The notes under the pieces: generated by a model
Databases searched by the model: none
Told to the model about the DNA's origin: nothing
Seen by the model: the letters and a program-made list of their open reading frames with translations, nothing else
Translations under genes and position numbers: made by a program
In this document: piece after piece, positions 1 to 47,442 of the stretch
Position numbering within the stretch: position 1 is the first letter of the stretch
How the letters are laid out: each line of letters begins with the position of its first letter
Virus record (IMG/VR): IMGVR_UViG_2909298281_000005
Length of the DNA stretch: 47,442 nucleotides
DNA from: a virus
Taxonomy: Duplodnaviria > Heunggongvirae > Uroviricota > Caudoviricetes
Direction: 5' to 3' (one strand)

Positions 1-1284
1 TTACAGACTTCTGGAAGGTTGCACAGCTCTTACAACACGCGGTTGATCTTCCGCAGCGTCTTCCAGCGCACTTAAATCACGGTCTTTCACTTCTGGCATT
101 TTCAGCGCAGAGATTAAACCAATCACTGAATATGCCATGATCATAATGGCGATCGGATACCAGGATTCCGTCATGGTGCAGAAAATACCCGCCAGGATAG
201 GACCAAAACCGGAAGCGATAAGACCACCAATTTCTTTAGAAATGGCCATCCGGGTAAAGCGGTTTTTACAGCCGAACATTTCTGCCATGGTAATGTTTTC
301 CAGAGCAAATAATCCCAGCACCGCACAGTTATGAATCACAATCAGTGCAACCATAATGGTGCTCGGGGCATAGCTTTTATCTACAATGATAGAAAGCATT
401 GGCCATGCCAGCACAATCGCGGAGGTATTCATAATAATATACGGGATCCGGCGACCAATTTTATCGGATAACCAACCAAGGAACGGAATGGTCATAAAGC
501 CGAGAATCGAACTAATCATCAATGCATCTGTTGGAATTGCTTTGTTAAACAATAACGTCTGCACTAAATAGCCTGCAAGGAAAGTCTGAATTAACCCGGA
601 GTTACCCGCCTGACCAAAACGCAGCCCTGTTGCCAGCCAGAAGGATTTGCTCTGGAACATGCTACCAGCAGGTGCAGGTTTTGCTGTGGGTTGGTTGCTG
701 TCATTAACCTTCTCAAAGACCGGGCTTTCTTTCAGATTCATACGTAACCAGATAGCAAAGACCATCACGACAACGCTCGCCAGGAACGGTATACGCCATC
801 CCCACGCCAGCAGTTCCTCTTTACTGAGAATGAAGAACATAAAGGCCCAGATTGCCGTTGCGCTCAAGGTTCCGCAGTTAGTTCCCATAGCTACAAATGA
901 GGAGATAATTCCGCGCTTACCTTTTGGTGCATATTCCGCCAGCATCGTACCGGCACCGGAAATTTCCGCACCTGCACCCAACCCCTGAATAATACGCAGC
1001 GTCACCAGCAAGATGGGGGCAAAAACACCAATCTGTGCATAGGTCGGTAACACACCAATTAAGGTGGTACAGATCCCCATCATGGTGATGGTAATAAAGA
1101 GCACTTTTTTACGCCCTATTCTGTCGCCCATTTTGCCGAAAATAAATGCTCCGACAATACGCGCCACATAACCTGCACCGTAGGTTCCCATTGCCAAAAT
1201 TAACGCCATTGCCGTTGATGATTCAGGAAAAAATATTTCATGAAACACTAACGCTGCGCCGAGCGAATATAACTGGAAATCCAT
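1..1284 (-). CDS. ydfJ: MFS family metabolite:H+ symporter, YdfJ-like; stop codon at 1-3; N-terminus looks shortened (begins inside the conserved YDF..Y...FFP region)
   Basis: 427-aa ORF with multiple hydrophobic segments and MFS-like motifs (GKMGDRIGRK, ...GWLSDKIGRR); ydfJ is recalled as the chromosomal gene flanking the Qin prophage in E. coli K-12. Confidence 0.75.
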   Translation of the reverse strand: MDFQLYSLGAALVFHEIFFPESSTAMALILAMGTYGAGYVARIVGAFIFGKMGDRIGRKKVLFITITMMGICTTLIGVLPTYAQIGVFAPILLVTLRIIQGLGAGAEISGAGTMLAEYAPKGKRGIISSFVAMGTNCGTLSATAIWAFMFFILSKEELLAWGWRIPFLASVVVMVFAIWLRMNLKESPVFEKVNDSNQPTAKPAPAGSMFQSKSFWLATGLRFGQAGNSGLIQTFLAGYLVQTLLFNKAIPTDALMISSILGFMTIPFLGWLSDKIGRRIPYIIMNTSAIVLAWPMLSIIVDKSYAPSTIMVALIVIHNCAVLGLFALENITMAEMFGCKNRFTRMAISKEIGGLIASGFGPILAGIFCTMTESWYPIAIMIMAYSVIGLISALKMPEVKDRDLSALEDAAEDQPRVVRAVQPSRSL

Positions 1285-1575
1285 AATTCACAGATGTTTT
1301 TTCTCATTCTGTGGTTTCCTTGGCGCTTTCTAGGTTTTTTCAGATAGTTACATTTTTTCAAAAGCATCCTGAGTTCGATCTTACTATCTATCTGTGGCCT
1401 ATTTCTGTCCCATATATGCCCCAAAAAACACCCCAACAGATAAGCAGTCTTTTCATGGTGTTACGCGTAAAAACAATAACGGCTTGAAATTATTCAATAC
1501 ACTCTCGAAAGTGCATCAGCCAACCGCAGAACGTTATTGCATACAACGTTTCTGCGGCATATCACGAAACGATTA

Positions 1576-1650
1576 CTTAATGACTGGGACTTCAGACCAC
1601 TCAATATCCGGTACAATTATGTATCAACGCAGTTTAACAACACCCTATAT
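1576..1650 (-). pseudogene. degenerate remnant of a tail fibre assembly (tfa) 3-prime end
   Basis: Minus-strand translation ...VPDIEWSEVPVIK-stop resembles the C-terminus of the intact Tfa at 3018 (...[12 protein letters not shown]-stop); in-frame stop upstream. Confidence 0.4.
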
Positions 1651-2000
1651 TTAATCCAGAGTGCGAGCAACGTTGTCCCTTTCTCTTTTGCACTCTTAAA
1701 ATATACGATTACTTAAGTGAAGATGCTTGACGAATCGCCAAATAAAACATCTTCATCAGCATAAAAATCCATATATGATTGAAAATTTAGCCATTAATAC
1801 CATTCATATCTGAATACTGACCTAATATGCTTACTAACCGTGAGAAATCTTTTTTTTCGACTTAATCACTCGAAATAAACTTTCACTCAATTGAAAACAA
1901 TTAGCTACAATTATCATTGCAATATCAAATCAAACATAACAACTTGCATAAATTCTCATGGGATACAGCATCAGTTGTGCCAAACACATAAGGAATTGAA

Positions 2001-2198
2001 ATGGACGGAGAAAGCTTTAACTTTGATGACAATGATATTGAATTTATTGCTTCAATGTATGCATCATGTAAATTATCAGGAAGTATCGCCCCCATAATGC
2101 ATATAATGGTTAGCATTCCAAGAAATAAGAAAAAACAATTCTACGAACGAGTTGAGCATTATTGTAGTTTATATTCCAATAAAAACCCACCTTCTTAA
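2001..2198 (+). CDS. hypothetical small protein (65 aa) in AT-rich segment
   Basis: ORF preceded by AAGGAA about 6 nt upstream of ATG; no recognisable domain. Confidence 0.25.
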   Translation: MDGESFNFDDNDIEFIASMYASCKLSGSIAPIMHIMVSIPRNKKKQFYERVEHYCSLYSNKNPPS

Positions 2199-2330
2199 AT
2201 TCGCTGCATTCTAGTGGATTCCATTAAGAAAACAATGACATACACTCAAACACATCTTTTTTATCAACAGTGAATTTCAGTTCGGCCAGTTTTTACCAGC
2301 TATTATAAAAATAGCATCCATATAAAGTTT

Positions 2331-2440
2331 TTACCCCACAGGTACAGCTGGCCATTCGATAACCGCACTAAGGAAGTGCCAACACGATATCAGCAAGACC
2401 CGATATTTCTTCCATGCCGCCAGCAACGATGTTAAGGTTA
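2331..2440 (-). pseudogene. remnant of a second tfa 3-prime end (about 35 codons)
   Basis: Minus-strand translation ...[32 protein letters not shown]-stop parallels the Tfa C-terminus ...[32 protein letters not shown]. Confidence 0.5.
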
Positions 2441-3017
2441 AATTAATTATAAAAAAATATATTATAATTCCATCTTCGCATTAAATTTTAACCTTTAATC
2501 TCCACACGGAACAAGTTGCATAGGTGACTATATTAGGAAAACTTATAACCACCAAAACATTTGCTTTGCAAACAAAAACAGTGACCATTGACTCTAAGAA
2601 AATTCCGATCTATTGTTAGGGTCATCAAAGTTACTTAACAGTATTCCGAAATGAAAATACAAAGCAAGCTAATTGTCTTATTAAACATTATCATTGCATT
2701 TATATTATTTGAGCTTTTAGCTCAAAAATTTGGTTTGAGTACATTATTTTAAAGCAAGATAAACAATATCGGGCACTCTAGTTTTTATAATTAACAATTA
2801 AACGTCCATAAAATGTTATTTACTTTTGTTCGCTATTGTCATATCTTAATATAGTGGCTTACGCCACTCTACTTTCATCACATTTTGTACGTTTATGTAC
2901 TCGCTATGAAGCTCTTTCATGGCGATTTTTTATTCTTAATCCAAGAACATACTCCCTACCTATAGCAAAATCACTTTTTGAACAAAAGAATAACGTATTT
3001 AGGTAATCATTACGAAT

Positions 3018-3599
3018 TTACCCTATAGGTGCTACTGGCCATTCAATATCCGGTGCAGTTGTTGTATTAACACGGTTCAGCAACACCCGATACTTTTTCC
3101 AGGCTTCCAGCAACGAGTTTTCTTCCTCCGTTGCGATTTCCAGATCTACAGCATCCTGAAGTGGCGCAATATGCTCATTCGCTGCCTGCATCAGGCTGTT
3201 TTTTGTTTCTTCCGCCTCCCGGATCCGGAATAGTTTTTCTGCTTCTGCATCTTTCACCCAGGCTGTGCCGTTCCACTTCTGATATTCCCCTCCCGGCGAC
3301 AACCAGGTAACATTTTCCGGTAACGAGCCAAGTTCAGAAATAAATAACGCGTCGCCGGAAGCCACGTCATAGACGGTTTTTCCCCGATGATCTTCAACGA
3401 GATGCCACGATGCCTCATCACTGTTGAAAACAGCCACAAAGCCAGCCGGAATATCTGGCGGTGCAATATCGGTACTGTTTGCTGGCAGACCTGTATGAGG
3501 CGGAATATATGCGTCACCTTCACCAATAAATTCATTAGTTCCGGCCAGCAGATTATAAATTTTTATGGTCCGTGGTTGTTCACTCATTCTGAATGCCAT
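3018..3599 (-). CDS. tfa: tail fibre assembly protein Tfa
   Basis: 193-aa ORF directly downstream of stf; translation closely resembles lambda Tfa as recalled. Confidence 0.85.
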
Positions 3600-6500
3600 T
3601 ATGCAAGCCTCACAATATAGTTAAATGCGATGTTTTTGACGGTGTTTTCCGCGTTACCAGCAGCGTTAACGGTGATGGTGTGTCCATGTGAACCAATCGC
3701 AACGGAGTGCGTGTGTGCACCAATACCGACAGTATGTGCGTGTGCACCTGCAGATGCTGCTGTGCCGGACAGTGAGTGGCTATGGTTACCATCTGTACTG
3801 GTATTAGCTAACGCCCCCGTAGACATACCTACTGAGCCTTGCACACCCCAGGTATTTTGACCTGAGCTTGTATAACCATATTGATAAGTATCTTTAAAAA
3901 CACTGGGGTTAAATCGACGGCCATCTCTATGGCTGTGATTACCAGCTGCATTCGTGCTGCCACTTAAACTATGGGTATGCGCACCAGTGTTATTCGTGGA
4001 TTTAGTGCCGTAATCAAACGACGATGTGGTTTTCGTCCCCAAATCAGTACTGGATGCGCTGGCGCTGTGGGTATGCGATTTTATGCCGTCCTGTTCCTGA
4101 GACAATACGGCACGACCACTGGCGGGCTTGCCCTTAATCGTCCAGCCACGCATATCAGGGATCACGCCTGACGGATAAGCGGCTGCAAGTTTCGGGTAGG
4201 CAGATTTGTCAAAAGTCTGCCCCTGCATCAGGGCATAACCAGACGGAACGGTATCTGATGGCCACGGGATTGGTGCGCCGACTGGGTAGCTTTCTGGTGG
4301 AAGATTTTTCGAGGTATAAACTTCTGCCCAGTCTTCCTCAAAACCATAACCGTCTCTTGAAGAACGGTAGAACAGACCACCATTTCTGTAATGCGCCTTC
4401 ATCTGCAAGGTCCGGCAACTTCCGACTCCGGTATAGAAGTTAACCAGAATATAGCTGTCGCCAGAGCGGGTGACATTATAAGCGCCTGATTCGGCATTCC
4501 AGGGAACGCCACCATCCGCATCGGCATATGTATCCGTTGCCCTTCTGGCAAAAGCAGCCACATGCGCGGCGGTTAAAGTAATATCTTTGGAACCATCAAA
4601 CTCAACACCAGAAACCCGTCTTGGCGTTTGCAGCTTTGTTGCTGTTAATGCATTACCGTTCAGACTTGCGGACAGTTTGGTTCCAATAACCAGTTCGCCG
4701 GTTGCGTTATCAATAGCAAACGGTCTTAATGTATTCCAGCCACCATAAACATCACCTTGATTGGTAAGCAGCAGGTAAGTTTTAGCGCCATCATTACGCC
4801 ATAATGCCCCATACTCCCCACCTATCATTCGAATCTGATTACCACCACGCGCTACAATTTCGTCTGTGGCAAAAAGTTTTTTGCACGACAAGTTATCGTT
4901 AACGATTAACGAATGAGACTCATAAAAACCACGCCCACTCTTAAAATCAAGGATAACGTCCGCCGCGATACATTCAGTCGCCGGATTTGTTGCCCCAAAC
5001 TTATAGGTCGTATCATTAACAACGAGATCAGTACCAGGTGCGGATATTGACAGGCCATCTTCGATAAACGCAAAAACAGGGAAAGCAGCGCCATCAACAT
5101 AGAACACAGAGCGCAAATCATCGCCCTTATTACTCATCATTATTGAGTGGATGGCTCGTTCATTGTTTTGATATTGCCAGAACATTCCATAAGCATAACG
5201 CCCCCTGTCAGTCCAGCCACCAGGCATAACAAATCCGTTAAACTCGCAGTTATTCATCGGATCGCCTGCGGTTCGCGTTGCCGTGGTGATAATGACCCTT
5301 GATGCCAGTTCGCTTACTGAGCCAGCAGAACGCATAACAACAACAGGGTAATATTTTCCAGATGTTGCACCTGCAGGAGCGTTAACCCGCACATAACGCA
5401 TACCACGCTTATCAGCAAAGTCTGTTTTACTGACCGCGTTAATGTTGTTCAGGAAGCGTCCCTTATCGGGTATATCAGCGCCGTTCTGGTCTTTCTGCAG
5501 ACGTTTCTCTGCATTGTCATAGGCTGATTTTACTGCCTTTGGCGTTGCCGCCAGCGTTTCAGACGTACTGTTGGTCGCACTGCTGAGCTGTACTATCCCC
5601 TTTTTCGTCGTACTTGCATCCTCAAGCGCCACGGCGGATGCAATATCCTCTGCCCGTTTTGCCGCTGTCTCGGCGCGCGTTGCCGCGGATTCCGCCGTAC
5701 TTTTGCTCTGTGCTGCCGCCGTCGCACTGCCAGCTGCCTCTGTCGCCTTCGTGGATGCTGTCGTGGCGCTGCCCTTCGCTGCGGACGCTTGTCTGGTCGC
5801 CTCATCTTTTGAAGCAGACGCCGATGATGCCGATGACGCCGCCGAACTGGCGGACGATGCGGCAGCCGTTTTTGAGGATTCTGCGCTGGTTTCCGACGCT
5901 TTCGCGTTCGTCTCGGATGTCTTCGCTGCGGAAGCAGACCTCGCTGCTGCGCTGGCCTGTTCAGTGGCTTCGCCAGCCTTCGTTGTGGCTGTTGAAGCAG
6001 ACGATGCGGCGCTTTCTGCCGATTTTCCGGCGGCGCTAGCACTGGCTGAGGCCTGCCCGGCACTTGTTGACGCTGCACTGGCAGACGACGCAGCCGCTGT
6101 TTTTGAGCCTGCCGCAGCCGAGGCGCTCTGTCCCGCTGCCGTTTCAGAAGACCTGGCGTTTGTCTCAGACGTCTTTGCCGCCTTCGCGGAATTGCCTGCC
6201 GCCGTTGCCGAGGAAGCGGCACTACTGGCGCTTGATGATGCGTTCGTTTCTGATGATTTCGCTGCCTCTTTTGAGGCCGCCGCATCCCGGGCTGAGGTGG
6301 CTGCTTCTGACGCCTTCGTGGTCGCGGCGGATGCAGAAGTGGCTGCTGATTGTTGTGACGCTGCCGCATTCGTTTCTGACGTTTTCGCCGCAGCGGCACT
6401 GGTAGCTGCCGCGCTTTTTGAGGACTCTGCAGCAGCAGCACTTTTCGATGCTTCACTGGCCTTTGTTGATGCCGTTCCTGCGCTGGAAGATGCTGACTGA

Positions 6501-6997
6501 GCCGACGACGCGGCCTGTCCGGCTGACGTGCTGGCTGCGCGTGCTGAGCCTGCAGCATCAGTCGCATGGGTTGCCGCCTCACGGGCTGATGTGCCGGCAT
6601 CGCTGGCTGACTTCTTCGCGGCTGCCGTGTTCTGTGCCACCGCGGACGCGTTACGCGCCACCTCTTCCACCATCAGTTCAAAACGGCGCAGTGCCTCAGG
6701 ACGGGCATCATCCTCCGTCATGGCACCGAGAAAATCATTCAGCGTACCGGGTCGGGAATCTTCATACACGGTGATGGTCCCGGCATGTGACGGCGGGAAT
6801 CCCTCCACCAACAGAATAACGCTGTACTGCCCGTACTCAACGTCCATGCTGTAACGCCCGGCTTCATCCGGATTTTCTGAGGCCAGCGTGTTCACCACCA
6901 CCGTGGTGCTGTTACGTTTTGCTTTCAGCTGGATTGTGCAGTTCTGTACCGGTTTTCCTGTGCCGTCTTTCAGTACACCTGAAATCTTTACTGCCAT
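3599..6997 (-). CDS. stf: side tail fibre protein Stf (mosaic; Ala/Ser-rich repeat region; C-terminal His-rich HxH repeats)
   Basis: Long ORF; N-terminus [17 protein letters not shown]... and C-terminus ...[31 protein letters not shown] match lambda Stf as recalled; start taken at ATG 6997 (track start 7003 is GTG two codons upstream); GGGGTG 5 nt upstream. Confidence 0.85.
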
Positions 6998-7008
6998 ATT
7001 CACCCCAC

Positions 7009-7034
7009 AAAAAAGCCCGCCTGAACCGGCGGGC
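7009..7034 (-). terminator. rho-independent terminator downstream of lom
   Basis: Minus strand reads GCCCGCC-loop-GGCGGGC followed by TTTTTT. Confidence 0.6.
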
Positions 7035-7061
7035 TGTCATAACACTGTGTTACCTGGCTAA

Positions 7062-7661
7062 TCAGAATTTATAACCGACACCCACGATGAAACCGTCAGT
7101 GCGCCAGTCGCCACTGCCGGAACCTTCATAAGCGACATCAATGGCCACGGACTCGGTCGGGTTAAACTGCACGCCAGCCCCCCACGCCAGAGACGTGTTG
7201 CTGTGGCGACCGTCATCACTTCCGGTCAGCACATCGTGCGTTTTCCCCGTATTGTCGGTCACCTGCAGATAATCCCCGGAGAAAGTCGACACACGGCTGT
7301 AAGCCACACCCGCCATCGCATACGCGCTGAACCATTCATTCACGCGCACAGACGGCCCCGCCATCACGCTGAACCAGCGGTTACGCACGGAATCTTCATG
7401 CCAGCGGGTATCGCTGTAATGCGTTTTTTGCTCATCTTCAGCGTTGGCATAACTGAATGACGTAATCAGCCCCAGCGTGTCCGTAAACTCATAACGGTAT
7501 TTCACGTTAATCCCGTTCAGATTATCGCTGCCGGGAGCGTTCGTACGGGCATGAAGATACCCTGCGCTCAGTGTGGCCTGCTGCTCAGACGCCCATGCAG
7601 GCGCACCGGATACGGCCAGACAGATGGCTGCGGACAAAATGGCTGCACAAACTTTACGCAT
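7062..7661 (-). CDS. lom: outer membrane protein Lom (Ail/Lom/OmpX family)
   Basis: 199-aa ORF with signal peptide and C-terminal ...VGYKF beta-barrel end; position between J and stf as in lambda. Confidence 0.8.
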
Positions 7662-7685
7662 AATTACCTCTCGCTTTTCTGCAAT

Positions 7686-7709
7686 AAAAAAGGCGCCATT
7701 TCTGGCGCC
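7686..7709 (-). terminator. rho-independent terminator between J and lom
   Basis: Minus strand GGCGCC-AGAAAT-GGCGCC followed by TTTTTT. Confidence 0.55.
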
Positions 7710-7728
7710 CGTATATGGGTTATAAAAT

Positions 7729-10700
7729 TCAGCTGATACTGATGCCTGCGGTGGCTTTCTTCATCACCACAACCAGCAAATCGCTGATACTTGCTGTGGG
7801 ATACCAGTCATTTACCAGCCATGCTGACACCGAAAACTCCAGCGTCATGTGGCCGTGACCAGCTGGCATATCAATAACACCACTGTAAATCAGCGTATTA
7901 TCCAGCGCGGTACGGTTATAAATTTCAGCACCATTTTTCTTCACTATCAGGCGGCATGACGAATAAATATCGTTATTCTCCCGCTCATGTTTAGCGCCGC
8001 AGAATGCCACCGCCGGAATAACAATTTGCCTGTCAAAAGGCTGATCGTCATAAATCCTGACGGTAATGGTCCCTGATGGCCACCGCTCCGGTGCCCGGGA
8101 GTCCCGCGGGAAAGCCTTACCCACTGTTTTGACAATATCGCCTTCAATCTGGTTGGCTGACAGTTTCCCTTTAATCTGACAGTTCTCATTTATCGTAACG
8201 TTGTTGAGCGTCCCGGAGTTCGCATTCACACTGCCACTGATATCTGCATTTTTAGCGGTCAGCTTTCCGTCCGGTGTCAGGGAAAATGCAGGAGGATTAC
8301 CGCCGCTGGTAATGGTGGGAGCCGTCAGATATTTCAGGAACACTTCATTCATGAATATCTGATCACCCTGACCAACAAACATCGGTTTTGTGTTGCCATT
8401 TGCAGGATTAATCATCGCAATCCTGTCTGCCGCCAGCAGCACCTGACTCTGCATTCCTGCTGGCGTATTCTCAATACCGGCACCGATACCCGCAATATAA
8501 AGGCGTCCGTCCTGCATCTGCTGCAGTTTCACGGCCCACATGCTGTTCAGGTTATTATTTGTATCAACCTGAACTTTCTGTATCTGCTGGATTGCCGCAC
8601 TCTGATTTTCCAGTTTTTTATTGACGGTCTGCGTGATTTCATTGCTGACATTCGTAATGGACGTCCTGATTTCAGCCAGGTCCGGCGCAAGCTGACCGTT
8701 ATCAATCTGCGTCCACAGCTCCTGGGCCAGATGTGTTTTCCCGATTTCTCCTTTGAAAAAATCCAGGTAACCTTCCGCATCATCGCTCGCCCGACCGACA
8801 GCCTCCACGAATGCCGATTTGCCAACGGTGTTCACACTGCGAACGTAAAAATAATAATCATGGCCCGGTTTGATATTGATACTGGCGGCTATCCAGTACA
8901 GCGCCGTGCCAAGATAGCGGGCTGTGGTTTCAACCTGCCTGATATCGGTAATCCGCTTTTCCGAGAACCAGAACTCAAACTGTACCGTCGGGTCATAAAC
9001 CGCAAGATGCGGCGTGGCGGTTATCTGAAAATAGCCCGGCGTCAGCTCAATCTGTGACGGCGCTGCCGGTGCGGCAATCCGGAACGATACCGACGCCGGA
9101 TCGCCCTGCTGCCCCCACGCATTTACCGCCCGGACTGTCAGCCTGTAGTTCCCCAGCGCCAGCTGTGTGAAGCGGTATGTGGTTTCCGTCGTCCGGGCCG
9201 TGCTGACCAGCCGCTCACTGCCGTCATCCGCTGTTACGGTCAGACGGAGCAGGAAGCTCACGCCCTTCACCACCTTCGGCGTGTCCCAGCGCGCCAGCAC
9301 CTGATATTCCCCGCTGTCTGCGGTGACTTCGGCGGTCAGGTGCTGCACCGCTGGCGGCGTGACACCATTCACCGTGCCGCTCTGGTCGCCGTCAAAGTGC
9401 GCCCCGTTATCCACGATGGCCTCTTTTTCAGGTACATGCTGCACGGCGGTGATGGCATACGTGCCGTCGTCGTTCTCACGGATACTCACGCAGCGGAACA
9501 GGCGCTGGCGCAGCGTCGGCAGCTTCAGTCCCCACACGCTGTATCCGGCAACGCCGTCAGGAACACGGCTCACTTTCACCTTCACGCCGTCAGTGACGGA
9601 CTGGACCTCCACGCTCACCGGATTCCCCTGCCCGTCAACCAGGCTTATCAGCGTGGTGCCGGAGGATGGCAGCGTGATTTCACGGTCGAGCGTCAGAGTC
9701 CGGGTCTGGCTGTTCACCGCCAGCACGCGACCGCCGGTGCTGATACCGGCATAGTCATCATCGCAGATTTCAATAACATCGCCCGGCACATGGCGAAGCC
9801 CTTCTGCGCCCACGCTGAAATCCACGGTCTGCGTTTCCAGCAGTTCCGTTTTAATCAGCCACAGCCCGGCGCGGTGCGCCTGCCCCTGGCTGGTACAGCC
9901 AAAGGCATCCATCTTCATAACATTACGACCGTAACGGGCAATGGACTGCGTATCTTCAACAAGCTCTGTCGCCGTCTCCCAGCCGTTATCCGGGTCAATC
10001 CAGTTCACCTCAACGGCATTATGACGGTCCTTCAGGGCACTGAAGCTGTAGCGGAACGGCGCGCCATCATCCGGCATCACCACATTACTGCGGTTATAGG
10101 TCCACACCTTATCCGACGGTCGGTCCTGCACGAACGTCAGCGTCTGCCCGTTCCATACCGGCATACAGCGCATCGCCGAGCAGAAATCACTGAGAACATC
10201 CCACGCCTTGCGCTGTGTGGTCAGCCAGGCATTACAGGTGATGCGCGGCTCCGTGCCACCAAAGCCATCCGGCACCGACTGGTCGCAATTCTGGCCGATG
10301 ACATACAGCGCCCATTTGTCCACATCCGCCGCACCGAGACGCTTCCCCATGCCGTAGCGCGGATGGGTCAGCATATCCCACAGACACCAGGCCATGTTGT
10401 TGCTGTATGCTGGCTTAAACGTTCCGTCCCAGATACCGCTGTATTGCCGCGTCTGCGGGTTATAGTTCGACGGCACCTGCAGAATGCGCCCGCGAAGATG
10501 ATAATTACGGCTCACCTGCTGGCTGCCGAACTGTTCCGAGTCCACCTGCACGCCGACCAGTGCCGTGTTCGGGTAGCACTGTTTCACATCGATGATTTCG
10601 GTGTATGACGACCAGAGCGTTTTGTTCTGCAGCTGGTCTGTGGTGCTGTCCGGCGTCATTCTGCGCATCCGGATATTAAACGGGCGCGGCGGCAGGTTAT

Positions 10701-11208
10701 CCACCACCACCGAGGCCAGATACTGCGAGGTGGTTTTGCCCTTAATGGTGATGTCTTTTTCCGTCACCCAGCCACCATTACGCTGTATCTGAACCAGCAG
10801 GCGAACTTCCGACGGATTCCGGTCCCCCTTTGAGGTGGTTTCCACCAGTGCCTGCACACCGAAGGTAAAGCGCAGTCGGTCGATGTTTGCCGACGTGATG
10901 GCGCGGGTGATCGGCGTGTCGTATTTCACTTCCGTACCCAACACCGTCTCGGAGCCGGAGGATTCAAATCCCTCCGGCGGAGTCTGCTCCTGCTCACCAG
11001 CCCGGAACACCACCGTGACACCGGCGATGTTGGTATTCCCATCACTGTCCAGCACCGGCGTACTGTTCAGCAGCACGCTTTTTAATCCATCCACCGGACC
11101 TTCAATCGGCCCTTCACTGATGGCATCAATCACACTCAGCAACTGCGTGGACTTCAGGTTGTCCTTCGCTTCGCGCGGGGTATGCCCCTTACTGCTTCCT
11201 TTACCCAT
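7729..11208 (-). CDS. J: tail tip / host specificity protein J
   Basis: 1159-aa ORF downstream of I; lambda J-like size and position. Confidence 0.9.
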
Positions 11209-11268
11209 TCCTCACGCTCCATAAACGACAAAACCGCCCGCAGGCGGTTTCACATAAAACATTTTGCA

Positions 11269-11910
11269 TCAGCGACCAATCACCACAACCTGACCACCAT
11301 CCCCTTCGTCTGCCGTGCTGATCTCCTGAGAAACCACGCGTGACCCCACGCGCATTTCACCGTACAGAACAGGCAGAACATTGCCCTGGGCAACCATGTT
11401 ATCCAGTGAAGAAAAATAGGTGTTCTGTTTGCCGTTATCCGTTGTCTGTGTGCGGGGGGTTTTGGGTTTAGGGGCCAGCATCTGTGCAACACCGCCAAGC
11501 GTCATACTGGCACCGAGAGAAAACAGCAGATTACTCGCCATAATTCCTACCCCCGGCATCCATATAGCAACCGCCATAACAGCCGCCCCCAGCACAGCCT
11601 GAAACACACCGCCACTTTTGGCTCCCGCCAGACGCGGCACGATATGGATCACAGCACCATTTGCCAGCGGTTCATTAAGACGGGCTGATAATTCCGTTTC
11701 ACCTGTATCACGCCCGGCAATGCGTACCTGATACCAGCCGTCGCTCAGCTTCTGACGAAACGCCGGGATCTGCATGGCCAGCGCCCGGATGGCTTCGGCC
11801 CCCGTTTTCACACGCAGATCGATGCGGCGGCCAAATCGTTGTAAATCCCCGTAAAGGCAGATGCGCGCCATGCCCGGTGACGCCAGAGGGAGTGTGTGCG
11901 TCGCTGCCAT
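11269..11910 (-). CDS. I: tail assembly protein I
   Basis: 213-aa ORF; translation closely resembles lambda I as recalled; GAGAGAGG upstream of ATG. Confidence 0.85.
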   Translation of the reverse strand: MAATHTLPLASPGMARICLYGDLQRFGRRIDLRVKTGAEAIRALAMQIPAFRQKLSDGWYQVRIAGRDTGETELSARLNEPLANGAVIHIVPRLAGAKSGGVFQAVLGAAVMAVAIWMPGVGIMASNLLFSLGASMTLGGVAQMLAPKPKTPRTQTTDNGKQNTYFSSLDNMVAQGNVLPVLYGEMRVGSRVVSQEISTADEGDGGQVVVIGR

Positions 11911-12560
11911 TTGTCGGTATACCTCTCTCGTTTGCTCAGTTGTTCAGGAATATGGTGCAGCAGCTCGCCGTCACCACAGTAAATGGCGGCATGATTCGGC
12001 ACCGATGAACCAAAGCAGCACAGCAGCACATCGCCCGGTTGTGCTGATGACAACGGCACCTGATACAGCCCTGTGGCCTCCAGATTATCCAGATAGAGAT
12101 TCTGACCGTGACGCCACCAGTCATCCCCGCGATGAAAATCCGGCATCTCAATTCCCGCCAGATGGTAAGCGTCCCGGAACAGCGTGTAACAGTCCGTCAC
12201 CCCGTGCTCAAAGCGCCGCCCGGTGAGATGCGGCACACAGCGGAATTTATGAATCGCCCCCCGGCAGACCAGCCACCACGGCAAATCACTCTGCACCTGC
12301 AGCCGCCGGTCGGCCTCACTCAGCCAGGGCAGACCACCGGGGTGGCTGTGGACCAGCGCCACAATCTCTCCCTGCATTTCTGCACTCAGCCAGTCCTCCG
12401 GCGACATCCGGAAATACTCCTCCGGCTCACCGGATATATTCACGCAGGGAAAATATCTTTCCCCCTCCGGTGTTCTCACCACGAAGCCGCACGACTCCGC
12501 TGGCGCACATCGCCGGGCGTGCACCAGAATCGCTGATTCTGTCTCTGTCATGGGATTCAC
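11808..12560 (-). CDS. K: tail tip assembly protein K (MPN/JAB motif HSHPGG plus NlpC/P60-like Cys/His)
   Basis: 250-aa ORF between L and I; motifs visible in translation; 3-prime end overlaps I by about 100 nt. Confidence 0.8.
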   Translation of the reverse strand: MNPMTETESAILVHARRCAPAESCGFVVRTPEGERYFPCVNISGEPEEYFRMSPEDWLSAEMQGEIVALVHSHPGGLPWLSEADRRLQVQSDLPWWLVCRGAIHKFRCVPHLTGRRFEHGVTDCYTLFRDAYHLAGIEMPDFHRGDDWWRHGQNLYLDNLEATGLYQVPLSSAQPGDVLLCCFGSSVPNHAAIYCGDGELLHHIPEQLSKRERYTDKWQRRTHSLWRHRAWRASAFTGIYNDLAAASICV

Positions 12561-13255
12561 TGCGAAAGTTTGTTAATGGAAAGGAAGCCGCCAAAGTTGC
12601 CGACGTTATTGCGAAACTTACAGCCGCTCAGGCATTTGCTGCATTTATCCTTCGTGATATCGGACGTCGGCTGATCATATTCATCCGCGACCGCCGGACC
12701 GTGATAACCGCACTCATCACCGCGATAGGTCCAGGTGCAGGTGTTGGCCAGCATGATACGTCCCGGAAAAACGGCACCGTCCGTTTCCGTCGGCGTGGAC
12801 AGTACAAAAGAGGCACTCACCGCGCTCAGTTCACTGCACTGCTCGATGCGCCAGCGGCTGATCACCTCCTGCTCCGGATCGGCGTCACTGTTTCCGTTGA
12901 CGAAGTTCACCGCATCCAGAAAACGGGCGTAAACCTTACGCCGGACCACCGTTCCTCCGACCAGACTCTGCAGGTCTTCCGCCATCCCGGTGACCATGCC
13001 GTGCAGGTTAGAAACCGTCAGTGTCGGACGGGCAGCACTGCCTTTGCCGTTCAGTTCAAATCCCGTCCCCTGAATGGGATACGCCTGATACTGTCGCCCC
13101 TGCCAGGTGACCGGCTCACCTTTATCGTTCTGCTCATTACAGAAAAAATAACGTTCACCACCGACCACTGTCAGATCGATTTCCCAGAGCACCACCTGGG
13201 CTGACTGAGTGAGGCGTGTCGTCTCATGATGTGTTTCCTGTGAAATATCCTGCAT
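12557..13255 (-). CDS. L: minor tail protein L
   Basis: 232-aa ORF, lambda order M-L-K. Confidence 0.8.
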   Translation of the reverse strand: MQDISQETHHETTRLTQSAQVVLWEIDLTVVGGERYFFCNEQNDKGEPVTWQGRQYQAYPIQGTGFELNGKGSAARPTLTVSNLHGMVTGMAEDLQSLVGGTVVRRKVYARFLDAVNFVNGNSDADPEQEVISRWRIEQCSELSAVSASFVLSTPTETDGAVFPGRIMLANTCTWTYRGDECGYHGPAVADEYDQPTSDITKDKCSKCLSGCKFRNNVGNFGGFLSINKLSQ

Positions 13256-13264
13256 CAGGGCCTC

Positions 13265-13594
13265 CTATGCCACGACCTGTTCAAAATTTGCCGTTATGGT
13301 TACCCACAGCGCCCCCACGCTTGCCGACCATTTACGACAAACCACCCTGATCGGCTTCCAGTCATAAGGTGGCGTCCACTGAAATGCGCGGACGCCACCG
13401 TGCCGTTCCAGAAAGGCTTTTAAAGATGGGTGTTCACATTTACGAACACGTATCGTCACGCTGTAAATCGACAACTGGTTATTCAGTCCCGCCGCACGAC
13501 GCTGTTCATAACCATCGCCCAGCTTCACTGTCACCACTTTCGGCTCTGATACCACATTCATATCCGGGCGCACTTTCCAGTGAAACGTCTCCAT
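13265..13594 (-). CDS. M: minor tail protein M
   Basis: 109-aa ORF immediately downstream of tape measure gene. Confidence 0.8.
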   Translation of the reverse strand: METFHWKVRPDMNVVSEPKVVTVKLGDGYEQRRAAGLNNQLSIYSVTIRVRKCEHPSLKAFLERHGGVRAFQWTPPYDWKPIRVVCRKWSASVGALWVTITANFEQVVA

Positions 13595-16500
13595 TACCGA
13601 TATGCTCCACTTAACCGACCACCATCACGGGCCTGCTGTTGCATAAAGTCCGCTGCCGCTTTTTTCCCGAGGTCATAAACCACCTTCAGGGCAGCCGGAC
13701 CTATCTGCCCGTTCGTGCCATCGTTATTGATCTCGATGTTGTACTGCGGGGCAAACATCGCCATACCTGAACCACCAATATCCGCCACAACCCCCAGCTT
13801 ACCGTCAGCACCACGACGCAGTGGCAGAATGGCTTCAGGTCCCGCTTCCCCCATCACACCCGCGCCTTTTGCAAAAGCAAAAAACGTCGGACGGTTAACC
13901 ACCGTGCCACTGTAACGACTCAAATCAGCAGACTGATAAATCCCCCCATTGGCATTCAGGGAAAGGCTGCTGAGATCAAATCCCAGTACACTGCCAATCC
14001 CTTTTATCGATTTCATCATGGTTGCCTGCGCCAGGATTTTCGCCATATCTGACAGCACAGAAGAGGTGAAGGATTTGAAATTGAGTTTGCCGGTAGTGAC
14101 AAAAGTTGCCAGGCCATTTCCCATGTTGCTGAAGGCTGACGAGAACACCTGTTCTGCTGTTCCTGCCGTATTATCTGCATCCACGGTAAAATTCTGAAAT
14201 GCACGCAGGACTCCGTTTTTCCAGTTACCCTGCACAACTTCAAGCTGTTGCCAGTAACGGCGATTCTCATTCAGTTGTCGGTTCAGGCTCTCCGTCAGCG
14301 CCTGCTCGGCCTTTCTGTAGTCATCCGTGTTATATGTTCCTTTCTGCTCACTATCCCGCCTCAACTGCTCCAGCTGTTGCTGGTATTTCTGGCGAAGACT
14401 CAGTTGTACCTGATATCGCTGCCGCTGCTGATCACCCATACCCACCGTGGCGATATCCAGGTCATGTTGCTGACGCTGAGCGCGCTCTTCTTCAGCCAGT
14501 TGACTGGTCAGCTGAATTGTTTTTTTCTTCAGCTCGTTGAGTGCCGTCTGTTTCTGAAGCTCCTGCTGTTTTACATCCAGCAGCGTCAGTGCCTGAATCA
14601 GTTCATCTTTACGGGCCAGCACACTCTTTTCATCTGCCGTCAGTTTTTTCCCGTCCAGGTCGCTGATGCGCTGCTGCAGAGCCAGAAGCTGTTTATGCGC
14701 TTCTGTCATCCTTTCCGTGGCAATGCCTGCTGACTGTCTGGCAGCAGCAATCTGTCCTTCCACCTGTGCCTGTTGCTGACTGTACTGCAGCAATAACCGG
14801 GTGGCCTCATCATTACGGGGTTCGCGTGTTTTTTTCTTACCGGATGCCAGGGCTTTCTCGTAACGTTCATTTTCACGTTGTATCGCCGCATCCCTGACAG
14901 CCTGATCGGCGTACTGCATGGAATTAATACGCGCAATTTCACGCTGATGTCGTGCTGCTTCCGTTTCATTCATCCGGTTCAGTGCAGCATTTTCAGCATT
15001 ACGGCGTTTCTGTTGCTCCTGATAATTCTGCTCTGCCTGCTCTTTTGCATCCTGCAAATCCTTCTGGCGTTTTTTCTCCTGAAGCTCGTTAAGACGCTGC
15101 TGATCGTACTCAACCTGAGAAGATGATGCCGTCCAGGGGAGTCTTTTCGCCCGCGACACTTTCTCCTGTAAAGCGGAAATCTGTTCATCCAGCGAGTCTT
15201 CACGACCAATATTCATGGCCGCATCCCAGAAACGACTCCATAAATCAGACAGATACTTCAGCGTACTGCCCAGCGCATTGAGGTTATTATCAATATCCGC
15301 AGTACGCCGACCGGTTTCCTCTGCCAGTGCAGACATGGCTATCCGTGCCGCATCACTGGACCGCCCCTGTTCCCCAAGGACGCGTATCTGCTCAAGCTGA
15401 GTGGCAGTAAGAAAATGCAGCTCATTGTCCAGAGCCTTCGCGGCATTTACAGGATCATCCTTCAGCCGCTTAAACTGATTTATGGTATCGCTGACCGACT
15501 GGCCAACCGATCGCTCCATCTGTGCGGCAGCTCTCGCCACCATACCGATATCGTTTCCACGAAATGCACCACTCCCCACCACCTGAGCCAGCGCACCGGC
15601 TGCAGCATGTTGCGTGATACCATTCCCGGAAATAGCACGACTGAGCGTCCACAGCTGCCCGGCAGTGACTCCGGCATAATGCCCTGTCAGCGACAACTGG
15701 CGGTTAAATTCTTCCCCCTCCTTCTGACCATCATACCAGGCTTTACCCAGACCATAGACGGCCGCGGCAATACCGCCAATAACCCCGCCCAGCATCATGC
15801 CTTTCGGTGACATCAGTGTGTCTATCCATCCGGCACGGTTAGCCAGCGTTATCCCGGATCCCCTCAGCGCACCTAAATTGCCGCGAGCCAGTTCACCTAT
15901 CAGAACGCCTATCTCCTGGCGGGCCGCTGCACTTTTCAGACCCAGCGAATGCGTGGCTTTTCCTGCCTGCTCCATTTTGCGGATATACACTTCTGCAGCA
16001 CTGCTTACCCCCAGCTGGGCAGCCTTAGCACGAAGCAACTCAGAAGAAGAAAGATTCTGGCGGGTTGCCTGCTCTTTAAGCTGACGGATAAACGCCACTT
16101 TCTGTCGGGTAGCCTCTTCCTCAGCCTGTGTAAGAACACGGGTTTTCGCAGTAACCTCAGAAATCAGCGCCAGATAATCCTGCTGACCAATCCCGCCACT
16201 GTTTCTGGCCTGTCGGATCTGCTGCTGAATACGCTGTAATTCCTGCAGCCCCGCACTGGCCTGTTTCACACTGTCAATCTGACGATAAAACGCAGCAGCC
16301 GCTTTATCCTGAGCCTCCGCCAGAGCCATGGCCTGCGCCTGTTCCTCGCGCATTTTCTGGCTCAGTGCCTCCATGCGCTGGCGGGTTTTCTCCACCTCGC
16401 GGGCCATGCGTTCATGAGCCTGTGCGTTTTTCTCCACCGTCTGCGCATGGACGGATGCGGCTGTTGCAGCCGAAGAAGCTGCCTGCGTTGTCTGCCGGGC

Positions 16501-16659
16501 GGCCTGAGTCTGACGCTCCATAAAACGCTGCATACGGGCAGAAGACCGTTCTGCATCGCTGGCTGCACCATTCAGAAGGTTTTTGATACGGGGAATTTCA
16601 TTTTTAAACTCTGCCGCATCAATCCCCAAATCAATGACCAGGTTGGCTATCTGGTCCAT
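13594..16659 (-). CDS. H: tail tape measure protein H
   Basis: Long ORF (about 1021 aa from ATG at 16659) rich in coiled-coil-like Q/A/E/R stretches; GGAGGT 7 nt upstream of this ATG; track ORF starts 10 codons further upstream. Confidence 0.85.
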   Translation of the reverse strand: MDQIANLVIDLGIDAAEFKNEIPRIKNLLNGAASDAERSSARMQRFMERQTQAARQTTQAASSAATAASVHAQTVEKNAQAHERMAREVEKTRQRMEALSQKMREEQAQAMALAEAQDKAAAAFYRQIDSVKQASAGLQELQRIQQQIRQARNSGGIGQQDYLALISEVTAKTRVLTQAEEEATRQKVAFIRQLKEQATRQNLSSSELLRAKAAQLGVSSAAEVYIRKMEQAGKATHSLGLKSAAARQEIGVLIGELARGNLGALRGSGITLANRAGWIDTLMSPKGMMLGGVIGGIAAAVYGLGKAWYDGQKEGEEFNRQLSLTGHYAGVTAGQLWTLSRAISGNGITQHAAAGALAQVVGSGAFRGNDIGMVARAAAQMERSVGQSVSDTINQFKRLKDDPVNAAKALDNELHFLTATQLEQIRVLGEQGRSSDAARIAMSALAEETGRRTADIDNNLNALGSTLKYLSDLWSRFWDAAMNIGREDSLDEQISALQEKVSRAKRLPWTASSSQVEYDQQRLNELQEKKRQKDLQDAKEQAEQNYQEQQKRRNAENAALNRMNETEAARHQREIARINSMQYADQAVRDAAIQRENERYEKALASGKKKTREPRNDEATRLLLQYSQQQAQVEGQIAAARQSAGIATERMTEAHKQLLALQQRISDLDGKKLTADEKSVLARKDELIQALTLLDVKQQELQKQTALNELKKKTIQLTSQLAEEERAQRQQHDLDIATVGMGDQQRQRYQVQLSLRQKYQQQLEQLRRDSEQKGTYNTDDYRKAEQALTESLNRQLNENRRYWQQLEVVQGNWKNGVLRAFQNFTVDADNTAGTAEQVFSSAFSNMGNGLATFVTTGKLNFKSFTSSVLSDMAKILAQATMMKSIKGIGSVLGFDLSSLSLNANGGIYQSADLSRYSGTVVNRPTFFAFAKGAGVMGEAGPEAILPLRRGADGKLGVVADIGGSGMAMFAPQYNIEINNDGTNGQIGPAALKVVYDLGKKAAADFMQQQARDGGRLSGAYR

Positions 16660-16981
16660 AACGCACACCTCCGGAAATACCTTCCCCAAGATGCATCAGT
16701 TCTTCGTCCGTTCGCTCCGGTATCCCGTTCTCTTCCGGTAAAAGGCTGAAATCAGCCACCGCAGCATCACTGCTACCGGACACCATTCTCACGATCAATG
16801 CCTTCAGCGAGGCAAACTGCGCATCCATCCACACATCACTGAAGCTCTGCATCCGGAAATAATCGCCCCACTCACCAAGCTCAGTGGCCGACATTTCCGA
16901 CAGCATCCGCCGCCAGTCTGCCCGCCGGAACTCCCGGGCAAGCCGCATGACAAACTGCATTTCCCGCGTCAGGACTTTTCC
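16631..16981 (-). CDS. T: T segment of tail assembly chaperone G-T, in -1 frame relative to G
   Basis: Open frame overlapping the 3-prime end of G in the -1 frame; heptamer GGAAAAG lies just before the G stop codon; arrangement conserved in lambda-like tails. Confidence 0.6.
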   Translation of the reverse strand, partial: GKVLTREMQFVMRLAREFRRADWRRMLSEMSATELGEWGDYFRMQSFSDVWMDAQFASLKALIVRMVSGSSDAAVADFSLLPEENGIPERTDEELMHLGEGISGGVRYGPDSQPGH

Positions 16982-17358
16982 GGCGTCAGCACCTCATGCT
17001 CCAAATCCCCGGCATTCTCAATGACTCCCATACCGCTCAGCGACAGAACCATCTCCGCCCCCGCTCCCAGGGCATCATACGACCATGTTGTAATAACGGA
17101 TGCGCAAAGCGTCTCAACATTCTGAGACTGTTCCGCATTCCACAGTGAGCGGGAAACCAGCCAGGCATTGATAACCATCCCCATCCGCAGAAAAGCAATC
17201 TGTCGTTCAGCCTCCGGCAGTTCTCCCTCTTCGGCATCAAACTTTGCCGTTCGCTGCTGAACAAACGCCAGATATTCAATTCTCTGCAGCCCGGACAGCT
17301 CACTGAGCACCACGGGCTGCTTTTCATAATTAAACGTGCCCTGTTTCAGAAACATCAT
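16969..17358 (-). CDS. G: tail assembly chaperone G
   Basis: ORF between V and H; start taken at ATGATG preceded by GGTGGAGA; lambda G-like beginning MFLK... Confidence 0.7.
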   Translation of the reverse strand: MMFLKQGTFNYEKQPVVLSELSGLQRIEYLAFVQQRTAKFDAEEGELPEAERQIAFLRMGMVINAWLVSRSLWNAEQSQNVETLCASVITTWSYDALGAGAEMVLSLSGMGVIENAGDLEHEVLTPEKS

Positions 17359-17371
17359 GTTCTCCACCTGC

Positions 17372-17395
17372 AAAAAAGCCCCGGATAACCGGGGC
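17372..17395 (-). terminator. rho-independent terminator between V and G
   Basis: Minus strand GCCCCGG-TTAT-CCGGGGC followed by TTTTTT. Confidence 0.65.
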
Positions 17396-17415
17396 AAATG
17401 ATGAGTATCGTCCTG

Positions 17416-18165
17416 TTAACCTGCGGCGCTGACAGCCACCGCAGCCACGGCCACAAAATCGCCGTCAGAAGTCATGCCCACAATGCTGACACTGCCCTGC
17501 TTCACGCCTTTCACCGTGGCCACAAGCCCGTTCAGGGTCACCGTGGCAGTCTGTGGATCTGTCGAATGCACACTGATCGCTTTGTCACTGGCTCCGTCAG
17601 GTTTTACTGTAAAGGTCAGCGTGGTGGTTGCTCCCACTTTTACACTGGCAGATGCCGGTGCCACCGTCAGCCCGGTAACGCTCACTGTTTCAGTGCCTTC
17701 CTCTGCCAGATGCGGACGCCCCACACCGCTGATTTTCACTGTGCGGGTCATCACGTCTTTTGAGGCAATGGTTTTACCCAGTGAGCTCAGCCAGCCACGG
17801 AAAACATCAACAGTGCCGTTGGGATATTTGATACGAAACGCGCAGACTTCACCGGAGTCGAACAACTGAACCAGTTTTTTCTGCCCGCTGTCACCCGGAC
17901 GCCAGGCCAGCGTCGCCGAAGTATCACCGACGGATTTCTGCCCCTGGGTTGTCGTTTTCCAGTCTGCATCTTCATCATCGAGATAAGTGTCATCTTCTGC
18001 ATCAGCGGTCATTTCGCCAGGTTGCAGATCCTTCACCATCGCAAGACGCAGCCAGTCAGTGTCCGATAAAGGGTTCGCAAACGCATCGCCCTTGCCGGTG
18101 TACATCCAGAACGTCGTTCCCGCACCTTTCGTTTTTGCCAGTGGATTTGGTGTGGTCATTGCCAC
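17416..18165 (-). CDS. V: major tail protein V
   Basis: 249-aa ORF; translation closely parallels lambda V as recalled (…KGAGTT.W.Y.G.GD..ANPLSD.DW.RLA.VKDL.PGE.TA…). Confidence 0.9.
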   Translation of the reverse strand: MAMTTPNPLAKTKGAGTTFWMYTGKGDAFANPLSDTDWLRLAMVKDLQPGEMTADAEDDTYLDDEDADWKTTTQGQKSVGDTSATLAWRPGDSGQKKLVQLFDSGEVCAFRIKYPNGTVDVFRGWLSSLGKTIASKDVMTRTVKISGVGRPHLAEEGTETVSVTGLTVAPASASVKVGATTTLTFTVKPDGASDKAISVHSTDPQTATVTLNGLVATVKGVKQGSVSIVGMTSDGDFVAVAAVAVSAAG

Positions 18166-18170
18166 CTCCT

Positions 18171-18584
18171 TTAATTCGTGTACGTGATCTGGTACGTGAT
18201 TTCCGCCATCGCCCAGGTGGCCATCTCATTATCACGTTGATAGTTAAAACCGAGAGGGATCAGGGTGTCGATGAGTCCGGAAAGTGCCGGTATATCATTC
18301 AGAGCCGGGAAAATGGTGCTCTCCATCCACATATCCAGCTCTGAATCCGGTGCCTGTGCCCGGATGAAGACAGCAATATGCAGAACAGCCTGCCAGTCAT
18401 CTTCATCCGTCATTTTTCCGGTGTACTGAGCATCACTCAGCCACACCGCCACGGCAGGCAGTTCCTGCGCATCAATAAATGCCGGAAGCCCGTCAAAAAA
18501 CGTGGCGCTGTCTCCACACTGTTCCCGAAGGCGTGCCAGTACGGCCTGGCGGATTTGTGTATGTCGGTTCATCGGGTCAGCCAT
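18171..18584 (-). CDS. U: tail terminator protein, U-like
   Basis: 137-aa ORF at the U position between Z and V. Confidence 0.6.
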   Translation of the reverse strand: MADPMNRHTQIRQAVLARLREQCGDSATFFDGLPAFIDAQELPAVAVWLSDAQYTGKMTDEDDWQAVLHIAVFIRAQAPDSELDMWMESTIFPALNDIPALSGLIDTLIPLGFNYQRDNEMATWAMAEITYQITYTN

Positions 18585-19147
18585 AACCTCAGTTGTTGTT
18601 TCAGTGCATACCCCAGCTGTTTCGGCATTTCCGCAGCAATAATGCGGTCGCGGGCATCTTCAAATGCCTGTGTCAGCGGTCCGGACAGCGGGACTTTCAC
18701 CACATCAATGGGGTAACGATTTTTGCCATCAATACGCCGCATCACATGCCAGCGACCATTCGCCAGTTGCTGAATAAACGCATCCCGGAAAAGATATTTA
18801 CCCACCTTCAGCACACTGCCACGGTACTGCAGTTTTCCACCACGCCGGGCCAGTCTGACCCGGGCTGTCCCCAGCTTAATAGCGGGCAGATTGCCCCGGT
18901 TAACGCGGATCCTGGCCGTCATTTTTCCTGACGGACTGGCTTTAAACACCCGGACACGCTGACGTACCAGTTTCAGGGGGATCCCTTTCACCTGGTTATC
19001 TCCCGCAACGGTATTCCCGGCAACCTGCCGGGTGGCGACCGAGACCGCTTTCTGTGCCACACGGTTTATCGCCCATGCGCTGGCCTGTGGCACCATACGG
19101 GTATCAAGGCTGTTCAGATTACGGATGGCATTCTCAAGCCCCTTCAT
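18569..19147 (-). CDS. Z: tail completion protein, Z-like
   Basis: 192-aa ORF at the Z position. Confidence 0.6.
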   Translation of the reverse strand: MKGLENAIRNLNSLDTRMVPQASAWAINRVAQKAVSVATRQVAGNTVAGDNQVKGIPLKLVRQRVRVFKASPSGKMTARIRVNRGNLPAIKLGTARVRLARRGGKLQYRGSVLKVGKYLFRDAFIQQLANGRWHVMRRIDGKNRYPIDVVKVPLSGPLTQAFEDARDRIIAAEMPKQLGYALKQQLRLWLTR

Positions 19148-19158
19148 CCCACACCTCT

Positions 19159-19434
19159 TTACTCAATAAAGATCATTGGCTTACCGTTAAAACGTTCATG
19201 CCGTGTGACCGTCCATTGTTGTCCGTCATAAACAACGCGATCCCCGCGCCGTGGGCGGTATCCCGAAGAAAACACCACCAGAGAGACCGCAGGTCCGGAC
19301 AGAGCATTCAGCTCTGCCAGTGTTTCTCCCGGGATCACAGTCATATCGACATCATTAATCGAGGCTGTCTTTCCCATCTTTCTGACCGTGATAGCATCCA
19401 TACGCGCTGCCAGCCGGGAAAAGGGATCAGACAT
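19159..19434 (-). CDS. head-tail joining protein, FII-like (putative)
   Basis: 91-aa ORF at the FII position; loose resemblance only. Confidence 0.4.
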   Translation of the reverse strand: MSDPFSRLAARMDAITVRKMGKTASINDVDMTVIPGETLAELNALSGPAVSLVVFSSGYRPRRGDRVVYDGQQWTVTRHERFNGKPMIFIE

Positions 19435-19750
19435 TGAGTTTTACCGGCACTTCTTCTGCACTGGTTCCGGCATCTGCCCAGACAACCCCGACCAGCGGAT
19501 CAGAGCCGCTGTTAGTCAGCTGAACTTTTCCGGACTTCAGATAAACCTTCTTACCCGTTTTCATGTCATCCGTTTTCAGCTTAGGCAGCATAAACACACC
19601 TTCGGTCATGCCGTCGCCTGTTTCACCCTGTGGAATATCGGTCAGCGCCACCGCAAAAACATCGCCCACCTGCACCAGATCTCCGCTGCTGATGGCTGCA
19701 CTGGCAACAATCGCCACCGTTTTTCCTTCTTCTACAAAATTCTTTGCCAT
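19427..19750 (-). CDS. hypothetical head-associated protein (FI position)
   Basis: 108-aa ORF from ATG at 19750 with GGAGA upstream; follows the capsid-gene terminator. Confidence 0.4.
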   Translation of the reverse strand: MAKNFVEEGKTVAIVASAAISSGDLVQVGDVFAVALTDIPQGETGDGMTEGVFMLPKLKTDDMKTGKKVYLKSGKVQLTNSGSDPLVGVVWADAGTSAEEVPVKLNV

Positions 19751-19793
19751 AACTGTCTCCGCACAGCCCCGTTCAGGGGCTGATTTCAGGTAC

Positions 19794-19813
19794 AAAAAAA
19801 GCCCTTACGGGCC
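19794..19813 (-). terminator. short hairpin plus T7 run downstream of the capsid gene
   Basis: Minus strand GGCCC-GTAA-GGGC followed by TTTTTTT; short stem. Confidence 0.4.
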
Positions 19814-19836
19814 ATCAGAGTTGTTGTCTGCGACGT

Positions 19837-21794
19837 TTACGCCGTACATTTCACCAGACCGCGGTGATCAACTGGCGCGACACCGGCGTCAATACGCACT
19901 TTCGTTGTCACGCCATCCACACTGAATCCCTCCATCTGATCAATATATGGCGTATCCACACCGTTGAGATAAGCCACTTCAATCGTATCGGAGCCTTTTG
20001 ACGCAGCCAGGTAGAAGGTGGTCTGGCTGTTATCATCAAGACGAGGCTCTGCAATAACGGTCGCAAAATCTTTCACCGGGTTAATAATACCGGCGTTAAT
20101 GTCAGCCCCCTTGACACTTGAGGAGCGAATGACCTGGTTAGCAACAGACTCCATCGCCGTCGGTACCAGTACGAACGCAGGACGAATATTCAGATGACGC
20201 TCCCCCTCTTTCTGAACGCGCATCAACTGGCGGGCTTTATCCAGCGATGCCACGTCCATTGCAGCGCTCTCCAGTACGTTTGCATGTTTCGCTTTATCGA
20301 ACAGACTTACATTATCTGTGGAGATTTTCGGGTTAGACGTCAGAATGGCATAAACCAGATCGGCAATAGTGGATTTCGCCGCACGGCCCAGTTTCATCGG
20401 GACATCGGTCAGCATATTCAGATCATCATTGATAATGGCCTGACGGGTGATACTGAACAGCTCGCCATAGGTCGCCAGTGCAATAGTGGCCTGTTTATCT
20501 CCGGTGGTGACGTATTTATATTCCGCCCCTTCACGCACCTGACGCAGAGCACTGAAGCCCCCATACCCACACGATGGGCAATTTTAAAATCAGACAACTG
20601 ACCTTTCCGCGTCCACTGTTCATAGGTTTCAGGGGCATCTTCCCAGCCCTGCAGAATGGCTTTGTTCGCAACATCCAGCAGAATATTACCGAAGTCAGAC
20701 GTACTGTGTGTGAACGCCGCACCGACCATCTGCATCGGGTTATAACTGGAAACACCAATACCCCGTTCAGTCAGTGACATACGGGCATATTCACGCAGGG
20801 TCATCCCGTTGTAGACATTATCACGTTCGGTTTTTTCAAATCCGGCACGCGCCATCAGCGCCTGGCGAATCCCGTCCCCCACAAAATTACCGTTACCGGC
20901 ATAAATATGAGCCGGGGTATTTTTATTGGATGGCGTGGACTCGCGCCCCATCTCGTTCAACAGCTTTTCACGGGCCTGCTCCAGCGAACATTCAGGATCG
21001 GCAAGACACTGGGCCTGCAGCGTCTGATAACGCCCGCCAAACATGGCAAACAGATCATTAATACCGTTTACACGCGCTTTTTGCTCTGCCAGTACCTGCG
21101 CACGGATACTGTTTTCATCCACCACGGGTGCTGCTGCCTGCACTGGCGTCCGGGAGGCTGCAGGTTCATCATCCTGTACGCGTGGAGCACTGTTGCGTGG
21201 CGGAGTAATCATGTTTCGAATGGATTCCGGCATCTTTTTAAATTCCTCTGTACGTTTTGACTGAATACATGCCATTGCCTTAACGGCTGGTGTCACCTGA
21301 TCAGCAAATCCCTGTGCCAGACATTCGGCACCGGACATCCAGGTCTCATCCGCCAGCATGGCAGCAATTTCATCGGTGGTTTTCCCGGTTTTCTGTGCAT
21401 AAGCGGGTAACAGAACCGCCTCAACTTTATCGAGCAGGTCGGCATAGGTGCGCATGTCCTCCGCATCACCGCCCGTAAAGCCAAATGGTTTATGAATCAT
21501 CATGAAGGAGTTTTCCGGCATAATGACCGGGTTTCCCACCATCGCAATGACCGACGCCATTGACGCCGCCACACCGTCGACATAAACGGTAATGGACGCA
21601 CCATGTGTTTTCAGTGCATTAAAAATGGCGATGCCTTCAAAGACATCGCCACCCGGTGAATTAATATGGAGATTAATGTGGGTGATATCGCCCAGTGCAT
21701 TCAGATCACTGATAAACTGCTTCGCTGTAACACCCCAGAAACCAATCTCGTCATAAATATAAATATCCGCGTCACTCTGGTGACCTGCCTGCAT
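19837..21794 (-). CDS. prohead protease (ClpP-like) and major capsid protein, apparently one fused reading frame interrupted by a 1-nt frame break at a C5 run near 20558-20562
   Basis: ClpP-like motifs (...HINSPGGDVFEGIAIFNA...VDGVAASMASVIAMVG) in the upstream part; capsid-like C-terminal part; two track ORFs (20418..22055 and 19837..20538) overlap in different frames and would join as ...KIAHRVGMGGFSALRQVREGAEYKY... if the homopolymer had one more base. Confidence 0.65.
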
Positions 21795-21807
21795 CCTGAA
21801 CCAGGAA

Positions 21808-23316
21808 TTATTCTTCGGACTGGTCGTCGGTGTGCTGCGGCTCCTGTCGTTTCGTTGCGGCACTGCTGCCTCCTTTATCACTGGCCGGATCGGTATCAAA
21901 TACCAGATCCAGCTTGCGGTTTTCATCAATTTCGGCCTTGCGCCGACGTTTGACATCATCCGGATTACGACCACCTGCACGTACCCAGTCTGATTCTGTC
22001 GCCGCTCCACCACGAATCTGGATTTTCCAGGCCTCAGCCTCCTTAACAGGGTCAATCCACGGCATCACCGGTCCGGAATACACCGCGGTATACAGTGAAG
22101 AAAGGTCAAGATCGCGGGGTAGCCTGATAACACCGGATGCCACAGCCTGTTTCAGCCAGGCACGATACATCGGACGGGTGACGGCACCAATAAACCAGTC
22201 CTGCAGGATCAGGTAGCCATCAGTGGATTCAACCAGCTCCTGACGCTGGGCGCTGTAAGTGCCGTTATAGTTGCGCGCTGTACTGGAAAAACTCAGACGA
22301 CTGCCCGCCGCCACGGCACGCAACTGACCATTACGAAAAGTTTCAAGGTTAGGATTTGGGCGATCCGACTTCACCATTCCGATTTCTTCGCCGGGTTTCA
22401 GATCATCGTAAATAATGCCTGGCTGAATGGTAAGCTCGCGTTCCTTATCCTTGCTGCCATTACCATCCGCTTCATAGCTCTGCCCGTCGCCTTTCCGGAT
22501 GTACATCCCCAGAGCAGCGGCGATCCTTGCTGCAGTCAGCTCAGAATCTTCATACTCTTTCAGGGCACTGAGGCGGATCAGCACACCGGACAATAAAGAC
22601 GTCCCGCGCATCTGGTGCAGACGGCGAACAAATTTAAGATGCAGCATTCGCTCTGCATCCACTTCTTTGGTTTCCATCTGCCGTCCGGATACGGGACGGC
22701 TTTTATACACCAGATATTTTTCGGGACGCCCCCAGTCATCAACAAACACGCCCTGATTCAGCCTGTTGCTCTCATCACTGGTCATGGGAATAAAGTCCGG
22801 CTCGAGCGCCTCCAGCCAGAAATGAACACCGGCAGAAGGCGTCAGGCTGTTTATGCGCCCGGAAACCATCTGGGCAAACACCTCACCATCGCGCAGCCAG
22901 GTACGAAGCATCAGACGTTCCAGCATCGGACGGGTAAACTGCCCGGTGACTTCCGGGCTGACAGACCATTCACTCCATCGGGTGCGAATCTCCGCAGCCA
23001 GGTCACGGGCAATGGCCCCATTGCGTAATACCGGATGTGGCTCGACAATAATCCCGTTTTTCCCCACCACCCGTTCTTCCAGCTTGTCAAATACACCAAT
23101 AACCAGATCGTGGTTGTTATCAAGGTAACGGGCCTGCTCACGTAACGACACGGCCCCGTACTGGCTTAACTGGTCGGCAGTTCGGTTCTCCCGTCGGGCT
23201 TTGTGTGTCCGCGTCGTTTTTACGGCCTCATAAGCCTGGATCACCGCACGGGAACGCAGCCTTGCCGCTTTCCATCCTGGTGAAAAAACGCCAATCACAT
23301 CATCAAGAATTGCCAT
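21808..23316 (-). CDS. portal protein
   Basis: About 502 aa from ATG at 23316; located between W-like gene and protease as in lambda B. Confidence 0.8.
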   Translation of the reverse strand: MAILDDVIGVFSPGWKAARLRSRAVIQAYEAVKTTRTHKARRENRTADQLSQYGAVSLREQARYLDNNHDLVIGVFDKLEERVVGKNGIIVEPHPVLRNGAIARDLAAEIRTRWSEWSVSPEVTGQFTRPMLERLMLRTWLRDGEVFAQMVSGRINSLTPSAGVHFWLEALEPDFIPMTSDESNRLNQGVFVDDWGRPEKYLVYKSRPVSGRQMETKEVDAERMLHLKFVRRLHQMRGTSLLSGVLIRLSALKEYEDSELTAARIAAALGMYIRKGDGQSYEADGNGSKDKERELTIQPGIIYDDLKPGEEIGMVKSDRPNPNLETFRNGQLRAVAAGSRLSFSSTARNYNGTYSAQRQELVESTDGYLILQDWFIGAVTRPMYRAWLKQAVASGVIRLPRDLDLSSLYTAVYSGPVMPWIDPVKEAEAWKIQIRGGAATESDWVRAGGRNPDDVKRRRKAEIDENRKLDLVFDTDPASDKGGSSAATKRQEPQHTDDQSEE

Positions 23317-23534
23317 CAGAACCTCGCCAGCCGATACCCGGGATGCCCCCGTCGTCGTGTAATCAGAGCCGCAAGGCGGCGCTCCCACTCCTGCCGTCCC
23401 TGCCGGATCTCAGATAAGTTTTCCATGGTCATCTGCTGACCATTAAAGGTGACGGATTTTCCGTCCAGCACCGCCATTTCAGCTTCCGTATAACGCTGAA
23501 TCATGGCTTCGATATCATTCTGGTTCATAACCAT
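23316..23534 (-). CDS. head-tail connector, W-like
   Basis: 72-aa ORF ending ...RRRGHPGYRLARF, similar pattern to lambda W as recalled. Confidence 0.55.
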   Translation of the reverse strand: MVMNQNDIEAMIQRYTEAEMAVLDGKSVTFNGQQMTMENLSEIRQGRQEWERRLAALITRRRGHPGYRLARF

Positions 23535-25624
23535 CCTCCGGAAGTCAGCCAGGGGTTAACATCGTCAGTTACTGTTTTCTTCCGTTTTTGTTTTTTAACA
23601 GGCGTGGATACCGGTTCCGGTGAGGATGACGGTTCGGTACTGTCCGGGACACACTCCAGCCAGGTTTCCCGGCTCGCCCACTCCGGTGCATCCGGCCAGC
23701 GGATCTTTTCGTATCCATGCAGAATGACCAGAGCCTCGGCATACACCATCAGGTCAAAAGCTTCGTTGGCACCGCGACCCGGCTTACTCCATTTCCCGTC
23801 ACTGCTCCGCTCTTCATACGTCAGTTCGTCGTAAAACCAGCTCCCCAGCCAGTCAGGGAAATGCACATAGCCTGGACCTGGCGAGTCACGCCATAACGCG
23901 TTATTCACCCGGTCTTTCAGGGCATCCGTCTGAAGAAGCCAGAGCGGCACATCACCTGCGGCCTGCGCCCGGCGGCCCGTTCGTCCGGTGTTATCAGGGA
24001 ATGTACGGCTGATCAGTTTTGCGCGCCGGATGCTGTCGCCCTTAAACAGGTAAATACGTTTACCAAGGCCATCACGACGGCAACGACGCCAGAATTTATA
24101 GGCATTATCAGTGACCCCGTCTTCACCGCCGGAGTCCACCGCCATTGCCATCAGTCGCATTTGTTGAGAAGGATCGGAGGCCAGCGGCCAGCTTTTATGA
24201 AAAATATCCGTCAGCAGGACATCCCAGTCTTCCGGATAGCTGGCCGGATCAATTCGCTGGCTCTCCCCGTCGCAGTCACTGCGCAATGACTGCGTGATGT
24301 TGTAACGATCAATAATCCAGCGTTCGCCACGGCTGCCATAGCCCGTTACCTGAACCACAAAACGGCGATGACGTCCCGCCTGCACATCCACTGTCGCCAC
24401 AAGGAAATTAACGCCATCTGGCACACTGCGGGAAGGAACTGGCTCTGCCCGCTGCTCAAGCAGTTCACTTTTTCGTTGCTCCATGCTGGCGCGGGGAAGA
24501 TAAGGTAATCCCCAGTCGGTGTTGATAACCGCCCTGAGTGTTTCTTCACTTCCTGTCGCTTCATACTCCTGTTCTGCAGTCAGTAATTTGTAAACCAGTT
24601 GCGCCCAGGTCTGATACGCAGCAGCTGGCCCTTCCATCCAGAAACTGGCGATACGGGAGCGGCGCGGTTCACCGGAAACGTTGCCGTTACGATCAATGAC
24701 CTGACCTTCACGCAACCAGACTCCTGCACTATTGAGCTCACGCTTTTTCTCCGCAGTGATAATGCCGCTGCAGTGCGGGCAAAGTAGATACGCCGCCTCA
24801 CTGGCTTTAAAGGGATCCGGTTCATTACGGTAGCCGGTCATGGCATCCATAGCTGGCTGAAAATATTCACCGCAGTGCGGACATGGCCAGTACCAACGGC
24901 GGCGGTCACCACGATTGTAAAGGGAAAGAATACCAGTCGTCGGTGGCGCTTCATGAGGCGACTTACGTCGCCATTTGCTGTCGCAGATGTCACGTCCCGG
25001 CGAGCTCTCCACCAGAGTCATCCCGGCGGACATAAATGTGGTGGTACGTTTTGAGGCCAGGGAGAAACCATCACCCTCGCTGTCGATATTCTCCGGAAAA
25101 CGGTCGTAATCGGTTAAGGCGACAAACCGGTAATCCGACGACGACATAATGTTGACCGAGGGCCAACCAATTTTAAGGAACGAGCCATCCCTGAACGTCT
25201 TATCATGGACATTATTGTCGTTACGACGTGGACTCATTCTTTTCTTTACCGCCGCACTGCTTCTGAACGTTCTGTCGAGGCGCTTTTTAGAATGCTCGCG
25301 GGCCTTATCTTCGGTCATCTGCACAACGAGCATGTCCGAAGGATCGCAAACGATGGTATAGACAATCCATCCATCGATCAGACCAATGGTCTTCCCTGTT
25401 CGCGCAGGACCAACAAAAATCACCGCATCGTATTCACGCGATGCCAGGCAGTTCATGGGCTCAATGATGTAGGGTGTCAGTTCAGGATCCCATGGCACCG
25501 AGTTACCAGCCCCCTTGGGAACACGCATGAATTTTTTAACAGCCTCCGAAATCGGCATGCGACGTGGTGGGGAAAATCCTGCCGATATGTCCCTTCCCAA
25601 ATTTCGGGCTGATGAAAAACCCAT
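23525..25624 (-). CDS. terminase large subunit (GpA family)
   Basis: 699-aa ORF with Walker-A-like GPARTGKT and zinc-finger-like CPHCG...CPHC, lambda A-like architecture. Confidence 0.85.
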   Translation of the reverse strand: MGFSSARNLGRDISAGFSPPRRMPISEAVKKFMRVPKGAGNSVPWDPELTPYIIEPMNCLASREYDAVIFVGPARTGKTIGLIDGWIVYTIVCDPSDMLVVQMTEDKAREHSKKRLDRTFRSSAAVKKRMSPRRNDNNVHDKTFRDGSFLKIGWPSVNIMSSSDYRFVALTDYDRFPENIDSEGDGFSLASKRTTTFMSAGMTLVESSPGRDICDSKWRRKSPHEAPPTTGILSLYNRGDRRRWYWPCPHCGEYFQPAMDAMTGYRNEPDPFKASEAAYLLCPHCSGIITAEKKRELNSAGVWLREGQVIDRNGNVSGEPRRSRIASFWMEGPAAAYQTWAQLVYKLLTAEQEYEATGSEETLRAVINTDWGLPYLPRASMEQRKSELLEQRAEPVPSRSVPDGVNFLVATVDVQAGRHRRFVVQVTGYGSRGERWIIDRYNITQSLRSDCDGESQRIDPASYPEDWDVLLTDIFHKSWPLASDPSQQMRLMAMAVDSGGEDGVTDNAYKFWRRCRRDGLGKRIYLFKGDSIRRAKLISRTFPDNTGRTGRRAQAAGDVPLWLLQTDALKDRVNNALWRDSPGPGYVHFPDWLGSWFYDELTYEERSSDGKWSKPGRGANEAFDLMVYAEALVILHGYEKIRWPDAPEWASRETWLECVPDSTEPSSSPEPVSTPVKKQKRKKTVTDDVNPWLTSGGWL

Positions 25625-25632
25625 TATTCCTC

Positions 25633-26172
25633 CTAGAGACTCTCTCCTTCCTCATCAGGAATTAATTCAGCAGCACAAGCCTCGTAGGATTTTTCCTGAA
25701 GAGTGTATCGCAGGTCATCAATGGCCTGCTGTACAACGCCGACGGCCTGAGGAGTCAGGGCGCAATCACGTTCAAGAACATCCGGAATTGTCTCCAGAAC
25801 CTGGACGACAGCCTTTCTCATGGACGAATAGACGATGACTACTTCATCAACTGGGATGAGTTTTCGCTGCTCCTTTTCCAGCTTGATCCTTTCATTTTCA
25901 GACTGGTACCAGTCCTTTCTCTCTTTCGGCTCCATACGGGATGGATCATGAACAGAGTCTGCTGCCTCATGCTTCACACTAAACAGGGCGGGCCCGACAT
26001 GCTGCAGGGCGTAAACGGAGTTCCCCCTGACAGTCGCAGCCACAGGAGTGTTGGCCGCGAGGAGCCGTTTTTTTACTGTGTCCCGGTGAAGCCCAAAGGC
26101 CTCGGCGATTTTAAAAACACTCCAGTAATAAGCATCACCGATCCCGCTCACATTTGACATAAGCAACTCCAT
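25633..26172 (-). CDS. terminase small subunit (Nu1-like)
   Basis: 179-aa ORF immediately upstream of the large subunit gene; N-terminal HTH-like region. Confidence 0.6.
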   Translation of the reverse strand: MELLMSNVSGIGDAYYWSVFKIAEAFGLHRDTVKKRLLAANTPVAATVRGNSVYALQHVGPALFSVKHEAADSVHDPSRMEPKERKDWYQSENERIKLEKEQRKLIPVDEVVIVYSSMRKAVVQVLETIPDVLERDCALTPQAVGVVQQAIDDLRYTLQEKSYEACAAELIPDEEGESL

Positions 26173-26469
26173 CTGGCAGGTGAAAATCAGGTTTATTTAT
26201 ATATTTCAATTAATTGCAAACTAGTCTAATGACAGGGAGAAAAAAATATTGTACAGCTGAAGAGAGAAATAACTTTTAATTATCAATAAATTACCAAACA
26301 TGCTGCCGCCGCCATGGAAATGCAAAAACTAGCCTTTTTCCGCGACGCTCCCGCCCCGTGGCAGGACACACTGCCGGGAGGACCCATTAAAAACTGCTAA
26401 GCTGGGCTCGTTATGGGTAACCGGCTCATTTAAACCGTCTGGTCTGTTTCCTCCGGCTCTACAAAAATA

Positions 26470-27147
26470 ATGTCCATCATTTTTAATGGACACTATCGTA
26501 TGAAACACCGGACCTGGATCACTGAAGCTTTACGTCTTCACTTTGAAGAACATTTACCCCGGGTTGTGGCCGGGCGTCGCCTGGGTGTACCAAAATCAAC
26601 AGTTTGTAGTATGTTCGTGCGCTTTCGGAGAGCTGGCCTTTCGTGGCCTTTGCCCGCAGGCATGTCGGAGCAGGAACTTGATGCCTGCCTTTACGGACAA
26701 TTTTCCACGGTACCAGTCGTACGTCCTGAAAGCACCGTTATATCCGAAGCCCCCGTGGTAAAAAAACGTCCCCGGCGGCCCAACTTCCCTTATGAGTTTA
26801 AAATCGCCTTAGTGGAGCAGTCACTGCAGCCCGGAGCCTGTGTGGCGCAGATCGCCCGGGAAAACGGAATCAACGATAACCTGCTCTTCAACTGGCGCCA
26901 TCAATACCGGAAAGGTGGCCTGCTGCCTTCCGGAAAAAATATGCCGGCACTGCTTCCCGTGACGTTAACGCCGGAGCCGGATAATAAAATCCCGGCCCCC
27001 GCACAGGAACCAGAGCAGATAAATACACCGTCCGACAGTCTGTGTTGTGAGCTGGTTCTGCCGGCCGGAACTCTCAGGCTTAAAGGTAAACTGACGCCGG
27101 CGTTATTACAGACACTTATCCGCGAAATAAAAGGGAGCAGCCACTGA
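26470..27147 (+). CDS. IS66 accessory protein (orf1/TnpA-like); true start may be internal
   Basis: First ORF of the IS; HTH-like segments. Confidence 0.65.
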   Translation: MSIIFNGHYRMKHRTWITEALRLHFEEHLPRVVAGRRLGVPKSTVCSMFVRFRRAGLSWPLPAGMSEQELDACLYGQFSTVPVVRPESTVISEAPVVKKRPRRPNFPYEFKIALVEQSLQPGACVAQIARENGINDNLLFNWRHQYRKGGLLPSGKNMPALLPVTLTPEPDNKIPAPAQEPEQINTPSDSLCCELVLPAGTLRLKGKLTPALLQTLIREIKGSSH

Positions 27148-27494
27148 TGATATCTCTCCCTGCAGGTTCGCGTATCTGGCTGGTTGCAGGTATCACCGAT
27201 ATGCGAAATGGCTTTAACGGCCTGGCATCAAAAGTTCAGAACGTCCTGAAGGATGACCCGTTCTCCGGACACCTGTTCATCTTCCGCGGACGCCGGGGTG
27301 ACCAGATAAAAGTGTTGTGGGCTGACAGTGACGGACTGTGCCTCTTCACCAAACGCCTGGAGCGGGGCCGCTTCGTCTGGCCAGTCACCCGTGACGGCAA
27401 GGTGCACCTTACTCCGGCTCAGTTATCCATGCTTCTTGAAGGTATCAACTGGAAGCACCCGAAACGAACGGAACGCGCTGGAATCCGCATATAA
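27147..27494 (+). CDS. IS66 orf2 (TnpB-like)
   Basis: 115-aa ORF MISLPAGSRIWLVAGITDMRNGFNGL... typical of IS66 orf2. Confidence 0.85.
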   Translation: MISLPAGSRIWLVAGITDMRNGFNGLASKVQNVLKDDPFSGHLFIFRGRRGDQIKVLWADSDGLCLFTKRLERGRFVWPVTRDGKVHLTPAQLSMLLEGINWKHPKRTERAGIRI

Positions 27495-27513
27495 CCCGTT
27501 GTAAAGTGAGGAT

Positions 27514-29085
27514 ATGGACACCTCACTTGCTCATGAGAACGCCCGCCTGCGGGCACTGTTGCAGACGCAACAGGACACCATCCGCCAGATGGCTGAATAC
27601 AACCGCCTGCTCTCACAGCGGGTGGCGGCTTATGCTTCCGAAATCAACCGGCTGAAGGCGCTGGTTGCGAAACTGCAACGTATGCAGTTCGGTAAAAGCT
27701 CAGAAAAACTTCGTGCAAAAACCGAACGACAGATACAGGAAGCACAGGAGCGAATCAGCGCACTTCAGGAAGAAATGGCGGAAACGCTGGGTGAGCAATA
27801 TGACCCGGTACTGCCATCCGCCCTGCGCCAGTCTTCAGCCCGTAAACCGTTACCGGCCTCACTTCCCCGTGAAACCCGGGTTATCCGGCCGGAAGAGGAA
27901 TGCTGTCCTGCCTGTGGTGGTGAACTCAGTTCTCTGGGATGTGATGTGTCAGAGCAACTGGAGCTTATCAGCAGCGCCTTTAAGGTTATCGAAACACAAC
28001 GTCCGAAACTGGCCTGTTGCCGGTGCGACCATATCGTGCAGGCACCAGTACCTTCAAAACCCATTGCACGCAGTTATGCCGGAGCGGGGCTTCTTGCCCA
28101 TGTTGTCAGCGGGAAATATGCAGACCATCTGCCGTTATACCGCCAGTCAGAAATATACCGTCGTCAGGGAGTGGAGCTGAGCCGTGCCACACTGGGGCGC
28201 TGGACAGGTGCTGTTGCTGAACTGCTGGAGCCGCTGTATGACGTCCTGCGCCAGTATGTGCTGATGCCCGGTAAAGTCCATGCTGATGATATCCCCGTCC
28301 CGGTCCAGGAGCCGGGCAGCGGTAAAACCCGGACAGCCCGGCTGTGGGTCTACGTCCGTGATGACCGTAACGCCGGTTCACAGATGCCCCCGGCGGTCTG
28401 GTTCGCGTACAGTCCGGACCGGAAAGGTATCCATCCACAAAATCACCTGGCCGGTTACAGCGGTGTGCTTCAGGCCGATGCTTACGGTGGTTACCGGGCG
28501 TTATACGAATCCGGCAGAATAACGGAAGCCGCGTGTATGGCTCATGCCCGGAGAAAAATCCACGATGTGCATGCAAGAGCGCCCACCTACATCACCACGG
28601 AAGCCCTGCAGCGTATCGGTGAACTGTATGCCATCGAGGCAGAGGTCCGGGGCTGTTCAGCAGAACAGCGTCTGGCGGCAAGAAAAGCCAGAGCCGCGCC
28701 ACTGATGCAGTCACTGTATGACTGGATACAGCAACAGATGAAAACACTGTCGCGTCACTCAGATACGGCAAAAGCGTTCGCATACCTGCTGAAACAGTGG
28801 GATGCACTGAACGTGTACTGCAGTAATGGCTGGGTGGAAATCGACAACAACATCGCAGAGAACGCCTTACGGGGAGTGGCCGTAGGCCGGAAAAACTGGA
28901 TGTTCGCGGGTTCCGACAGCGGTGGTGAACATGCGGCGGTGTTGTACTCGCTGATCGGCACATGCCGTCTGAACAATGTGGAGCCAGAAAAGTGGCTGCG
29001 TTACGTCATTGAACATATCCAGGACTGGCCGGCAAACCGGGTACGCGATCTGTTGCCCTGGAAAGTTGATCTGAGCTCTCAGTAA
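27514..29085 (+). CDS. IS66 family transposase (orf3)
   Basis: 523-aa ORF with N-terminal coiled-coil, CPACGG zinc-finger-like motif and DDE-type core. Confidence 0.9.
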
Positions 29086-29448
29086 ATATCAATACGGTTC
29101 TGACGAGTCGCTTACCGTTATGGCAACAATTCCATACGAAGTTTTATAAGTAAGAAGTTGCATGCCATCAGGCACCACCGCTGCTGATTACGACCATCAA
29201 TGTGAACCACAACCAGCGCATCGGGTTACAGATAATTCATATGCTCAACGAGCATAAAGTTCAGAACGTTTAACTTCAGGTGCTTTGTTTTAGCCATACC
29301 GTCCGTAACAACATGATGGAAGCGGGTACTTAGAGAACACTATGGATAGAAACTTGCATTACTAATCTCACAATTTATTCATACAGTTATATGATAAATA
29401 TATTATTAGTTATAACATGTTGAAAATTCATAAAGGAGAATTACCTGT

Positions 29449-30141
29449 ATGTCTAGAGAAGGCTCGTTGGACTTATTGCAAGAAGTTGAAGAAAGTCTTG
29501 GCATAATGAGACAGACACAGCATATCAAGCCTGTAAAAGTCAAAGCTATTTTGGAAAACTTACGAAGTTCCTTAGAGTATCTCGCTAATGATACCTATGA
29601 TAAATATATTTCTCCACGCAGTAATGATGAGCGCCCCAAAATATATTTCCCTTACGGAAAAAAAGAGTTTATTGATAAATTTTTCTCAAAGACGCTAAAA
29701 ATAAACCCACCATCATCTTCTCCATTATATAAAATTTTTACTTCTATACAGGATTATCACACTGGCGAATCTTGGTTGGAAATGATGTGTAATCTCACTA
29801 ATGAAGTAAAGCACAGACAACCAATCCCCTTAAGAGAAGAGAGTTCTGTTAAAGACCTAAGTGTGAGCGTAGATGGTTTTGGTTTAATCACAGCAGGAAG
29901 CTCAGCAAAAATTCTCTTTAAAAACAACCACATCAATGACAAAAAATTAGAAGACTTTACTTTCGAAAATGGGAAATTACAAAGAAGTGGTAATGGTGTA
30001 CCTTTAAACATAGTCATTACCGAAGAGAAAAAAATAAGATTCCATGGGAATGACCATGAAGTAATTCCTTTCATTGAATCATGCCTTATTAAAATCAGAA
30101 TTTTTATTATCGAAGCCTATAATGAGTTAGATAAGATTTGA
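29449..30141 (+). CDS. hypothetical protein, AT-rich orphan gene opposite to the late operon
   Basis: 230-aa ORF with AAGGAG 8 nt upstream of ATG and AT-rich promoter-like upstream region; no recognisable domain or TM segment. Confidence 0.6.
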   Translation: MSREGSLDLLQEVEESLGIMRQTQHIKPVKVKAILENLRSSLEYLANDTYDKYISPRSNDERPKIYFPYGKKEFIDKFFSKTLKINPPSSSPLYKIFTSIQDYHTGESWLEMMCNLTNEVKHRQPIPLREESSVKDLSVSVDGFGLITAGSSAKILFKNNHINDKKLEDFTFENGKLQRSGNGVPLNIVITEEKKIRFHGNDHEVIPFIESCLIKIRIFIIEAYNELDKI

Positions 30142-30309
30142 ATTACCCCCTAAACACCACAGCAAGTGGGAATTAACCACCCTATATTAAATATCCCTTT
30201 GTGAATGTGTTAAAGCTTATCGTCACAAAGGGATGCCCATTATTAATCTCACTAGGCAATGAATTTCTAATATTAAATTTCATCGCCAGATTTTAAATTT
30301 CCTGCAACC

Positions 30310-30846
30310 TTACTGGCCATGCTCAGATGGTCTGTAACGCAACTCATCAATTTCACGAATACTCGAAAAATTATTATTTCCTTTTTCTATCAACGCCAGT
30401 AGCGGCTTAATCCACAAGACAGCTTGGCAGTAGGTCATTGAGCTGGTGGTAGCGGTACGATCATAGGCTTCATTAGGTCTGCCGGTATCGGTGTGCATGG
30501 CGCTGGCACGTAAACGGTACGTGTATTCGAGCAACCCACCAGCGATATCAGCAGGAACAGGCAGATCACAGGTTTTTTCACGGCGGAGAATCTCCCGGTA
30601 TTCGATTACGGTTTTTTCGGTGCTGGTGTCGATCAGGGAGTTAAGACTGTTGGCATGTTCTGCAACCTGATTGAATCGATTGAAGTTGAATGCCTGGGTG
30701 GCGATTACCTGCCCCAGCATAGAGTTGTCACTTCGCAGAACGTCGTTATCGCTCTGAAGATTACTGGCGTGAGAGCAACTCTTGACGAGAGCGACCGAAA
30801 GGCCAGCAATAACGACAACGCCTATAAGATCCGGATTAATTTTCAT
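30310..30846 (-). CDS. Rz-like spanin (putative i-spanin)
   Basis: ORF starting at ATG overlapping the endolysin stop (ATGA), N-terminal TM segment; position after endolysin. Confidence 0.45.
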   Translation of the reverse strand: MKINPDLIGVVVIAGLSVALVKSCSHASNLQSDNDVLRSDNSMLGQVIATQAFNFNRFNQVAEHANSLNSLIDTSTEKTVIEYREILRREKTCDLPVPADIAGGLLEYTYRLRASAMHTDTGRPNEAYDRTATTSSMTYCQAVLWIKPLLALIEKGNNNFSSIREIDELRYRPSEHGQ

Positions 30847-31385
30847 TGCTCCAGCCCCCAGCACGCCAGTGCGCTTTCCTGATCGCGCCGCTCGACCTGC
30901 CCATAACAGCCATTCTTCTGCCCTTTTGTCAGGCGGCAATCACGCCCACCATCTTTTATCCACCAGCGAATCGCCTCGCATGCCCCCTTACGATCATCGG
31001 CATTCAGCCGCTTATAAAACGTCGACGGGAAACACTTACCGGGGCCAATGTTATAGGGACAAAATGACGCTATACCCGCTTTCTGTGGTTCGGTCAGTGG
31101 CACTTTAATATTGCGCTCCACCCATGCCAGCGCCTTATCCCGTTCAATGGCGTTAACCTGGTCGCATTTTTCCTTCGACAGTTTCATACCGGGAAAAACG
31201 GGTTTTCCATCCACCACCGTGGCACCCCGACAGATGGTCCAGATGCCGGAACCATCGCGGTATGCCGTTGTGTGGTTACCTTCTTTTTCATTCAGAAACT
31301 GGTCGAGAATATCAGGCGCAGGCGCACCGACGGCAATCAGTGCCAGAACGGCAGCCGACAGGCCGTATCTGATTTTTACGTTCAT
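30843..31385 (-). CDS. SAR endolysin (lysozyme with N-terminal signal-anchor-release segment)
   Basis: 180-aa ORF; N-terminal hydrophobic RYGLSAAVLALIAVGA followed by lysozyme-like E...D...T region. Confidence 0.8.
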   Translation of the reverse strand: MNVKIRYGLSAAVLALIAVGAPAPDILDQFLNEKEGNHTTAYRDGSGIWTICRGATVVDGKPVFPGMKLSKEKCDQVNAIERDKALAWVERNIKVPLTEPQKAGIASFCPYNIGPGKCFPSTFYKRLNADDRKGACEAIRWWIKDGGRDCRLTKGQKNGCYGQVERRDQESALACWGLEQ

Positions 31386-31490
31386 GGATATTTATCAGGA
31401 TTTATCGGTTTCTGAACCCTGGATATGTTTATCTGTCCCGGCCTGTTGAATCAGGCAAGGAATAGTTAAATACAATAGAGAGGATTGTTT

Positions 31491-31763
31491 ATGGACAATA
31501 GCACCATTTCTCTACAGGAGTTGCTCGACTGCATTTCCAAGCTTCGGGATGATGTAAATGCCCTTACTGTCGCATTTTCATATCTGGCATTCTCAATTCC
31601 CAAGGAACAAATGCAACCAACACTGGCATCGCTCCAGCTTGAATCACTCAACCCCAAATGGTCCCAGCAACAACAAAATTCTTTCAAGTGGCTGGCGGTA
31701 TTACTGGAAGAAAAATATGCTGGTGAAATTACCATTTCGGCGGAGTCTTCAGAGAACCAGTAA
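31491..31763 (+). CDS. hypothetical protein (about 90 aa), convergent with the lysis genes
   Basis: ATG preceded by AGAGAGGA; sits between endolysin and the gene downstream of the holin. Confidence 0.4.
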   Translation: MDNSTISLQELLDCISKLRDDVNALTVAFSYLAFSIPKEQMQPTLASLQLESLNPKWSQQQQNSFKWLAVLLEEKYAGEITISAESSENQ

Positions 31764-32073
31764 TTCTTCCCGGTAGCTTTCCTTTGTAGGTTATCCACAC
31801 ATTCTGCGCCTCTAAAATTATGGGGCGCTTTTCCGGCGACAGCTCATCCCCTTCACATAACCCGGCAGCAACATCCAGGAAGACCTGTCTGATGCTCCTT
31901 CTGGCTGCTGCCTCATAAAACTCCAGCGCGGCACCTTCAACACGGTCCAGCGAGATGTCCAGGTCAAAAATTTCACCGTCAAAGCGTTCTTTGTCCCGTA
32001 ACGCTAAAGTTACCGTAACTTTATTCTCAAAATTGCGGATCCCTTTCACAATCAGTTCATATTTTTGAGTCAT
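31729..32073 (-). CDS. hypothetical protein between holin and endolysin (possibly YdfR-like)
   Basis: 114-aa ORF with GGAGAG upstream, 5 nt after holin stop; Qin carries ydfR at the equivalent position (from memory). Confidence 0.45.
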   Translation of the reverse strand: MTQKYELIVKGIRNFENKVTVTLALRDKERFDGEIFDLDISLDRVEGAALEFYEAAARRSIRQVFLDVAAGLCEGDELSPEKRPIILEAQNVWITYKGKLPGRITGSLKTPPKW

Positions 32074-32077
32074 TGAA

Positions 32078-32293
32078 TTACTCTCCCCGTGCAGCCTTAC
32101 GCTTGTCTTCTTTAATCTTGAAATAAAGGTTTGTCAGGTACGTCAGCAGGCCAAATACCAGGCTACCCAGCACACCTATTGCTGCCCACTGTGAGGGCGT
32201 GACTTTATCGAGCAGCTGTAAAAACCAGTAGCCAGCACTGCCTGCGGAGGTGCCGTAGGCAATGCCTGTTGAAATTTTGTCCATGGATTTCAT
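32078..32293 (-). CDS. pinholin (phage 21 S-like), dual-start MKSM
   Basis: 71 aa from [31 protein letters not shown]...; closely resembles S21 as recalled. Confidence 0.75.
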
Positions 32294-32397
32294 AGCCTCA
32301 CCTCCGCACGGAACGGATGGCATAGTTATTATGTGTAGGCTTCCAGACACATCAATCAGAGCCTTAATTGATATATATGCTGGAGACGATGCAATAT

Positions 32398-32418
32398 AAA
32401 AAGCTCGCCGTAGCGAGC
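32398..32418 (-). terminator. rho-independent terminator downstream of lipoprotein genes
   Basis: Minus strand AGCTCGC-TACG-GCGAGCT followed by TTTTT. Confidence 0.55.
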
Positions 32419-32544
32419 TAATAAAATGTATTTCTCTGATATTATGTTTATTTGTATTAGCTCAGACTTGACATCACAGGTTTCGTATATAGAACATCAT
32501 CAAATCTGTCAGTTTGCTATGAATGAGATATAGTAATTGAAGAG

Positions 32545-32940
32545 CTAACCTCGCATGTCAAAGCCAGATTTCTGAAAATCTCTGTAGACTTCCGGATTGT
32601 TGAAGGCCGGAAATTTGGCTTTATGAGCTGCGGACTTTATCGCTTCGCAATAGGCTTTATCACCGTTACTGGTAGATATTTTTAACGCCGTGCCATCCTG
32701 AGAGAATTCCATATGCAACCTGCATATTTTCCCTTTCCAGTTATGCGGCTCATCAAGTTTGGCATTAATTGCAGCTCTGATTCCCCGCGCTTGCGCCCCC
32801 CATTCATCCTGATCATCCCAGCGTCCTGAACTGCAACTACCTGTAGCAGTAGTTTTGTGGCAATCTGAAGGGTGTAAAGGTGTGCATCCCGCAACAAAAC
32901 CGACCCAAAAAGTCAACATAACGATTTTCTTTAATCCCAC
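32545..32940 (-). CDS. lipoprotein with TolA C-terminal-like domain (paralog 1)
   Basis: Signal peptide MGLKKIVMLTFWVGFVAGC (lipobox); C-terminus ...KICRLHMEFSQDGTALKISTSNGDKAYCEAIKSAAHKAKFPAF..PEVYRDFQKSGFD; GTG start with GGAG upstream. Confidence 0.6.
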   Translation of the reverse strand: MGLKKIVMLTFWVGFVAGCTPLHPSDCHKTTATGSCSSGRWDDQDEWGAQARGIRAAINAKLDEPHNWKGKICRLHMEFSQDGTALKISTSNGDKAYCEAIKSAAHKAKFPAFNNPEVYRDFQKSGFDMRG

Positions 32941-33090
32941 TTCTTGCTCCTCAATCCATTAAAATCTCAGCAATAGTAGTTGTTACGTCCGCCACTGGCT
33001 CAGAGCTGACTATCCGCTAAATTTAGCTCAGTGCCGTAGTTGTGTCAGAACAAACCTAAGCCGAAACCGTTTATTACAAAACAATAAATA

Positions 33091-33519
33091 TCAGGGTTTA
33101 AAATCCAGCACCCCATTTTGAAATACTTTATATACTTCCGGCGAAGGGGGGGCAGGTATATCAGCATTCTTTATCGCATTCATCGCTTCACGACATAAAT
33201 CGAGGTCTCCACTTTCTCTTTTAACCTCCAGTAGAAGGCCATTCGGGGCCATATGCATTCTCAGTGTACACTCTTTTCCTGAATACTTACTCGCATCCCC
33301 GAACTGTTTTTCGATGGCGCTCTTGATTTGATGGGCATACAGACGGATATCCTCACTAACATCAGAAGTACGTTCAGATGAACTCACATACTGTGTCTCT
33401 ATTGCTTTATCGGAGTAATATGATGTACGGTCATGATAATTTGTCGATACAGCATCAGTGCACCCGATAATAATCCCACTAATAATCAACGTAAGAATTG
33501 ATGCGCTACGAAAACCCAT
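33091..33519 (-). CDS. lipoprotein with TolA C-terminal (domain III)-like domain (paralog 2)
   Basis: Signal peptide ...ILTLIISGIIIGC; C-terminus YAHQIKSAIEKQFGDASKYSGKECTLRMHMAPNGLLLEVKRESGDLDLCREAMNAIKNADIPAPPSPEVYKVFQNGVLDFKP parallels E. coli TolA C-terminus as recalled. Confidence 0.7.
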   Translation of the reverse strand: MGFRSASILTLIISGIIIGCTDAVSTNYHDRTSYYSDKAIETQYVSSSERTSDVSEDIRLYAHQIKSAIEKQFGDASKYSGKECTLRMHMAPNGLLLEVKRESGDLDLCREAMNAIKNADIPAPPSPEVYKVFQNGVLDFKP

Positions 33520-34052
33520 TTTTCCTCACATATGTCATATAGTAAAGGATTATATATACCGTTGTTTTGGACGCTCAAACAGCGAATCAGATCAAATAAA
33601 ACGCACATTTGTTAACATTTACACAAAGTCTGCGTGGGATATTCTGAAAGAATATCCATAATGTGGAGAGAATCTATTGAAGTGCATGGTGCCGGGTGCC
33701 TCCCGGTGAATTCAGTACCAGCACCTGAATCCGCGATTATCCCATATACCTACTCGCTGATTGCCCCTCCGCACAGGGGGATTCACCATGCCAGTTTCTT
33801 TTAACAAACTCCCCGCAAACCAGAGAACAGTCAACCGCCTGAATTGTGAAGTATTTAAAAATTTCTCCCGCTAACTGATACCCGGCTAACAGTCTGGCGT
33901 TTTCTTTTTCAGCAACGGGAAAGCAACAACCACCACACCCGCCACCAGCACACCGTCAGCCAGCACTGACATTATCCGGCTGCTGCAATGCCATTCACAA
34001 AAACAGTAAGCAATCACTTTTTACCGTAACAGGTGATAATCCAGATATGTAT

Positions 34053-34379
34053 CTACCCCAGATGAGTAATCCGAAGTTCATCCATACCACAGGTCCTGGC
34101 TATTCTGTTGTACTCCTGAACAAGAGCAAATAATTCTGAATTAGCAACCATGAACTCATCGCAAACCCTCTGTATAGCATCACTATTCAGAATAATAACG
34201 TCTCTTCCCGAAAGACGATCAGGAGCACAGAACAAAACTGTCAAACGGCTGAAGGCCTTTGCTCGTGCTGCATTGACTATATCAATACGCTGCCTAAGGA
34301 TGAAACACCCCGACGCCTCATCAATATTCACTCTACCCACACCATATGAATGATAAATATTTAATGCTGAAAAAACCAT
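34053..34379 (-). CDS. hypothetical protein (about 108 aa) between tRNAs and lipoprotein genes
   Basis: ORF only; weak RBS; no recognised domain. Confidence 0.35.
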   Translation of the reverse strand: MVFSALNIYHSYGVGRVNIDEASGCFILRQRIDIVNAARAKAFSRLTVLFCAPDRLSGRDVIILNSDAIQRVCDEFMVANSELFALVQEYNRIARTCGMDELRITHLG

Positions 34380-34516
34380 TAGACCGTATAACAAACACTC
34401 AATCAATACTTAACAGAACTTTTATTTTTGACAAACATATAATATTTTCAACAATATCCTGAGCCAGGTATATTCCAGTATAAGGCTCTGCCGGAAGGAA
34501 TCTGGAAGAATGAATA

Positions 34517-34593
34517 TGGCGCGCTGTACTGGATTCGAACCAGTGACCGATTGCTTAGAAGGCAATTGCTCTGTCCGGCTGAGCTAACAACGC
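34517..34593 (-). tRNA. tRNA-Arg (anticodon UCU)
   Basis: Cloverleaf readable: acceptor GCGTTGT/ACAGCGC, anticodon loop CTTCTAA, T-arm GGTTCGAATCC, 3-prime CCA encoded. Confidence 0.8.
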
Positions 34594-34627
34594 TGAATAC
34601 CGATAATGGACCGCCATCGGGGACCCG

Positions 34628-34640
34628 CCCCCCCCCCCCC
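34628..34640. repeat. homopolymer tract, about 13 C on plus strand (G on the phage coding strand) between the two tRNA genes
   Basis: Read directly from sequence and from the poly-Pro run in the overlapping antisense track ORF. Confidence 0.7.
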
Positions 34641-34701
34641 GCACCAACAACCCTGTTATCGTGTCGTCTGCTCTTCCTGATAAGCTCATGGCGGTTTGTG
34701 A

Positions 34702-34777
34702 TGGTGGCCCTTGCTGGATTTGAACCAGCGACCTGGCGATTATGAGTCGCTCGCTCTCACCACTGAGCTAAAGGACC
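34702..34777 (-). tRNA. tRNA with anticodon CAU (Ile2/lysidine type or Met), ileX/ileZ-like
   Basis: Acceptor GGTCCTT/AAGGGCC, anticodon loop CTCATAA, T-arm GGTTCAAATCC, 3-prime CCA encoded; resembles E. coli ileX as recalled. Confidence 0.75.
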
Positions 34778-34816
34778 GGGAGCAGAATAATAACGGTCCG
34801 TAATTAATTCCGCAAT

Positions 34817-34838
34817 AAAAAACCCGCTCGGTGGCGGG
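34817..34838 (-). terminator. tR'-like terminator downstream of the late promoter
   Basis: Minus strand CCCGC-CACCGA-GCGGG followed by TTTTTT, about 45-60 nt downstream of the promoter-like element. Confidence 0.5.
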
Positions 34839-34887
34839 TTGTAGAAACTCTTCTAACGTCAGGTATAAAAAGCCCATCGTTATGACG

Positions 34888-34915
34888 AATTTACCACAGA
34901 TTCCGGAAAAATCAA
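34888..34915 (-). promoter_or_regulatory. candidate late promoter pR' (-35 TTGATT, 16-nt spacer, -10 TAAATT)
   Basis: Hexamers read on minus strand immediately downstream of the Q-like gene. Confidence 0.4.
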
Positions 34916-34920
34916 CCTTG

Positions 34921-35742
34921 TTACCTAGTTACCTTTTTTAACTGCCGCTCAGCCCATGCTTCTTCAATATCAAACCGGGTCACCAGCGCATCATAGAATT
35001 TCTTAACTGTTTTTTCCCATGACGCGCGTGTTATCTGGTTTGTCACCTCGCATATAGCATTAAATGCCTCCGTTGATGGTAGTCTTTCATAGCCACGACC
35101 ACCACAACGCTGGCAGTCTCTGATAACAGGCATACCACGTTTTACCGACTCTTCACGGTGAATGGCGACACCACGCCCACGGCAATCCTTACAGACGGTG
35201 GAAACCTCACCCTTTCCGCCACACTCCGGACAGGCAACTTTTACCACCTCCCTGACTTTTTTCCATTCTTCCCAGTAAGACGGATACACACCTTTCGTAC
35301 ACTTTGCCCATACCGGCGGCTTACCATCCGGATACTGGACCTTGTTTGTAAAAACTACGCTTTCAATAAATTTTTCCCCATAGCAACAAGGGCACTGCTT
35401 TTTACTCGCTGCGCTGCGGGCATAATCCTCAAAAGCGTACGAAGCCATAATGCGCATCACTAACGGTTTTATTTCTGCCGGAAGTTTTCTCAACGCCGCC
35501 ACACGATCGCACCGACTGAGTGCATAATCTGCCAGTAATTCTGTTGCCCGCGCCCTGTCATTCATACTGATGCCCATTTTCCCCAGGAACGCAGAAAACC
35601 CCATCTCAGCCCGATTCTGTGTCATGCCCTGCGCGGCCATCACATCAGTGATACTCAGCGCATCTTTTGAAGTTGAGGCCGATGCATCGGTCAGGCAAGG
35701 GGATTTTGGGGAGTAGTATTTCGGTAAATCTTCCAGTTTCAT
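34921..35742 (-). CDS. late gene antiterminator Q-like protein (zinc-binding CxxC repeats)
   Basis: 273-aa ORF directly upstream of pR'/tR'-like unit, tRNAs and lysis genes; CPCC.G, CPECGGKG, CKDCRGRG, CQRCGGRG motifs; Qin QuuQ-family suspected. Confidence 0.55.
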   Translation of the reverse strand: MKLEDLPKYYSPKSPCLTDASASTSKDALSITDVMAAQGMTQNRAEMGFSAFLGKMGISMNDRARATELLADYALSRCDRVAALRKLPAEIKPLVMRIMASYAFEDYARSAASKKQCPCCYGEKFIESVVFTNKVQYPDGKPPVWAKCTKGVYPSYWEEWKKVREVVKVACPECGGKGEVSTVCKDCRGRGVAIHREESVKRGMPVIRDCQRCGGRGYERLPSTEAFNAICEVTNQITRASWEKTVKKFYDALVTRFDIEEAWAERQLKKVTR

Positions 35743-36113
35743 TTTTTGACCTGCTCTTCATGCATTATGGGGTAAATCTTCACCCCCAGACGTCCACCAG
35801 ATACTGGCTGACCACGAACGATATTGATTTCATCAAACTGCTCATCGTCCATTAACACTCCCGCATGCGTCAGCGCATCCAGCGGTGCTTTAAGGATATT
35901 GTCCAGGTCGCGACGACGCTTATCCGGTGGCTCTGCAATCACCTTTATCGCCAGCCTTCCGGACAGGCTTAATTTCAGCCGCTGCTGGCGAACAATAAGC
36001 GCCACAGCCCGGCGATAACGCTTTCCCTCCTCCGAGATAAAATATGTGCTGCCACGGCGTCGCCAGTAAGTGTTCACCGTCGGCGGGTAAGGTAAAACCA
36101 AATCTATGAGCAT
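35739..36113 (-). CDS. rusA: Holliday junction resolvase RusA
   Basis: 124-aa ORF with RusA-like motifs (...PDKRRRDLDNILKAPLDALTHAGVLMDD...). Confidence 0.8.
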   Translation of the reverse strand: MLIDLVLPYPPTVNTYWRRRGSTYFISEEGKRYRRAVALIVRQQRLKLSLSGRLAIKVIAEPPDKRRRDLDNILKAPLDALTHAGVLMDDEQFDEINIVRGQPVSGGRLGVKIYPIMHEEQVKK

Positions 36114-36125
36114 CAGTCACCTCTT

Positions 36126-37175
36126 TTACCCAAGCACGCCAGTTGCAAAGGCGTGATCAAGAAAACGAAAGATTAAATCAACCTGAGAACCATGCTTTTC
36201 TTCGAACGCCAGCGGATCCGCATGAAGCTCGTTGTGATGCTCCCGACACAGCGGTAGCGTGAAAATATCGTGAGATTTTGTCCCCATTCCGCCCTGACCA
36301 TGACCAATCAGGTGATGGGGATCGTCGGCTGGCTTACCACAACACGCACACGGCTGTGTCTTCACCCAGCGTGTGTATTTCTCGTTAACCCAGCGGCGAC
36401 GTTTAGGTCGTTTCATGAAAGATTCCGGAGACTCAGGATCAACGGCAATGCTTACCACCGTCTTTTCCTGTAGTGGGTGTTGTTCCTGGTGGGCGTGAGG
36501 CAACAGTGCAAGATTTTTTGTGCGCTGCTTCAGTATGCTGGTGGCGGTCTGCTCTCCCGGTACGATGTCGCTTTCACGGTACATTGAGCGGATTTTTTCC
36601 GCACGCAACCCCAGCGAACGACGTAATACCGCTTCCGGTAGCGCGTCCGCCACCTGATTGCGGACCGCCCACCAGGATAATTCAGCCAGCGATAATTCCC
36701 GTTCCTGCGAGCCATTCATTGCATGGAGTATGACGTCAATCATCCATGCAGACAGGTTTTGGTGAGCAAGTTGCCCGAGTGATTCGGAGGTCTGGTCGCG
36801 CAGCTGGTTGTCGCAGTGCCAGCACAACACCATTGCGCCGGTACCATAACGGTGAATGACGGTTTCACTGTGGTGATAATCGCCGTGTGGCCACTGGCAG
36901 GATTTAACATGGCGCAGTAACCAGTCAGACAATGCGCCAGCGCCACCAGCAGCACGAATCACTCGTTCGTCGCTGAAAAATGGCAGTAATGATTTATCCT
37001 CCGCCAGCGGCTGGCGAACGGCAGGAACGACCCCGGACGACAGATTACGCATGCTTTTCGGTTCCGGCTCCACCAGTACCCGGGTATTGTGGAATACCGG
37101 CATGGATTCACGGCCCGGCTTAACGATCACCAGCCCGAGTTCCGGTACCAGAACAGGTCGAAGTAATACCCGCAC
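36126..37175 (-). CDS. nin-region protein with C-terminal HNH-like motif (DUF968 / YdfU-like)
   Basis: 349-aa ORF; C-terminal ...CACCGKPADDPHHLIGHGQGGMGTKSHD...CREHHNELH; true start may be internal. Confidence 0.5.
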   Translation of the reverse strand: MRVLLRPVLVPELGLVIVKPGRESMPVFHNTRVLVEPEPKSMRNLSSGVVPAVRQPLAEDKSLLPFFSDERVIRAAGGAGALSDWLLRHVKSCQWPHGDYHHSETVIHRYGTGAMVLCWHCDNQLRDQTSESLGQLAHQNLSAWMIDVILHAMNGSQERELSLAELSWWAVRNQVADALPEAVLRRSLGLRAEKIRSMYRESDIVPGEQTATSILKQRTKNLALLPHAHQEQHPLQEKTVVSIAVDPESPESFMKRPKRRRWVNEKYTRWVKTQPCACCGKPADDPHHLIGHGQGGMGTKSHDIFTLPLCREHHNELHADPLAFEEKHGSQVDLIFRFLDHAFATGVLG

Positions 37176-37176
37176 G

Positions 37177-37455
37177 TTACCTCCAGATACGTTGCTGGAA
37201 TGTGCGGGACGGACGCGGTGGCCGTTCGGAGTAAGGGAGCCTGACGGAGATTATCCAGTGACGGTAGTCGAGGCTAAGGGCTTTTTTAACCTCGCATCCG
37301 CGCCTGCGGTAACACTGAATGAGCCATTCGGCCTGTTCTTCAGTGCATGGGGGATGCTGGTACCAGTCTGACTTAAATGCATGAGAATACCGCTCGTGCG
37401 TGTGGGCAAGAACGGTCGAATTATCATGATTGTAATATTTTGCGTTGCGTGCCAT
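37177..37455 (-). CDS. hypothetical nin-region protein (92 aa, Cys-containing)
   Basis: ORF only; position upstream of the DUF968-like gene. Confidence 0.35.
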   Translation of the reverse strand: MARNAKYYNHDNSTVLAHTHERYSHAFKSDWYQHPPCTEEQAEWLIQCYRRRGCEVKKALSLDYRHWIISVRLPYSERPPRPSRTFQQRIWR

Positions 37456-37521
37456 CGGTTTTCTCCGGTGGCACGGTGTTACTCAGCGGGAGTTCAGCCC
37501 CGCGCAAGATTGTAGATGAGT

Positions 37522-37773
37522 TTATTCTTCTGAAAAAGCAGAAAAGCCAGCTTTTATTCCGATCTCTTTCAATGCCTGTAATGAAGTGACAAACTCACCG
37601 TCGCGCAAGATAAATCCGTCCGTCACTCGGGCATCCACAAAATTAATTAACGCAGCCCCATTTTTTTGCAAACACACAATGCGGTAATGACTAACAATAT
37701 TTCCATTTTCAACGCACACAGCATAGAGGCCATCTTCACAAAAAATTTTACGCAGTTCTTCGATGTTCATCAT
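37522..37773 (-). CDS. hypothetical protein (83 aa), possibly Rem-like
   Basis: Size and position (between hokD and ydfU-like) match Qin rem as recalled. Confidence 0.4.
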   Translation of the reverse strand: MMNIEELRKIFCEDGLYAVCVENGNIVSHYRIVCLQKNGAALINFVDARVTDGFILRDGEFVTSLQALKEIGIKAGFSAFSEE

Positions 37774-37989
37774 CAGAATCCTTCCGGATAATTAGCTCTC
37801 CCCTTTAAGGGACCATCCCTCTTATCCCTGCGCGCTACTTAAGTATTTTTGATTCTATTCCGGCACCGTCCAGAACTTCAAACGCGTTGAAAATAAAAAC
37901 AAAAACCCGCCGAAGCGGGTTAAGTGCGGGTGCGTTGAGGATGCCTGCCACATCAGAGGTGGCGAGGGATTTCTCCCTCGCCGGGTCTC

Positions 37990-38145
37990 TTACTCCTCAG
38001 GTTCGTAAGCTGTGAAGACAGCGACCTCCGTCTGGCCGGTTCGGATTCGTACCTCGCAGAGGTCTTTCCTCGTTACCAGTGCCGTCACTATGACGGTTAA
38101 ACAGATGACGATCAGGGCGATTAGCATCGCCTTTTGCTGCTTCAT
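37990..38145 (-). CDS. hokD: Hok family toxin HokD-like (51 aa)
   Basis: MKQQKAMLIALIVICLTVIVTALVTRKDLCEVRIRTGQTEVAVFTAYEPEE; track ORF has an in-frame 19-codon upstream extension. Confidence 0.8.
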   Translation of the reverse strand: MKQQKAMLIALIVICLTVIVTALVTRKDLCEVRIRTGQTEVAVFTAYEPEE

Positions 38146-38887
38146 AGCCTGCTTCTCCTTGCCTTTCGGCACGTAAGAGGCTAACCTACGTGTGTAGAGC
38201 ATAGATATGGCCTCAGATTAATGTTAAGCGTCTTGCCGGACGCGTAATGTTAACTGGGGCTTTTCTCTATCTGCCTTTGGTGTTGATGCCCGAGGCAGAT
38301 AGCCTCAAGCACCCGCAGCAATTCTACTTAACTACCGTTACCTCGCCAATATGAAATCAATCAGAAAGGTGATCCATAAGAACAACAGCAAGACAATAAA
38401 TTGCCATTACAGCAGCAATAGCCAGCGCACATTTGAGAACCAGCACCACAACCTCCTGTATTGGACGTACACCAGTCCTGATAAATATGAGGCTGTCTCG
38501 TCAGTGATTCAATACAACTACTGGGTATAGTTTCTATGATTTTGTTCTGTGGAAATGGAAAACAGCAACCAGTCACCACCAGCACTTCTTTAAACATGCC
38601 AAGTCACACGCAAGCCAACATTATAGTTCCCTTTGAGCGAGCAGATGAAGCTAGCAAAAATATTGATCACTTAGGATGCATTACTAACGTTGCTATGTGT
38701 TAACGAACAGGGAGTGGGTCATCAGCATAAATATTTATGCAGTAGGTTTCTTTTAGGACTAAATTAATCAAAAACATTTAGATAAAATTATAAAATCAAG
38801 AAATTGGTGGCAATTAATCTTTAATTGTGCCAGCTGAATTTCGTTATTATAGAAGATTAGCTTTTTTTTGAATGTTTGGAGAGTAAA

Positions 38888-39582
38888 ATGTTAGAACCAC
38901 CAAAGAGTTATAATGAAATGTTGCCTATGCTCCATAAGGCGACTTTTATTACTACATTTATATTTTACCTATCATTAGTCATTTATGGCTACATGCCATT
39001 GGTTGGCATTAATGCCAAGTATATCCCCCCGTTAAAGACTACGAGGAATTTATTAAATGGATATTAACCTTTGGCATATTACCAATTGCATCTTCAGTTT
39101 TTTGGTCAGTAATTAGTGGAGCTTTAGATCTACATAATAATGTAGCAAAAATTATTGGAATAAGGAAGATGTGGGATAGTCATTTAATTATTAAACCATT
39201 AGCAAAAATTGCAGGCGTTACGAGAAAATTAACTACTGATGAATCTCACAAGGTAATGAGTAAACTGTATTACCCAGAAGTTAAAGAGTTAAAAGACAAA
39301 CATTACGTTGAACTTTTCTGGAACAAAGTTTATTACTTTTGGGTTTTCTTTGAACATACAGTAATCGCATTTGTTACTATTTTAATAATAAGTATCGCCA
39401 AATTAACAAATATATTCTCTGTTACTGGCTCTTTAATTAATCTTTGGTTGTGGATTATTTCTCTTGTCGCATTTGACTTCCTTATTTTCATAGCATCAGT
39501 TAAACCAAGAACAGAAAGCCAAGTAAGACAAATACCTGATAGCAAAATAAAAGAATTCTTTAACAATAACAATATTTTTTAA
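38888..39582 (+). CDS. predicted 4-TM membrane protein, reading frame broken at a C6 run (39025-39030); appears as two track ORFs
   Basis: Track ORFs 38876..39067 and 39169..39582 are in adjacent frames; the second frame is open and hydrophobic from 39013; adding one C restores about 231 aa; GGAGAG upstream of ATG 38888. Confidence 0.5.
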
Positions 39583-39594
39583 ACGAGGTTGATT

Positions 39595-40248
39595 TTGAAT
39601 TACAAAATAAATGGAATAAACATACGTTCAGAAAATGCAGCGAAACCGCACACTATGCCATCTAACTATCTCTGTAAACAGATTGAAAGCACTAATAAAA
39701 ATGGCAATGCCCTTGATTTTGGATGTGGAAAACTTAGATATTCAGAACAATTAGTAAATAAATTTGAAACTGTGACATTTTTAGATTCCAGAAGACAACT
39801 AGAAAGAGTGCAAATTATCAGAGGTGTACAAACCACGATTCCAGATTACGTGATAAATAACTATAAGAATGCTAATATTGTTTCTTATGAAAATATAGAT
39901 AAAATAACAAATCATTATGATTTCATACTTTGCGCAAACGTGCTTTCCGCAATTCCATGTGAATCCACAATTCACAAAGTCCTCAGTGCGATTAGAGAAT
40001 TATTAAAGAGTGATGGTGAAGCACTGATTGTCAATCAATACAAAAGTTCTTATTTCAAGAGGTACGAGAGCGGTATTAAACATTTGCATGGGTATATATA
40101 CCAAAACTCTCGTAATGCTTTCTACTATGGTTTATTAGATGTGGATACTGTAAGTAAAATATGCTCAGATAATAATTTAGAAATAATAAAATCATGGAGC
40201 AAAGCAGGTAGTTCATATGTGGTTGTTGGTAAACATATACATATTTAG
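39595..40248 (+). CDS. class I SAM-dependent methyltransferase (substrate unknown)
   Basis: Motif I-like LDFGCGKLRYS near N-terminus, downstream acidic/hydrophobic motifs; starts 7-13 nt after membrane protein stop with GAGG upstream; no DNA-MTase DPPY/NPPY motif seen. Confidence 0.6.
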   Translation: MNYKINGINIRSENAAKPHTMPSNYLCKQIESTNKNGNALDFGCGKLRYSEQLVNKFETVTFLDSRRQLERVQIIRGVQTTIPDYVINNYKNANIVSYENIDKITNHYDFILCANVLSAIPCESTIHKVLSAIRELLKSDGEALIVNQYKSSYFKRYESGIKHLHGYIYQNSRNAFYYGLLDVDTVSKICSDNNLEIIKSWSKAGSSYVVVGKHIHI

Positions 40249-40562
40249 TTTATTTCAACAAATTATTAGAAAGAGTGATTTGCTTGTTAATTATTAGCTC
40301 GGCAGTGCCGGATCAACATGACCCTGCCACTTAGGCCATTGCCGGTTTACCTACTTTTGTAAGGTTCAGCATGAAGTTTTTATATACTCTTCCTAATATC
40401 AATAGTGATGCTCGCTTATGTTAGCTGCTTCTTGTACATAGTAGCCTTCTCCGACAGTACTGCAATGAGCGGAGAGTAAAAGTCGATAAACAATAAGGAG
40501 GTTCACAATAAATATTTCTCGGTGAAACTTTCAAAGCATTCTCTGTTTTGCTAAATCGACAA

Positions 40563-41545
40563 TTATAAATCAACAACATTTAGTGTTATATCAATATTAT
40601 TTAGCCTTGCAATCTCTGATGAATCACTTGCTATTTTAGCTTTTAATTTATCAATATTAATCATATCTTCATGGCTTATATAAACCATATCACCTTGGTT
40701 AACTTTAGATTTGTTCACTATGGCTTGAATAACAGACAAATCATCCATTACACCTCTCATAAATTTCACCATGCTTTGATCTTTGAAGTCAGATATCGAT
40801 TTTGAACGTTGCTTACGTTGAATTGTTCCATTACACCTCTCATAAATTTCACCATGCTTTGATCTTTGAAGTCAGATATCGATTTTGAACGTTGCTTACG
40901 TTGAATTGTTCCTTTTGTAATTACTTCATTAATTTCTTTTAAACCAGTGAGCATATCAGACAGACTGCCTTCGCAACTCATCCGATGTTTTATTGCATTG
41001 CGATTAATAATATTGAGTATAATTTCGAGTGAATCTTTATCACTCCATGGATGTAATGATGTATAATCATGATGGCGTCGAATGGCGTCAATCATATCCT
41101 GGACCATATCTTCATCTGCTTTATCGCAAAGTTCATTCACGAAATAGCTGGGGTCGATTATTTTACAATAACTTGGAGTTAGGTATCTTGAGGCTTTACA
41201 AAAACCAAAAATATATAAAGTAGAGTATTTATCTTTCAGACTCTCTCCTATTTCATTTGCTTCCTCAAAAGATTCGATAGTTTTTTTAATTTTTGCTGGA
41301 CTTGCATTCGTAGTAACTTGAACTGCTATCATGTTTTTATTATCAGCTAAATCAATGGCGGGAAAATTAACTTTAATCTGATTCATGTTTACCAGTTCAC
41401 CCATTTTCAGCGCGCGAAACATAAAGATGGTCAATGACTCAATTATTCTTTCCATGTCATGAAAGCCTGCCTGTTTGCGTTGCGCGATATAAAGCTGGAG
41501 TAGTGCAATATCACTCTGTAAGTTTCTAATAAGTGGATCAATCAT
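40563..41545 (-). pseudogene. defence-island-like protein (about 300 aa) disrupted by an 83-bp tandem duplication
   Basis: Track ORFs 40766..41545 and 40563..40772 share the duplicated peptide MVKFMRGVM...; N-terminal motif ...NQIKVNFPAIDLADNKNMIAVQVTT... Confidence 0.55.
40745..40912. repeat. perfect tandem duplication, 2 x 83 bp
   Basis: Unit CCATTACACCTCTCATAAATTTCACCATGCTTTGATCTTTGAAGTCAGATATCGATTTTGAACGTTGCTTACGTTGAATTGTT appears twice head-to-tail. Confidence 0.85.
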
Positions 41546-41797
41546 AGCTAATAATCCTTTTCAATGAAGCTGGAGGTGTATTTAACTATTAGTTAAATTT
41601 CTATTTTTATAGAAACAAGCTTTACAACTTCATCAAAGTTTCTCAAATCCTAATCCACTTTGCAAATCCACTAACCATGCTGAATGCTTTCTGTTGTTAA
41701 ACATATCCGCTGCTGGCACCAAGCAGACAAACACACTAACTCTACCCTACTCCACAAAAGAGCCAATCAATATCTGAACTAATAAACTTTAATCTCA

Positions 41798-42220
41798 TCA
41801 CTTCAATAAATATCGAGCATTTCCCTGATAGAATGCTAGTATGCGCTGCATAACTTCACTCTTCCGGCACTCGCGACAGATTATGTTCTGACGCCTGTCG
41901 TAGCGACGTATTTCTCCGTCAGGTAATGACCAGATAAGGTCCGGATCAACCGCAGATGGTTCCTTCAGCTTTGCCCTTGAGAGCTTTTTACGGGCATTTT
42001 GCCAGTCCTTACGCGCCTGTTCAGACGGGAATAACCCGTAACCAGAGTTGTATACATCGCCGCTGGCAACCAGCTCTCTTGCGAGAACGCTCATCAGATA
42101 TCTTGTCGCACCTGTCTTGACTTCCAGTTGCCGTAACGTCTCACGACCGCTCTGGCGCACGAGTTCCACCACCTGCCCTTTAATTTTTTCCCGCTCTTCT
42201 TGTGTAAAAACTTTTGCCAC
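41798..42220 (-). CDS. hypothetical protein in replication module (P position)
   Basis: 140-aa ORF downstream of O-like gene; HTH-like segment; no confident family. Confidence 0.4.
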   Translation of the reverse strand: MAKVFTQEEREKIKGQVVELVRQSGRETLRQLEVKTGATRYLMSVLARELVASGDVYNSGYGLFPSEQARKDWQNARKKLSRAKLKEPSAVDPDLIWSLPDGEIRRYDRRQNIICRECRKSEVMQRILAFYQGNARYLLK

Positions 42221-42260
42221 AAGTCCCCCTTAAAATTACCTCATGACCTGAAATCAAAAC

Positions 42261-43226
42261 TTATCCTCTGAAACCAGGCGGAATTTCTGTATCCGGTTCA
42301 GAAATATGATTAACACAACGCTGTACAGGTGAACGCCCCAGGCGGATGACCAGTTCGTCCCATTTTTCGCGGAGCTTTGACGGGCTCATGATGTTTTTTA
42401 CCCAGAACGGATCCCGCTGTACCCGACCAAACATTTCACAAATTTGTCTGTGGCTTCTGCCATCCAGCATCCGCATTGTGCGCACATCATTGGCCCAGAC
42501 AGTCCAGTTAGGCTCTTTTGGTCGCATGATCTCGCCATCATCACTGGCGGCCTGTTCGTAGAGACCCACGATCCGCCCCCATATCCACTGCGCACACGCC
42601 AGATCCTCCTGGCTACCCCACTGGCGTTTTTTCGCACTAAACACAACTGCGCCAGGGTGCCAGATTAAAAAATCCTGTTCAGCCGTCTGCGGGTCCGGTT
42701 GCGAAGCTTCCGGACGAAAAGTGTTTTTATTCTCTGTAGTAATCTCTGTTGTATTCTCTGTAGGATCATCGGGCCATTTTGACCCGATGACATTGGGTCG
42801 TTTTGAACCAATGGAGCGTTTCATTTTGACCTCTTCCATCGTGTCATTTTGACCTGATGGAGCGGCGCATTTTGAACCGATGGATTCGCTCAATTTGCCA
42901 TCATCTAAAAGCTCGCTCCCATAGTTAATCGTGTAGAAATTGGTCATATCGCGCTTTGATTTATTGAGCTTTTCACAACGCAAGAGCCCCAGCGTTTTCA
43001 GACTTGCAAACGCGCGCTTTAACGTTGACTCTGACCAGAATGGGAACTGTTCCAGCCATTGTTCCGTTGTGTTGTAAATCCAGCGAACACCATCACATTC
43101 CATGCCGGAATTGGTATCTCTCAACCAGTAATGCAACTGCTGCAACACAATGGCTTCATTTAAGCCAATCTTCATCGCAAGCTGTGTGTTTATAACCAGT
43201 GGGCGTTCAGCAAAAAGAAGGCTCAT
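42261..43226 (-). CDS. replication initiation protein, O-like, with internal origin iterons
   Basis: About 321 aa from ATG 43226 (track start 43280); repeated SIGSK peptide motif encoded by DNA iterons. Confidence 0.6.
   Translation of the reverse strand: MSLLFAERPLVINTQLAMKIGLNEAIVLQQLHYWLRDTNSGMECDGVRWIYNTTEQWLEQFPFWSESTLKRAFASLKTLGLLRCEKLNKSKRDMTNFYTINYGSELLDDGKLSESIGSKCAAPSGQNDTMEEVKMKRSIGSKRPNVIGSKWPDDPTENTTEITTENKNTFRPEASQPDPQTAEQDFLIWHPGAVVFSAKKRQWGSQEDLACAQWIWGRIVGLYEQAASDDGEIMRPKEPNWTVWANDVRTMRMLDGRSHRQICEMFGRVQRDPFWVKNIMSPSKLREKWDELVIRLGRSPVQRCVNHISEPDTEIPPGFRG
42771..42888. repeat. iteron array (candidate ori): 5 copies of CATTTTGA(C/A)C..GATGG at about 23-24 bp spacing
   Basis: Direct repeats read from sequence inside the O-like gene; a short TCTCTGT(A/T)G repeat set lies just upstream. 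Confidence 0.6.
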
Positions 43227-43728
43227 AATTCCATCCAGCTTTTTGTTGGTATTGCTGTCGATACGCAAGTTTGAAAGCAATTGCTTTTTCTATAAGTTCG
43301 TCAGTTTCACGATCCACTACGGCAGGATCAGCAAAAAGCAGTCCGGACTCCACCACATCGCCATATTCTTTGTTTAACCCGGCGATCATGTACGTGATGC
43401 TTTTTCCGTCACTAATTTCACGATACAACCTGAAATCATTAATCCGGATAGCCTCCATAATTGCAGGCACTAGCGCCGTGAACTTTTCACGCTTATCCCT
43501 GGTGTCGATAGCCTTCCAGCGTTCGAATATCTTCACTCGATTAACGCCAAGCGCTCGCTGATCAACCGCGCCACCTTCATCTGTGACACGCTGAACATCG
43601 ATGTTCGGGCGCTCTTTCAAAGCCCAGAATGCTTCAGTGATTAATATCGTCGCCTGCTCCTGTGTCATTCCTGGTCGACATATCCAGGCATCCAGAGCCT
43701 CACGAGCCTGTTCAGGAGTGATTTTCAT
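43207..43728 (-). CDS. hypothetical early protein (173 aa)
   Basis: ORF immediately downstream of dicC-like gene; no confident family. Confidence 0.4.
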   Translation of the reverse strand: MKITPEQAREALDAWICRPGMTQEQATILITEAFWALKERPNIDVQRVTDEGGAVDQRALGVNRVKIFERWKAIDTRDKREKFTALVPAIMEAIRINDFRLYREISDGKSITYMIAGLNKEYGDVVESGLLFADPAVVDRETDELIEKAIAFKLAYRQQYQQKAGWNYEPSFC

Positions 43729-43939
43729 TGTTCAACCGCCCCGCCCGCTTCGTCTTACGATATTCGTCATAAACCTTGGGATCATACAGAAGCTCGCCGC
43801 CAGATGCCTCCTGTAGACGCATCGCGCGACCTTCAGGAACTAGCTCTTGCCATTGAGAAACAGCAGATGGGTCAACGCCAGCAGCTTTCGCTACTTTGGC
43901 TTTCGTACCGTAAAAATTAATTACGTCTGATTTAAACAT
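43712..43939 (-). CDS. dicC: Cro-like regulator, DicC-like
   Basis: 75 aa from MFKSD...; divergent from dicA; GGAGGTG 4 nt upstream; C-terminal ...LVPEGRAMRLQEASGGEL.YDPKVYDEYRKTKRAGRLNNENHS matches DicC as recalled. Confidence 0.7.
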   Translation of the reverse strand: MFKSDVINFYGTKAKVAKAAGVDPSAVSQWQELVPEGRAMRLQEASGGELLYDPKVYDEYRKTKRAGRLNNENHS

Positions 43940-44016
43940 CGCACCTCCAATATTGAGTTTTCTCAATGCTAATCACTCAAGGAATCTCAAGTCAAGGATT
44001 ATTAAGATATCTAAAT

Positions 44017-44424
44017 ATGAACGAGAAAACTTTAGGTCAACGCATTAGAGAAAGACGTAAGCAGGTAGGCTTAAGTCAAAACGGTTTAAGCAAAGCTGCT
44101 GGCGTATCTGGCTCATCAATTTCATTATGGGAAAGTGACCATACAGCCCCGCGCGGGCAAAATTTGCATCGCCTCGCCGAGGTATTGCAATGTTCACCAA
44201 CCTGGATACTGTTTGGCGACGAGGACAAAACACCAGCTCCCCCTGTTTCACTCGATAGTACCCTAGACTTATCGGAAGATGAGTTAGAGATGCTGCGTTT
44301 GTATCGCGCACTTCCTAAATCAGAGCAACAAGCACAACTCAGCGAACTCCGCGCCCGCGTTGAGAATTTTAATCGCCTGTTCACCGAGCTATTAGAGGCT
44401 CGCAAACGCAACAAGCATCAATAA
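44017..44424 (+). CDS. dicA: HTH XRE-family repressor DicA
   Basis: 135 aa from MNEKTLGQRIRERRKQ...; ...VLQCSPTWILFGDEDK... matches DicA as recalled. Confidence 0.8.
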   Translation: MNEKTLGQRIRERRKQVGLSQNGLSKAAGVSGSSISLWESDHTAPRGQNLHRLAEVLQCSPTWILFGDEDKTPAPPVSLDSTLDLSEDELEMLRLYRALPKSEQQAQLSELRARVENFNRLFTELLEARKRNKHQ

Positions 44425-44616
44425 TCATCCCTTCACAAAATTTTAAAGCCTTACATTTCAATGTATTGGCTTTATCTTGCGCCAACACTTGAGTTTTCTC
44501 ATCAAAAAACCTTGACGAAAAATAATGAGAAAACTAAATTACCTCCATCAACACACCGCACGGTGTTCTCCGCAAACAGTTCCGCTACCCCAGCGTTAAG
44601 GGGAAATGAGGTCAGC

Positions 44617-44772
44617 ATGGATACTATCGATCTTGGCAACAACGAATCTCTGGTGTACGGCGTGTTTCCAAACCAGGACGGCACGTTCACCGCAATGACG
44701 TATACCAAAAGCAAAACGTTTAAAACCGAAAATGGTGCCCGTCGCTGGCTGGAAAGAAACTCAGGTGAGTGA
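44617..44772 (+). CDS. ydfA: YdfA-like small protein (51 aa)
   Basis: MDTIDLGNNESLVYGVF...; GAGG 7 nt upstream; first gene of dicB operon. Confidence 0.6.
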   Translation: MDTIDLGNNESLVYGVFPNQDGTFTAMTYTKSKTFKTENGARRWLERNSGE

Positions 44773-44773
44773 T

Positions 44774-44902
44774 ATGGATTTCGACACAATCATGGAAAAG
44801 GCTTACGAAGAATACTTCGAAGGCCTTGCCGAAGGCGAAGAAGCTCTCAGCTTCAGTGAGTTTAAACAGGCGCTTTCCAGTTCGGCAAAATCTAACGGCT
44901 GA
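44774..44902 (+). CDS. ydfB: YdfB-like small protein (42 aa)
   Basis: MDFDTIMEKAYEEYFEGLAEGEEALSFSEFKQALSSSAKSNG; below ORF-track size cut-off, read by hand. Confidence 0.5.
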   Translation: MDFDTIMEKAYEEYFEGLAEGEEALSFSEFKQALSSSAKSNG

Positions 44903-44931
44903 TAAGCGAAACAGCACCGCGAGGAATCAGT

Positions 44932-45150
44932 ATGCAGAAACGAGAACCCGTCATCATCGCGCCAGACTATACCGATGATGAACTTTATGAGTGGATGCGC
45001 CAGAAAATTAATGCAGCGCAGGATCTGAAATGGGCTAATGAAGCCAGGGCTAAGCAGGCTGAAAATCTGTCCGCTCTGGAGCAGGATATCACCAATCTGG
45101 AAAAAGCAGCGGCATTAAGCATTGCCAGAATGATTACATACCCGCGTTAG
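44932..45150 (+). CDS. ydfC: YdfC-like protein (72 aa)
   Basis: Track ORF; position in dicB operon. Confidence 0.6.
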   Translation: MQKREPVIIAPDYTDDELYEWMRQKINAAQDLKWANEARAKQAENLSALEQDITNLEKAAALSIARMITYPR

Positions 45151-45490
45151 TAGCTAATCAACAAAGCTAAGGTTAGTAATTAAGGAGTTCTCCACGGGTG
45201 AGGTGGAGTGCGTGCGCCGGACACGGGTGCGCATCCGGAACTGACAGTTTACTGAAAGGATATTTCCCTGAAAAGTCAGACCATAACGCGAAAGCGCACG
45301 GCGAGGTAGCTGGTTCATAGATAGCCTGTCGTTAAATTTTCGTCGACCGTGCGCTTCCGGTTGTGGCAACCCGCGAAATGGCGCGGCGGTAAGTATGGCG
45401 GGGTTATTCCTTCCCCGTTGAGGACACCGGGTTGTCAGGTTGACCATACGCTTAAGTGACAACCCCGCTGCAACGCCCTCTGTTATCAAT

Positions 45491-45548
45491 TTTCTGGTGA
45501 CGTTTGGCGGTATCAGTTTTACTCCGTGACTGCTCTGCCGCCCTTTTT
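45491..45548 (+). ncRNA. dicF: DicF small RNA (cell-division-inhibitory sRNA)
   Basis: TTTCTGGTGACGTTTGGCGGTATCAGTTTTACTCCGTGACTGCTCTGCCGCCCTTTTT matches DicF as recalled; located between ydfC and dicB with terminal hairpin plus T-run. Confidence 0.65.
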
Positions 45549-45717
45549 AAAGTGAATTTTGTGATGTGGTGAATGCGGCTGAGCGCACGCGGAACAGTTA
45601 AAACCAAAAACAGTGTTATGGGTGGATTCTCTGTATCCGGCGTTAATTGTTAACTGGTTAACGTCACCTGGAGGCACCAGGCACTGCATCACAAAATTCA
45701 TTGTTGAGGACGCGATA

Positions 45718-45906
45718 ATGAAAACGTTATTACCAAACGTTAATACGTCTGAAGGTTGTTTTGAAATTGGTGTCACTATCAGTAACCCAGTATTTACTGA
45801 AGATGCCATTAACAAGAGAAAACAAGAACGGGAGCTATTAAATAAAATATGCATTGTTTCAATGCTGGCTCGTTTACGTCTGATGCCAAAAGGATGTGCA
45901 CAATGA
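45718..45906 (+). CDS. dicB: cell division inhibitor DicB (62 aa)
   Basis: MKTLLPNVNTSEGCFEIGVTISNPVFTEDAINKRKQERELLNKICIVSMLARLRLMPKGCAQ; GAGGA upstream. Confidence 0.8.
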   Translation: MKTLLPNVNTSEGCFEIGVTISNPVFTEDAINKRKQERELLNKICIVSMLARLRLMPKGCAQ

Positions 45907-45968
45907 ATTCAGCATTTGTGCTTGTTCTGACAGTTTTTCTTGTTTCCGGAGAGCCAGTTGATATTGCA
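45903..45968 (+). pseudogene. ydfD: ydfD truncated after 22 codons by IS1 insertion
   Basis: MNSAFVLVLTVFLVSGEPVDIA then IS1 left end at 45969; start overlaps dicB stop (ATGA). Confidence 0.6.
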
Positions 45969-46023
45969 GGTGATGCTGCCAACTTACTGATTTAGTGTAT
46001 GATGGTGTTTTTGAGGTGCTCCA

Positions 46024-46299
46024 GTGGCTTCTGTTTCTATCAGCTGTCCCTCCTGTTCAGCTACTGACGGGGTGGTGCGTAACGGCAAAAGCACCGCCGG
46101 ACATCAGCGCTATCTCTGCTCTCACTGCCGTAAAACATGGCAACTGCAGTTCACTTACACCGCTTCTCAACCCGGTACGCACCAGAAAATCATTGATATG
46201 GCCATGAATGGCGTTGGATGCCGGGCAACTGCCCGCATTATGGGCGTTGGCCTCAACACGATTTTACGTCACTTAAAAAACTCAGGCCGCAGTCGGTAA
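46024..46299 (+). CDS. insA: IS1 InsA
   Basis: [42 protein letters not shown]... Confidence 0.85.
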
Positions 46300-46721
46300 C
46301 CTCGCGCATACAGCCGGGCAGTGACGTCATCGTCTGCGCAGAAATGGACGAACAGTGGGGATACGTCGGGGCTAAATCGCGCCAGCGCTGGCTGTTTTAC
46401 GCGTATGACAGGCTCCGGAAGACGGTTGTTGCGCACGTATTCGGTGAACGCACTATGGCGACGCTGGTGCGTCTTATGAGCCTGCTGTCACCCTTTGACG
46501 TGGTGATATGGATGACGGATGGCTGGCCGCTGTATGAATCCCGCCTGAAGGGAAAGCTGCACGTAATCAGCAAGCGATATACGCAGCGAATTGAGCGGCA
46601 TAACCTGAATCTGAGGCAGCACCTGGCACGGCTGGGACGGAAGTCGCTGTCGTTCTCAAAATCGGTGGAGCTGCATGACAAAGTCATCGGGCATTATCTG
46701 AACATAAAACACTATCAATAA
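46218..46721 (+). CDS. insB: IS1 InsB frame (expressed as InsAB' by -1 frameshift at the A-run TTAAAAAACTC)
   Basis: Track ORF in -1 frame overlapping insA; A6C slippery run visible near 46273-46280. Confidence 0.8.
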
Positions 46722-46736
46722 GTTGGAGTCATTACC

Positions 46737-47049
46737 AAAGGCGTCTATAACGTTAAAAATGTGATTGTTGCCGATCGCATTGATGAACGACTGGAAAAAG
46801 CGAAAGAGAGCGGGGCAGACTGGGCGATTAATAACAGCCAGACACCGCTTGGCGAGATTTTCGCTGAAAAAGGCATCAAGCCGACATTAATTATCGATGC
46901 GGCTTGTCATCCTTCTATCCTGAAAGAGGCCGTAACGCTGGCTTCTCCAGCGGCACGTATTGTATTGATGGGCTTCTCCAGTGAACCGTCTGAAGTGATT
47001 CAGCAAGGAATTACCGGAAAAGAACTCTCTATTTTCTCTTCACGCTTAA
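46737..47049 (+). pseudogene. internal fragment of a Zn-dependent (MDR-type) dehydrogenase gene trapped between two IS1 copies (possibly rspB-like)
   Basis: In-frame from IS1 end to next IS1 end: ...VIVADRIDERLEKAKESGADWAINNSQ...IIDAACHPSILKEAVTLASPAARIVLMGFSSEPSEV...; no start or stop of its own. Confidence 0.55.
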
Positions 47050-47442
47050 GGTAATGACTCCAACTTATTGATAGTGTTTTATGTTCAGATAATGCCCGAT
47101 GACTTTGTCATGCAGCTCCACCGATTTTGAGAACGACAGCGACTTCCGTCCCAGCCGTGCCAGGTGCTGCCTCAGATTCAGGTTATGCCGCTCAATTCGC
47201 TGCGTATATCGCTTGCTGATTACGTGCAGCTTTCCCTTCAGGCGGGATTCATACAGCGGCCAGCCATCCGTCATCCATATCACCACGTCAAAGGGTGACA
47301 GCAGGCTCATAAGACGCACCAGCGTCGCCATAGTGCGTTCACCGAATACGTGCGCAACAACCGTCTTCCGGAGCCTGTCATACGCGTAAAACAGCCAGCG
47401 CTGGCGCGATTTAGCCCCGACGTATCCCCACTGTTCGTCCAT
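47050..47442 (-). mobile_element. second IS1 copy, inverted, truncated by the window edge
   Basis: Starts GGTAATGACTCCAACTTATTGATAGTG (reverse complement of IS1 right end); sequence identical to copy 1 where compared. Confidence 0.85.
47065..47442 (-). CDS. insB: IS1 InsB (partial, runs off window)
   Basis: Track ORF identical in translation to insB of the first copy. Confidence 0.8.

Follow-up and report, generated by a model that had tools for sequence, protein, structure and literature searches.

Layout of the region between ydfJ and tfa

The window, which is the whole 47,442-nucleotide stretch of DNA analysed here, contains at positions 1276-3017 what is very probably the tail-side end of a Qin-family lambdoid prophage in ydfJ, equivalent to the lambda b region plus attR. 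A truncated ydfJ gene lies on its left and an intact tfa gene on its right. Two fragments of the 3' end of tfa, named R3 and R2, are interleaved between them with two AT-rich segments, named B and A. The description of 1285-3017 as AT-rich, made in the original prediction, is borne out by a GC content of 27-39% over 1601-3000, which is below that of ydfJ and tfa (43-52%). The features of the region are as follows.

1-1284, minus strand: ydfJ', an MFS transporter gene with its 3' 427 codons left, truncated by prophage integration
1276-1286: att core GAAATCCATAA, marking the junction of prophage and chromosome on the tail side (attR by lambda convention)
1287-1557: phage attP arm; 92% identity with the end of K-12 Qin
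1466-1572, minus strand: "tfa-downstream" piece, sequence found 3' of lambda-type tfa stop codons; overlaps the attP arm
1573-1692, minus strand: R3, a tfa 3' stub that appears to be the oldest; ~38 final codons, stop codon at 1573-1575, with a frameshift and in-frame stops
1693-2330: segment B, an AT-rich moron layer with its native place directly 3' of the tfa stop codon
2001-2198, plus strand: 65-aa orphan ORF (WP_001421370.1, a RefSeq hypothetical protein)
2331-2429, minus strand: R2, the second stub of a tfa 3' end; 32 final codons, stop codon at 2331-2333, middle out of frame
2430-2438: filler TGTTAAGGT, ~9 nt at the non-homologous joint of R2 and segment A
2439-3017: segment A, apparently the youngest moron layer, always directly 3' of a tfa 3' end
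2588-2616, plus strand: candidate sigma-70-like promoter (TTGACT, 17 nt, TATTGT; 9/12 in a consensus scan)
2651-2752, plus strand: predicted gene for a 33-aa YncL-like small membrane protein, MKIQSKLIVLLNIIIAFILFELLAQKFGLSTLF; intact, constrained ORF
2853-2868, plus strand: conserved 6-bp hairpin AGTGGC TTAC GCCACT in the 3' UTR, from an RNAalifold consensus
2901-2932, plus strand: intrinsic terminator from a terminator scan, with a 10-11 bp stem (2901-2925) and then a T-run
3018-3599, minus strand: intact tfa, 193 aa, a full-length match to Pfam Caudo_TAP (PF02413)

The ydfJ' product matches the metabolite/H+ symporter family TIGR00883 (E 6.5e-136), and the gene is 92% identical to ydfJ of K-12. 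Its ATG (1282-1284) falls within the att core, and PGAP labels the gene in ECC-1470 "ydfJ, incomplete, missing N-terminus". The 11-bp core is common to attL and attR of K-12 Qin and to window positions 1276-1286, where it has its single exact copy within the window. The attP of Tritos, GAAATGCATAA, differs from the core by one mismatch, and at this point homology changes from int-side to tail-side DNA. The core thus has the properties of a lambdoid att site, being found at both ends of K-12 Qin and in attP, with the homology switch at the core itself. These comparisons fix the junction at the extreme left edge of the region, and not within 1285-1600, where it had been expected. The window lacks the int-side junction because of an IS1-associated deletion. 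The attP arm that follows the core is 86-87% identical in Tritos, HannyBb, PhiR42_1 and mEp460_ev081; in these phages it comes immediately after the integrase gene.

At the other end of the region, the product of the intact tfa matched Caudo_TAP with an E value of 4e-43 and 147 bits (gathering cut-off, 22.1). Stubs in other prophages correspond to the last ~143 nt of this gene (3018-3160). Prophages that have S74-type fibres share homology up to position 3160, and PGAP labels the stubs of those prophages partial tfa.

tfa stubs and the DNA downstream of them

Two decayed tfa ends in the orientation of the intact gene had been proposed from the sequence, and alignment to tfa detected both. R2 aligned by tblastn to residues 162-193 of Tfa (E 8e-8), its translation ends ...IEWPAVPVG*, and it is 77% identical to the 3' end of K-12 tfaQ (blastn E 3e-14); a direct-repeat finder also picked it up (families D1 and D2). 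R3 is likewise real and on the tfa strand, although it extends over 1573-1692 rather than the proposed 1576-1650. Its tblastn matches cover Tfa residues 156-179 and 183-192, an overall span of 156-192. R3 is closest to lambda-type tfa; together with ~52 nt downstream it is 81.4% identical to lambda 22438-22609 (E 2e-37). Both stubs are gene fragments, not complete in-frame genes, with 32-38 terminal codons left and 55-69% identity to intact tfa ends. At the upper border of R2, the match to tfa extends as far as 2429, and segment A copies become homologous to one another from ~2439.

The "tfa-downstream" piece, which contains an imperfect hairpin at 1524-1557, follows tfa in lambda (match from 1522) and follows tfa or a tfa stub in mEp460 and in Salmonella phage SPF_0923. 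In mEp460 it is preceded by an R3-like stub. BH100 and GF130 have the same piece 3' of segment A, and it is present in ESDR8 and Sx181 too.

A search of Rfam over 1100-3300 gave nothing but IS009 (RF02111), on tfa sequence. This model matches the tfa 3' region and, weakly, both stubs; the stub scores (41.7 bits for R3 and 33.1 bits for R2) are far under the gathering threshold of 117 bits. The one match at full score (212 bits) falls within the coding sequence of the intact tfa, where conservation is explained by coding. What IS009 models appears to be tfa coding sequence and not an RNA gene of its own.

Two small genes and their signals

Segment A has a GC content of 27-33%, compared to 46-52% for tfa. 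It is contiguous with stf-tfa, at 95-98% identity, in phages mEp332 and ev099, and it is also present in PhiR70_1, whereas lambda and K-12 Qin lack it. Among complete E. coli genomes it was found in 831 of 5426 (~15%), with no annotation under the segment. The 33-aa ORF that had been read by hand at 2651-2752 was confirmed exactly. The reading frame was unbroken in all 55 fetched copies and in 24 of the 25 complete copies from metagenomes, and it is free of indels while its flanks carry them. Its dN/dS, an estimate that rests on three diverged allele lineages, was 0.05-0.07 (Fisher p 3.6e-6), and the remaining frames were closed. A hairpin within the ORF (2708-2726) is lost in the diverged allele, and conservation there is therefore due to coding rather than to RNA structure.

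The DNA upstream of the 33-aa ORF contains no recognisable Shine-Dalgarno sequence. PGAP and three phage records leave the ORF unannotated, and in a collection of 15 billion proteins it was called on 2 contigs only. A search of 1.84 billion representatives with the peptide returned only itself and a frameshift variant. Exact-pattern scans of GTDB, with one genome per species, gave no copy beyond the E. coli strains already known, and a metagenome scan gave no further allele lineage. tblastn with the 33-aa peptide and with YncL found no match in the phage collection, though three phage records hold the identical ORF; this miss is likely due to the low-complexity filter. Full-text literature searches gave nothing relevant on the peptide string, on the conserved 3' UTR string or on tfa remnants.

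The sole family match of the 33-aa peptide was to NCBIfam YncL (NF000537). YncL (b4598) is a stress-induced inner-membrane protein of 31 aa in E. coli K-12. All four alleles scored 22.5-27.1 bits (E 3e-6 to 7.5e-5), under the equivalog cut-off of 35 bits and below the 68.6 bits of K-12 YncL itself, and the statistical power of the match is limited by the hydrophobic composition of a 33-aa sequence. The profile aligned at positions 1-28 of 30, and five shuffles of the peptide gave no match to it. BLASTP against K-12 YncL showed 39% identity over residues 1-28 with no gaps, and the two peptides were reciprocal best hits in a set of 17,522 six-frame peptides. The peptide also has the form of a YncL-type protein, with ~30 residues, one hydrophobic span and N-terminal co-linearity. 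The two sequences are near-identical in length and share Asn12 in the hydrophobic stretch and, after it, a basic residue followed by Phe-Gly. In contrast, the 33-aa gene is phage-borne while yncL is chromosomal, in the patD-ortT interval; yncL has a Shine-Dalgarno sequence (AAGGTGG) that the 33-aa gene lacks; and their flanks have no DNA-level similarity. Together, purifying selection and the sub-threshold YncL match support the original suggestion of a membrane peptide, and more specifically a putative single-pass membrane peptide related to YncL. Overproduced YncL causes depolarisation of the membrane and a condensed nucleoid, with lower membrane potential and viability (PMC12542507). By analogy, the 33-aa peptide may have a similar membrane-depolarising activity.

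Several non-coding elements accompany the gene. The 9/12 promoter match is not significant by itself, because the scan gave fewer matches than shuffled sequences did; of 35 unique copies, 34 retain its -35 hexamer, and the 80%-diverged allele is among them. Downstream, segment A is conserved most strongly over 2853-2932, where column variability is lowest, and this block is closed by the terminator. In the hairpin at 2853-2868, a U-G pair is still formed after a C-to-U change, though solely on the plus strand. An alignment fold of the terminator similarly showed one-sided changes that preserve pairs on the plus strand. The invariance of 2872-2908 in the viral-contig set arises partly by construction, because this stretch was the search pattern, and is supported independently by BLAST-derived copies (L008-L011). 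Segment A thus resembles a moron in having its own terminator and in being present or absent among otherwise syntenic relatives.

Segment B was found in 591 of the 5426 complete E. coli genomes and had no match in the phage collection. Its 65-aa ORF lies exactly where it had been read and was predicted to have a good ribosome binding site, which is seen as AAGGA at 1990-1994, 6 nt upstream of the ATG. Comparison with Sx181 (2 synonymous and 5 non-synonymous changes) and the occurrence of frameshift variants at an A-run initially suggested that this ORF was unconstrained. This reading was overturned by ESDR8, in which a diverged allele of equal length shares 46 of 65 residues without indels at 79% DNA identity, keeps the Shine-Dalgarno sequence and the start, and gives a dN/dS of 0.28 (Fisher p 5e-4). 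The 65-aa ORF is thus under purifying selection, with weaker constraint than the 33-aa ORF, and both small ORFs are conserved in related prophages.

Relatives of the 65-aa product were found in E. coli only. It has a three-helix predicted fold (AlphaFold pLDDT 69) and gave no Pfam match and no PDB sequence match; PHROGs and PADLOC held no family for either small ORF. Two candidate identities were rejected. GlgS (NCBIfam NF002793) scored 14-16 bits where 105 are needed, with an hhalign probability of 7%, and a theta/HOT-like protein was the best fold match at an E value of only 0.8.

Order of the layers and alternative explanations

The layers of the window occur in other genomes in simpler and in further extended arrangements. 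In lambda and mEp460, tfa or its stub is followed by the shared downstream piece. In ESDR8 the order is intact tfa, segment B', R3'; this segment B is 80.6% identical to the one in the window and comes directly behind the tfa stop codon, in an arrangement co-linear to the base with that at R2. In mEp332 and ev099, tfa is followed by segment A and the older layers are absent. The window has tfa, segment A, R2, segment B, R3. In Sx181, beside sitABCD, a tfa-less S74-type fibre is followed by a third tfa stub, segment A', R2, segment B and R3; the gene that is intact here is thus the third stub there. These arrangements support repeated exchange of the tail-fibre module, one of the two explanations first proposed for the remnants. 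The layered end was probably built by accretion, with the stubs marking successive replacements of that module.

We infer the order of events from extant arrangements rather than from a dated phylogeny. The ancestral order would have been lambda-type tfa, ~290 bp and attP. The tail-fibre module would then have been replaced twice, each time by incoming DNA that supplied its own tfa and a small downstream moron. A stub would have been left behind because the downstream joint lay within 100-120 nt of the 3' end of the resident tfa. The first replacement would have given tfa, segment B, R3, and the second tfa, segment A, R2, segment B, R3. All of these joints are probably non-homologous, and the one between R2 and segment A has 9 nt of filler (2430-2438). 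The finished stack may move among prophages by homologous recombination, with conserved tail genes as one arm and tfa-3' or tfa-downstream sequence as the other. In both layers there is one small plus-strand gene, which runs antisense to the late operon. Segment A forms a compact promoter-ORF-terminator unit with a candidate promoter, and segment B has the helical 65-aa orphan. Both the recombination mechanism and expression of the ORFs from the prophage are predictions from sequence.

The original prediction had also offered earlier prophages at the same site as a source of the remnants. Tandem prophages at ydfJ, deleted down to their tail ends, would fit the position of the segment next to the att site and the different cargo (ynfT, ydfK, pinQ) in the same place in K-12. 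However, no second att core or near-core was found in 1287-3017, and the same stack (window 1466-3160) lies beside sitABCD in Sx181. In addition, ESDR8 has segment B behind tfa at a place near prfC, and segment A lies inside cultured phage genomes. Because of the missing att core and the stack at another chromosomal site we dropped this explanation, which is very improbable. A different possibility is that the stubs are maintained by selection, as a structured RNA (IS009) or as portable homology arms for small-gene cassettes. IS009 matches in both stubs (E 1e-7 and 2e-5), the recurrence of stubs beside segment A in several unrelated prophage contexts, and the 92-98% conservation of R3 across contexts in which neighbouring DNA is 63-80% conserved are consistent with this idea. 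It is nevertheless unlikely, given that IS009 reaches its full score only in the tfa coding sequence and that the stubs contain frameshifts and stops and have drifted from intact tfa ends; the identity of R3 may reflect recent common ancestry of the block.

Short ORFs are plentiful in AT-rich DNA, and one or both of the small ORFs might be non-functional, chance reading frames in decaying sequence. The missing Shine-Dalgarno sequence and rare calling of the 33-aa ORF, and the frameshift variants and lack of a family for the 65-aa ORF, point in this direction. Against it stand the dN/dS values (0.05-0.07 and 0.28) with significant Fisher tests, the conserved length, start and stop, and ORFs that are indel-free beside indel-rich flanks, which together make chance an improbable explanation. 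The 33-aa ORF could instead encode a type I toxin, with an antisense RNA antitoxin in segment A. The peptide is short and hydrophobic, YncL has the effects on membrane potential and viability described above, and a weak minus-strand promoter-like site (2842-2813) could drive an antisense transcript. However, the -35 hexamer of that site is lost in the diverged allele and no conserved antisense promoter was found, neither Rfam toxin or antitoxin families nor PADLOC gave a match, and the conserved hairpins favour the plus strand. To our knowledge, YncL is not a toxin of any toxin-antitoxin system. A type I toxin therefore seems quite improbable. Somewhat less unlikely, though still doubtful, is a joint reading in which the layers are mobile cassettes, the peptide is a host-depolarising effector and the 3' UTR yields a regulatory small RNA. 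A cassette would then consist of a tfa 3' end, serving as a portable homology arm, and an antisense small gene. Mild depolarisation would act in superinfection exclusion, in lysis timing or in a tolerant low-energy lysogen, and 2853-2932 (hairpin, ~30 nt single-stranded, terminator) would be processed to the small RNA.

Accretion of tail-fibre modules and their small genes remains the preferred reading, and it places the region within ordinary phage mosaicism. Morons and tail-fibre mosaicism are known kinds, and current concepts are unchanged. What the region offers is an unusually clean stepwise record of swaps of a lambdoid receptor-binding module and uptake of small accessory genes, all intermediate stages of which survive among sequenced genomes. 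It also contains a constrained 33-aa gene that standard annotation has overlooked, on a segment carried by ~15% of complete E. coli genomes and three cultured phages. Recent work showed that YncL, its sole detectable relative, depolarises the membrane when it is produced, and a phage-borne version provides a handle on the function of the class.

EHEC lambdoid prophages, on which Tobe and colleagues worked in 2006, reportedly carry exchangeable effector loci 3' of their tail-fibre genes. At this map position those loci and the present region alike have variable, AT-rich cargo, whereas the cargo here consists of two very small genes and includes no ORF resembling a type III effector. The morons of lambdoid phages are a further point of comparison (Juhala et al. 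2000; Cumby et al. 2012, both as cited in bioRxiv 10.1101/2024.10.15.618418). Like these, segment A is a small ORF with a promoter-like site and an intrinsic terminator between conserved phage features, has a GC content below its surroundings, is patchy among relatives and is oriented against the late operon. Unlike them, its cargo is a 33-aa peptide annotated in no record, and each layer is tagged by a stub of its own tfa, so that the order of acquisition can be read. The lambda b region occupies the same place on the prophage map, from the tail fibres to att, and shares R3 and the DNA just downstream; lambda continues to ea47, ea31 and ea59, whereas here the stub lies alone under two later layers. 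The tail-side end of K-12 Qin shares the att core, the attP arm (92%) and the insertion in ydfJ, and its tfaQ is 94% identical to the tfa of the window. The two diverge at window position 1557, and in K-12 ydfK and the Pin invertase replace R3, segment B, R2 and segment A. The K-12 interval also has a small hydrophobic ORF of its own, ynfT, of the YnaM/YnfT family.

Layers between ydfJ and the intact tfa gene

The window is a Qin-type lambdoid prophage of E. coli. The segment under study, 1285-3017, has a GC content of 0.27-0.39 over 1601-3000, as compared to 0.43-0.52 on both sides, and was resolved into a stack of layers, listed here with the features that frame it:

1-1284 (minus strand), truncated ydfJ
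1466-1572, piece found after the tfa stop codon in lambda, mEp460 and Salmonella phage SPF_0923
1573-1692, R3, decayed tfa 3' end
1693-2330, segment B, AT-rich
2331-2429 (minus strand), R2, decayed tfa 3' end
2430-2438, filler of 9 nt
2439-3017, segment A, AT-rich
3018-3599, intact tfa, tail fibre assembly gene, 193 aa (Caudo_TAP, E 4e-43), the right end of the stack
3599-7003, side tail fibre gene (stf), 1134 aa
45718-45906, DicB, after which the prophage is cut by IS1
46761-47054, internal rspB fragment (PRK10083 positions 189-284), between two IS1 copies

The second IS1, beyond the rspB fragment, is inverted (45718-47442), and the integrase, attL and the 5' part of ydfJ are absent from the window.

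The original prediction of two decayed tfa 3' ends proved right, as both R2 and R3 align to tfa or its product. R2, whose translation ends ...IEWPAVPVG*, matches Tfa residues 162-193 (tblastn E 8e-8) and K-12 tfaQ (blastn E 3e-14). The other stub had been placed at 1576-1650; it is real, and its extent was corrected to 1573-1692, where R3 corresponds to Tfa residues 156-192, is interrupted by a frameshift and by stops, and has its nearest match in lambda-type tfa (81.4%, E 2e-37). Each stub was also detected independently by a repeat finder and by a sub-threshold match to Rfam IS009. This family (RF02111), typed as an sRNA gene, scored 212 bits at 3058-3256 (minus), wholly within the tfa coding sequence, and what it describes seems to be the coding DNA of the tfa 3' end and not a separate RNA.

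Each stage of the stack is present in other genomes. In ESDR8, in a prophage near prfC, an intact tfa is followed directly by a copy of segment B (80.6% identity), R3 and the downstream piece, an arrangement co-linear, to the base, with the R2 stop codon of the window. The cultured phages mEp332 and ev099 carry stf, tfa and segment A contiguously (95-98%), the older layers being missing; segment A is also found in PhiR70_1. In strain Sx181, window positions 1466-3160 occur as one block adjoining sitABCD, and a fibre with an S74 endopeptidase domain takes the place of stf and of most of tfa; what is left of the latter is a third stub, labelled partial tfa by PGAP. Comparable stubs occur in NDM1, GF130 and mEp460. 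Among 55 copies in a presence table, segment A nearly always adjoins a tfa 3' end, and its other side is variable.

Both module exchange and earlier prophages at the same site had been proposed as the source of these remnants. Tandem prophages at ydfJ do not fit the stack stages seen in other genomes, whereas the tfa stubs and the stages in ESDR8, mEp332, ev099 and Sx181 support exchange. As read from sequence, the arrangement agrees with one replacement of the tail-fibre module after another, in which every downstream joint would have fallen within the final 100-160 nt of the tfa resident at the time. Phage mosaicism and moron accretion are known processes, of which the region is an instance; it goes modestly beyond the routine in that the order of acquisition is readable and all stages are still extant.

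Identity between Sx181 and the window is 97-99% over 1490-2540 and ~75% over 2540-3017, with a sharp recombination breakpoint near 2545. The stack, or segment A alone, directly adjoins sitABCD, an iron/manganese transporter operon, in Sx181 (L008 2927-4810) and in two further fetched loci (L009, L010). IS1 insertions split segment A or B in some E. coli strains (matches H73, H121, H161).

Attachment site and distribution

By comparing attL and attR of K-12 Qin with attP of phage Tritos, we defined an 11-bp att core, GAAATCCATAA, at 1276-1286; the start of the truncated ydfJ is an internal Met within it. No further att core was found in 1287-3017. The attP arm, 1287-1557, shares 92% identity with K-12 and 86-87% with phages Tritos, HannyBb, PhiR42_1 and mEp460_ev081, in which this sequence lies directly after the integrase gene. 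Both K-12 and Tritos part from the window at 1557 and continue with ydfK, pin and a tfa of their own. At 1524-1557 lies an imperfect inverted repeat of 12-13 bp (CCGCAGAACGTT...AACGTTTCTGCGG), which ends exactly at this divergence point and falls within the piece downstream of lambda-type tfa genes.

Segment 1285-3017 occurs at ≥99% identity in hundreds of genomes, and at least 80% of its length is covered in 578 of 5426 complete E. coli genomes. Segment A is present in 831 of the 5426. In ECC-1470, the 65-aa ORF, as a hypothetical protein, is the sole PGAP annotation in the segment.

A YncL-like peptide gene in segment A

The 33-aa ORF (2651-2752, plus strand) and the 65-aa ORF (2001-2198, plus strand) exist as originally read. 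All 55 fetched copies of the former, comprising 6 DNA alleles and 4 protein variants, were intact, as were 24 of 25 complete copies from metagenomes. Against the Sx181 allele, for which the surrounding part of segment A is ~75-80% identical to the window, we counted 12 synonymous changes over 19.7 sites and 7 non-synonymous changes over 79.3 sites (dN/dS 0.07, Fisher p 3.6e-6). Neither of the other forward frames is open, no indels fall in the ORF as compared to several in each flank, and its stop codon is kept despite a neighbouring 5-nt deletion. Rare damaged genes were seen in L069 (a metagenome contig) and P0030: one has ATG changed to ATA, and the other a 1-nt frameshift in an AAAAA run that alters the last 7 residues.

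The only family match of the peptide was NCBIfam YncL (E 1.3e-5, 25 bits); the four alleles scored 22.5-27.1 bits against a cut-off of 35, and five composition-matched shuffles gave no such match. BLASTP aligned it to K-12 YncL without gaps at 39% identity over residues 1-28, and among 17,522 six-frame peptides each was the other's best hit. We therefore call the peptide YncL-like rather than a YncL equivalog. No family was found in PHROGs or PADLOC, no PGAP annotation covers the ORF in any of the genomes listed, the three phage records leave it unannotated too, and the exact peptide was called on only 2 contigs in a 15-billion-protein collection. An unannotated, constrained YncL-like gene in segment A is the second point modestly beyond the routine. 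When YncL is produced, the membrane is depolarised and the nucleoid condenses (PMC12542507), and by analogy the 33-aa peptide may have a similar activity. Chromosomal yncL is also listed among the RIL-seq targets of KilS, an sRNA derived from the kilR 3' UTR of the Rac prophage (PMC8175672), a prophage link to YncL unrelated to this locus. Where the window holds the stacked layers, K-12 Qin (L002 8891-9004) has ynfT, encoding a hydrophobic protein of 37 aa that belongs to the YnaM/YnfT family; thus, small membrane peptides recur at this prophage position.

A conserved promoter candidate, TTGACT-17-TATTGT, lies 35 nt upstream of the 33-aa ORF, which has no Shine-Dalgarno sequence before it. The best-conserved part of segment A, more so than the ORF itself, is its 3' UTR at 2853-2932 (plus), which contains a 6-bp hairpin, a predicted mostly unpaired stretch and a 10-11 bp terminator stem with a T-run; at three one-sided substitutions, pairing is kept on the plus strand only. 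Upstream site, ORF and terminator together look like a classic moron. The layout of 2853-2932, for which no Rfam match was found, resembles that of a 3' UTR-derived Hfq-type small RNA.

The 65-aa ORF in segment B

Relatives of the 65-aa ORF were found only in E. coli. It had no significant Pfam, PDB or fold match, and a weak resemblance to GlgS was lost on profile comparison. Differences from Sx181 are few and mostly non-synonymous. In the diverged allele of ESDR8, length, start, stop and Shine-Dalgarno sequence are preserved and there is no indel; dN/dS is 0.28 (p 5e-4). The ORF is probably a genuine orphan that evolves fast. Variants frameshifted at an A-run exist and are rare relative to the intact form; this run, 2124-2137 (AAGAAAAAACAA), is a frameshift hotspot, beyond which several database variants have alternative C-termini.

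What the first reader, a model, noticed from the sequence alone, without database searches (positions are those of the whole stretch)
19837..21794. Protease/capsid gene split by a single-base frame break in a C5 homopolymer
The ClpP-type protease frame and the capsid frame overlap by about 120 nt in different frames. Restoring one C in the run at 20558-20562 gives a continuous product ...FKIAHRVGMGGFSALRQVREGAEYKY.... Either the major capsid gene is inactivated (defective prophage) or this is a homopolymer sequencing error. A protease-scaffold-capsid fusion would itself differ from lambda C/Nu3/D/E.
Basis: seen in the sequence. Interest (0 to 1): 0.45.

Follow-up and report, generated by a model that had tools for sequence, protein, structure and literature searches.

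The report
Frameshifted phage protease–capsid fusion gene
A well-known phage gene that encodes head protease, scaffold and capsid protein as one chain appears broken by one missing base in a run of six G's, which is most likely a sequencing error in this PacBio genome (or else a very recent inactivating mutation), so the finding is ordinary.

Summary
On the minus strand, a C5 run at 20558-20562 (G5 in the coding sense) splits one gene, and adding one base gives a 652-aa protein (675 aa from the GTG start used in RefSeq). That protein matches NCBIfam NF045540, [quoted passage not shown], end to end. The fused architecture is already known from the Gifsy-2 "tripartite capsid gene" (Effantin 2010). 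It occurs intact in 16 cultured phages at >=99% identity.

Among complete E. coli genomes, 1,339 records carry the exact G6 82-mer and 5 carry G5; PGAP flags all five as frameshifted.

The window comes from E. coli D181 (CP024252.1). Its accession lies in a CDC block whose other members are described as PacBio-sequenced, and the record is absent from the RefSeq set.

- Contigs sharing its rare terminase allele differ by 2 SNPs in 8.9 kb, and all have G6.
- A second gene in the window (38888-39582) is broken the same way (C7 to C6).
- No other net indels occur in about 43 kb of alignment.
- Control C6 runs show similar rates of minus-one alleles, so the site is not a special hotspot.

Best reading: homopolymer under-call (about 0.65). 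Rival: genuine recent slippage mutation that makes the prophage unable to build heads (about 0.3). Programmed frameshifting is very unlikely. Interest is low.

The parts
19837..21863 (-). ClpP-like prohead protease / scaffold / major capsid protein fusion gene, frameshifted as it stands.
   Evidence: The restored product matches NF045540 at 985 bits over profile 2-651/652. Near-identical genes are annotated as one 2028-nt CDS in L001 and as 'frameshifted' pseudogenes in L002-L006.
20558..20562 (-). C5 run (G5 in the coding sense). It is G6 in intact alleles, and this is the site of the 1-base shortfall.
   Evidence: Alignment to the intact allele places the only gap here.
21291..21728 (-). ClpP-type serine protease domain (residues 23-168, ATG numbering), with catalytic Ser78 in AASMA and His101 in MIHKP.
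   Evidence: Pfam PF00574 at 4.6e-36, NF045542 at 217 bits, and alignment to ClpP 1y7o; residue positions.
20742..21290 (-). Central linker, presumed scaffold region (residues 169-351), rich in Ala, Arg and Glu.
   Evidence: It lies between the two Pfam domains; composition. The scaffold role is inferred by analogy with Gifsy-2 and was not tested here.
19849..20741 (-). Major capsid protein domain (residues 352-649 of the restored protein). It is interrupted after residue 412, so only about 61 of about 298 domain residues stay in frame with the protease.
   Evidence: Pfam PF25209 Phage_capsid_4 at 2.4e-55, residues 352-649; break point.
20418..20420 (-). Premature TGA that ends the shifted upstream frame.
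19427..19750 (-). Capsid cement/decoration protein gene (DUF2190) immediately downstream.
   Evidence: Pfam PF09956 Phage_cement_2 at 1.4e-20; annotated as a DUF2190 family protein in relatives.
21808..23316 (-). Lambda-type portal gene immediately upstream. Its 3' end overlaps the GTG start of the fusion gene.
   Evidence: Annotation in relatives and PF05136 in the called genes.
38888..39582 (+). A second gene in the same window with the same kind of lesion. The run at 39025-39030 is C6 here and C7 in relatives, which splits a 231-aa hypothetical membrane protein.
   Evidence: adding one C gives a protein identical to that of TCM_B_2. The C6 allele is in 3 of 146 complete genomes.

Best explanation
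The locus is an ordinary Gifsy-2-type tripartite capsid gene of a lambdoid prophage in the ydfJ (Qin) site of E. coli D181. In the intact gene, one polypeptide carries an N-terminal ClpP-like serine protease, a central scaffold-like segment and a C-terminal major capsid protein domain (Pfam Phage_capsid_4; the HK97-like fold is expected from the family and was not modelled here). By analogy with Gifsy-2, the polyprotein assembles into a procapsid, the protease cuts away protease and scaffold, and a DUF2190 cement protein stabilises the shell. The apparent split is most likely not biological. It is a one-base under-call of a G6 homopolymer in a long-read assembly. The PacBio platform is inferred, and the lack of short-read polishing is my assumption. 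Shown: the gene family, the exact indel site, its rarity, its absence from the closest relatives, and a second identical-type lesion in the window. Inferred: the sequencing platform, and that the error lies in the consensus and not in the DNA.
For: 1. In 26.4 kb (332 SNPs) against Ec1117 and 16.8 kb (99.9% identity) against TCM_B_2, the only uncompensated indels are in G/C homopolymers. These are C6 to C5 at 20558, C7 to C6 at 39025, and C11 against C13 in an intergenic tract. Both coding ones are one-base contractions that break genes.
2. The window's exact large-terminase allele is on only 26 contigs. Of the 24 read, every place shown other than D181 (5 shown, standing for 23 contigs) has an intact 675-aa gene. 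L021 (plus 17 similar places) and L025 differ from the window by 2 SNPs plus this indel in 8.9 kb.
3. The source is CP024252.1, strain D181. Accessions on both sides of it in that block are described as 'PacBio sequenced by Smith et al.'. The record is absent from the RefSeq complete-genome set, while batch siblings NZ_CP024263, -269 and -273 are present.
4. The same G5 recurs on at least 5 different haplotypes. Record 08-00022 also carries a C6 to C5 deletion in the tape-measure gene of the same prophage.
5. Of the 8 G5 contigs examined in the wider collection, 6 have a second one-base homopolymer deletion elsewhere in the same gene, each at a different site (two share one). A further contig with G8 at the site (L014) has six homopolymer insertions.
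6. The minus-one allele at 39025 is shared with F8111-1SC3 (CP024269), from the same batch.
7. From my own knowledge, residual PacBio RS II consensus errors are mainly one-base deletions in G/C homopolymers.
Against: No reads are available, so the call cannot be verified. Homopolymer slippage is also the commonest natural frameshift, and prophage structural genes are under relaxed selection in a lysogen. The D181 prophage has real private changes (an IS66 insertion and about 3 private SNPs in 11.4 kb), so some independent evolution did occur. The PacBio-only status of D181 is inferred from accession contiguity; the announcement paper could not be read. The reason for the record's absence from RefSeq is unknown. 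Two indels in 47 kb would be a high error rate for a well-polished assembly.
Confidence: 0.65

Rival explanations
1. This is a genuine, very recent replication-slippage deletion (G6 to G5) in the D181 prophage. It yields a 458/481-aa protease-scaffold fragment with a 46-aa nonsense tail and removes about 80% of the capsid domain from the polyprotein. The prophage can no longer build heads and is defective for particle production, while it may still excise, replicate and lyse.
For: The lesion is in the deposited sequence. Natural slippage in G/C runs is common (established knowledge). The prophage carries a real IS66-family insertion with an 8-bp target duplication about 245 bp upstream of the small-terminase-like gene, which its closest relatives lack. 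That is consistent with a prophage that is drifting or decaying. PGAP-flagged G5 copies exist in five RefSeq genomes. One of them, CEC01302, also has a split portal gene.
Against: The closest relatives, only 2 SNPs away in 8.9 kb, all have G6. A second gene in the window has the identical type of lesion, and there are no indels of any other type. That is a platform-error signature more than a mutational spectrum. With so few private substitutions, two independent homopolymer deletions among about 9 G/C runs of 6 or more would need an unusually high indel rate (a rough estimate from remembered mutation-accumulation rates), unless the strain is a mutator.
Confidence: 0.3
2. The G-run is a contingency (phase-variable) tract that reversibly switches capsid production on and off, with G5 as the OFF state, and this behaviour is maintained by selection.
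For: The same one-base loss recurs on at least 5 haplotype backgrounds.
Against: Frequency at the capsid site is 5 of 1,825 records. Control C6 runs in tail genes of the same operon give 4 of 1,541 and 2 of 4,103, so there is no enrichment. Six bases is short for a contingency tract. All 16 cultured phages have G6. Most G5 contigs in the wider collection show other homopolymer errors.
Confidence: 0.02
3. The break is bypassed by a programmed -1 ribosomal frameshift or by transcriptional slippage on the G-run, giving both a protease-scaffold product and the full polyprotein from the G5 allele.
For: A P-site tRNA-Gly could in principle re-pair from GGG to the overlapping GGG in AUG GGG GCU, and the -1 frame gives exactly ...GMGGFS... 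(read directly from the sequence).
Against: The site is not an X XXY YYZ heptamer: the A-site GCU would have to re-pair with GGC. The run is far shorter than known transcriptional-slippage tracts. About 99.7% of homologues and all cultured phages need no frameshift. The break lies inside the capsid domain, not at a domain boundary. A frameshift would also make less capsid protein than protease, which is the wrong stoichiometry.
Confidence: 0.01

Closest known systems
Salmonella phage Gifsy-2 tripartite capsid gene (Effantin et al. 2010, Virology 402:355; NC_010393.1, 'bacteriophage Clp protease involved in capsid processing')
   Same: It is a single ORF encoding a ClpP-like protease, a scaffold-like segment and the major capsid protein. 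It matches at 69.8% amino-acid identity over 100% of the restored protein in one piece. A cement-protein gene follows it and a lambda-type portal gene precedes it. [quoted passage not shown]
   Different: It has a different host and about 30% sequence divergence. The window's copy carries a one-base gap that the Gifsy-2 gene does not. Processing sites and capsid geometry were not examined here.
NCBIfam NF045540 (scaf_prot_MCP1), 'ClpP-like prohead protease/major capsid protein fusion protein', and E. coli phages mEp460, cdtI, phi458, Tritos, Ayreon and HannyBb
   Same: The restored protein scores 985 bits against a cut-off of 475 and covers the full profile. It is 99.2-99.8% identical to the uninterrupted genes of 16 phage records. 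The exact restored 675-aa sequence is on 151 public contigs.
   Different: Only the one-base deletion, which PGAP would flag as 'frameshifted', as it does for five RefSeq genomes.
Phage lambda head genes C / Nu3 / D / E
   Same: The genome position is the same (after terminase and portal, before the tail genes). The logic is the same: protease, scaffold, decoration protein and major capsid protein acting in procapsid maturation (established knowledge).
   Different: Lambda uses nested C/Nu3 genes and a separate E gene. Here the protease is ClpP-like and is fused in one chain with scaffold and capsid protein. The capsid domain matches Pfam Phage_capsid_4 and weakly Mu-like_gpT; no lambda gpE family was among the Pfam hits.
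HK97 gp4 protease / gp5 capsid protein with its delta domain
   Same: The scaffold function is attached to the capsid protein N-terminus and removed by a phage protease (established knowledge). The Gifsy-2 paper's title says its pathway combines HK97 and lambda features.
   Different: The HK97 protease is a separate gene of the herpesvirus-assemblin-like family, not ClpP-like. HK97 uses covalent chainmail instead of a cement protein.

Membership tests
Gifsy-2-type tripartite capsid gene / NF045540 ClpP-like prohead protease-MCP fusion | Full-length match to the family profile above the curated cut-off | tested here: met
   The restored protein scores 985.3 bits against a cut-off of 475, covering profile positions 2-651 of 652. 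This holds only after adding one base. As deposited, the two pieces are 458/481 aa and 192-233 aa.
Gifsy-2-type tripartite capsid gene / NF045540 ClpP-like prohead protease-MCP fusion | N-terminal ClpP-like serine protease domain with catalytic Ser and His | tested here: met
   PF00574 at 4.6e-36 over residues 23-168, and NF045542 at 217 bits. Ser78 (AASMA) and His101 (MIHKP) align with the ClpP AASMG and MIHQP motifs of 1y7o. The third triad residue aligns as Glu/Asp and was not resolved.
Gifsy-2-type tripartite capsid gene / NF045540 ClpP-like prohead protease-MCP fusion | C-terminal major capsid protein domain in the same ORF | tested here: inconclusive
   PF25209 Phage_capsid_4 at 2.4e-55 over residues 352-649 of the restored protein. 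In the deposited sequence, however, the domain is cut after residue 412 by the frame break. Whether the real DNA is intact cannot be decided without reads.
Gifsy-2-type tripartite capsid gene / NF045540 ClpP-like prohead protease-MCP fusion | Central scaffold segment removed by autoproteolysis during maturation | not testable with these tools
   A 183-residue Ala/Arg/Glu-rich linker is present between the two domains. Its scaffold role and cleavage are inferred from Gifsy-2.
Gifsy-2-type tripartite capsid gene / NF045540 ClpP-like prohead protease-MCP fusion | Gene neighbourhood: lambda-type portal upstream, cement/decoration protein and Gifsy-2-family head-tail gene downstream | tested here: met
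   PF05136 portal, PF09956 cement protein, PF13856 'Gifsy-2' 91-aa protein, then Z, U and V tail genes.
Programmed -1 ribosomal frameshift site | Slippery X XXY YYZ heptamer, and conservation of the two-frame arrangement among homologues | tested here: not met
   The sequence is AUG GGG GCU, so A-site re-pairing fails. 1,339 records have the in-frame G6 against 5 with G5, and all cultured phages are in frame.
Phase-variable (contingency) homopolymer tract | Length-variant alleles enriched at this tract relative to comparable tracts | tested here: not met
   5 of 1,825 records here, against 4 of 1,541 (tape-measure C6) and 2 of 4,103 (gpK C6).

The most novel reading that the evidence does not exclude
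The G6 tract inside the capsid domain is a genuine recurrent slippage hotspot that repeatedly and independently disables head assembly in Qin-site lambdoid prophages. It might even do so reversibly, which would make it a simple route to prophage domestication. On this reading the D181 G5 allele is real and not a PacBio artefact.
Probability: 0.03. Interest if true: 0.35.

Novelty: already known. Interest (0 to 1): 0.06.

Why it matters
It matters little biologically. The gene family, its fused architecture and even this exact frameshift (flagged by PGAP in five RefSeq genomes) are already on record. The practical value is as a quality flag. The D181 assembly (CP024252.1) shows two one-base contractions of G/C homopolymers in 47 kb, so apparent pseudogenes in it should not be read as prophage decay without read support. 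If the lesion were real, it would mean only that this one prophage cannot make capsids.

Tried and rejected
1. I searched the 5.8-billion-protein collection with the out-of-frame tail to count G5 alleles. It returned only a few chimeric ORFs from noisy assemblies, because the truncated product is merged into the full-length 90% cluster. Exact-sequence look-ups replaced this approach.
2. I took the 134 contigs carrying the exact 233-aa C-terminal fragment as possible evidence that G5 is a real natural allele. I rejected that reading. Of the 10 places examined, 8 have G5, but 6 of those carry a second homopolymer deletion. One contig has G8 plus five other insertions, and one has G6 with a different lesion.
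3. I could not read Effantin 2010 or Smith 2018 directly, because neither is held. I relied on papers that cite them.
4. I considered a hotspot or phase-variation reading and rejected it on the control runs.
5. I considered programmed frameshifting and rejected it on sequence context and on conservation of the in-frame state.
6. I considered structure prediction to map the break on the capsid-protein fold but did not run it. The Pfam domain limits already place the break inside the domain, and the restored protein is not a sequence the tool would accept.
7. I looked for a lambda or mEp213 cos 12-mer (GGGCGGCGACCT, GGGCGGCGCGCT) and found no exact match. Only a cos-like GGGGCGGGAGCGTCGCGG sits near 26345-26365, and I did not pursue it.

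Full report
**Observation**

The genes in this part of the window are on the minus strand. The plus strand has exactly five C's at 20558-20562. The upstream frame starts at ATG 21794, or at GTG 21863 as annotated in near-identical RefSeq genes. It contains a ClpP-type protease and runs to TGA at 20418-20420. The downstream frame is open from GTG 20538 to TAA 19837-19839. The two ORFs overlap by 121 nt.

Adding one base to the run yields a continuous 652-aa protein (675 aa from the GTG) that reads ...FKIAHRVGMGGFSALRQVREGAEYKY.... The products diverge after residue 412. As deposited, the upstream product is 458 aa and ends in a 46-aa out-of-frame tail.

**What the gene is**

The restored protein matches NCBIfam NF045540, [quoted passage not shown], at 985 bits (cut-off 475) over profile positions 2-651 of 652. 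Pfam places CLP_protease at residues 23-168 and Phage_capsid_4 at 352-649, separated by a 183-residue Ala/Arg/Glu-rich linker. The ClpP catalytic Ser (AASMA, Ser78) and His (MIHKP, His101) are conserved in an alignment with ClpP structure 1y7o.

The next gene (19427-19750) is a Phage_cement_2/DUF2190 protein. Upstream lie a lambda-type portal and the large terminase. The frame break falls inside the capsid domain, not at a domain boundary. About 80% of that domain is disconnected from the rest of the polyprotein.

**The fusion is already known**

- Phage Gifsy-2 matches at 69.8% identity over the full length in one piece, and Fels-1 at 72.3%.
[quoted passage not shown] 2010, as cited in PMC12315714). 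It also describes a trimeric cement protein on the Gifsy-2 capsid (PMC8538268).
- Sixteen phage records carry an uninterrupted ORF at 99.2-99.8% identity. They include phi458, cdtI, Tritos, mEp460, Ayreon and HannyBb.
- The 90% cluster holds 8,230 member sequences, and the exact restored 675-aa sequence is on 151 contigs.

**How common the break is**

An 81-mer centred on the run with G5 is found exactly in 5 of 1,825 matching complete E. coli records. These are 08-00022, CRE10, CEC01302, LR-17-1 and NCTC9699. The 82-mer with G6 is exact in 1,339 records. PGAP annotates all five G5 copies as "frameshifted" pseudogenes of the same fusion gene.

The G5 copies, with the window included, sit on at least five haplotypes that differ by 4-20 SNPs. 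The base has therefore been lost, or miscalled, repeatedly.

The site is not special. Equivalent minus-one 81-mers for two C6 runs in tail genes of the same operon are exact in 4 of 1,541 records (tape measure) and 2 of 4,103 records (gpK). Record 08-00022 carries both the capsid and the tape-measure deletions.

**Source and quality of the window**

The window's 481-aa N-terminal fragment occurs once in the 15-billion-protein collection, on CP024252.1 (GCA_002741275.1, 4,891,230 bp), and that locus is identical to the window. CP024252 is E. coli D181 (O182:H21, ST4493).

Accessions on both sides of it in the same block are described as "PacBio sequenced by Smith et al.". I therefore infer, but could not confirm, that D181 is a PacBio assembly from that batch. 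That it had no short-read polishing is my assumption. The record is absent from the RefSeq complete-genome set (best match 98.7%; accession not found). Batch siblings NZ_CP024263, -269 and -273 are present. The reason for the absence is unknown to me, although a QC exclusion would fit.

The prophage sits in ydfJ, the Qin site.

**Error or mutation?**

- **Indel spectrum.** Against Ec1117 (26.4 kb, 332 SNPs), the C-run at 20558 is the only uncompensated indel. Against TCM_B_2 (16.8 kb, 99.9% identity), the only indels are C13 against C11 in an intergenic tract and C6 against C7 at 39025-39030.
- **A second broken gene.** The C6/C7 difference splits a second gene (38888-39582), which is 231 aa in the relative. 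Adding one C restores an identical protein. That C6 allele is in 3 of 146 complete genomes, including F8111-1SC3 (CP024269), which is from the same batch. So every net coding indel in about 43 kb is a one-base contraction of a G/C run of 6 or more.
- **Closest relatives are intact.** The window's exact large-terminase allele marks a narrow lineage of 26 contigs. Of the 24 read, every place shown other than D181 encodes an intact 675-aa gene. L021 (which stands for 18 contigs) and L025 differ from the window by 2 SNPs plus this indel in 8.9 kb.
- **The wider collection shows an error signature.** The exact 233-aa C-terminal fragment is on 134 contigs. Of the 10 places examined, 8 have G5. Six of those 8 have a second one-base homopolymer deletion elsewhere in the gene. 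One contig has G8 plus five other homopolymer insertions, and one has G6 with a different lesion. This pattern is typical of error-prone reads.
- **Background knowledge.** From my own knowledge, residual PacBio RS II consensus errors are mainly one-base deletions in G/C homopolymers. With only about 3 private SNPs in 11.4 kb, two natural homopolymer deletions among about 9 such runs would be unexpected in a non-mutator strain.

Against the error reading:

- Slippage is also the commonest natural frameshift.
- Prophage head genes are dispensable to the host.
- D181's prophage has a genuine private IS66-family insertion (26417-29115, 8-bp duplication CGTTATGG) that its relatives lack.

**Mechanistic alternatives**

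A programmed -1 frameshift is very unlikely:

- AUG GGG GCU is not a slippery heptamer.
- The in-frame state is conserved in about 99.7% of homologues and in all cultured phages.
- The break is inside a domain.
- Frameshifting would under-produce capsid protein relative to protease.

Phase variation is not supported by the control runs.

**Verdict**

The gene is a known Gifsy-2-type protease-scaffold-capsid fusion. The frame break is most likely a homopolymer under-call in the D181 assembly (about 0.65). Otherwise it is a very recent real slippage mutation that makes this prophage head-defective (about 0.3). Either way it is ordinary, and only reads or re-sequencing can settle which.

Noticed in passing
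window 38888-39582 (+), run at 39025-39030: A second gene, a 231-aa hypothetical membrane protein (WP_000892866.1 in strain TCM_B_2), is split by a one-base contraction of a C7 run to C6. Adding one C restores an identical protein. The C6 allele is in only 3 of 146 complete genomes, one of them from the same sequencing batch.
   Followed up: yes
window 26417-29115 (target duplications at 26409-26416 and 29116-29123): An IS66-family element (HTH_Tnp_1 ORF, TnpB_IS66 ORF and a 523-aa DDE_Tnp_IS66 transposase) has an 8-bp target duplication, CGTTATGG. It lies about 245 bp upstream of the DUF1441 small-terminase-like gene and about 55 bp from a cos-like sequence (GGGGCGGGAGCGTCGCGG on the minus strand, around 26345-26365). 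The closest relatives lack it. I did not determine whether it affects packaging.
   Followed up: partly
window 34628-34640: A C13 homopolymer lies in the spacer between two prophage tRNA genes: tRNA-Arg(tct) at 34517-34593 and a CAT-anticodon tRNA at 34702-34777. ARAGORN calls the latter tRNA-Met, while the near-identical relative annotates it as tRNA-Ile. The relative TCM_B_2 has C11 here, so the tract length varies or is unreliable.
   Followed up: partly
window 1-1284 and the whole window: The window starts in a truncated ydfJ gene. The element is a full-length lambdoid prophage at the K-12 Qin site, with tfaQ-like, Lom-like, J, tape-measure, head, lysis, Q-antiterminator, hokD, dicB and ydfA-D-type genes. 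It is in effect an un-decayed counterpart of the Qin remnant.
   Followed up: partly
L004 (NZ_CP013662.1, strain 08-00022): This RefSeq genome carries both the capsid G5 allele and a C6 to C5 frameshift in the tape-measure gene of the same prophage. That suggests homopolymer errors, or decay, affecting several genes there.
   Followed up: partly
L009-L018 (Logan/NCBI contigs carrying the 233-aa C-terminal fragment): Many short public contigs show the capsid G5 together with another one-base homopolymer deletion at varying positions in the same gene (reference positions 951, 984, 1028, 1220 and 1229). L014 shows six homopolymer insertions, including G8 at the site. These look like assemblies made from error-prone reads.
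   Followed up: partly
phage records H190 (VT1-Sakai, AP000400.1) and H215 (Pseudomonas phage PAN70, KJ959591.1): Homologous fusion genes are disrupted in other deposited phage or prophage records. In VT1-Sakai the cause is an IS629 insertion. In PAN70 the gene is annotated as disrupted and matched in two pieces.
   Followed up: no
L006 (NZ_AP026114.1, strain CEC01302), locus 1212-2793: In this G5-bearing genome the adjacent portal gene is also split into two CDSs, so that prophage copy has several lesions in its head genes.
   Followed up: no

What the first reader, a model, noticed from the sequence alone, without database searches (positions are those of the whole stretch)
29290..30141. AT-rich orphan gene at the bor position, opposite in orientation to the late operon
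A 230-aa ORF with a strong RBS and AT-rich promoter-like upstream region sits between the packaging genes and Rz, the position where lambdoid phages carry lysogenic-conversion or exclusion cargo. It has no TM segments and no motif I can assign, and its low GC contrasts with the flanking phage genes. It is a candidate single-gene defence or abortive-infection function, but that is speculation.
Basis: inference. Interest (0 to 1): 0.5.

Follow-up and report, generated by a model that had tools for sequence, protein, structure and literature searches.

The report
Prophage cargo gene with HEPN-like fold
The flagged ORF is a real, conserved prophage cargo gene from a large unnamed protein family; its predicted fold resembles HEPN RNases and it sits in a slot where related phages carry proven anti-phage genes, so it is a good but untested candidate for a one-gene defence system.

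Summary
Window 29449-30141 (+) encodes a 230-aa, 26.5-kDa soluble protein. It has 34% GC against about 50% in the flanks, its own Shine-Dalgarno sequence, and runs antisense to the late operon between the spanin genes and cos/terminase. An IS66 element (26417-29115) now separates it from the terminase genes.

It is not an orphan. It is WP_075034065 / phrog_13652, present in about 100 of 5,426 complete E. coli genomes. Its family has over 1,000 clusters (50% identity) across bacteria and some archaea. The family has no Pfam, NCBIfam or PADLOC model.

Homologues occupy the same lysis/packaging slot in prophages with at least four different head and lysis modules. One sits in the gpA-gpQ defence hotspot of a P2-like prophage. 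Phage phi80 carries the proven defence gene taiEcA in this slot.

Most likely this is a solo HEPN-like abortive-infection effector (confidence 0.45). No function has been shown. An apparent ATPase partner turned out to be a housekeeping transporter gene.

The parts
29449..30141 (+). CDS of 230 aa (26.5 kDa, pI 6.6). It is WP_075034065.1 and a member of phrog_13652, a large family with no name.
   Evidence: ORF list. PHROG match E=2.6e-158. Exact-sequence look-up. 74 homologues and 1,029 representative clusters. Purifying selection.
29449..29814 (+). Residues 1-122: predicted helix 1 (3-23), helix 2 (28-53, carrying K32, E36, R39, S40, Y44, D48), an insert with the YFPY loop (66-69) and Q101, and helix 3 (109-122).
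   Evidence: AF2 model, pLDDT 88.9. The same elements appear in a 30%-identical homologue. Conservation. Helices 2 and 3 are the most conserved segments.
29797..29814 (+). Codons for T117-N118-E-V-K121-H122. This is the family's signature at the end of helix 3, the position of Rx4-6H in HEPN domains.
   Evidence: H122 is invariant in 144/144 sequences, K121 in 143/144, N118 in 134/144; position 117 is T, N or V and never R. The motif position in HEPN domains is taken from PMC3710099.
29815..30060 (+). Residues 123-204: beta-rich module inserted between helix 3 and helix 4. It is the most variable part of the protein.
   Evidence: Strands 128-198 in the model. Mean pairwise identity is 0.37, against 0.66-0.73 for helices 2 and 3.
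30061..30138 (+). Residues 205-230: C-terminal helix 4 (205-229), which closes the bundle.
   Evidence: pLDDT 96-98.
29433..29438 (+). Shine-Dalgarno sequence AAGGAG.
   Evidence: Read directly from the sequence.
29411..29416 (+). -10-like TATAAC, a candidate promoter belonging to the gene. No TATAAN is placed here in L058, L061 and L093.
   Evidence: Alignment of upstream regions from 8 divergent loci; TATAAN is aligned at this site in 5 of them. The generic scan alone is not significant.
30193..30234 (.). Perfect 12-bp inverted repeat (ATCCCTTTGTGA / TCACAAAGGGAT, 18-nt loop) between the convergent ends of this gene and the spanin gene. It may be a bidirectional terminator.
   Evidence: Folding of 30142-30310 gives z = -3.58, and no shuffle folds as well. 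No U-tract follows, so terminator function is an inference.
29116..29448 (+). Native upstream intergenic DNA, starting with the right-hand copy of the IS66 target duplication (29116-29123).
   Evidence: Comparison with the uninterrupted locus L001.

Best explanation
The ORF is a self-contained accessory cassette, with its own -10-like element, Shine-Dalgarno sequence and downstream hairpin. It encodes a cytoplasmic protein with a HEPN-type four-helix bundle. At the end of helix 3, where HEPN RNases carry Rx4-6H, the family has an invariant His in the motif T-N-x-x-K-H. Helix 2 carries conserved E36 and R39. A variable beta module of about 80 residues is inserted directly after the motif.

I propose that it is a solo abortive-infection or defence effector, comparable in logic to HepS, Tha and TaiEcA. 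Under this model the lysogen expresses it and it stays inactive. A component of a superinfecting phage switches it on, probably through the variable beta module. It then cleaves RNA, or otherwise blocks phage production, through the conserved H122/K121/N118/R39 site. When its own prophage is induced, late transcription running antisense through the gene would turn it down.

Shown here: the gene is real and conserved; the family is large and unannotated; the fold resembles HEPN; the motif lies at the HEPN catalytic position; no partner gene is conserved; the gene occupies cos-proximal accessory hotspots in two unrelated types of temperate phage.

Inferred: nuclease activity, the trigger, the defence phenotype and antisense silencing.
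For: Fold:
- The AF2 model has pLDDT 88.9 and pTM 0.74.
- A 30%-identical Neisseria homologue is predicted to have the same architecture.

Motif and topology, compared with the published HEPN definition (PMC3710099):
- The conserved motif lies at the end of helix 3.
- The residue at the R+1 position is polar (N118).
- Helix 2 carries a conserved acidic residue (E36).
- There is an insert between helices 2 and 3.
- The Csx1 family has a beta element directly after the motif, which is a precedent for the insert here.
- The Parep1/8 family keeps the His without the Arg, which is a precedent for the variant motif.
- H122 and P68 are invariant, and K32, R39, Q101, N118 and K121 are at least 90% conserved across 139-144 diverse members.
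- Helices 2 and 3 are the most conserved segments and the beta insert the most variable.

Location:
- Homologues of 50-83% identity lie antisense between the spanin or endolysin genes and the HNH or small-terminase genes in Enterobacter, Citrobacter, Raoultella and ETEC prophages. These prophages differ in their head and lysis modules.
- phi80 carries taiEcA, a proven defence gene arranged as a noncontiguous operon, in the same slot.
- A 31%-identical homologue lies between the portal gene and gpA of a P2-like prophage. That interval is a validated defence hotspot (PMC9122126).
- Another homologue lies next to a GH108 endolysin gene.

Other points:
- No neighbour is conserved across taxa.
- Neighbouring genes include toxin-antitoxin genes, mobile-element genes and some defence genes.
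- Solo HEPN defences in prophages have precedents: HepS and Tha.
Against: - The canonical arginine of Rx4-6H is absent in the whole family.
- No sequence or profile link to any HEPN family was found. Pfam is empty for the protein and for 139 family members. PDB profile searches find nothing. hhalign against the Tai/HepS-like family gives a probability below 1%.
- Foldseek against the PDB is not significant; the best HEPN rows have E about 0.6 and probability about 0.5.
- PADLOC gives no hit.
- Many family members lie among housekeeping genes.
- None of the 50,697 isolate phage genomes carries a homologue.
- I could not inspect model coordinates, so clustering of R39, E36, N118, K121 and H122 in space is assumed and not shown.
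- There are no experimental data.
Confidence: 0.45

Rival explanations
1. It is a non-catalytic HEPN-like binder. The protein would defend the lysogen, or exclude competitors, by physically sequestering or misfolding a structural protein of an incoming phage, as first proposed for Tai ('tail assembly interference'). The conserved His site would bind a ligand or protein and would not cut RNA.
For: The catalytic Arg is missing. HEPN families that have lost the motif are regarded as binding domains (PMC3710099). The occupant of the same slot in phi80 was described as acting on tail assembly. HepS both binds J and blocks tail-tip folding.
Against: Strict invariance of H122 and K121, and near-invariance of N118, R39 and Q101, from bacteria to archaea looks more like a catalytic or small-ligand site than a surface that co-evolves with variable phage proteins.
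Confidence: 0.2
2. It is a selfish or host-directed module unrelated to phage defence. Examples would be a stress-activated toxin or RNase that stabilises the element, or a regulator of host physiology during lysogeny.
Against: No conserved adjacent antitoxin ORF is present. There are no tandem repeats or Rfam RNA of the type III kind. No MNT partner is present. The repeated placement in cos-proximal phage hotspots points to conflict between phages.
Confidence: 0.15
3. It is a phage-benefit gene acting in the lytic cycle, or a counter-defence gene such as an inhibitor of a host immune system.
For: It is phage-borne, small and uncharacterised. Anti-defence genes also sit in accessory slots; phi80 has atiEcA next to taiEcA.
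Against: The gene is antisense to the late operon with its own expression signals, so it is not co-transcribed with lytic genes. The family is frequent in non-phage chromosomal contexts and in archaea. No isolate phage genome carries it.
Confidence: 0.08
4. It is a Bor-like envelope or virulence (lysogenic conversion) factor, or a spurious AT-rich ORF.
For: The position matches lambda bor. AT-rich DNA generates long ORFs by chance.
Against: There is no signal peptide, lipobox or TM segment. The family extends to marine, soil and archaeal genomes. The reading frame is intact, dN is far below a saturated dS, and residues are sharply conserved. The structure prediction is confident.
Confidence: 0.02

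Closest known systems
TaiEcA (phage phi80 orf63; Tai 'tail assembly inhibition' defence, PMC11364771)
   Same: It occupies the same genomic slot and orientation: antisense between Rz/Rz1 and cos, inside the Q-dependent late region. It is a single gene of similar size (204 aa against 230 aa) with no Pfam or PADLOC annotation. It is expressed in the lysogen as a 'noncontiguous operon'. Tai homologues are described as lying 'predominantly upstream of the packaging module'.
   Different: There is no detectable homology: hhalign probability is below 1%. The Tai family has a canonical invariant R-N-x-x-A-H and no beta insert. phi80 has an adjacent anti-defence gene, atiEcA; no equivalent conserved small ORF exists here.
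HepS (Gifsy-1 'HEPN solo' abortive-infection tRNA anticodon nuclease, PMC13043305; PDB 9oij)
   Same: It is a single-protein HEPN-type defence in a lambdoid prophage, with no partner gene and default-inactive. It is the model for the mechanism proposed here.
Tha (S. aureus prophage tail-activated HEPN RNase, PMC11087260)
   Different: Tha has 301 aa, with the HEPN domain at the C-terminus and a canonical RNSIMH motif. It has an inhibitor partner, Ith. It is found in Gram-positive phages and shares no sequence similarity.
Minimal HEPN toxins and substrate-binding domains (HepT/SO_3166 5yep, 7ae2, HI0074 1jog, 4nqf, YutE 1ylm; LsoA/RnlA)
   Different: They have 120-150 aa with no beta insert, carry a canonical Rx4H, and are usually paired with an MNT or other antitoxin. 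No sequence-level relationship was found.
Lambda bor
   Same: Same position and antisense orientation relative to the late operon (established lambda map, from my own knowledge).
   Different: Bor is a lipoprotein of about 97 aa with a signal peptide. This protein is cytoplasmic, has 230 aa and is unrelated.

Membership tests
HEPN superfamily (definition of Anantharaman et al. 2013, PMC3710099) | A four-helix up-down bundle that superposes on solved HEPN domains. | tested here: met
HEPN superfamily | A conserved His at the end of helix 3 or the start of the helix 3-helix 4 loop. | tested here: met
   H122 is invariant in 144/144 sequences and ends predicted helix 109-122.
HEPN superfamily | A conserved Arg 4-6 residues upstream of that His (Rx4-6H). 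| tested here: not met
   Position 117 is T, N or V. The motif is T-N-x-x-K-H. The polar residue expected after the R position (N118) is present. Parep1/8 is a precedent for a HEPN family that keeps the His without the Arg.
HEPN superfamily | A conserved acidic residue in helix 2 (typically Ex3[KR]) and an insert between helices 2 and 3. | tested here: met
   E36 (125/144) and R39 (139/144) lie in helix 28-53, spaced as Ex2R rather than Ex3[KR]. The insert spans residues 54-108.
HEPN superfamily | A profile-level sequence link to a recognised HEPN family. | tested here: not met
   Pfam gives nothing for the protein or for 139 members. PDB profile searches are empty. HHpred against the full Pfam/PDB libraries was not available.
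HEPN superfamily | Metal-independent RNase activity from a composite dimer active site. | not testable with these tools
   This needs biochemistry or multimer modelling. Model coordinates could not be inspected.
Tai / HepS-like solo HEPN defence proteins | Sequence homology to TaiEcA or HepS, with an invariant RNxxAH. | tested here: not met
   hhalign probability is 0.1-0.5%. No HepS hit appears in the PDB searches.
Tai / HepS-like solo HEPN defence proteins | A prophage moron upstream of the packaging module, antisense within the late operon. | tested here: met
   compared with phi80 and the text.
Tai / HepS-like solo HEPN defence proteins | Activated by, or targeting, the tail-tip protein J, with protection against siphophages. 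| not testable with these tools
   Needs phage challenge experiments and escape mutants.
Known defence systems (PADLOC-DB v2.0.0) | A match to any defence-protein HMM. | tested here: not met
   No families at E <= 10. The database dates from 2023, so newer systems are not covered.
HEPN-MNT (type VII) or other toxin-antitoxin modules | An adjacent conserved antitoxin, MNT gene or repeat RNA. | tested here: not met
   No conserved neighbour or small ORF. No tandem repeats or Rfam hit.
Two-gene ATPase-effector systems (AAA_21/ABC ATPase plus effector, such as PARIS, Septu, AbiL) | A conserved adjacent defence-type ATPase. | tested here: not met
   The overlapping 515-aa ATPase gene in the Neisseria loci is a YejF-type peptide-transporter ATPase, E=1e-179. 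It is absent from all other loci.
Bor-type lipoprotein | A signal peptide with a lipobox, and about 97 aa. | tested here: not met
   The N-terminus is acidic, there is no hydrophobic leader, and the protein has 230 aa.

The most novel reading that the evidence does not exclude
This is the founding member of a widespread, so far unnamed class of solo HEPN-like immune effectors. The class would use a non-canonical T-N-x-x-K-H / R39 active site and carry a built-in, fast-evolving beta-sheet sensor inserted at the catalytic loop. The effector would be switched on by a phage structural protein, and the carrier phage's own antisense late transcription would switch it off.
Probability: 0.3. Interest if true: 0.7.

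Novelty: new variant of a known kind. Interest (0 to 1): 0.55.

Why it matters
If the prediction holds, it adds a large family to the known single-protein abortive-infection systems. The family has over 1,000 clusters at 50% identity, spans bacteria and archaea, and is invisible to Pfam, NCBIfam and PADLOC. It would also be a natural test of whether HEPN chemistry can work without the canonical arginine. The beta module inserted at the catalytic loop suggests a simple sensor-effector design in one polypeptide. The work further supports a general rule: the cos-proximal junction of temperate phages is a reliable place to look for immunity genes. This applies to the lysis/terminase junction in lambdoid phages and to the gpA/gpQ interval in P2-like phages. 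If no phenotype is found, the gene remains an ordinary uncharacterised moron.

Tried and rejected
1. ATPase partner. A distant homologue in Neisseria overlaps a 515-aa ABC/AAA_21 ATPase gene by 4 bp, and that gene hits PADLOC mad3 and AriA. NCBIfam shows it is a YejF-type peptide-transporter ATPase with its permease genes upstream. The family gene is therefore an insertion in a housekeeping operon, and the lead was dropped.
2. Conserved neighbours. All-against-all BLAST of the +/-2 neighbours in 41 genome loci found none shared across taxa.
3. An Ati-like small ORF or antitoxin. ORFs of at least 30 aa were compared around nine homologous loci. Only frame artefacts inside the AT-rich gene recur.
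4. A type III toxin-antitoxin or other RNA element. No tandem repeats and no Rfam match.
5. Membership of the Tai/HepS family. Profile-profile comparison is negative.
6. Sequence links to any described family. Pfam, NCBIfam and PADLOC are empty. A Pfam scan of 139 family members gave only scattered chance hits. PDB sequence and profile searches are empty.
7. The AFDB Foldseek library was unavailable. Foldseek against the PDB was insignificant. BFVD gave one unnamed viral protein, A0A514TZW7, at E=3.9e-4.
8. Isolate phage genomes. Neither megablast nor tblastn found a match in 50,697 records.
9. Literature. Nothing was found for accession WP_000085746, the near-identical allele in locus L001. 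GiPD474 from Gifsy is an ATPase-domain protein and is unrelated.
10. The generic sigma-70 and terminator scans are not above chance.

Full report
**1. The observation**

Window 29449-30141 (+) is an ATG-initiated ORF of 230 codons. AAGGAG lies 10 nt upstream of the start codon. GC falls to 0.32-0.35 across 29200-30400, while the flanks are at about 0.5. The gene has GC 0.338 and GC3 0.309; the neighbouring terminase, spanin and lysozyme genes have GC 0.48-0.54. The protein is 26.5 kDa with pI 6.6 and has no hydrophobic leader or TM segment.

All flanking late genes are on the - strand:
- holin and YdfR-family gene;
- lysozyme, 30843-31385;
- spanin, 30310-30846, with an embedded Rz1-like lipoprotein ORF at 30435-30581;
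- DUF1441 small terminase, 25633-26172, and the large terminase.

One thing needs adding. An IS66-family element (tnpA/B/C ORFs at 26470-29085; element 26417-29115; 8-bp target duplication CGTTATGG) now lies between the ORF and the terminase genes. In the uninterrupted E. coli locus L001 the two are 571 bp apart.

**2. A real gene, and not an orphan**

The exact protein is WP_075034065.1, annotated 'hypothetical protein'. It matches phrog_13652, a family of unknown function, end to end. The DNA is present in 98-103 of 5,426 complete E. coli genomes. It is always chromosomal and always annotated as hypothetical.

Comparison with homologues from an ETEC strain, Enterobacter, Citrobacter and Raoultella shows intact reading frames. 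dN is 0.19-0.41 while dS is saturated, which indicates purifying selection.

A search of 5.8 billion proteins found 74 relatives. A profile search over 1.84 billion representatives found 1,029 clusters at E <= 1e-3 and 496 at E <= 1e-10. Nearly all of these are 215-250 aa long. Genome loci come from Gamma-, Beta-, Alpha- and Deltaproteobacteria, Bacteroidota, Deinococcales, Planctomycetota, Verrucomicrobia, Nitrospirae, CPR lineages and two archaea.

None of this family is covered by Pfam, NCBIfam or PADLOC. No solved structure is related by sequence.

**3. Anatomy of the protein**

AlphaFold2 with a 39-sequence alignment gives a confident model, with pLDDT 88.9 and pTM 0.74. Its elements are:
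- helices 3-23 and 28-53;
- a long segment with a loop and short helices, 54-108;
- helix 109-122;
- a beta-rich module, strands 128-198;
- a final helix, 205-229.

A Neisseria homologue of 30% identity gives the same layout.

In 139-144 diverse members, P68 and H122 are invariant. K32, R39, S40, L42, Y44, F67, Q101, W109, N118 and K121 are at least 90% conserved, and E36 and D48 about 87%. By segment, helix 2 and helix 3 are the most conserved (0.66 and 0.73 mean pairwise identity) and the beta module the least (0.37).

**4. What the fold resembles**

I compared the family with the published definition of the HEPN superfamily (PMC3710099). That definition includes:
- a polar residue (N, D or H) after the R;
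- a conserved acidic residue in helix 2;
- frequent inserts between helices 2 and 3;
- in Parep1/8, a family that keeps the His but lacks the Arg.

This family has T117-N118-x-x-K121-H122 exactly at the end of helix 3. Helix 2 carries E36 and R39, an insert separates helices 2 and 3, and a beta module follows the motif. The fold, the topology, the His and the R+1 polar residue therefore fit. The arginine itself does not, and there is no profile-level sequence link.

I could not inspect coordinates, so the spatial clustering of these residues is inferred.

**5. Genomic context**

The slot is conserved while the surrounding phage is not.
- In E. coli L001 and L063 the gene lies between the spanin gene and a DUF1441-type small terminase.
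- In an ETEC prophage a 69%-identical allele lies between a DUF2514 spanin gene and a Nu1-type small terminase of a lambda-type head module.
- In Enterobacter, Citrobacter and Raoultella prophages, homologues of 50-70% identity lie between a spanin or GH19 endolysin gene and the HNH/Terminase_4 genes of HK97-type heads.
- Most of the enterobacterial IMG/VR loci tested show terminase/HNH genes on one side and spanin/endolysin genes on the other, always with the family gene antisense.
- All these alleles keep 32-34% GC.
- Five of eight divergent loci share a -10-like TATAAN about 33 nt upstream of the ATG.
- A perfect 12-bp hairpin lies between the convergent gene ends.

Outside the Enterobacteriaceae, a 31%-identical homologue in a P2-like Rouxiella prophage lies between the portal and terminase genes on one side and replication gene A on the other. 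This is the cos-proximal gpA-gpQ interval that holds old and tin, and it was validated as a defence hotspot (PMC9122126). Another homologue follows a GH108 endolysin gene.

Elsewhere the neighbours are heterogeneous. They include housekeeping genes, Phd/YefM and PemK toxin-antitoxin genes, and a few defence genes (AriAB, MzaA, DRT). No neighbour is conserved across taxa.

**6. The closest experimental analogue**

In phage phi80 the same slot, antisense between Rz/Rz1 and cosQ, holds orf63, also called taiEcA. This single gene protects lysogens against HK544 and HK578. It is expressed in the lysogen and is arranged as a 'noncontiguous operon' within the Q-dependent late transcript (PMC11364771).

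The two proteins are not homologous: hhalign probability is below 1%, both with a single sequence and profile against profile. The window protein is therefore a different occupant of a proven defence slot.

Solo HEPN defences in prophages also have precedents. HepS of Gifsy-1 is a tRNA anticodon nuclease activated by the tail-tip protein J. Tha of S. aureus phages is an RNase activated by a minor tail protein and encoded antisense within an operon.

**7. Most likely mechanism, and what is inferred**

I consider a solo HEPN-like abortive-infection effector the best explanation, with confidence 0.45. Under this model:
- the lysogen expresses the protein from its own promoter;
- the protein is inactive by default;
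- the variable beta module senses a phage component;
- the conserved H122/K121/N118/R39/E36 site cuts RNA;
- antisense late transcription damps the gene when its own prophage is induced.

Only the gene's reality, the family, the fold resemblance, the motif position, the lack of a partner and the hotspot location are shown here. Everything else is inference.

The rivals are:
- a non-catalytic binder that blocks a phage component (0.2);
- a toxin or other host-directed function unrelated to defence (0.15);
- a lytic-cycle or counter-defence function (0.08);
- a Bor-like factor or a spurious ORF (0.02, effectively excluded).

**8. Dead ends**

The most tempting lead was a 515-aa ABC/AAA_21 ATPase gene that overlaps a Neisseria homologue by 4 bp. 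It also hits PADLOC ATPase models. It is in fact a YejF-type peptide-transporter ATPase with its permease genes upstream, and it is absent from other loci. No Ati-like small ORF, antitoxin, repeat array or Rfam RNA is present. No isolate phage genome in a 50,697-record collection carries a homologue.

**9. Verdict**

The interpretation as single-gene defence cargo is plausible and now better supported, but it remains untested.

The gene is best described as a new variant of a known kind. It is an unannotated, widespread HEPN-like family with a non-canonical motif and an inserted beta module, sitting in a phage defence hotspot. Interest is 0.55.

Noticed in passing
window 26417-29115: An IS66-family element (tnpA 26470-27147, tnpB 27147-27494, tnpC 27514-29085) with an 8-bp target duplication CGTTATGG (26409-26416 and 29116-29123) is inserted between the flagged gene and the terminase genes. 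All 30 listed E. coli matches (of 98) start at the junction, so none of them carries it. Two other genomes (H11, H12) have IS1 insertions in the same intergenic region.
   Followed up: partly
window 26345-26384 (- strand): This looks like the cos region. GGGTCCTCCCGGC...ACGGGGCGGGAGCGT parallels the phi80 cosQ/cosN end GGGTCCTTTCCGGC...ACGGGGCGGCGACCT. The predicted 12-nt cohesive end is GGGCGGGAGCGT (26345-26356). The IS66 insertion lies about 32 nt outside the cosQ-like element, so the flagged gene would be the last gene at the right end of the virion DNA.
   Followed up: partly
L064 (phage phi80) 6366-6980, - strand; alignment A5: The published Tai defence protein TaiEcA (phi80 orf63) has an invariant HEPN-type motif, NS[LM]RN[DE]xAH. 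A profile of its family hits the solved HepS structure (PDB 9oij) at E=5.8e-4, with the two RNxxAH motifs aligned. The text of the Tai paper never mentions HEPN, and the text of the HepS paper never mentions Tai or phi80. Both proteins are linked to the tail-tip protein J, so Tai may be a HepS-like nuclease.
   Followed up: partly
window 32545-32940 and 33091-33519 (- strand): Two prophage genes between the Q antiterminator and the holin encode small proteins with a TolA C-terminal domain (Pfam E=2.9e-14 and 2.4e-23). Both have lipobox-like N-termini (...FVAGC, ...IIIGC). They may be TolA mimics that block entry of colicins or filamentous phages.
   Followed up: partly
L055 3455-4912 (- strand); also L078, L079, L085, L087, L090, L094: In many Enterobacter prophages a 485-aa protein with no Pfam match is encoded divergently, 88 bp from the family gene, in the same lysis/terminase slot. 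It could be a second cargo gene or a possible partner. It is absent from the window.
   Followed up: no
L002-L005, L017, L018, L026 (Neisseria): The family gene is inserted inside a yej-type peptide ABC transporter operon, downstream of an AMP-binding enzyme gene. Its stop codon overlaps the start of the yejF-like ATPase gene by 4 bp.
   Followed up: partly
window 34517-34593 and 34702-34777 (- strand): The prophage carries two tRNA genes downstream of the antiterminator: tRNA-Arg(TCT) and a CAT-anticodon tRNA. ARAGORN calls the second one Met. RefSeq annotates the equivalent gene in L001 as Ile.
   Followed up: no
collection-level result: Homologues are found in prophages and in IMG/VR viral contigs (42 loci), but in none of 50,697 deposited phage genome records, by megablast or by tblastn at E <= 1e-3.
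   Followed up: partly

Follow-up and report, generated by a model that had tools for sequence, protein, structure and literature searches.

Two small genes lie in tandem on the minus strand of a lambdoid prophage, between its Q and tRNA genes and its holin gene, and both encode what looks like the tip of the host envelope protein TolA, which colicins and filamentous phages use as an entry point. Why would a phage carry such a domain, and what could it do there? In the window (the whole 47,442-nt stretch of viral DNA analysed here), gene A occupies 33091..33519 (minus) and encodes a 142-aa predicted prolipoprotein that starts with ATG, with GAGG 4 nt upstream. After a spacer of 150 nt, gene B (32545..32940, minus) encodes a 131-aa predicted prolipoprotein that starts with GTG, preceded by GAGGAG and then 6 nt. 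Both open reading frames fall within 32398-33660, where the first-pass annotation had placed two tandem genes. PGAP/RefSeq calls gene B as a shorter, 124-aa form from an internal ATG, which lacks the charged n-region; we prefer the 131-aa form because the plasmid homologues of B have an ATG at the position of the longer start.

A lipoprotein signal peptide with a lipobox Cys had been claimed for both genes, and both can be read directly from the sequences. In A, the signal peptide (residues 1-19, MGFRSASILTLIISGIIIG-C20) is followed by Thr at +2, a disordered tether (residues ~21-53) and TolA domain III (54-142), which ends in LDFKP. In B, the signal peptide (1-18, MGLKKIVMLTFWVGFVAG-C19) is again followed by Thr at +2, then by a conserved Cys-rich N-terminal motif (20-48) and a divergent TolA domain III (46-131). 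Each has a positive n-region and a hydrophobic h-region, and the lipoboxes, IIG-C20 and VAG-C19, fit the pattern [LVI][ASTVI][GAS]C and are kept in homologues. The +2 residue is A, T, S, G or K in the homologues, with Asp absent. Because Thr follows the Cys in A and B, the Lol rule predicts outer-membrane sorting, and both proteins are probably lipidated and located in the outer membrane. A possible resemblance of the SSGRWDDQDEWG motif of B to the TolB box of colicins was set aside, because the AF2 model of B packs this segment onto helix 1.

Next, the identity of the C-terminal domain was examined by profile and structure comparison. Pfam TolA_C (PF06519, gathering threshold 25 bits) matched A with 82.6 bits (E 2.4e-23) and B with 53.5 bits (E 2.9e-14), bearing out the TolA C-terminal match suggested from the sequence by eye. 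When phmmer was run against the PDB, A55-142 aligned with E. coli TolA 334-421 ungapped, at 59% identity (E 5e-28), and B matched E. coli TolA with E 5e-9. The TolA pattern given in the first-pass annotation (GK.CTLR, AP.G.LL, GD..LC, IP.PPS, VY.VF.N..LDFKP) is reproduced by A, but its wording, "almost residue-for-residue", overstated an identity of 59%. AF2 models reached a pLDDT of ~90 over the domain in A and B, with a disordered N-terminal part, and agreed with the proposed homology: Foldseek superposed A on E. coli TolAIII 2x9a_B at 0.6 Å rmsd (60% identity) and B on 3qdp at 1.2 Å rmsd (31% identity). Both models have the TolAIII α/β fold (helix, helix, two strands, helix, helix, C-terminal strand), and E. 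coli TolAIII in complex with If1 or M13 g3p was among the closest structural matches of A. Both cysteines of the disulfide pair (TolA C363-C388) are invariant across the A- and B-type alignments.

NCBIfam models of full-length TolA match A and B only through the models' last 80-100 positions. With NF007065, both proteins scored under the cutoff of 213 (A 107.8, B 53.8). With TIGR02794 (cutoff 59.45), A passes at 75.6 through its last 97 residues and B fails at 46; the pass explains why RefSeq names a 142-aa lipoprotein 'cell envelope integrity protein TolA'. At 142 and 131 aa, A and B have neither the inner-membrane anchor of TolA nor its helical domain II, and they sit between prophage Q and holin without the tolQRA-tolB-pal operon context. 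Together, these results identify A and B as TolA domain III alone on a predicted lipid tether.

To compare the ligand-binding surfaces, residues were mapped from the ungapped phmmer alignment, in which the A residue number is the TolA residue number minus 279. TolB, ColN and g3p contact TolAIII at β3 residues L417, D418 and K420 (PMC4339652), and colicin A contacts L375-P380, K368, K379, K396, I378 and L392 (PMC3365938). The β3 strand of A, L417-D418-F419-K420-P421 (LDFKP), is identical to that of E. coli TolA. At the colicin A site, L375, L376, K379 and K396 are unchanged in A, which carries the substitutions K368H, D377E, I378V, P380R, L392M and P416V. In β3 of B only the alternating pattern is kept (GFDMRG), and B carries K368E, L375A, K379S, L392K and K396H. 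Because all three cation-π lysines (K368, K379 and K396) are lost in B and L375 and L392 are changed, B cannot copy colicin A binding, so that the paralogs are not equivalent mimics. Residue for residue, A appears to imitate both faces of the host domain closely; B is a divergent mimic.

These features suggest an answer to the question raised by the locus. We propose that A and B may be decoys, tethered to the outer membrane, which catch Tol-dependent colicins and filamentous phages, a reading to which we give a probability of roughly 0.45. Each lipoprotein would sit on a tether of 25-35 residues, leaving TolA domain III free just under the outer membrane, where it could compete as a decoy for the tip of host TolA. 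Tol-dependent (group A) colicins and klebicins, through their translocation domains, and filamentous-phage g3p, through its N1 domain, would then pair with the decoy by β-strand addition and miss the energised TolA; import would stall and the lysogen would become tolerant. Ligand binding by A and B, and the tolerance phenotype, are what we infer. Levengood-Freyermuth et al. (1993; J Bacteriol 175:222) reportedly found that free periplasmic TolAIII made wild-type cells tolerant to colicins E1, E2, E3 and A, not to D. The same free domain is said to have caused deoxycholate sensitivity and periplasmic leakage, so that a decoy would carry a cost. Sequestration has also been described in the reciprocal direction: with g3p-N1 in the periplasm, cells resist colicin A and phage uptake falls by 4 logs (PMC10424213). 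Because TolAIII binds invaders at ~1 µM (ColN-TolA) but TolB at ~40 µM (PMC4339652), decoys at modest levels could block invaders without collapsing Tol-Pal.

By the Nei-Gojobori method, dN/dS between lineages that are 12-34% divergent at the protein level was 0.23-0.37 for the A domain, 0.35-0.60 for the A tether and 0.07-0.12 for B, its Cys-rich N-terminal motif included. A and B are thus functional genes under purifying selection, and we rejected a gene remnant on these values. A recent capture from E. coli tolA was also rejected, given 59% protein identity and a GC content of ~42%; moreover, E. coli TolA is more similar to some other short lipoproteins (66%) than to A. The selection data bear on the idea that the pair has a role unrelated to Tol mimicry, either as a Bor/TraT-like lipoprotein (serum resistance, adhesion or stress) or as a functionless, hitch-hiking remnant of the tolA 3' end. 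Although every library gives the function as unknown (PHROG 5772) and the carrier prophage is IS-ridden, dN/dS values of 0.07-0.37 across these lineages argue against a remnant, and the signal peptides are intact, the disulfide cysteines invariant and the ligand strand retained. We regard this explanation as very improbable.

How the decoy genes would be expressed depends on the locus around them. Together, A and B make up a moron of two genes in a Qin/21-like lambdoid prophage. The carrier prophage is cryptic, lambda-like and IS-ridden. Reading along the minus strand, Q (35742..34921) is followed by a tR'-like hairpin (34840..34821), a tRNA with a CAT anticodon and tRNA-Arg(UCU) (34777..34702 and 34593..34517), a 117-aa ORF with no assigned function, a DUF3927 ORF and a match to STnc100 (33820..33630; Rfam, 114 bits). 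A promoter-like site (33549..33578, minus; TTGAGC-18-TATAAT) lies ~30 nt upstream of A and matches the consensus at 10 of 12 positions, which is weak evidence because the AT-rich region holds 11 such sites against 6.5±2.2 expected. No conserved promoter was found upstream of A and its 66%-identical variants, whose upstream regions do not align. Between the moron and the holin gene lies an intrinsic terminator (32395..32419, minus, its match placed at 32419..32402; AGCTCGC-TACG-GCGAGCT followed by TTTTTAT), with a GC-rich 7-bp stem, a 4-nt loop and a U-run (−13 kcal/mol, z −4.0). It is followed by an S21-type (phage-21-type) pinholin gene (32293..32078, minus) and then, in order, by DUF1327/YdfR, lysozyme and Rz-like (spanin) ORFs. 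The coordinates of Q, the two tRNAs, the terminator and the holin gene thus agree with the first-pass account of a locus between Q/tRNAs and holin with a terminator of its own.

The GC content falls to 0.41-0.46 across A and B, compared with 0.49-0.55 in the flanks, and the whole layout is typical of a moron. A mosaic cassette of 1.62 kb (32091..33710, minus) comprises the promoter-like site, A, B, the terminator and the S21-type pinholin gene, and these 1,620 bp recur at 99% identity in lambdoid backbones with different Q and different endolysin. A terminator here would be expected of genes that are active in the lysogen, as A and B may be, since their transcription must not run on into the holin gene. 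It would keep transcription of the moron out of the lysis genes, and at a late stage of infection the Q-modified polymerase would pass through it. The first-pass annotation had also placed the pair in the stx position, which holds in part. In Stx1 phage 75/02, an STnc100 element lies between stx1B and nanS-p, so that A and B, past the STnc100-like element, are here on the nanS-p side of this landmark. The exact stx slot, directly after the tRNAs and before nanS-p, is occupied elsewhere by an A-variant of 66% identity.

The same arrangement bears on a different role, in which the lipoproteins, at the outer membrane, would bind the N terminus of TolB or some different partner of TolA and reduce the mobilisation of Pal. 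This would loosen the outer membrane, so that lysogens form more vesicles or, given very high expression from pR' upstream of the lysis genes, so that the membrane ruptures more easily and phage is released. The pinholin gene is part of what moves at 99% identity, the cassette is the first late cargo after Q, A has an intact β3 TolB-binding strand, and the leakage and deoxycholate sensitivity reported for free periplasmic TolAIII would fit. However, the strong terminator insulates A and B from the holin gene, and spanin genes (the Rz-like ORFs) are present after the lysozyme gene. No lysis context was found around the plasmid and chromosomal homologues, and the TolA-TolB affinity is weak (~40 µM). 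A review does propose vesicle regulation through TolB interactions (PMC7391070), and with all of this evidence in view we consider the role in loosening the envelope unlikely.

We then return to the decoy reading and ask where such genes occur. The 1.5-kb A + B region is present in 771 of 5,426 complete E. coli genomes at 99.9% identity. Among 50,697 phage records searched by tblastn, only mEp460_ev081 carries the region, and the BFVD viral structure library contained no significant TolAIII-like fold. Prophage contigs in IMG/VR show three arrangements: A and B followed by the pinholin gene, the A-variant alone (65-68% identity), and B alone at the prophage end, after umuDC-like genes. A-type genes were found in E. 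coli and Shigella only, and B-type genes also in Citrobacter, Enterobacter, Serratia, Klebsiella and Raoultella. In these genera the B-type gene can lie beside a GmrSD/HEPN pair or be a chromosomal singleton, as seen in Enterobacter, Citrobacter and Serratia. An exhaustive HMMER scan retrieved 333 relatives; among the best 150 of these, 89 fall below 200 aa in length, and a lipobox is present in at least 46. Some short TolAIII lipoproteins are chromosomal singletons between core or housekeeping genes. Short TolAIII lipoproteins are a broad enterobacterial family that is not phage-specific, B-type genes being common on IncI1 and pO157 plasmids and present on chromosomes. Several points count against the decoy. 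Where B-type genes and genes for other short TolAIII lipoproteins stand singly on chromosomes, a physiological role would fit as well, and hardly any isolated phage carries the cassette. In addition, the promoter call is weak, B lacks the colicin A lysines, and PADLOC gave no match to a catalogued defence protein.

On plasmids, B-type genes of 87-88% identity were found on ~600 E. coli and Shigella replicons. On pHUSEC41-1 (IncI1/B/O) the gene is immediately downstream of nikA-nikB, and on pO157 (IncF-type) its neighbours are the hok/psiAB leading region on one side and toxB on the other. In K. pneumoniae, the gene for a 144-aa TolA_C lipoprotein is paired with a thioredoxin-like gene on IncF plasmids. 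Last, ~380 small Klebsiella ColRNAI plasmids encode a colicin-like bacteriocin with an immunity and lysis cluster and, divergently, a TolA_C/TonB_C pair of overlapping genes, for a 123-aa TolA_C lipoprotein ending in APLDFRP and a 121-aa TonB_C protein with a signal peptide. Judged by sequence, this pair appears to reproduce the tips of both machines by which colicins are imported, next to a bacteriocin cluster.

Plasmid carriage also raises the possibility that the main target is not colicins but filamentous, pilus-specific phages (Ff, If1 and IKe), with the decoy capturing g3p N1 after pilus retraction and blocking the co-receptor step. The pili of conjugative plasmids of the IncI1 and IncF groups attract TolA-dependent filamentous phages, and PDB 2x9a shows If1 g3p bound to TolAIII; the carriage of B-type genes on such plasmids counts for the decoy reading as a whole. 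B-type genes are found beside the nikB relaxase gene on conjugative IncI1/B/O plasmids as well as on IncF-type pO157 and on Klebsiella plasmids, the β3 strand is conserved, and TolAIII bound to If1 g3p or M13 g3p ranks among the nearest structures. On the other hand, the small mobilisable ColRNAI plasmids and this prophage have no annotated pilus genes, and the TonB_C mini-protein that accompanies the lipoprotein on bacteriocin plasmids would be irrelevant to filamentous phages. Ff infection, moreover, is not lethal. A system aimed mainly at such phages seems to us rather improbable.

The decoy reading itself is strengthened by the ligand sites kept in A, by the outer-membrane sorting signal and by the pairing of TolA-C lipoprotein and TonB-C protein on bacteriocin plasmids. 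A wider proposition is put forward only tentatively, as one we doubt somewhat more than we believe: mobile elements of Enterobacterales (prophages, IncI1, IncF and pO157 plasmids, and small bacteriocin plasmids) may carry widespread, unrecognised, immunity-independent tolerance genes, whose products, tethered or secreted tips of the two envelope energy transducers (a TolAIII lipoprotein and a TonB C-terminal mini-protein), would divert whole classes of Tol/Ton-dependent bacteriocins and phages as broad-spectrum decoys, A and B being two specificities. The first-pass annotation knew of no characterised system of this kind, and we likewise found no functional study in the full text searched; the only mention there is a passing sentence on a cloacin-type plasmid, which names the two ORFs of the Klebsiella pair without comment (PMC10269471). 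The domain homology is already annotated (RefSeq 'TolA' or 'TolA C-terminal domain-containing protein'), and the A and B proteins fall into PHROG 5772, function unknown; the architecture, the distribution on mobile elements and the likely function were not found described in searchable full text. New here are the plasmid carriage of B-type genes, the Klebsiella TolA-C/TonB-C pairs, the broad family, the purifying selection and the ligand-surface comparison.

If the decoy reading is true, about one in seven sequenced E. coli would blunt whole colicin classes or filamentous phages without a specific immunity protein, and the same would apply to pO157, to IncI1 resistance plasmids and to the small plasmids that are common in epidemic K. 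pneumoniae. This would matter for strain competition in the gut, for the design of bacteriocin and phage therapeutics, and for the use of phage display and M13-based tools in wild strains.

Finally, A and B can be set against known systems. They share the Pfam family, fold and disulfide of E. coli TolA domain III (PDB 1tol, 2x9a, 3qdp/3qdr and 1s62), to which A is 59-60% identical, ungapped, with the same LDFKP end. Unlike E. coli TolA, they lack the TolQR-binding transmembrane anchor and helical domain II, are predicted to be lipid-anchored at the opposite membrane and so would not transduce the pmf, and are carried on mobile elements, not in the tol-pal operon. The mechanism proposed for them is that of laboratory periplasmic TolAIII and TonB C-terminal constructs, in which a free hub domain competes with the energised protein and confers colicin tolerance; those constructs are artificial, soluble and over-expressed, whereas A and B are natural, predicted to be lipid-tethered, under selection, and found on prophages and plasmids. 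If the decoy reading is true, they would be the natural counterpart of a thirty-year-old laboratory trick with free periplasmic TolAIII. Llp of T5 and Cor of lambdoid phages are likewise small phage-encoded outer-membrane lipoproteins that block the entry of competitors from the periplasmic side, but they plug the receptor FhuA, whereas A and B mimic a domain of a host energy transducer, and no homology was detected. Immunity mediated by filamentous-phage g3p uses the same interface between g3p N1 and TolAIII β3 and has the outcome proposed here, tolerance to colicins and phages, in the reverse direction: there a phage ligand titrates TolA, whereas here a TolA copy would titrate the ligands. 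Like the lambdoid Q-S morons (stxAB, nanS-p, bor and lom), the pair has its own terminator, low GC and mosaic mobility in the late-region cargo slot, and the promoter-like site may make it an independent unit. The cargo of those morons is a toxin, an esterase or a serum-resistance factor, whereas that of A and B is a host-protein mimic which, if the decoy reading is true, would make the pair an entry-blocking lipoprotein or moron that works through host-domain mimicry.

Directly upstream of the promoter-like site of A, one of the two predicted lipoproteins ending in TolA domain III, the window contains a strong Rfam match to the STnc100 sRNA (33630-33820, minus strand; 114 bits). In the Stx1 phage 75/02, an STnc100 element (Rfam; locus L102, 4440-4638; 141 bits) is flanked by stx1B and nanS-p and adjoined by an AgvB match. 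Judged by these sequence matches, the STnc100-like element appears to be a landmark conserved among lambdoid late regions. Between this element and the two tRNAs, on the minus strand, lie a 117-aa ORF without a family match (34053-34406) and a 43-aa DUF3927 ORF (33886-34017), both of which accompany the Q antiterminator type of the window elsewhere at 98-100% identity. In other prophages, the A-variant (the 65-68%-identical relative of A) is followed by an ORF related to the 117-aa one at 58% identity.

Cargo or possible cargo is found at two other places in the prophage. On the opposite (plus) strand between Rz and the terminase genes, a 230-aa ORF (29449-30141) sits in a patch of very low GC content (0.34); it had no match in Pfam or PADLOC and may be another moron. 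In the early-region cargo (39169-41545), a 137-aa ORF is accompanied by genes for a class I SAM methyltransferase (39589..40248) and for an SMEK_N-domain protein (40766..41545). This cargo may represent a defence island, because the SMEK_N-domain protein matches the PADLOC candidate defence model Aga_REase-PNTD1-PNTD2 (E 7e-21).

Between its terminase region and its lysis genes, the prophage carries an inserted IS66-family element (26470-29085) that encodes a 523-aa DDE_Tnp_IS66 transposase and, in addition, an HTH_Tnp_1 ORF. The prophage of strain CFSAN064035, which is otherwise collinear, lacks this element. Its collinearity with the window ends at the right-hand end (46218-47442), where two IS1 transposase ORFs lie in opposite orientations; the prophage in the window is probably defective.

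B, the second lipoprotein of the pair, carries the N-terminal motif C-x-PLHPSxCHKTTATGSCSSGRWDDQDEWG (residues 20-48; window 32797-32883), which includes two extra cysteines and is missing from both A and TolA. In relatives of B (B-type), this motif is kept across genera with a dN/dS of ~0.1-0.15, and forms a functional module.

B-type TolA domain III lipoprotein genes also occur on ~600 plasmids at 87-88% identity. On IncI1/B/O plasmids the gene directly follows the nikB relaxase gene (pHUSEC41-1, 7965-8396), and on pO157 (6965-7396) it is flanked by the hok/psiAB leading region and toxB. In one lineage, with the database name Serratia marcescens, the neighbourhood is defence-island-like, with nrdDG, the B-type gene and then directly a GmrSD_N and HEPN gene pair (locus L007, 6957-8736). 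Last, on 10-12 kb bacteriocin plasmids of K. pneumoniae, a TolA_C lipoprotein gene overlaps the gene of a secreted TonB_C mini-protein (NZ_CP028801.2, 5099-5832); this pair, present on ~380 plasmids, lies divergent from a colicin-like tRNase/immunity/lysis cluster on the K. pneumoniae plasmids.

What the first reader, a model, noticed from the sequence alone, without database searches (positions are those of the whole stretch)
38210..41790. Low-GC cargo island between hokD and the replication genes: membrane protein plus SAM-methyltransferase operon and a convergent defence-like gene
The stretch is visibly AT-rich relative to flanking phage genes. On the plus strand (antisense to early-right transcription) a predicted 4-TM protein is followed 7-13 nt later by a class I SAM-dependent methyltransferase. 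Convergent with them is an about 300-aa protein whose N-terminus (...NFPAIDLADNKNMIAVQVTT...) recalls the N-terminal modules of proteins found in defence islands (SMEK-like, from memory and low confidence). Placement, composition and the convergent architecture fit a horizontally acquired accessory or defence system, but the combination is not one I can name.
Basis: inference. Interest (0 to 1): 0.65.

Follow-up and report, generated by a model that had tools for sequence, protein, structure and literature searches.

The report
Broken two-module anti-phage prophage island
A low-GC cargo slot in an E. coli Qin-like prophage holds two separable anti-phage modules, a relative of the recently described YmfE ('Kunado') membrane defence protein with its always-linked methyltransferase and a stand-alone SMEK/Mrr-type nuclease, and both defence genes are mutationally broken in this genome.

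Summary
A 3,050-bp island (38645-41694) has 32% GC against 51% for the rest of the window. It lies between hok/sok and the DUF977/replication genes of a Qin-like prophage. It carries a 4-TM protein gene, a class I SAM methyltransferase gene 12 nt downstream, and a convergent gene whose SMEK_N match is strong (NCBIfam E 6.5e-31).

The membrane/methyltransferase pair is homologous to E. coli K-12 e14 YmfE/YmfD (60% and 68% identity). A September 2026 preprint names YmfE 'Kunado' and reports that it defends against T5-like phages after adsorption. It does not mention ymfD.

My main addition is that the YmfE-like and YmfD-like genes are adjacent in nearly every informative locus, from Escherichia to distant metagenomic lineages, with gene order swapped in three. 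The SMEK gene belongs to a roughly 300-aa Mrr-like nuclease family found alone in defence islands, and it separates from the pair.

So the island is two stacked modules, not one system and not a restriction-modification pair. In this window the ymfE-like gene is frameshifted (C6, intact C7) and the SMEK gene carries a perfect 83-bp tandem duplication. Intact copies occur in 151 of 5,426 complete E. coli genomes.

Verdict: a new member of a known kind, of moderate interest.

The parts
38140..38314 (-). hok/sok regulatory RNA region (the hokD CDS is 37990-38145). This is left flank, not cargo.
   Evidence: Rfam RF01794 sok, 114 bits against a gathering score of 59, E 2.7e-26. hokD is annotated in the matching RefSeq locus.
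38645..41694 (.). Variable low-GC cargo island in the hokD / DUF977 slot of a Qin-like lambdoid prophage.
   Evidence: Homology with phage Tritos stops at 38644 and resumes at 41695, and Tritos carries a different 444-aa ORF there. GC is 0.324 against 0.506.
38888..39582 (+). ymfE-like (Kunado-family) 4-TM inner-membrane protein gene. It is a pseudogene here; the intact form is 231 aa (WP_000892866).
   Evidence: 60% identity to K-12 YmfE, E 3e-108. Four TM segments. Repair with C7 restores the frame.
39025..39030 (+). C6 homopolymer that frameshifts the ymfE-like gene (intact alleles have C7).
   Evidence: 20 of 20 other loci have C7. The 137-aa truncated product is on record on 72 contigs.
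39595..40248 (+). ymfD-like class I SAM-dependent methyltransferase (217 aa), intact. It is the constant partner of the ymfE-like gene.
   Evidence: 68% identity to K-12 YmfD, E 2e-113. Pfam Methyltransf_12/23. Adjacent to YmfE-like genes in almost all loci examined.
40563..41545 (-). SMEK_N (Mrr-like PD-(D/E)XK) plus helical C-terminal domain protein gene. It is a pseudogene here; the intact form is 299 aa (WP_000566845).
   Evidence: NF033859 E 6.5e-31 and PF21941 E 1.6e-22. Family profile against the Kordia jejudonensis Mrr domain (PDB 26bh), E 2.5e-12. AF2 model pLDDT 85.
40744..40909 (.). Perfect 83-bp tandem duplication (2 x 83) with a 3-nt TCC microhomology. It shifts the SMEK reading frame and truncates the product to 259 aa.
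   Evidence: The 18 comparison loci with this allele that include the site each have one copy. The duplication is present in three assemblies.
41798..42220 (-). DUF977 gene, the right flank of the slot, followed by replication and immunity genes.
   Evidence: PF06163 E 1.7e-30; RefSeq annotation.

Best explanation
The island is a stack of two independent, horizontally acquired anti-phage modules. They sit in a variable cargo slot between hok/sok and the DUF977/replication genes of a Qin-like prophage.

Module 1 (38722-40334) is an orthologue-level relative of the e14 ymfE-ymfD operon.
- Its first gene encodes a 4-TM inner-membrane protein. By homology to YmfE ('Kunado'), I infer that it blocks T5-like phages after adsorption, possibly at DNA entry.
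- Its second gene encodes a small-molecule-type class I SAM methyltransferase. I infer this enzyme is a functional partner of the membrane protein, acting at the membrane or on the partner itself. It is not a DNA-modification enzyme.

Module 2 (about 40400-41720) is a single-gene candidate defence protein. It has an N-terminal Mrr-like PD-(D/E)XK nuclease (SMEK_N) fused to a conserved helical domain that may act as a sensor or regulator. I infer that it cuts nucleic acid when triggered.

The 32%-GC DNA is the kind of target H-NS silences, as reported for the e14 lit/ymfE locus (inference).

In this genome (identical to CP024252.1) module 1 is disabled by a C7-to-C6 frameshift in the membrane-protein gene. 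Module 2 is disabled by an 83-bp tandem duplication. Only the methyltransferase ORF is intact.
For: Shown here.
- The membrane protein and the methyltransferase match K-12 YmfE and YmfD at 60% and 68% identity over their full lengths.
- The pair is adjacent and co-oriented in every informative locus: 45 of 46 loci from E. coli, Enterobacter, Pseudomonas and viral contigs, the one exception ending at a contig edge.
- The same holds for the Vibrio cholerae, Marinobacter and Microbulbifer loci reached from the methyltransferase side.
- It also holds in 22 of 24 metagenomic loci of a YmfE-like subfamily only about 15-23% identical to a nearer YmfE-like protein (P0312). Gene order is swapped in three of these.
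- The contexts are phage accessory slots and defence islands. Examples are e14 next to lit, downstream of ogr in a P2-like prophage, and next to ABC-ATPase three-gene systems and a C5-methyltransferase cluster in Pseudomonas.
- The SMEK gene is a full-length member of a family of at least 108 clusters, about 300 aa long, across Proteobacteria. It stands alone beside other defence genes.
- Residues E36, D65, Q76, T78 and K85 are invariant in the family alignment.
- The two modules separate in both directions at similar divergence: L038, L040 and L041 against L118.

From the literature.
- YmfE has anti-T5-like activity, does not block adsorption and is silenced by H-NS (bioRxiv 10.64898/2026.09.05.749240).
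- SMEK-APAZ with a short pAgo forms a nuclease complex (PMC10810196, PMC12205087).

Breakage is documented.
Against: - No experiment exists on this allele, which is only 60% identical to YmfE, so its phage range could differ.
- The preprint reports that cloned ymfE alone protects. It lists only lit and ymfE as hits among e14 Keio deletions. The methyltransferase is therefore not needed for that phenotype, and its role is purely inferred from linkage.
- The stand-alone SMEK family has never been tested. Its motif reads D...Q-x-T...K rather than the canonical D...(D/E)xK, so catalytic competence is not assured.
- The three genes travel as one block at 83-88% nucleotide identity in at least three other phage contexts. 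Some functional interplay therefore cannot be excluded.
- The C6 run could be a homopolymer sequencing error in a long-read assembly rather than a real mutation.
Confidence: 0.7

Rival explanations
1. The three genes form one system. The membrane protein, the methyltransferase and the SMEK nuclease would work together, for example as membrane sensor, modifier and nuclease effector.
For: The whole three-gene block (38722-41724) recurs at 83-88% nucleotide identity with the same convergent layout in at least three other phage contexts: after tail-fibre genes (L034), beside the J-like gene (L036) and beside a Rha-like gene (L039, L044).
Against: - At the same divergence the pair occurs without SMEK (L038, L040, L041) and SMEK occurs without the pair (L118).
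- Outside enterobacterial phages the two never co-occur: e14, P2-like prophage, Pseudomonas, Vibrio, Marinobacter and metagenome loci on one side, and the Pseudomonas, Citrobacter and Vibrio SMEK loci on the other.
- Cloned ymfE alone is reported to be active.
Confidence: 0.1
2. The island is a restriction-modification pair. The methyltransferase would modify host DNA, and the convergent Mrr-like nuclease would restrict unmodified DNA.
Against: - The methyltransferase matches only small-molecule or protein-type class I families: Methyltransf_12/23/11/25, TehB and UbiG-like.
- It has no (D/N/S)PP(Y/F/W) motif and no C5 PCQ/ENV motifs (read directly from the sequence and alignment).
- Its constant partner is the membrane protein, not the nuclease.
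- The nuclease family occurs widely without any such methyltransferase.
Confidence: 0.03
3. The membrane-protein/methyltransferase pair is a small-molecule detoxification or metabolic moron, analogous to TehA/TehB, rather than a defence system.
For: Pfam TehB scores 24.4 bits against a cut-off of 20.4. JGI names many homologues as quinol methylases. One locus is a Vibrio cholerae gene cassette flanked by toxin-antitoxin pairs and small accessory genes.
Against: - The NCBIfam TehB equivalog models are far from met: 28-29 bits against cut-offs of 218-303.
- The membrane protein has four TM segments, no Pfam, NCBIfam, PHROG or PADLOC family, and no solved structural relative.
- YmfE is reported to have anti-phage activity.
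- The neighbourhoods elsewhere are defence islands.
Confidence: 0.07
4. The poly-C tract is a phase-variation switch that turns the ymfE-like defence gene on and off. On this reading the C6 state is regulatory, not decay.
For: - A sister assembly with the same 83-bp duplication still has C7 (L064), so the C6 change is recent.
- The truncated 137-aa product is on record on 72 contigs.
Against: - Seven C residues is a short tract.
- All 20 comparison loci with this allele, 18 of them IMG/VR viral contigs, have C7, and no C6 or C8 allele was found in IMG/VR.
- Homopolymer errors in long-read assemblies could produce the same picture.
- The tract is not conserved in e14 ymfE, where the aligned residues read YVPPIK, or in more distant homologues.
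Confidence: 0.1

Closest known systems
E. coli K-12 e14 prophage ymfE-ymfD operon. YmfE is 'Kunado' (bioRxiv 10.64898/2026.09.05.749240).
   Same: - Full-length homology at 60% and 68% identity.
- The same two-gene order with close spacing.
- The same 4-TM architecture.
- AT-rich prophage cargo placed next to another defence gene (lit in e14, the SMEK gene here).
   Different: - It sits in a different prophage and slot (Qin-like hokD/DUF977 rather than the e14 int/icd end).
- At 40% sequence divergence its phage range is unknown.
- The membrane-protein gene is frameshifted here.
- The published work treats YmfE as a single-protein system and does not address the methyltransferase.
SMEK/Mrr-APAZ effector of short prokaryotic Argonaute systems (Kordia jejudonensis KjAgo; PDB 26bh Mrr domain).
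   Same: The N-terminal domain is homologous (family profile E 2.5e-12) and shares the NFPAIDLAD...Q-x-T...K motifs.
   Different: - There is no APAZ domain and no Argonaute gene nearby.
- The protein is 299 aa with its own conserved helical C-terminal domain.
- It occurs as a stand-alone gene.
Mrr-like / type IV restriction nucleases and other single-gene PD-(D/E)XK defence proteins.
   Different: - No recognisable DNA-binding or modification-reading domain.
- The active-site motif is a variant.
- No function has been tested.
Phage-encoded superinfection-exclusion membrane proteins (for example HK97 gp15, P22 SieA, T4 Imm).
   Same: A prophage-encoded inner-membrane protein proposed to act after adsorption.
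   Different: - None of those proteins has an obligatory methyltransferase partner (from general knowledge, not tested here).

Membership tests
YmfE / Kunado family | Full-length sequence homology to E. coli K-12 YmfE. | tested here: met
YmfE / Kunado family | Four-TM helical membrane architecture. | tested here: met
   Kyte-Doolittle segments at about 20-41, 58-80, 148-170 and 181-208. AF2 model pLDDT 86.7, pTM 0.80, all-helical.
YmfE / Kunado family | Adjacent co-oriented YmfD-type methyltransferase (a feature I propose from the linkage data). | tested here: met
   12-nt gap in the window. Linkage in 45 of 46, 3 of 3 and 22 of 24 loci.
YmfE / Kunado family | Intact open reading frame. | tested here: not met
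   A C6 frameshift splits the gene into 63-aa and 137-aa ORFs. This may be a homopolymer sequencing error.
YmfE / Kunado family | Protection against T5-like phages after adsorption. | not testable with these tools
   Known only for K-12 YmfE, from the preprint.
SMEK_N domain proteins (NF033859 / PF21941) | HMM score above the curated cut-off. | tested here: met
   106.1 bits against 30 (NCBIfam) and 80.3 bits against 27 (Pfam).
SMEK_N domain proteins (NF033859 / PF21941) | Conserved putative active-site residues (E36, D65, Q76, T78, K85). | tested here: met
   Invariant in a 35-sequence alignment and present in the window copy. The same motifs are in the Kordia Mrr domain.
SMEK_N domain proteins (NF033859 / PF21941) | Nuclease activity. 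| not testable with these tools
   Reported only for the Kordia SMEK-APAZ/pAgo complex.
Short pAgo nuclease systems (SPARDA-type, SMEK-APAZ plus pAgo) | APAZ domain fused to the nuclease. | tested here: not met
   The PADLOC Aga_REase-PNTD1-PNTD2 match covers only model positions 9-143 of 463. The C-terminal 180 aa has no family match and no informative fold match.
Short pAgo nuclease systems (SPARDA-type, SMEK-APAZ plus pAgo) | Adjacent Argonaute (MID-PIWI) gene. | tested here: not met
   No such gene is in the island or in any of the homologue neighbourhoods.
Type II restriction-modification | DNA methyltransferase catalytic motifs. | tested here: not met
   Only Methyltransf_12/23/11/25, TehB and UbiG-like matches. 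No (D/N/S)PP(Y/F/W) motif in the sequence or family alignment.
Type II restriction-modification | Obligate co-occurrence of methyltransferase and nuclease. | tested here: not met
   The two are separable in both directions.
TehA/TehB tellurite resistance | TehB equivalog-level match and a TehA partner. | tested here: not met
   NCBIfam TehB 28-29 bits against cut-offs of 218-303. The partner has no TehA or other family match.
hok/sok type I toxin-antitoxin (left flank only) | Rfam sok model above the gathering score, next to a Hok CDS. | tested here: met
   114 bits against 59 at 38140-38314. hokD is annotated in the matching RefSeq locus.

The most novel reading that the evidence does not exclude
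The YmfD-type methyltransferase is an integral, mechanistically new part of the Kunado defence. On this reading the system is a two-protein membrane machine in which a non-DNA, small-molecule-type SAM methyltransferase modifies a membrane lipid or quinone, the membrane partner, or an incoming phage component. That modification would gate or extend the block to phage genome entry. It would be the first anti-phage system built on such an enzyme. The linkage seen here, kept across very distant lineages and through gene-order swaps, is what makes this reading plausible. The published single-gene phenotype is what limits it.
Probability: 0.25. Interest if true: 0.75.

Novelty: new member of a known kind. 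Interest (0 to 1): 0.5.

Why it matters
It shows that this cargo slot of Qin-like prophages is a defence hotspot, and it gives names to two of the three genes.

It also yields a testable point that the only experimental report did not address. The just-described Kunado (YmfE) protein comes with a dedicated SAM methyltransferase almost everywhere it occurs, so the system is probably a two-gene unit with an unusual enzymology.

It flags a widespread, untested family of roughly 300-aa SMEK/Mrr-like nucleases as a candidate single-gene defence system.

For this particular genome the practical message is the opposite. Both defence genes are mutationally inactivated, so the island is a decaying remnant here.

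Tried and rejected
- **Restriction-modification reading.** Rejected on methyltransferase motifs and on linkage.
- **pAgo-associated reading of the SMEK gene.** Rejected because there is no APAZ domain and no Argonaute gene.
- **Neighbours of the Pseudomonas SMEK gene.** I tested whether its 219-aa and 232-aa SLATT_5 neighbours were hidden YmfD and YmfE relatives. BLASTP found no similarity.
- **Family searches for the YmfE-like protein.** Pfam, NCBIfam, PHROGs and PADLOC returned nothing.
- **Sequence searches of the methyltransferase against PDB.** Single sequence and profile returned only generic matches.
- **Non-coding features in the island.** Rfam and the promoter/terminator scans found nothing beyond sok; promoter-like sites were fewer than in shuffles.
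- **Poly-C alleles.** Scans for C6 or C8 alleles in IMG/VR found none.
- **Failed or uninformative calls.** One look-up of a distant YmfE-like protein landed on a 1.25-kb contig. The first attempt to scan metagenomes failed because the alignment was too divergent.
- **Literature.** Searches for stand-alone SMEK proteins found no functional study.
Full report
**1. The observation**

The window is a lambdoid prophage whose early-right genes lie on the minus strand. RefSeq annotation of a near-identical locus lists cro, a YdaT-family gene, a replication-organiser-like gene, DUF977, then hokD, rem, DUF968, rusA and an antiterminator. DicB and ydfA-D lie beyond the repressor, so this is a Qin-like element.

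Sliding GC falls from about 0.49-0.51 to 0.30-0.35 between roughly 38.6 and 41.7 kb. I measured GC on the limits set in section 2. The island (38645-41694) has GC 0.324 against 0.506 for the rest of the window. The lowest of 383 other windows of the same length is 0.391.

- A + strand gene for a hydrophobic protein.
- A + strand methyltransferase gene. Its likely TTG start at 39595 lies 12 nt after the upstream stop and is preceded by GAGG.
- A convergent minus-strand gene.

Two of the genes are broken.
- The first is split into 63-aa and 137-aa ORFs at a C6 run (39025-39030).
- The third carries a perfect 83-bp tandem duplication (40744-40826 and 40827-40909). This shifts the frame and ends the product at 259 aa.

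Adding one C and removing one repeat unit restores ORFs of 231 and 299 aa. These repairs match real alleles.
- Of 5,426 complete E. coli genomes, 151 carry the island. The 30 best-listed span 3,499 bp, which equals 3,581 - 83 + 1.
- Twenty other fetched loci with this allele all have C7, and the 18 that include the site have a single unit.

**2. Limits of the island**

The first 105 nt of the stated range belong to the hok/sok leader (Rfam sok, 114 bits, 38140-38314).

Phage Tritos shares the flanks up to 38644 and again from 41695. In between it carries a different 444-aa ORF. The cargo region is therefore 38645-41694, and the slot is variable.

Comparison with other loci splits the cargo into two homology blocks.
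- 38722-40334 holds the two + strand genes.
- About 40403-41724 holds the minus-strand gene.

**3. The membrane protein and methyltransferase are a ymfE-ymfD cassette**

The membrane protein has no Pfam, NCBIfam, PHROG or PADLOC family. A word-index homology search found only 39 clusters.

One relative at 60% identity lay in an E. coli element next to an integrase, a 297-aa HExxH protein and icd. That is the layout of e14. The K-12 record confirmed this, with the gene order icd, ymfD, ymfE, lit, intE.
- The repaired window protein is 60% identical to YmfE (E 3e-108).
- The methyltransferase is 68% identical to YmfD (E 2e-113).

A preprint dated 11 September 2026 (bioRxiv 10.64898/2026.09.05.749240) reports the following.
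- Deleting hns in BW25113 and MG1655 unmasks defence against T5-like phages that depends on ymfE.
- Plasmid-borne ymfE under its own promoter reproduces the defence.
- Phages that use different receptors are affected.
- Adsorption is not blocked.

The authors propose a superinfection-exclusion-like block of DNA entry and name the protein Kunado. ymfD is not mentioned in that text. Among Keio deletions of e14 genes, only lit and ymfE are listed as hits.

A 2025 paper found that a ymfD knockout grows normally and is not the sole source of mRNA m6A (PMC12096079).

**4. The pair is tightly linked (new here)**

Every locus with enough sequence downstream of a YmfE-like gene has a YmfD-like gene next to it on the same strand.
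- 45 of 46 loci from E. coli, Enterobacter, Pseudomonas (35-40% identity) and IMG/VR contigs show this. The one exception ends at a contig edge.
- Starting from the methyltransferase side, homologues at 43-45% identity in Vibrio cholerae, Microbulbifer and Marinobacter each have an unannotated 209-232-aa gene just upstream. Each of these matches the YmfE profile, at E 1e-70, 1e-15 and 1e-77 respectively.
- An exhaustive profile search found 218 representatives at 50% identity, nearly all 220-250 aa.
- For a distant subfamily, only about 15-23% identical to a nearer YmfE-like protein (P0312), 22 of 24 metagenomic loci carry a YmfD-family gene (E 1e-12 to 1e-98) directly adjacent. The genes often overlap by a few bases. 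In three loci the order is reversed. Of the other two loci, one is too short to tell.

Linkage kept across this distance and through order swaps is the signature of a functional pair.

The enzyme is a distinct class I lineage with conserved IRSENAAKP, LDFGCGKLRYS, NVLSAIPC and NQ(H/Y)(R/K)SSYFK motifs. It matches only generic small-molecule or protein methyltransferases. It has no DNA-methyltransferase motifs.

The AF2 model of the membrane protein is confident (pLDDT 86.7, pTM 0.80) and all-helical with four long hydrophobic helices. It has no solved structural relative.

The contexts are accessory slots and defence islands.
- e14 beside lit.
- Downstream of ogr in a P2-like prophage.
- Between tail genes of another P2-like phage.
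- A relaxase and reverse-transcriptase element.
- Pseudomonas islands with ABC-ATPase three-gene systems or a C5-methyltransferase cluster.
- A V. cholerae cassette array.

**5. The convergent gene**

The domain is homologous to the Mrr nuclease domain of the Kordia jejudonensis Argonaute-associated protein in PDB 26bh. The single sequence gives E 2.4e-7 and the family profile E 2.5e-12. The NFPAIDLAD...Q-x-T...K motifs are shared.

That protein, with its short pAgo, is reported to be a guide-dependent nuclease complex (PMC10810196, PMC12205087).

Here there is no APAZ domain and no Argonaute. The PADLOC match covers only the nuclease part.

The 299-aa architecture is itself a family of at least 108 clusters across Gamma- and Betaproteobacteria and beyond, conserved over its whole length. 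Invariant residues occur in the nuclease half (E36, D65, Q76, T78, K85) and in the helical C-terminal half (R182, E192, G193, K221 and others).

Neighbourhoods differ from place to place and look defensive.
- An ABC-ATPase three-gene system and an AAA_15/21 ATPase pair in Citrobacter.
- An Abi_alpha gene in a two-gene Vibrio islet.
- A SLATT_5 protein in Pseudomonas.
- A phage tail-region slot in L118.

I found no functional study of the stand-alone family.

**6. One system or two**

The three-gene block recurs at 83-88% nucleotide identity with the same layout in other phage contexts. It can therefore move as a unit.

At the same divergence, though, the pair occurs alone (L038, L040, L041) and the SMEK gene occurs alone (L118). 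Outside enterobacterial phages they never co-occur.

I conclude they are two modules that are often stacked, as defence genes commonly are. A restriction-modification reading fails on the methyltransferase motifs and on linkage.

**7. State in this genome**

A 6.8-kb stretch of CP024252.1 is an exact substring of the window.

The 83-bp duplication is present in three assemblies. One of them (NQYK01000012.1) still has C7 and an intact 231-aa gene, so the duplication came first.

The 137-aa truncated product is on record on 72 contigs. No C6 or C8 allele is in IMG/VR. The C6 call could be real slippage or a homopolymer sequencing error.

**8. Verdict**

The defence interpretation is supported by homology and context, but the island is two modules and not one system.

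It is a new member of a known, only recently described kind (Kunado/YmfE), plus a member of an untested SMEK-nuclease family. Both are inactivated here.

The most interesting product of the analysis is the near-universal YmfE-YmfD linkage.

Noticed in passing
window 26470-29085 (+), and 29449-30141 (+): An IS66-family element lies in the region between the late structural genes and the lysis genes. It comprises an HTH_Tnp_1 protein of 225 aa and a DDE_Tnp_IS66 transposase of 523 aa. A 230-aa ORF with no Pfam match follows in a low-GC patch (GC 0.37 at 30000-30499).
   Followed up: partly
window 38315-38644: This stretch next to hok/sok is conserved at 94% in phages Tritos, Evi and mEp460 but is unannotated there and in RefSeq. 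It holds overlapping ORFs of 59 aa (+) and 78 aa (-, cysteine-rich). Its function is unknown.
   Followed up: no
L062 (phage Tritos OV696610.1) 4238-5572: The same hokD/DUF977 slot holds an unrelated 444-aa hypothetical protein gene, also antisense to early-right transcription. The slot therefore behaves as a cargo hotspot.
   Followed up: partly
L085, L087, L090 (metagenome contigs): In these distant relatives the YmfD-type methyltransferase gene lies upstream of the YmfE-like gene instead of downstream. Adjacency is kept through a gene-order swap.
   Followed up: yes
L057 (Vibrio cholerae ABJTFC010000021.1) 4318-5651: A YmfE-like/YmfD-like pair sits among ParDE and Phd/ParE toxin-antitoxin cassettes and small accessory genes. 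This looks like the superintegron cassette array (recognised from memory, not tested).
   Followed up: partly
L118 7059-8381 (-): Here the SMEK gene occurs without the ymfE/ymfD pair. It is convergent with a 440-aa protein whose N-terminus (KYQVFLSSTYTDLVEERE) resembles DUF4062-type defence proteins. That resemblance is from memory and was not tested with an HMM.
   Followed up: no
L002 9058-9960 (-): In the Enterobacter P2-like prophage that carries the pair after ogr, a 300-aa protein with no Pfam match sits next to the CI repressor. It is unrelated to the SMEK protein and may be another cargo gene.
   Followed up: no
window 39025-39030; protein P0282: The truncated 137-aa product of the frameshifted ymfE-like gene is recorded on 72 contigs. 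This could reflect recurrent slippage at the C7 tract or homopolymer sequencing errors.
   Followed up: partly
window 34517-34777 (-): Two prophage tRNA genes lie upstream of the antiterminator region: tRNA-Arg(tct) and a CAT-anticodon tRNA. ARAGORN calls the second Met, while RefSeq annotates it as Ile.
   Followed up: no

What the first reader, a model, noticed from the sequence alone, without database searches (positions are those of the whole stretch)
40745..40912. Perfect 83-bp tandem duplication disrupts the defence-like gene
Two identical head-to-tail copies of an 83-bp unit (not a multiple of 3) split the gene into 259-aa and 69-aa ORFs that share the peptide MVKFMRGVM. Perfect identity implies a very recent event; tandem duplications are reversible by recombination, so this could act as an on/off switch or reflect counter-selection against a costly gene.
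Basis: seen in the sequence. Interest (0 to 1): 0.5.

Follow-up and report, generated by a model that had tools for sequence, protein, structure and literature searches.

The report
Tandem duplication knocks out prophage nuclease gene
A perfect 83-bp head-to-tail duplication really does break a prophage-borne, defence-like nuclease gene in this E. coli strain, but it is an inherited knockout shared by a few related isolates and one of many independent ways E. coli has lost this gene, with no evidence that it is a programmed on/off switch.

Summary
Units 40744-40826 and 40827-40909 are 100% identical, with a 3-bp TCC microhomology running to 40912. Removing one unit restores a 299-aa ORF identical to WP_000566845.1, which has an N-terminal SMEK (PD-(D/E)xK-type nuclease) domain and a C-terminal four-helix bundle. 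The gene lies in a low-GC cargo slot of a Qin-like lambdoid prophage.

The duplication (gene nt 637-719, codons 213-240) shifts the frame after residue 239. This removes 60 conserved residues.

It is not an assembly artefact and not a private event. The window is CP024252.1, and the same junction occurs in two other NCBI assemblies. Those assemblies have since diverged from the window by a SNP, a homopolymer indel and an IS1 rearrangement. The junction is absent from 5,426 complete RefSeq E. coli genomes, 146-151 of which carry the gene single-copy.

E. coli also holds at least seven other independent null alleles: A7 tract -1 and +1 frameshifts, Q215*, Q218*, Q229* and an IS3-family insertion.

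Best reading: an ordinary loss-of-function allele made by microhomology template switching, in a dispensable or costly gene of a decaying prophage. Reversion is mechanistically possible but unshown, and nothing supports a switch.

The parts
40744..40826 (-). Copy 1 of the 83-bp unit in + strand order. This is the second copy in gene orientation, gene nt 720-802.
   Evidence: TRF, the repeat finder D1, gene coordinates.
40827..40909 (-). Copy 2 of the 83-bp unit in + strand order. This is the first copy in gene orientation, gene nt 637-719, codons 213-240. It encodes TIQRKQRSKSISDFKDQSMVKFMRGVM.
   Evidence: It contains the invariant family residues K221 and F226.
40910..40912 (-). 3-bp microhomology (TCC on +, GGA on the gene strand), identical to the first 3 bases of each unit. 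This is the likely template-switch point.
   Evidence: The self-match run is 86 = 83 + 3. The sequence was read directly.
40766..41545 (-). Truncated 259-aa ORF: native SMEK protein residues 1-239 plus a 20-aa out-of-frame tail (EQFNVSNVQNRYLTSKIKAW). It equals WP_252098107.1.
   Evidence: SMEK_N covers aa 10-120.
40563..40772 (-). 69-aa ORF equal to native residues 231-299, the C-terminal remnant. Its ATG-GTG overlaps the TGA stop of the 259-aa ORF (ATGGTGA), so termination-reinitiation is conceivable. There is no obvious Shine-Dalgarno sequence.
   Evidence: Coupling is inferred from the sequence and was not tested.
40563..41545 (-). The whole disrupted gene. With one unit removed it is a 900-nt gene for a 299-aa SMEK-domain protein (WP_000566845.1).
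41281..41287 (-). A7 tract on the gene strand (T7 on +), codons 86-87. It is intact here but is the site of independent -1 and +1 frameshifts in other strains (EC-107, L65).
   Evidence: The frameshift products occur on about 210 contigs (-1) and 17 contigs (+1).
41580..41580 (-). SNP 35 nt upstream of the start codon (TTAAAC to TTAAAT on the gene strand). All three duplication-bearing assemblies share it, and none of the 151 complete genomes carrying the gene has it. It is a marker of the duplication lineage.
   Evidence: Every hit has at least one mismatch.
38888..39582 (+). Neighbouring 231-codon membrane-protein gene, frameshifted in this genome by a C7 to C6 contraction at 39025-39030. 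It is intact in the sister assembly NQYK01000012.1.
39595..40248 (+). Intact class I SAM-dependent methyltransferase (217 aa), convergent with the SMEK gene. It belongs to the same low-GC cargo island.

Best explanation
The feature is a loss-of-function allele of a prophage-borne gene. The gene is stand-alone and encodes an N-terminal SMEK (PD-(D/E)xK-type) nuclease domain followed by a C-terminal four-helix bundle.

How it arose (inferred): during replication the nascent strand switched template between two GGA/TCC trinucleotides 83 bp apart and copied gene nt 637-719 twice.

What it does: 83 is not a multiple of 3, so translation leaves the native frame after residue 239 and stops 20 codons later. 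Half of helix 229-251 and all of helix 264-287 are lost, including family-invariant I245 and K274. The nuclease core, with invariant D65, Q76, T78 and K85, is still encoded. The product is most likely misfolded or non-functional (inferred).

How it spread: the allele arose once, on a haplotype marked by the 41580 SNP, and has since been inherited vertically in a small E. coli clade. It persists because the gene is dispensable or mildly costly in a prophage that is already decaying. Precise loss of one copy by RecA-independent slippage or template switching could restore the gene. That is a by-product of the mutation type, not a programmed switch.

Shown here: the duplication, the frameshift, its inheritance, conservation of the lost region, and the many other null alleles. 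Inferred: loss of function, the mechanism of origin, and the selective regime.
For: - The duplication and its 3-bp microhomology are in the sequence.
- The single-copy reconstruction matches the intact gene of relatives exactly.
- All listed hits among the 151 complete genomes carrying the gene are single-copy, with a span of 1,018 against 1,101 bp.
- A 24+24 junction probe has no match in 5,426 complete genomes.
- The junction is present in three independent NCBI assemblies: CP024252.1 (the window itself, 100% identical), NQYK01000012.1 and JAAPSG010000011.1.
- The sister assembly differs from the window only at 38762 and the C6/C7 tract. JAAPSG01 lacks the IS1 rearrangement.
- The family is about 299-301 aa with 99-100% coverage across Proteobacteria. 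The lost C-terminus contains invariant and near-invariant columns.
- The AlphaFold model has pLDDT 86.5, with confident helices at 229-251 and 264-287.
- Independent null alleles exist: A7 tract -1 and +1 frameshifts (about 210 and 17 contigs against 538 for the intact allele), Q215*, Q218* and Q229*, and an IS3-family insertion at nt 679.
- 6 of 60 sampled complete genomes have the gene split.
- The prophage is decaying. It has an IS66-family insertion with an 8-bp target-site duplication, IS1 copies replacing the right end, and a frameshifted neighbouring gene.
Against: - Loss of function was not measured. The catalytic domain is intact, and the 69-aa remainder could be made by termination-reinitiation at ATGGTGA, so some activity might survive.
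- Neutral decay and selection against the gene cannot be told apart with these data.
- Some homopolymer frameshift alleles may be sequencing errors. Many noisy long-read contigs were seen and set aside. The A6 allele, however, is on about 210 contigs, including early draft genomes.
- Contig counts reflect sampling of clones, not numbers of independent events.
Confidence: 0.75

Rival explanations
1. Reversible contingency switch. The duplication is an OFF state of a costly nuclease, and populations regenerate ON cells by precisely deleting one copy. This would be bet-hedging between phage protection and cost or autoimmunity, as with tandem-duplication phase variation of pneumococcal capsule genes.
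For: - Perfect tandem repeats of about 100 bp delete measurably and without RecA in E. coli. In a plasmid assay with extended growth, a uup radD double mutant reached 8%, reported as 96-fold above wild type. That works out to roughly 1e-3 in wild type (my arithmetic).
- Tandem duplications inside ORFs act as reversible switches in pneumococcal wchA/cap3A and in Ralstonia phcA.
- The gene is defence-like, so plausibly costly.
Against: - Only one duplication allele, with a single junction, was found anywhere.
- It has been stable long enough to be shared by at least 3 diverged assemblies.
- No single-copy genome carries the lineage's 41580 allele.
- The same gene is also lost through irreversible nonsense and IS mutations, which a switch would make unnecessary.
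- Nothing predisposes the site beyond a 3-bp microhomology.
Confidence: 0.1
2. Positively selected inactivation. The intact nuclease was harmful in this lineage, for example through self-targeting or a clash with another element, possibly aggravated by the upstream 41580 mutation. Knockouts of any kind were therefore favoured, and the duplication happened to be the one fixed here.
For: - At least eight independent null alleles of five mutational types occur within one species.
- The gene is otherwise well conserved across genera, implying purifying selection elsewhere.
- A lineage-specific SNP 35 nt upstream of the ATG creates TTAAAT from TTAAAC, which is closer to the -10 consensus.
Against: - About 90% of sampled complete genomes with the gene keep it apparently intact.
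- The intact allele is the most common one (538 contigs).
- The prophage is decaying generally, so relaxed selection is enough to explain the loss.
- The promoter scan found no site upstream of the gene, and the region's hits equal the shuffled expectation (8 against 7.5).
- No cost was measured.
Confidence: 0.3
3. Function retained as a split protein. The frameshifted ORF ends at a TGA that overlaps the ATG-GTG of residues 231-232 in the second copy. Ribosomes would reinitiate there and make the 69-aa C-terminal piece, which reassembles with the 259-aa piece into an active two-chain protein.
For: - The two ORFs together encode every native residue, with residues 231-239 present in both.
- The stop and start overlap as ATGGTGA.
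- The C-terminal helices form a separate bundle in the model.
Against: - There is no recognisable Shine-Dalgarno sequence before the restart.
- The break falls inside helix 229-251, not at a domain boundary.
- The N-fragment carries a 20-aa foreign tail.
- No natural two-gene version of this family was seen among 108 homologue clusters.
Confidence: 0.05
4. Assembly or sequencing artefact: the extra 83-bp copy does not exist in the cells.
For: - CP024252.1 is not among the complete RefSeq E. coli genomes searched.
- It shows a homopolymer difference from its sister assembly, which could reflect long-read errors.
Against: - An identical junction is present in three separate assemblies from different projects, including draft assemblies. 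One of those contigs was seen in 3 samples.
- Assemblers tend to collapse tandem repeats, not create perfect ones.
Confidence: 0.02

Closest known systems
Tandem-duplication phase variation of pneumococcal capsule genes (cap3A, wchA) and of Ralstonia solanacearum phcA
   Same: A perfect head-to-tail duplication inside an ORF breaks the frame and can in principle be removed precisely to restore the gene (papers cited).
   Different: In those cases many independent duplications with different endpoints arise at high frequency, and reversion was observed. Here there is a single allele with one junction, inherited in a small clade, no observed revertant, and irreversible null alleles of the same gene in other strains.
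Experimental 101-bp tandem-repeat deletion substrates in E. coli (pSTL57 tetA assay)
   Same: The repeat length and perfect identity are similar. They show that one copy can be lost without RecA, by slippage or template switching behind the fork (PMC7145654). The reverse of that process, at a 3-bp microhomology, is the likely origin of this duplication.
   Different: Those substrates are engineered, carried on plasmids and assayed under selection. This one is natural, chromosomal, 83 bp long, and not known to be under any selection for reversion.
SMEK nuclease effector domains of short-Argonaute (SMEK-APAZ) and short-Lamassu (SMEK-LmuA) defence systems
   Same: The N-terminal domain is the same one (Pfam PF21941; PADLOC Aga_REase profile, N-terminal part only). 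It is a PD-(D/E)xK-like fold used as an effector in defence systems.
   Different: There is no APAZ domain and no Argonaute, LmuB or LmuC neighbour. The C-terminal half is a four-helix bundle with no Pfam family. The gene is stand-alone, with variable neighbours. No experimental work on this architecture was found.
Decay of cargo genes in cryptic lambdoid prophages (Qin/Kim type of E. coli)
   Same: The backbone is the same: hokD/sok, rem, DicF, dicB, ydfA-C, Q antiterminator, RusA. IS insertions and frameshifts accumulate in a grounded prophage.
   Different: The cargo slot here holds the SMEK gene together with a methyltransferase and membrane-protein pair. By my recollection, K-12 Qin carries relBE/flxA at this position. 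Other strains carry a HEPN-domain gene there.

Membership tests
SMEK domain-containing protein (Pfam PF21941 SMEK_N) | Sequence match to the family profile above the curated cut-off | tested here: met
   80.3 bits against a gathering cut-off of 27, E 1.6e-22, residues 10-120. All 108 homologue clusters carry PF21941. RefSeq names the intact protein 'SMEK domain-containing protein'.
SMEK domain-containing protein (Pfam PF21941 SMEK_N) | Restriction-endonuclease-like (PD-(D/E)xK) fold with conserved catalytic-type residues | tested here: inconclusive
SMEK domain-containing protein (Pfam PF21941 SMEK_N) | Nuclease activity | not testable with these tools
   This needs biochemistry. Only SMEK-APAZ with short pAgo has been tested, according to PMC10810196.
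Short-Argonaute SMEK-APAZ system (SPARDA-like) | APAZ domain fused C-terminal to the nuclease domain | tested here: not met
   The PADLOC Aga_REase-PNTD1-PNTD2 profile matches only residues 8-146, on profile positions 9-143 of 463. The C-terminal half is a four-helix bundle with no Pfam hit.
Short-Argonaute SMEK-APAZ system (SPARDA-like) | Adjacent short pAgo gene | tested here: not met
   The neighbours are DUF977, a methyltransferase and a membrane protein in E. coli. In distant taxa they are SLATT_5, Abi_alpha, or a helicase, DUF87 and SymE.
Short Lamassu (SMEK-LmuA effector) | LmuB (SMC-like) and LmuC genes next to the effector gene | tested here: not met
   No SMC-like neighbour occurs in any of the contexts read. 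SMEK as an LmuA effector is reported in PMC12663957.
Tandem-duplication phase-variable locus (pneumococcal cap3A/wchA type) | Perfect, frame-breaking tandem duplication inside the ORF | tested here: met
   83-bp unit, 2.0 copies, 100% identity, frameshift after residue 239.
Tandem-duplication phase-variable locus (pneumococcal cap3A/wchA type) | Recurrent, independent duplications with different endpoints in the same gene | tested here: not met
   Only one junction was found. The other null alleles characterised are homopolymer frameshifts, three nonsense mutations and an IS3-family insertion. The search was limited to alleles reachable through exact protein look-ups.
Tandem-duplication phase-variable locus (pneumococcal cap3A/wchA type) | Both states within one clone, with observed reversion | not testable with these tools
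   This needs raw reads or culture work. Indirectly, no single-copy genome with the lineage marker 41580-A exists among the 151 complete genomes carrying the gene.
Known anti-phage defence system (PADLOC-DB v2) | Whole-protein match to a defence-system model, with the system's other components present | tested here: not met
   Only a domain-level match to the N-terminus of a pAgo-associated protein was found. The neighbouring methyltransferase gives a weak hit to mad2 (9.7e-5). 'Defence-like' therefore rests on the domain and the genomic context only.

The most novel reading that the evidence does not exclude
The 83-bp duplication is a heritable but reversible OFF state of a costly stand-alone SMEK nuclease defence gene. 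In this reading, rare precise deletions regenerate protected cells under phage attack. A further possibility is that the stop-start overlap (ATGGTGA) lets the cell make both halves, keeping a low-activity two-chain form. That would make spontaneous microhomology duplications a general, unprogrammed way for bacteria to park defence genes instead of losing them.
Probability: 0.08. Interest if true: 0.5.

Novelty: new member of a known kind. Interest (0 to 1): 0.25.

Why it matters
As a single event this is ordinary: a microhomology-mediated tandem duplication that knocks out a cargo gene of a decaying prophage. The survey around it is modestly useful. One uncharacterised stand-alone SMEK-nuclease gene, conserved across Proteobacteria and sitting in a defence-type slot of Qin-like prophages, has been inactivated in E. 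coli at least eight separate times by five different kinds of mutation. That pattern fits rapid turnover of defence genes, or a cost of carrying them. It also marks the gene as a reasonable candidate for a phage-challenge and toxicity test. The duplication allele provides a natural knockout that could in principle revert, which would suit such an experiment.

Tried and rejected
- **Homopolymer allele counts.** I tried to count A7/A6 tract alleles in complete genomes with short seed-exclusion queries. Both queries returned no match, including the wild-type control. BLAST's low-complexity filter probably masks the T-rich tract. The approach is invalid and its results are not used. The same trick is valid for the duplication junction, because that sequence is not low-complexity and a 96-nt query over it matched 151 genomes.
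- **Junction scans.** Scans of the species-representative genome collection and of the metagenome collection found nothing. These are uninformative, since E. coli has a single representative there.
- **Phage collection.** No match to the gene region.
- **Structure job.** I used P0005 instead, which is 98% identical.
- **Promoter and terminator scan of 40200-41850.** 8 promoter-like sites against 7.5 expected, no terminator, and nothing upstream of the SMEK start. I therefore make no promoter claim for the 41580 SNP.
- **Pfam and PHROGs.** Nothing useful for the C-terminal half or for the 231-aa neighbour.
- **Three-gene system idea.** I considered that the methyltransferase, the membrane protein and SMEK form one system. 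I rejected this because distant homologues have unrelated neighbours and the methyltransferase-membrane pair is more widespread than SMEK (at least 1,000 contigs against 538).
- **Clustering of nonsense alleles.** Q215*, Q218* and Q229* cluster inside the duplicated segment only because I found them through the short downstream ORFs. This is an ascertainment artefact.
- **Noisy contigs.** Contigs with many 1-bp homopolymer deletions (L015, L016, L018, L021, L030-L032) were treated as long-read error and not counted as alleles.

Full report
**The observation.** The window contains two perfectly identical head-to-tail copies of an 83-bp unit, at 40744-40826 and 40827-40909. Tandem Repeats Finder gives period 83, 2.0 copies, 100% matches and score 338, and the repeat finder agrees. 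The self-match at offset 83 runs for 86 bases. The three bases after the second copy (TCC, 40910-40912) therefore repeat the start of the unit, which is a 3-bp microhomology. About 2e-43 such repeats are expected by chance in 47 kb. On the - strand the region reads as a 259-aa ORF (40766..41545) and a 69-aa ORF (40563..40772). The first keeps native residues 1-239 and adds a 20-residue out-of-frame tail. The second is native residues 231-299, so both contain MVKFMRGVM. Removing one unit gives a single 299-aa ORF. Its DNA is identical to the intact gene of E. coli CRE10.

**What the gene is.** The 299-aa protein matches Pfam SMEK_N (PF21941) at 80.3 bits against a cut-off of 27, over residues 10-120. 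It also matches the N-terminal third of a PADLOC profile for an Argonaute-associated REase protein. In the literature SMEK is a nuclease effector domain. It is fused to APAZ in short-Argonaute systems (PMC10810196) and used as an LmuA effector in short Lamassu (PMC12663957). I found no paper on the stand-alone architecture seen here.

- **Family.** A search of 5.8 billion proteins returned 108 clusters. Nearly all are 293-305 aa and cover 99-100% of the query. They come from Enterobacteriaceae, Pseudomonas, Vibrio, Xanthomonas, Cupriavidus, Chromobacterium and others.
- **Conservation of the lost part.** In alignments of 40 and 70 members, residues 240-299 include invariant I245 and K274 and near-invariant I270, D271, I277 and A285.
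- **Position of the lesion.** The duplication covers codons 213-240. It cuts one helix of the bundle and deletes the next. The nuclease core, with invariant D65, Q76, T78 and K85, remains encoded.

**Genomic context.** The gene lies in a low-GC island of 31-37% GC, against about 50% for the surroundings. The island sits in a Qin-like lambdoid prophage, between the replication genes (DUF977, an O-like gene, YdaT, cro/cI) and hokD/sok, rem, DUF968, RusA and the Q antiterminator. The island also holds a convergent pair: a 231-codon membrane protein and a class I SAM methyltransferase. In other strains the same prophage slot carries a HEPN-domain gene. Distant homologues have unrelated neighbours, many of them defence- or toxin-type: SLATT_5 with an integrase, Abi_alpha, or a helicase, DUF87 and SymE. 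The gene therefore behaves as a stand-alone cargo of defence or mobile islands. 'Defence-like' is a fair label, but no function has been tested.

**Is the duplication real, and how widespread is it?** Among 5,426 complete RefSeq E. coli genomes, 151 carry the gene. Every listed hit spans 1,018 bp against the 1,101-bp query, meaning one copy. A 24+24-base probe across the junction cannot seed on single-copy DNA, and it has no match in that collection. It also has no match in the species-representative genomes or the metagenomes. An exact look-up of the 259-aa product, however, found it in three NCBI assemblies.

| Assembly | Relation to the window |
|---|---|
| CP024252.1 | 100% identical over 12.7 kb, so it is the source of the window |
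| NQYK01000012.1 | Contig seen in three samples; differs from the window only at 38762 and the C6/C7 tract |
| JAAPSG010000011.1 | Lacks the IS1 rearrangement at the right end |

All three contain the junction. The duplication is therefore genuine and arose once. Its haplotype carries a private SNP at 41580, which none of the 151 complete genomes carrying the gene has. It has been inherited long enough for further changes to accumulate. 'Very recent' is not justified. Perfect identity of 166 bp is expected over any timescale relevant to strain divergence.

**Other ways the same gene has been lost.**
- **Homopolymer frameshifts.** In EC-107 the A7 tract at codons 86-87 is A6, and in L65 it is A8. 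The products of the -1 allele occur on about 210 contigs and those of the +1 allele on 17. The intact allele occurs on 538 contigs and the duplication allele on 3.
- **Nonsense mutations.** Look-ups through the short downstream ORFs found three CAA to TAA changes: Q215* in three samples, Q218* in one, and Q229* in CP148435.1.
- **IS insertion.** One contig has the gene joined at nt 679 to 73 nt of the end of an IS3-family element.
- **Complete genomes.** In an evenly spaced sample of 60 of the 146 complete genomes carrying the gene, 6 have it split.
- **Cautions.** Contigs with many homopolymer deletions were treated as long-read noise. The clustering of the nonsense alleles near the duplication is an artefact of how I searched. 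Contig counts reflect sampling of clones.

Even so, at least eight independent null alleles of five mutational kinds exist in one species. Most of them cannot revert.

**Most likely mechanism.**
- **Origin (inferred).** A replication template switch or slipped mispairing between two GGA/TCC trinucleotides 83 bp apart copied nt 637-719 twice. No hairpin or longer repeat flanks the endpoints.
- **Consequence (frameshift shown, loss of function inferred).** The frameshift removes conserved helices, and the protein probably loses its function.
- **Persistence (inferred).** The gene is dispensable or mildly costly in a prophage that is already decaying. The prophage has an IS66-family insertion with an 8-bp target-site duplication at 26417-29115. 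IS1 copies replace the right end from 45969. In this genome the neighbouring membrane-protein gene is frameshifted by a C7 to C6 contraction.
- **Reversibility.** Precise loss of one copy is mechanistically easy. Tandem repeats of 101 bp delete without RecA in E. coli (PMC7145654). This is a property of the mutation type and does not show a switch.

**Rivals.**
- **Contingency switch.** Precedents are pneumococcal cap3A/wchA and Ralstonia phcA. Here it lacks recurrent duplications and observed revertants, and the irreversible null alleles elsewhere argue against it. I give it about 0.1.
- **Positive selection for inactivation.** This is plausible, at about 0.3, and compatible with the main reading. 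The 41580 SNP changes TTAAAC to TTAAAT 35 nt upstream of the ATG. The promoter scan gives no support for a promoter there.
- **Functional split protein.** This is conceivable because the frameshifted ORF stops at a TGA overlapping the ATG-GTG of residues 231-232. There is no Shine-Dalgarno sequence, the cut falls within a helix, and no natural two-gene version exists. I give it about 0.05.
- **Artefact.** Three independent assemblies effectively exclude this.

**Verdict.** The feature is an ordinary loss-of-function tandem duplication, and a new allele of a known kind of mutation. The affected gene is uncharacterised, defence-like and repeatedly lost in E. coli. Interest is low to moderate.

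Noticed in passing
window 39025-39030 (gene 38888-39582, + strand): A C7 to C6 homopolymer contraction frameshifts the neighbouring 231-codon membrane-protein gene in this genome. The sister assembly with the same duplication (NQYK01000012.1) has C7 and an intact gene. The resulting 137-aa product occurs on 72 contigs in the big collection, so the allele, or others giving the same ORF, recurs. It could be genuine slippage or a long-read error in CP024252.1.
   Followed up: partly
window 41580: A SNP 35 nt upstream of the SMEK start codon (TTAAAC to TTAAAT on the gene strand). All three duplication-bearing assemblies share it, and none of the 151 complete genomes carrying the gene has it. It may alter a -10-like hexamer, but the promoter scan gave no support for that.
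   Followed up: partly
window 41281-41287: The A7 tract at codons 86-87 of the SMEK gene is a recurrent frameshift site in other strains. The A6 products are on about 210 contigs and the A8 product on 17. My attempt to count these alleles in complete genomes failed because of BLAST's low-complexity masking.
   Followed up: partly
L014, L017, L019 and L022 (contig starts, equal to gene nt 702/703, about window 40760 in single-copy terms): Four contigs from four different samples and pipelines begin exactly at nt 702/703 of the SMEK gene, 17 nt before the end of the duplicated unit. This does not fit the k-mer arithmetic for a break at the 83-bp repeat, and no IS end is attached. It is unexplained.
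   Followed up: no
window 26417-29115: An IS66-family element (HTH_Tnp_1 ORF, TnpB_IS66, DDE_Tnp_IS66) is inserted with an 8-bp target-site duplication (CGTTATGG) between the small-terminase gene and the lysis region. It is absent from the closest relative, TCM_B_2.
   Followed up: yes
window 45969-47442: Collinearity with related prophages ends at an IS1 inverted repeat at 45969. Two IS1 copies flank a fragment of an ADH_zinc_N gene. The relatives have ydfD, an exonuclease and an excisionase here, so this prophage end appears to be rearranged or deleted.
   Followed up: partly
window 34628-34630: The length of a poly-C run differs by 2-3 bases from relatives, between the two tRNA genes (34520-34593 and 34705-34777).
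   Followed up: no
hits H70 and H71 (strains 200164 and VE-V10-F), same prophage slot as window 38800-41600: In other Qin-like prophages the slot between the replication genes and hokD holds a HEPN domain-containing protein where this window has the SMEK gene. The slot appears to be an exchangeable cargo or defence hotspot.
   Followed up: no
window 38888-40248: The membrane-protein and methyltransferase pair is more widespread than the SMEK gene (each exact protein on at least 1,000 contigs against 538). It also occurs with SMEK in Citrobacter. The methyltransferase has a weak PADLOC hit to mad2 (9.7e-5). Its role is unknown.
   Followed up: partly
window 40249-40562: The 314-bp region between the convergent methyltransferase and SMEK genes has no predicted intrinsic terminator on either strand.
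   Followed up: no
window 1285-3000; 3058-3256; 33630-33820; 45492-45543; 38140-38314: A 32-38% GC stretch with no ORF of 90 aa or more lies between an MFS transporter gene and the tail-fibre assembly gene. Rfam hits above the gathering scores are IS009 (3058-3256), STnc100 (33630-33820), DicF (45492-45543) and sok (38140-38314).
   Followed up: no
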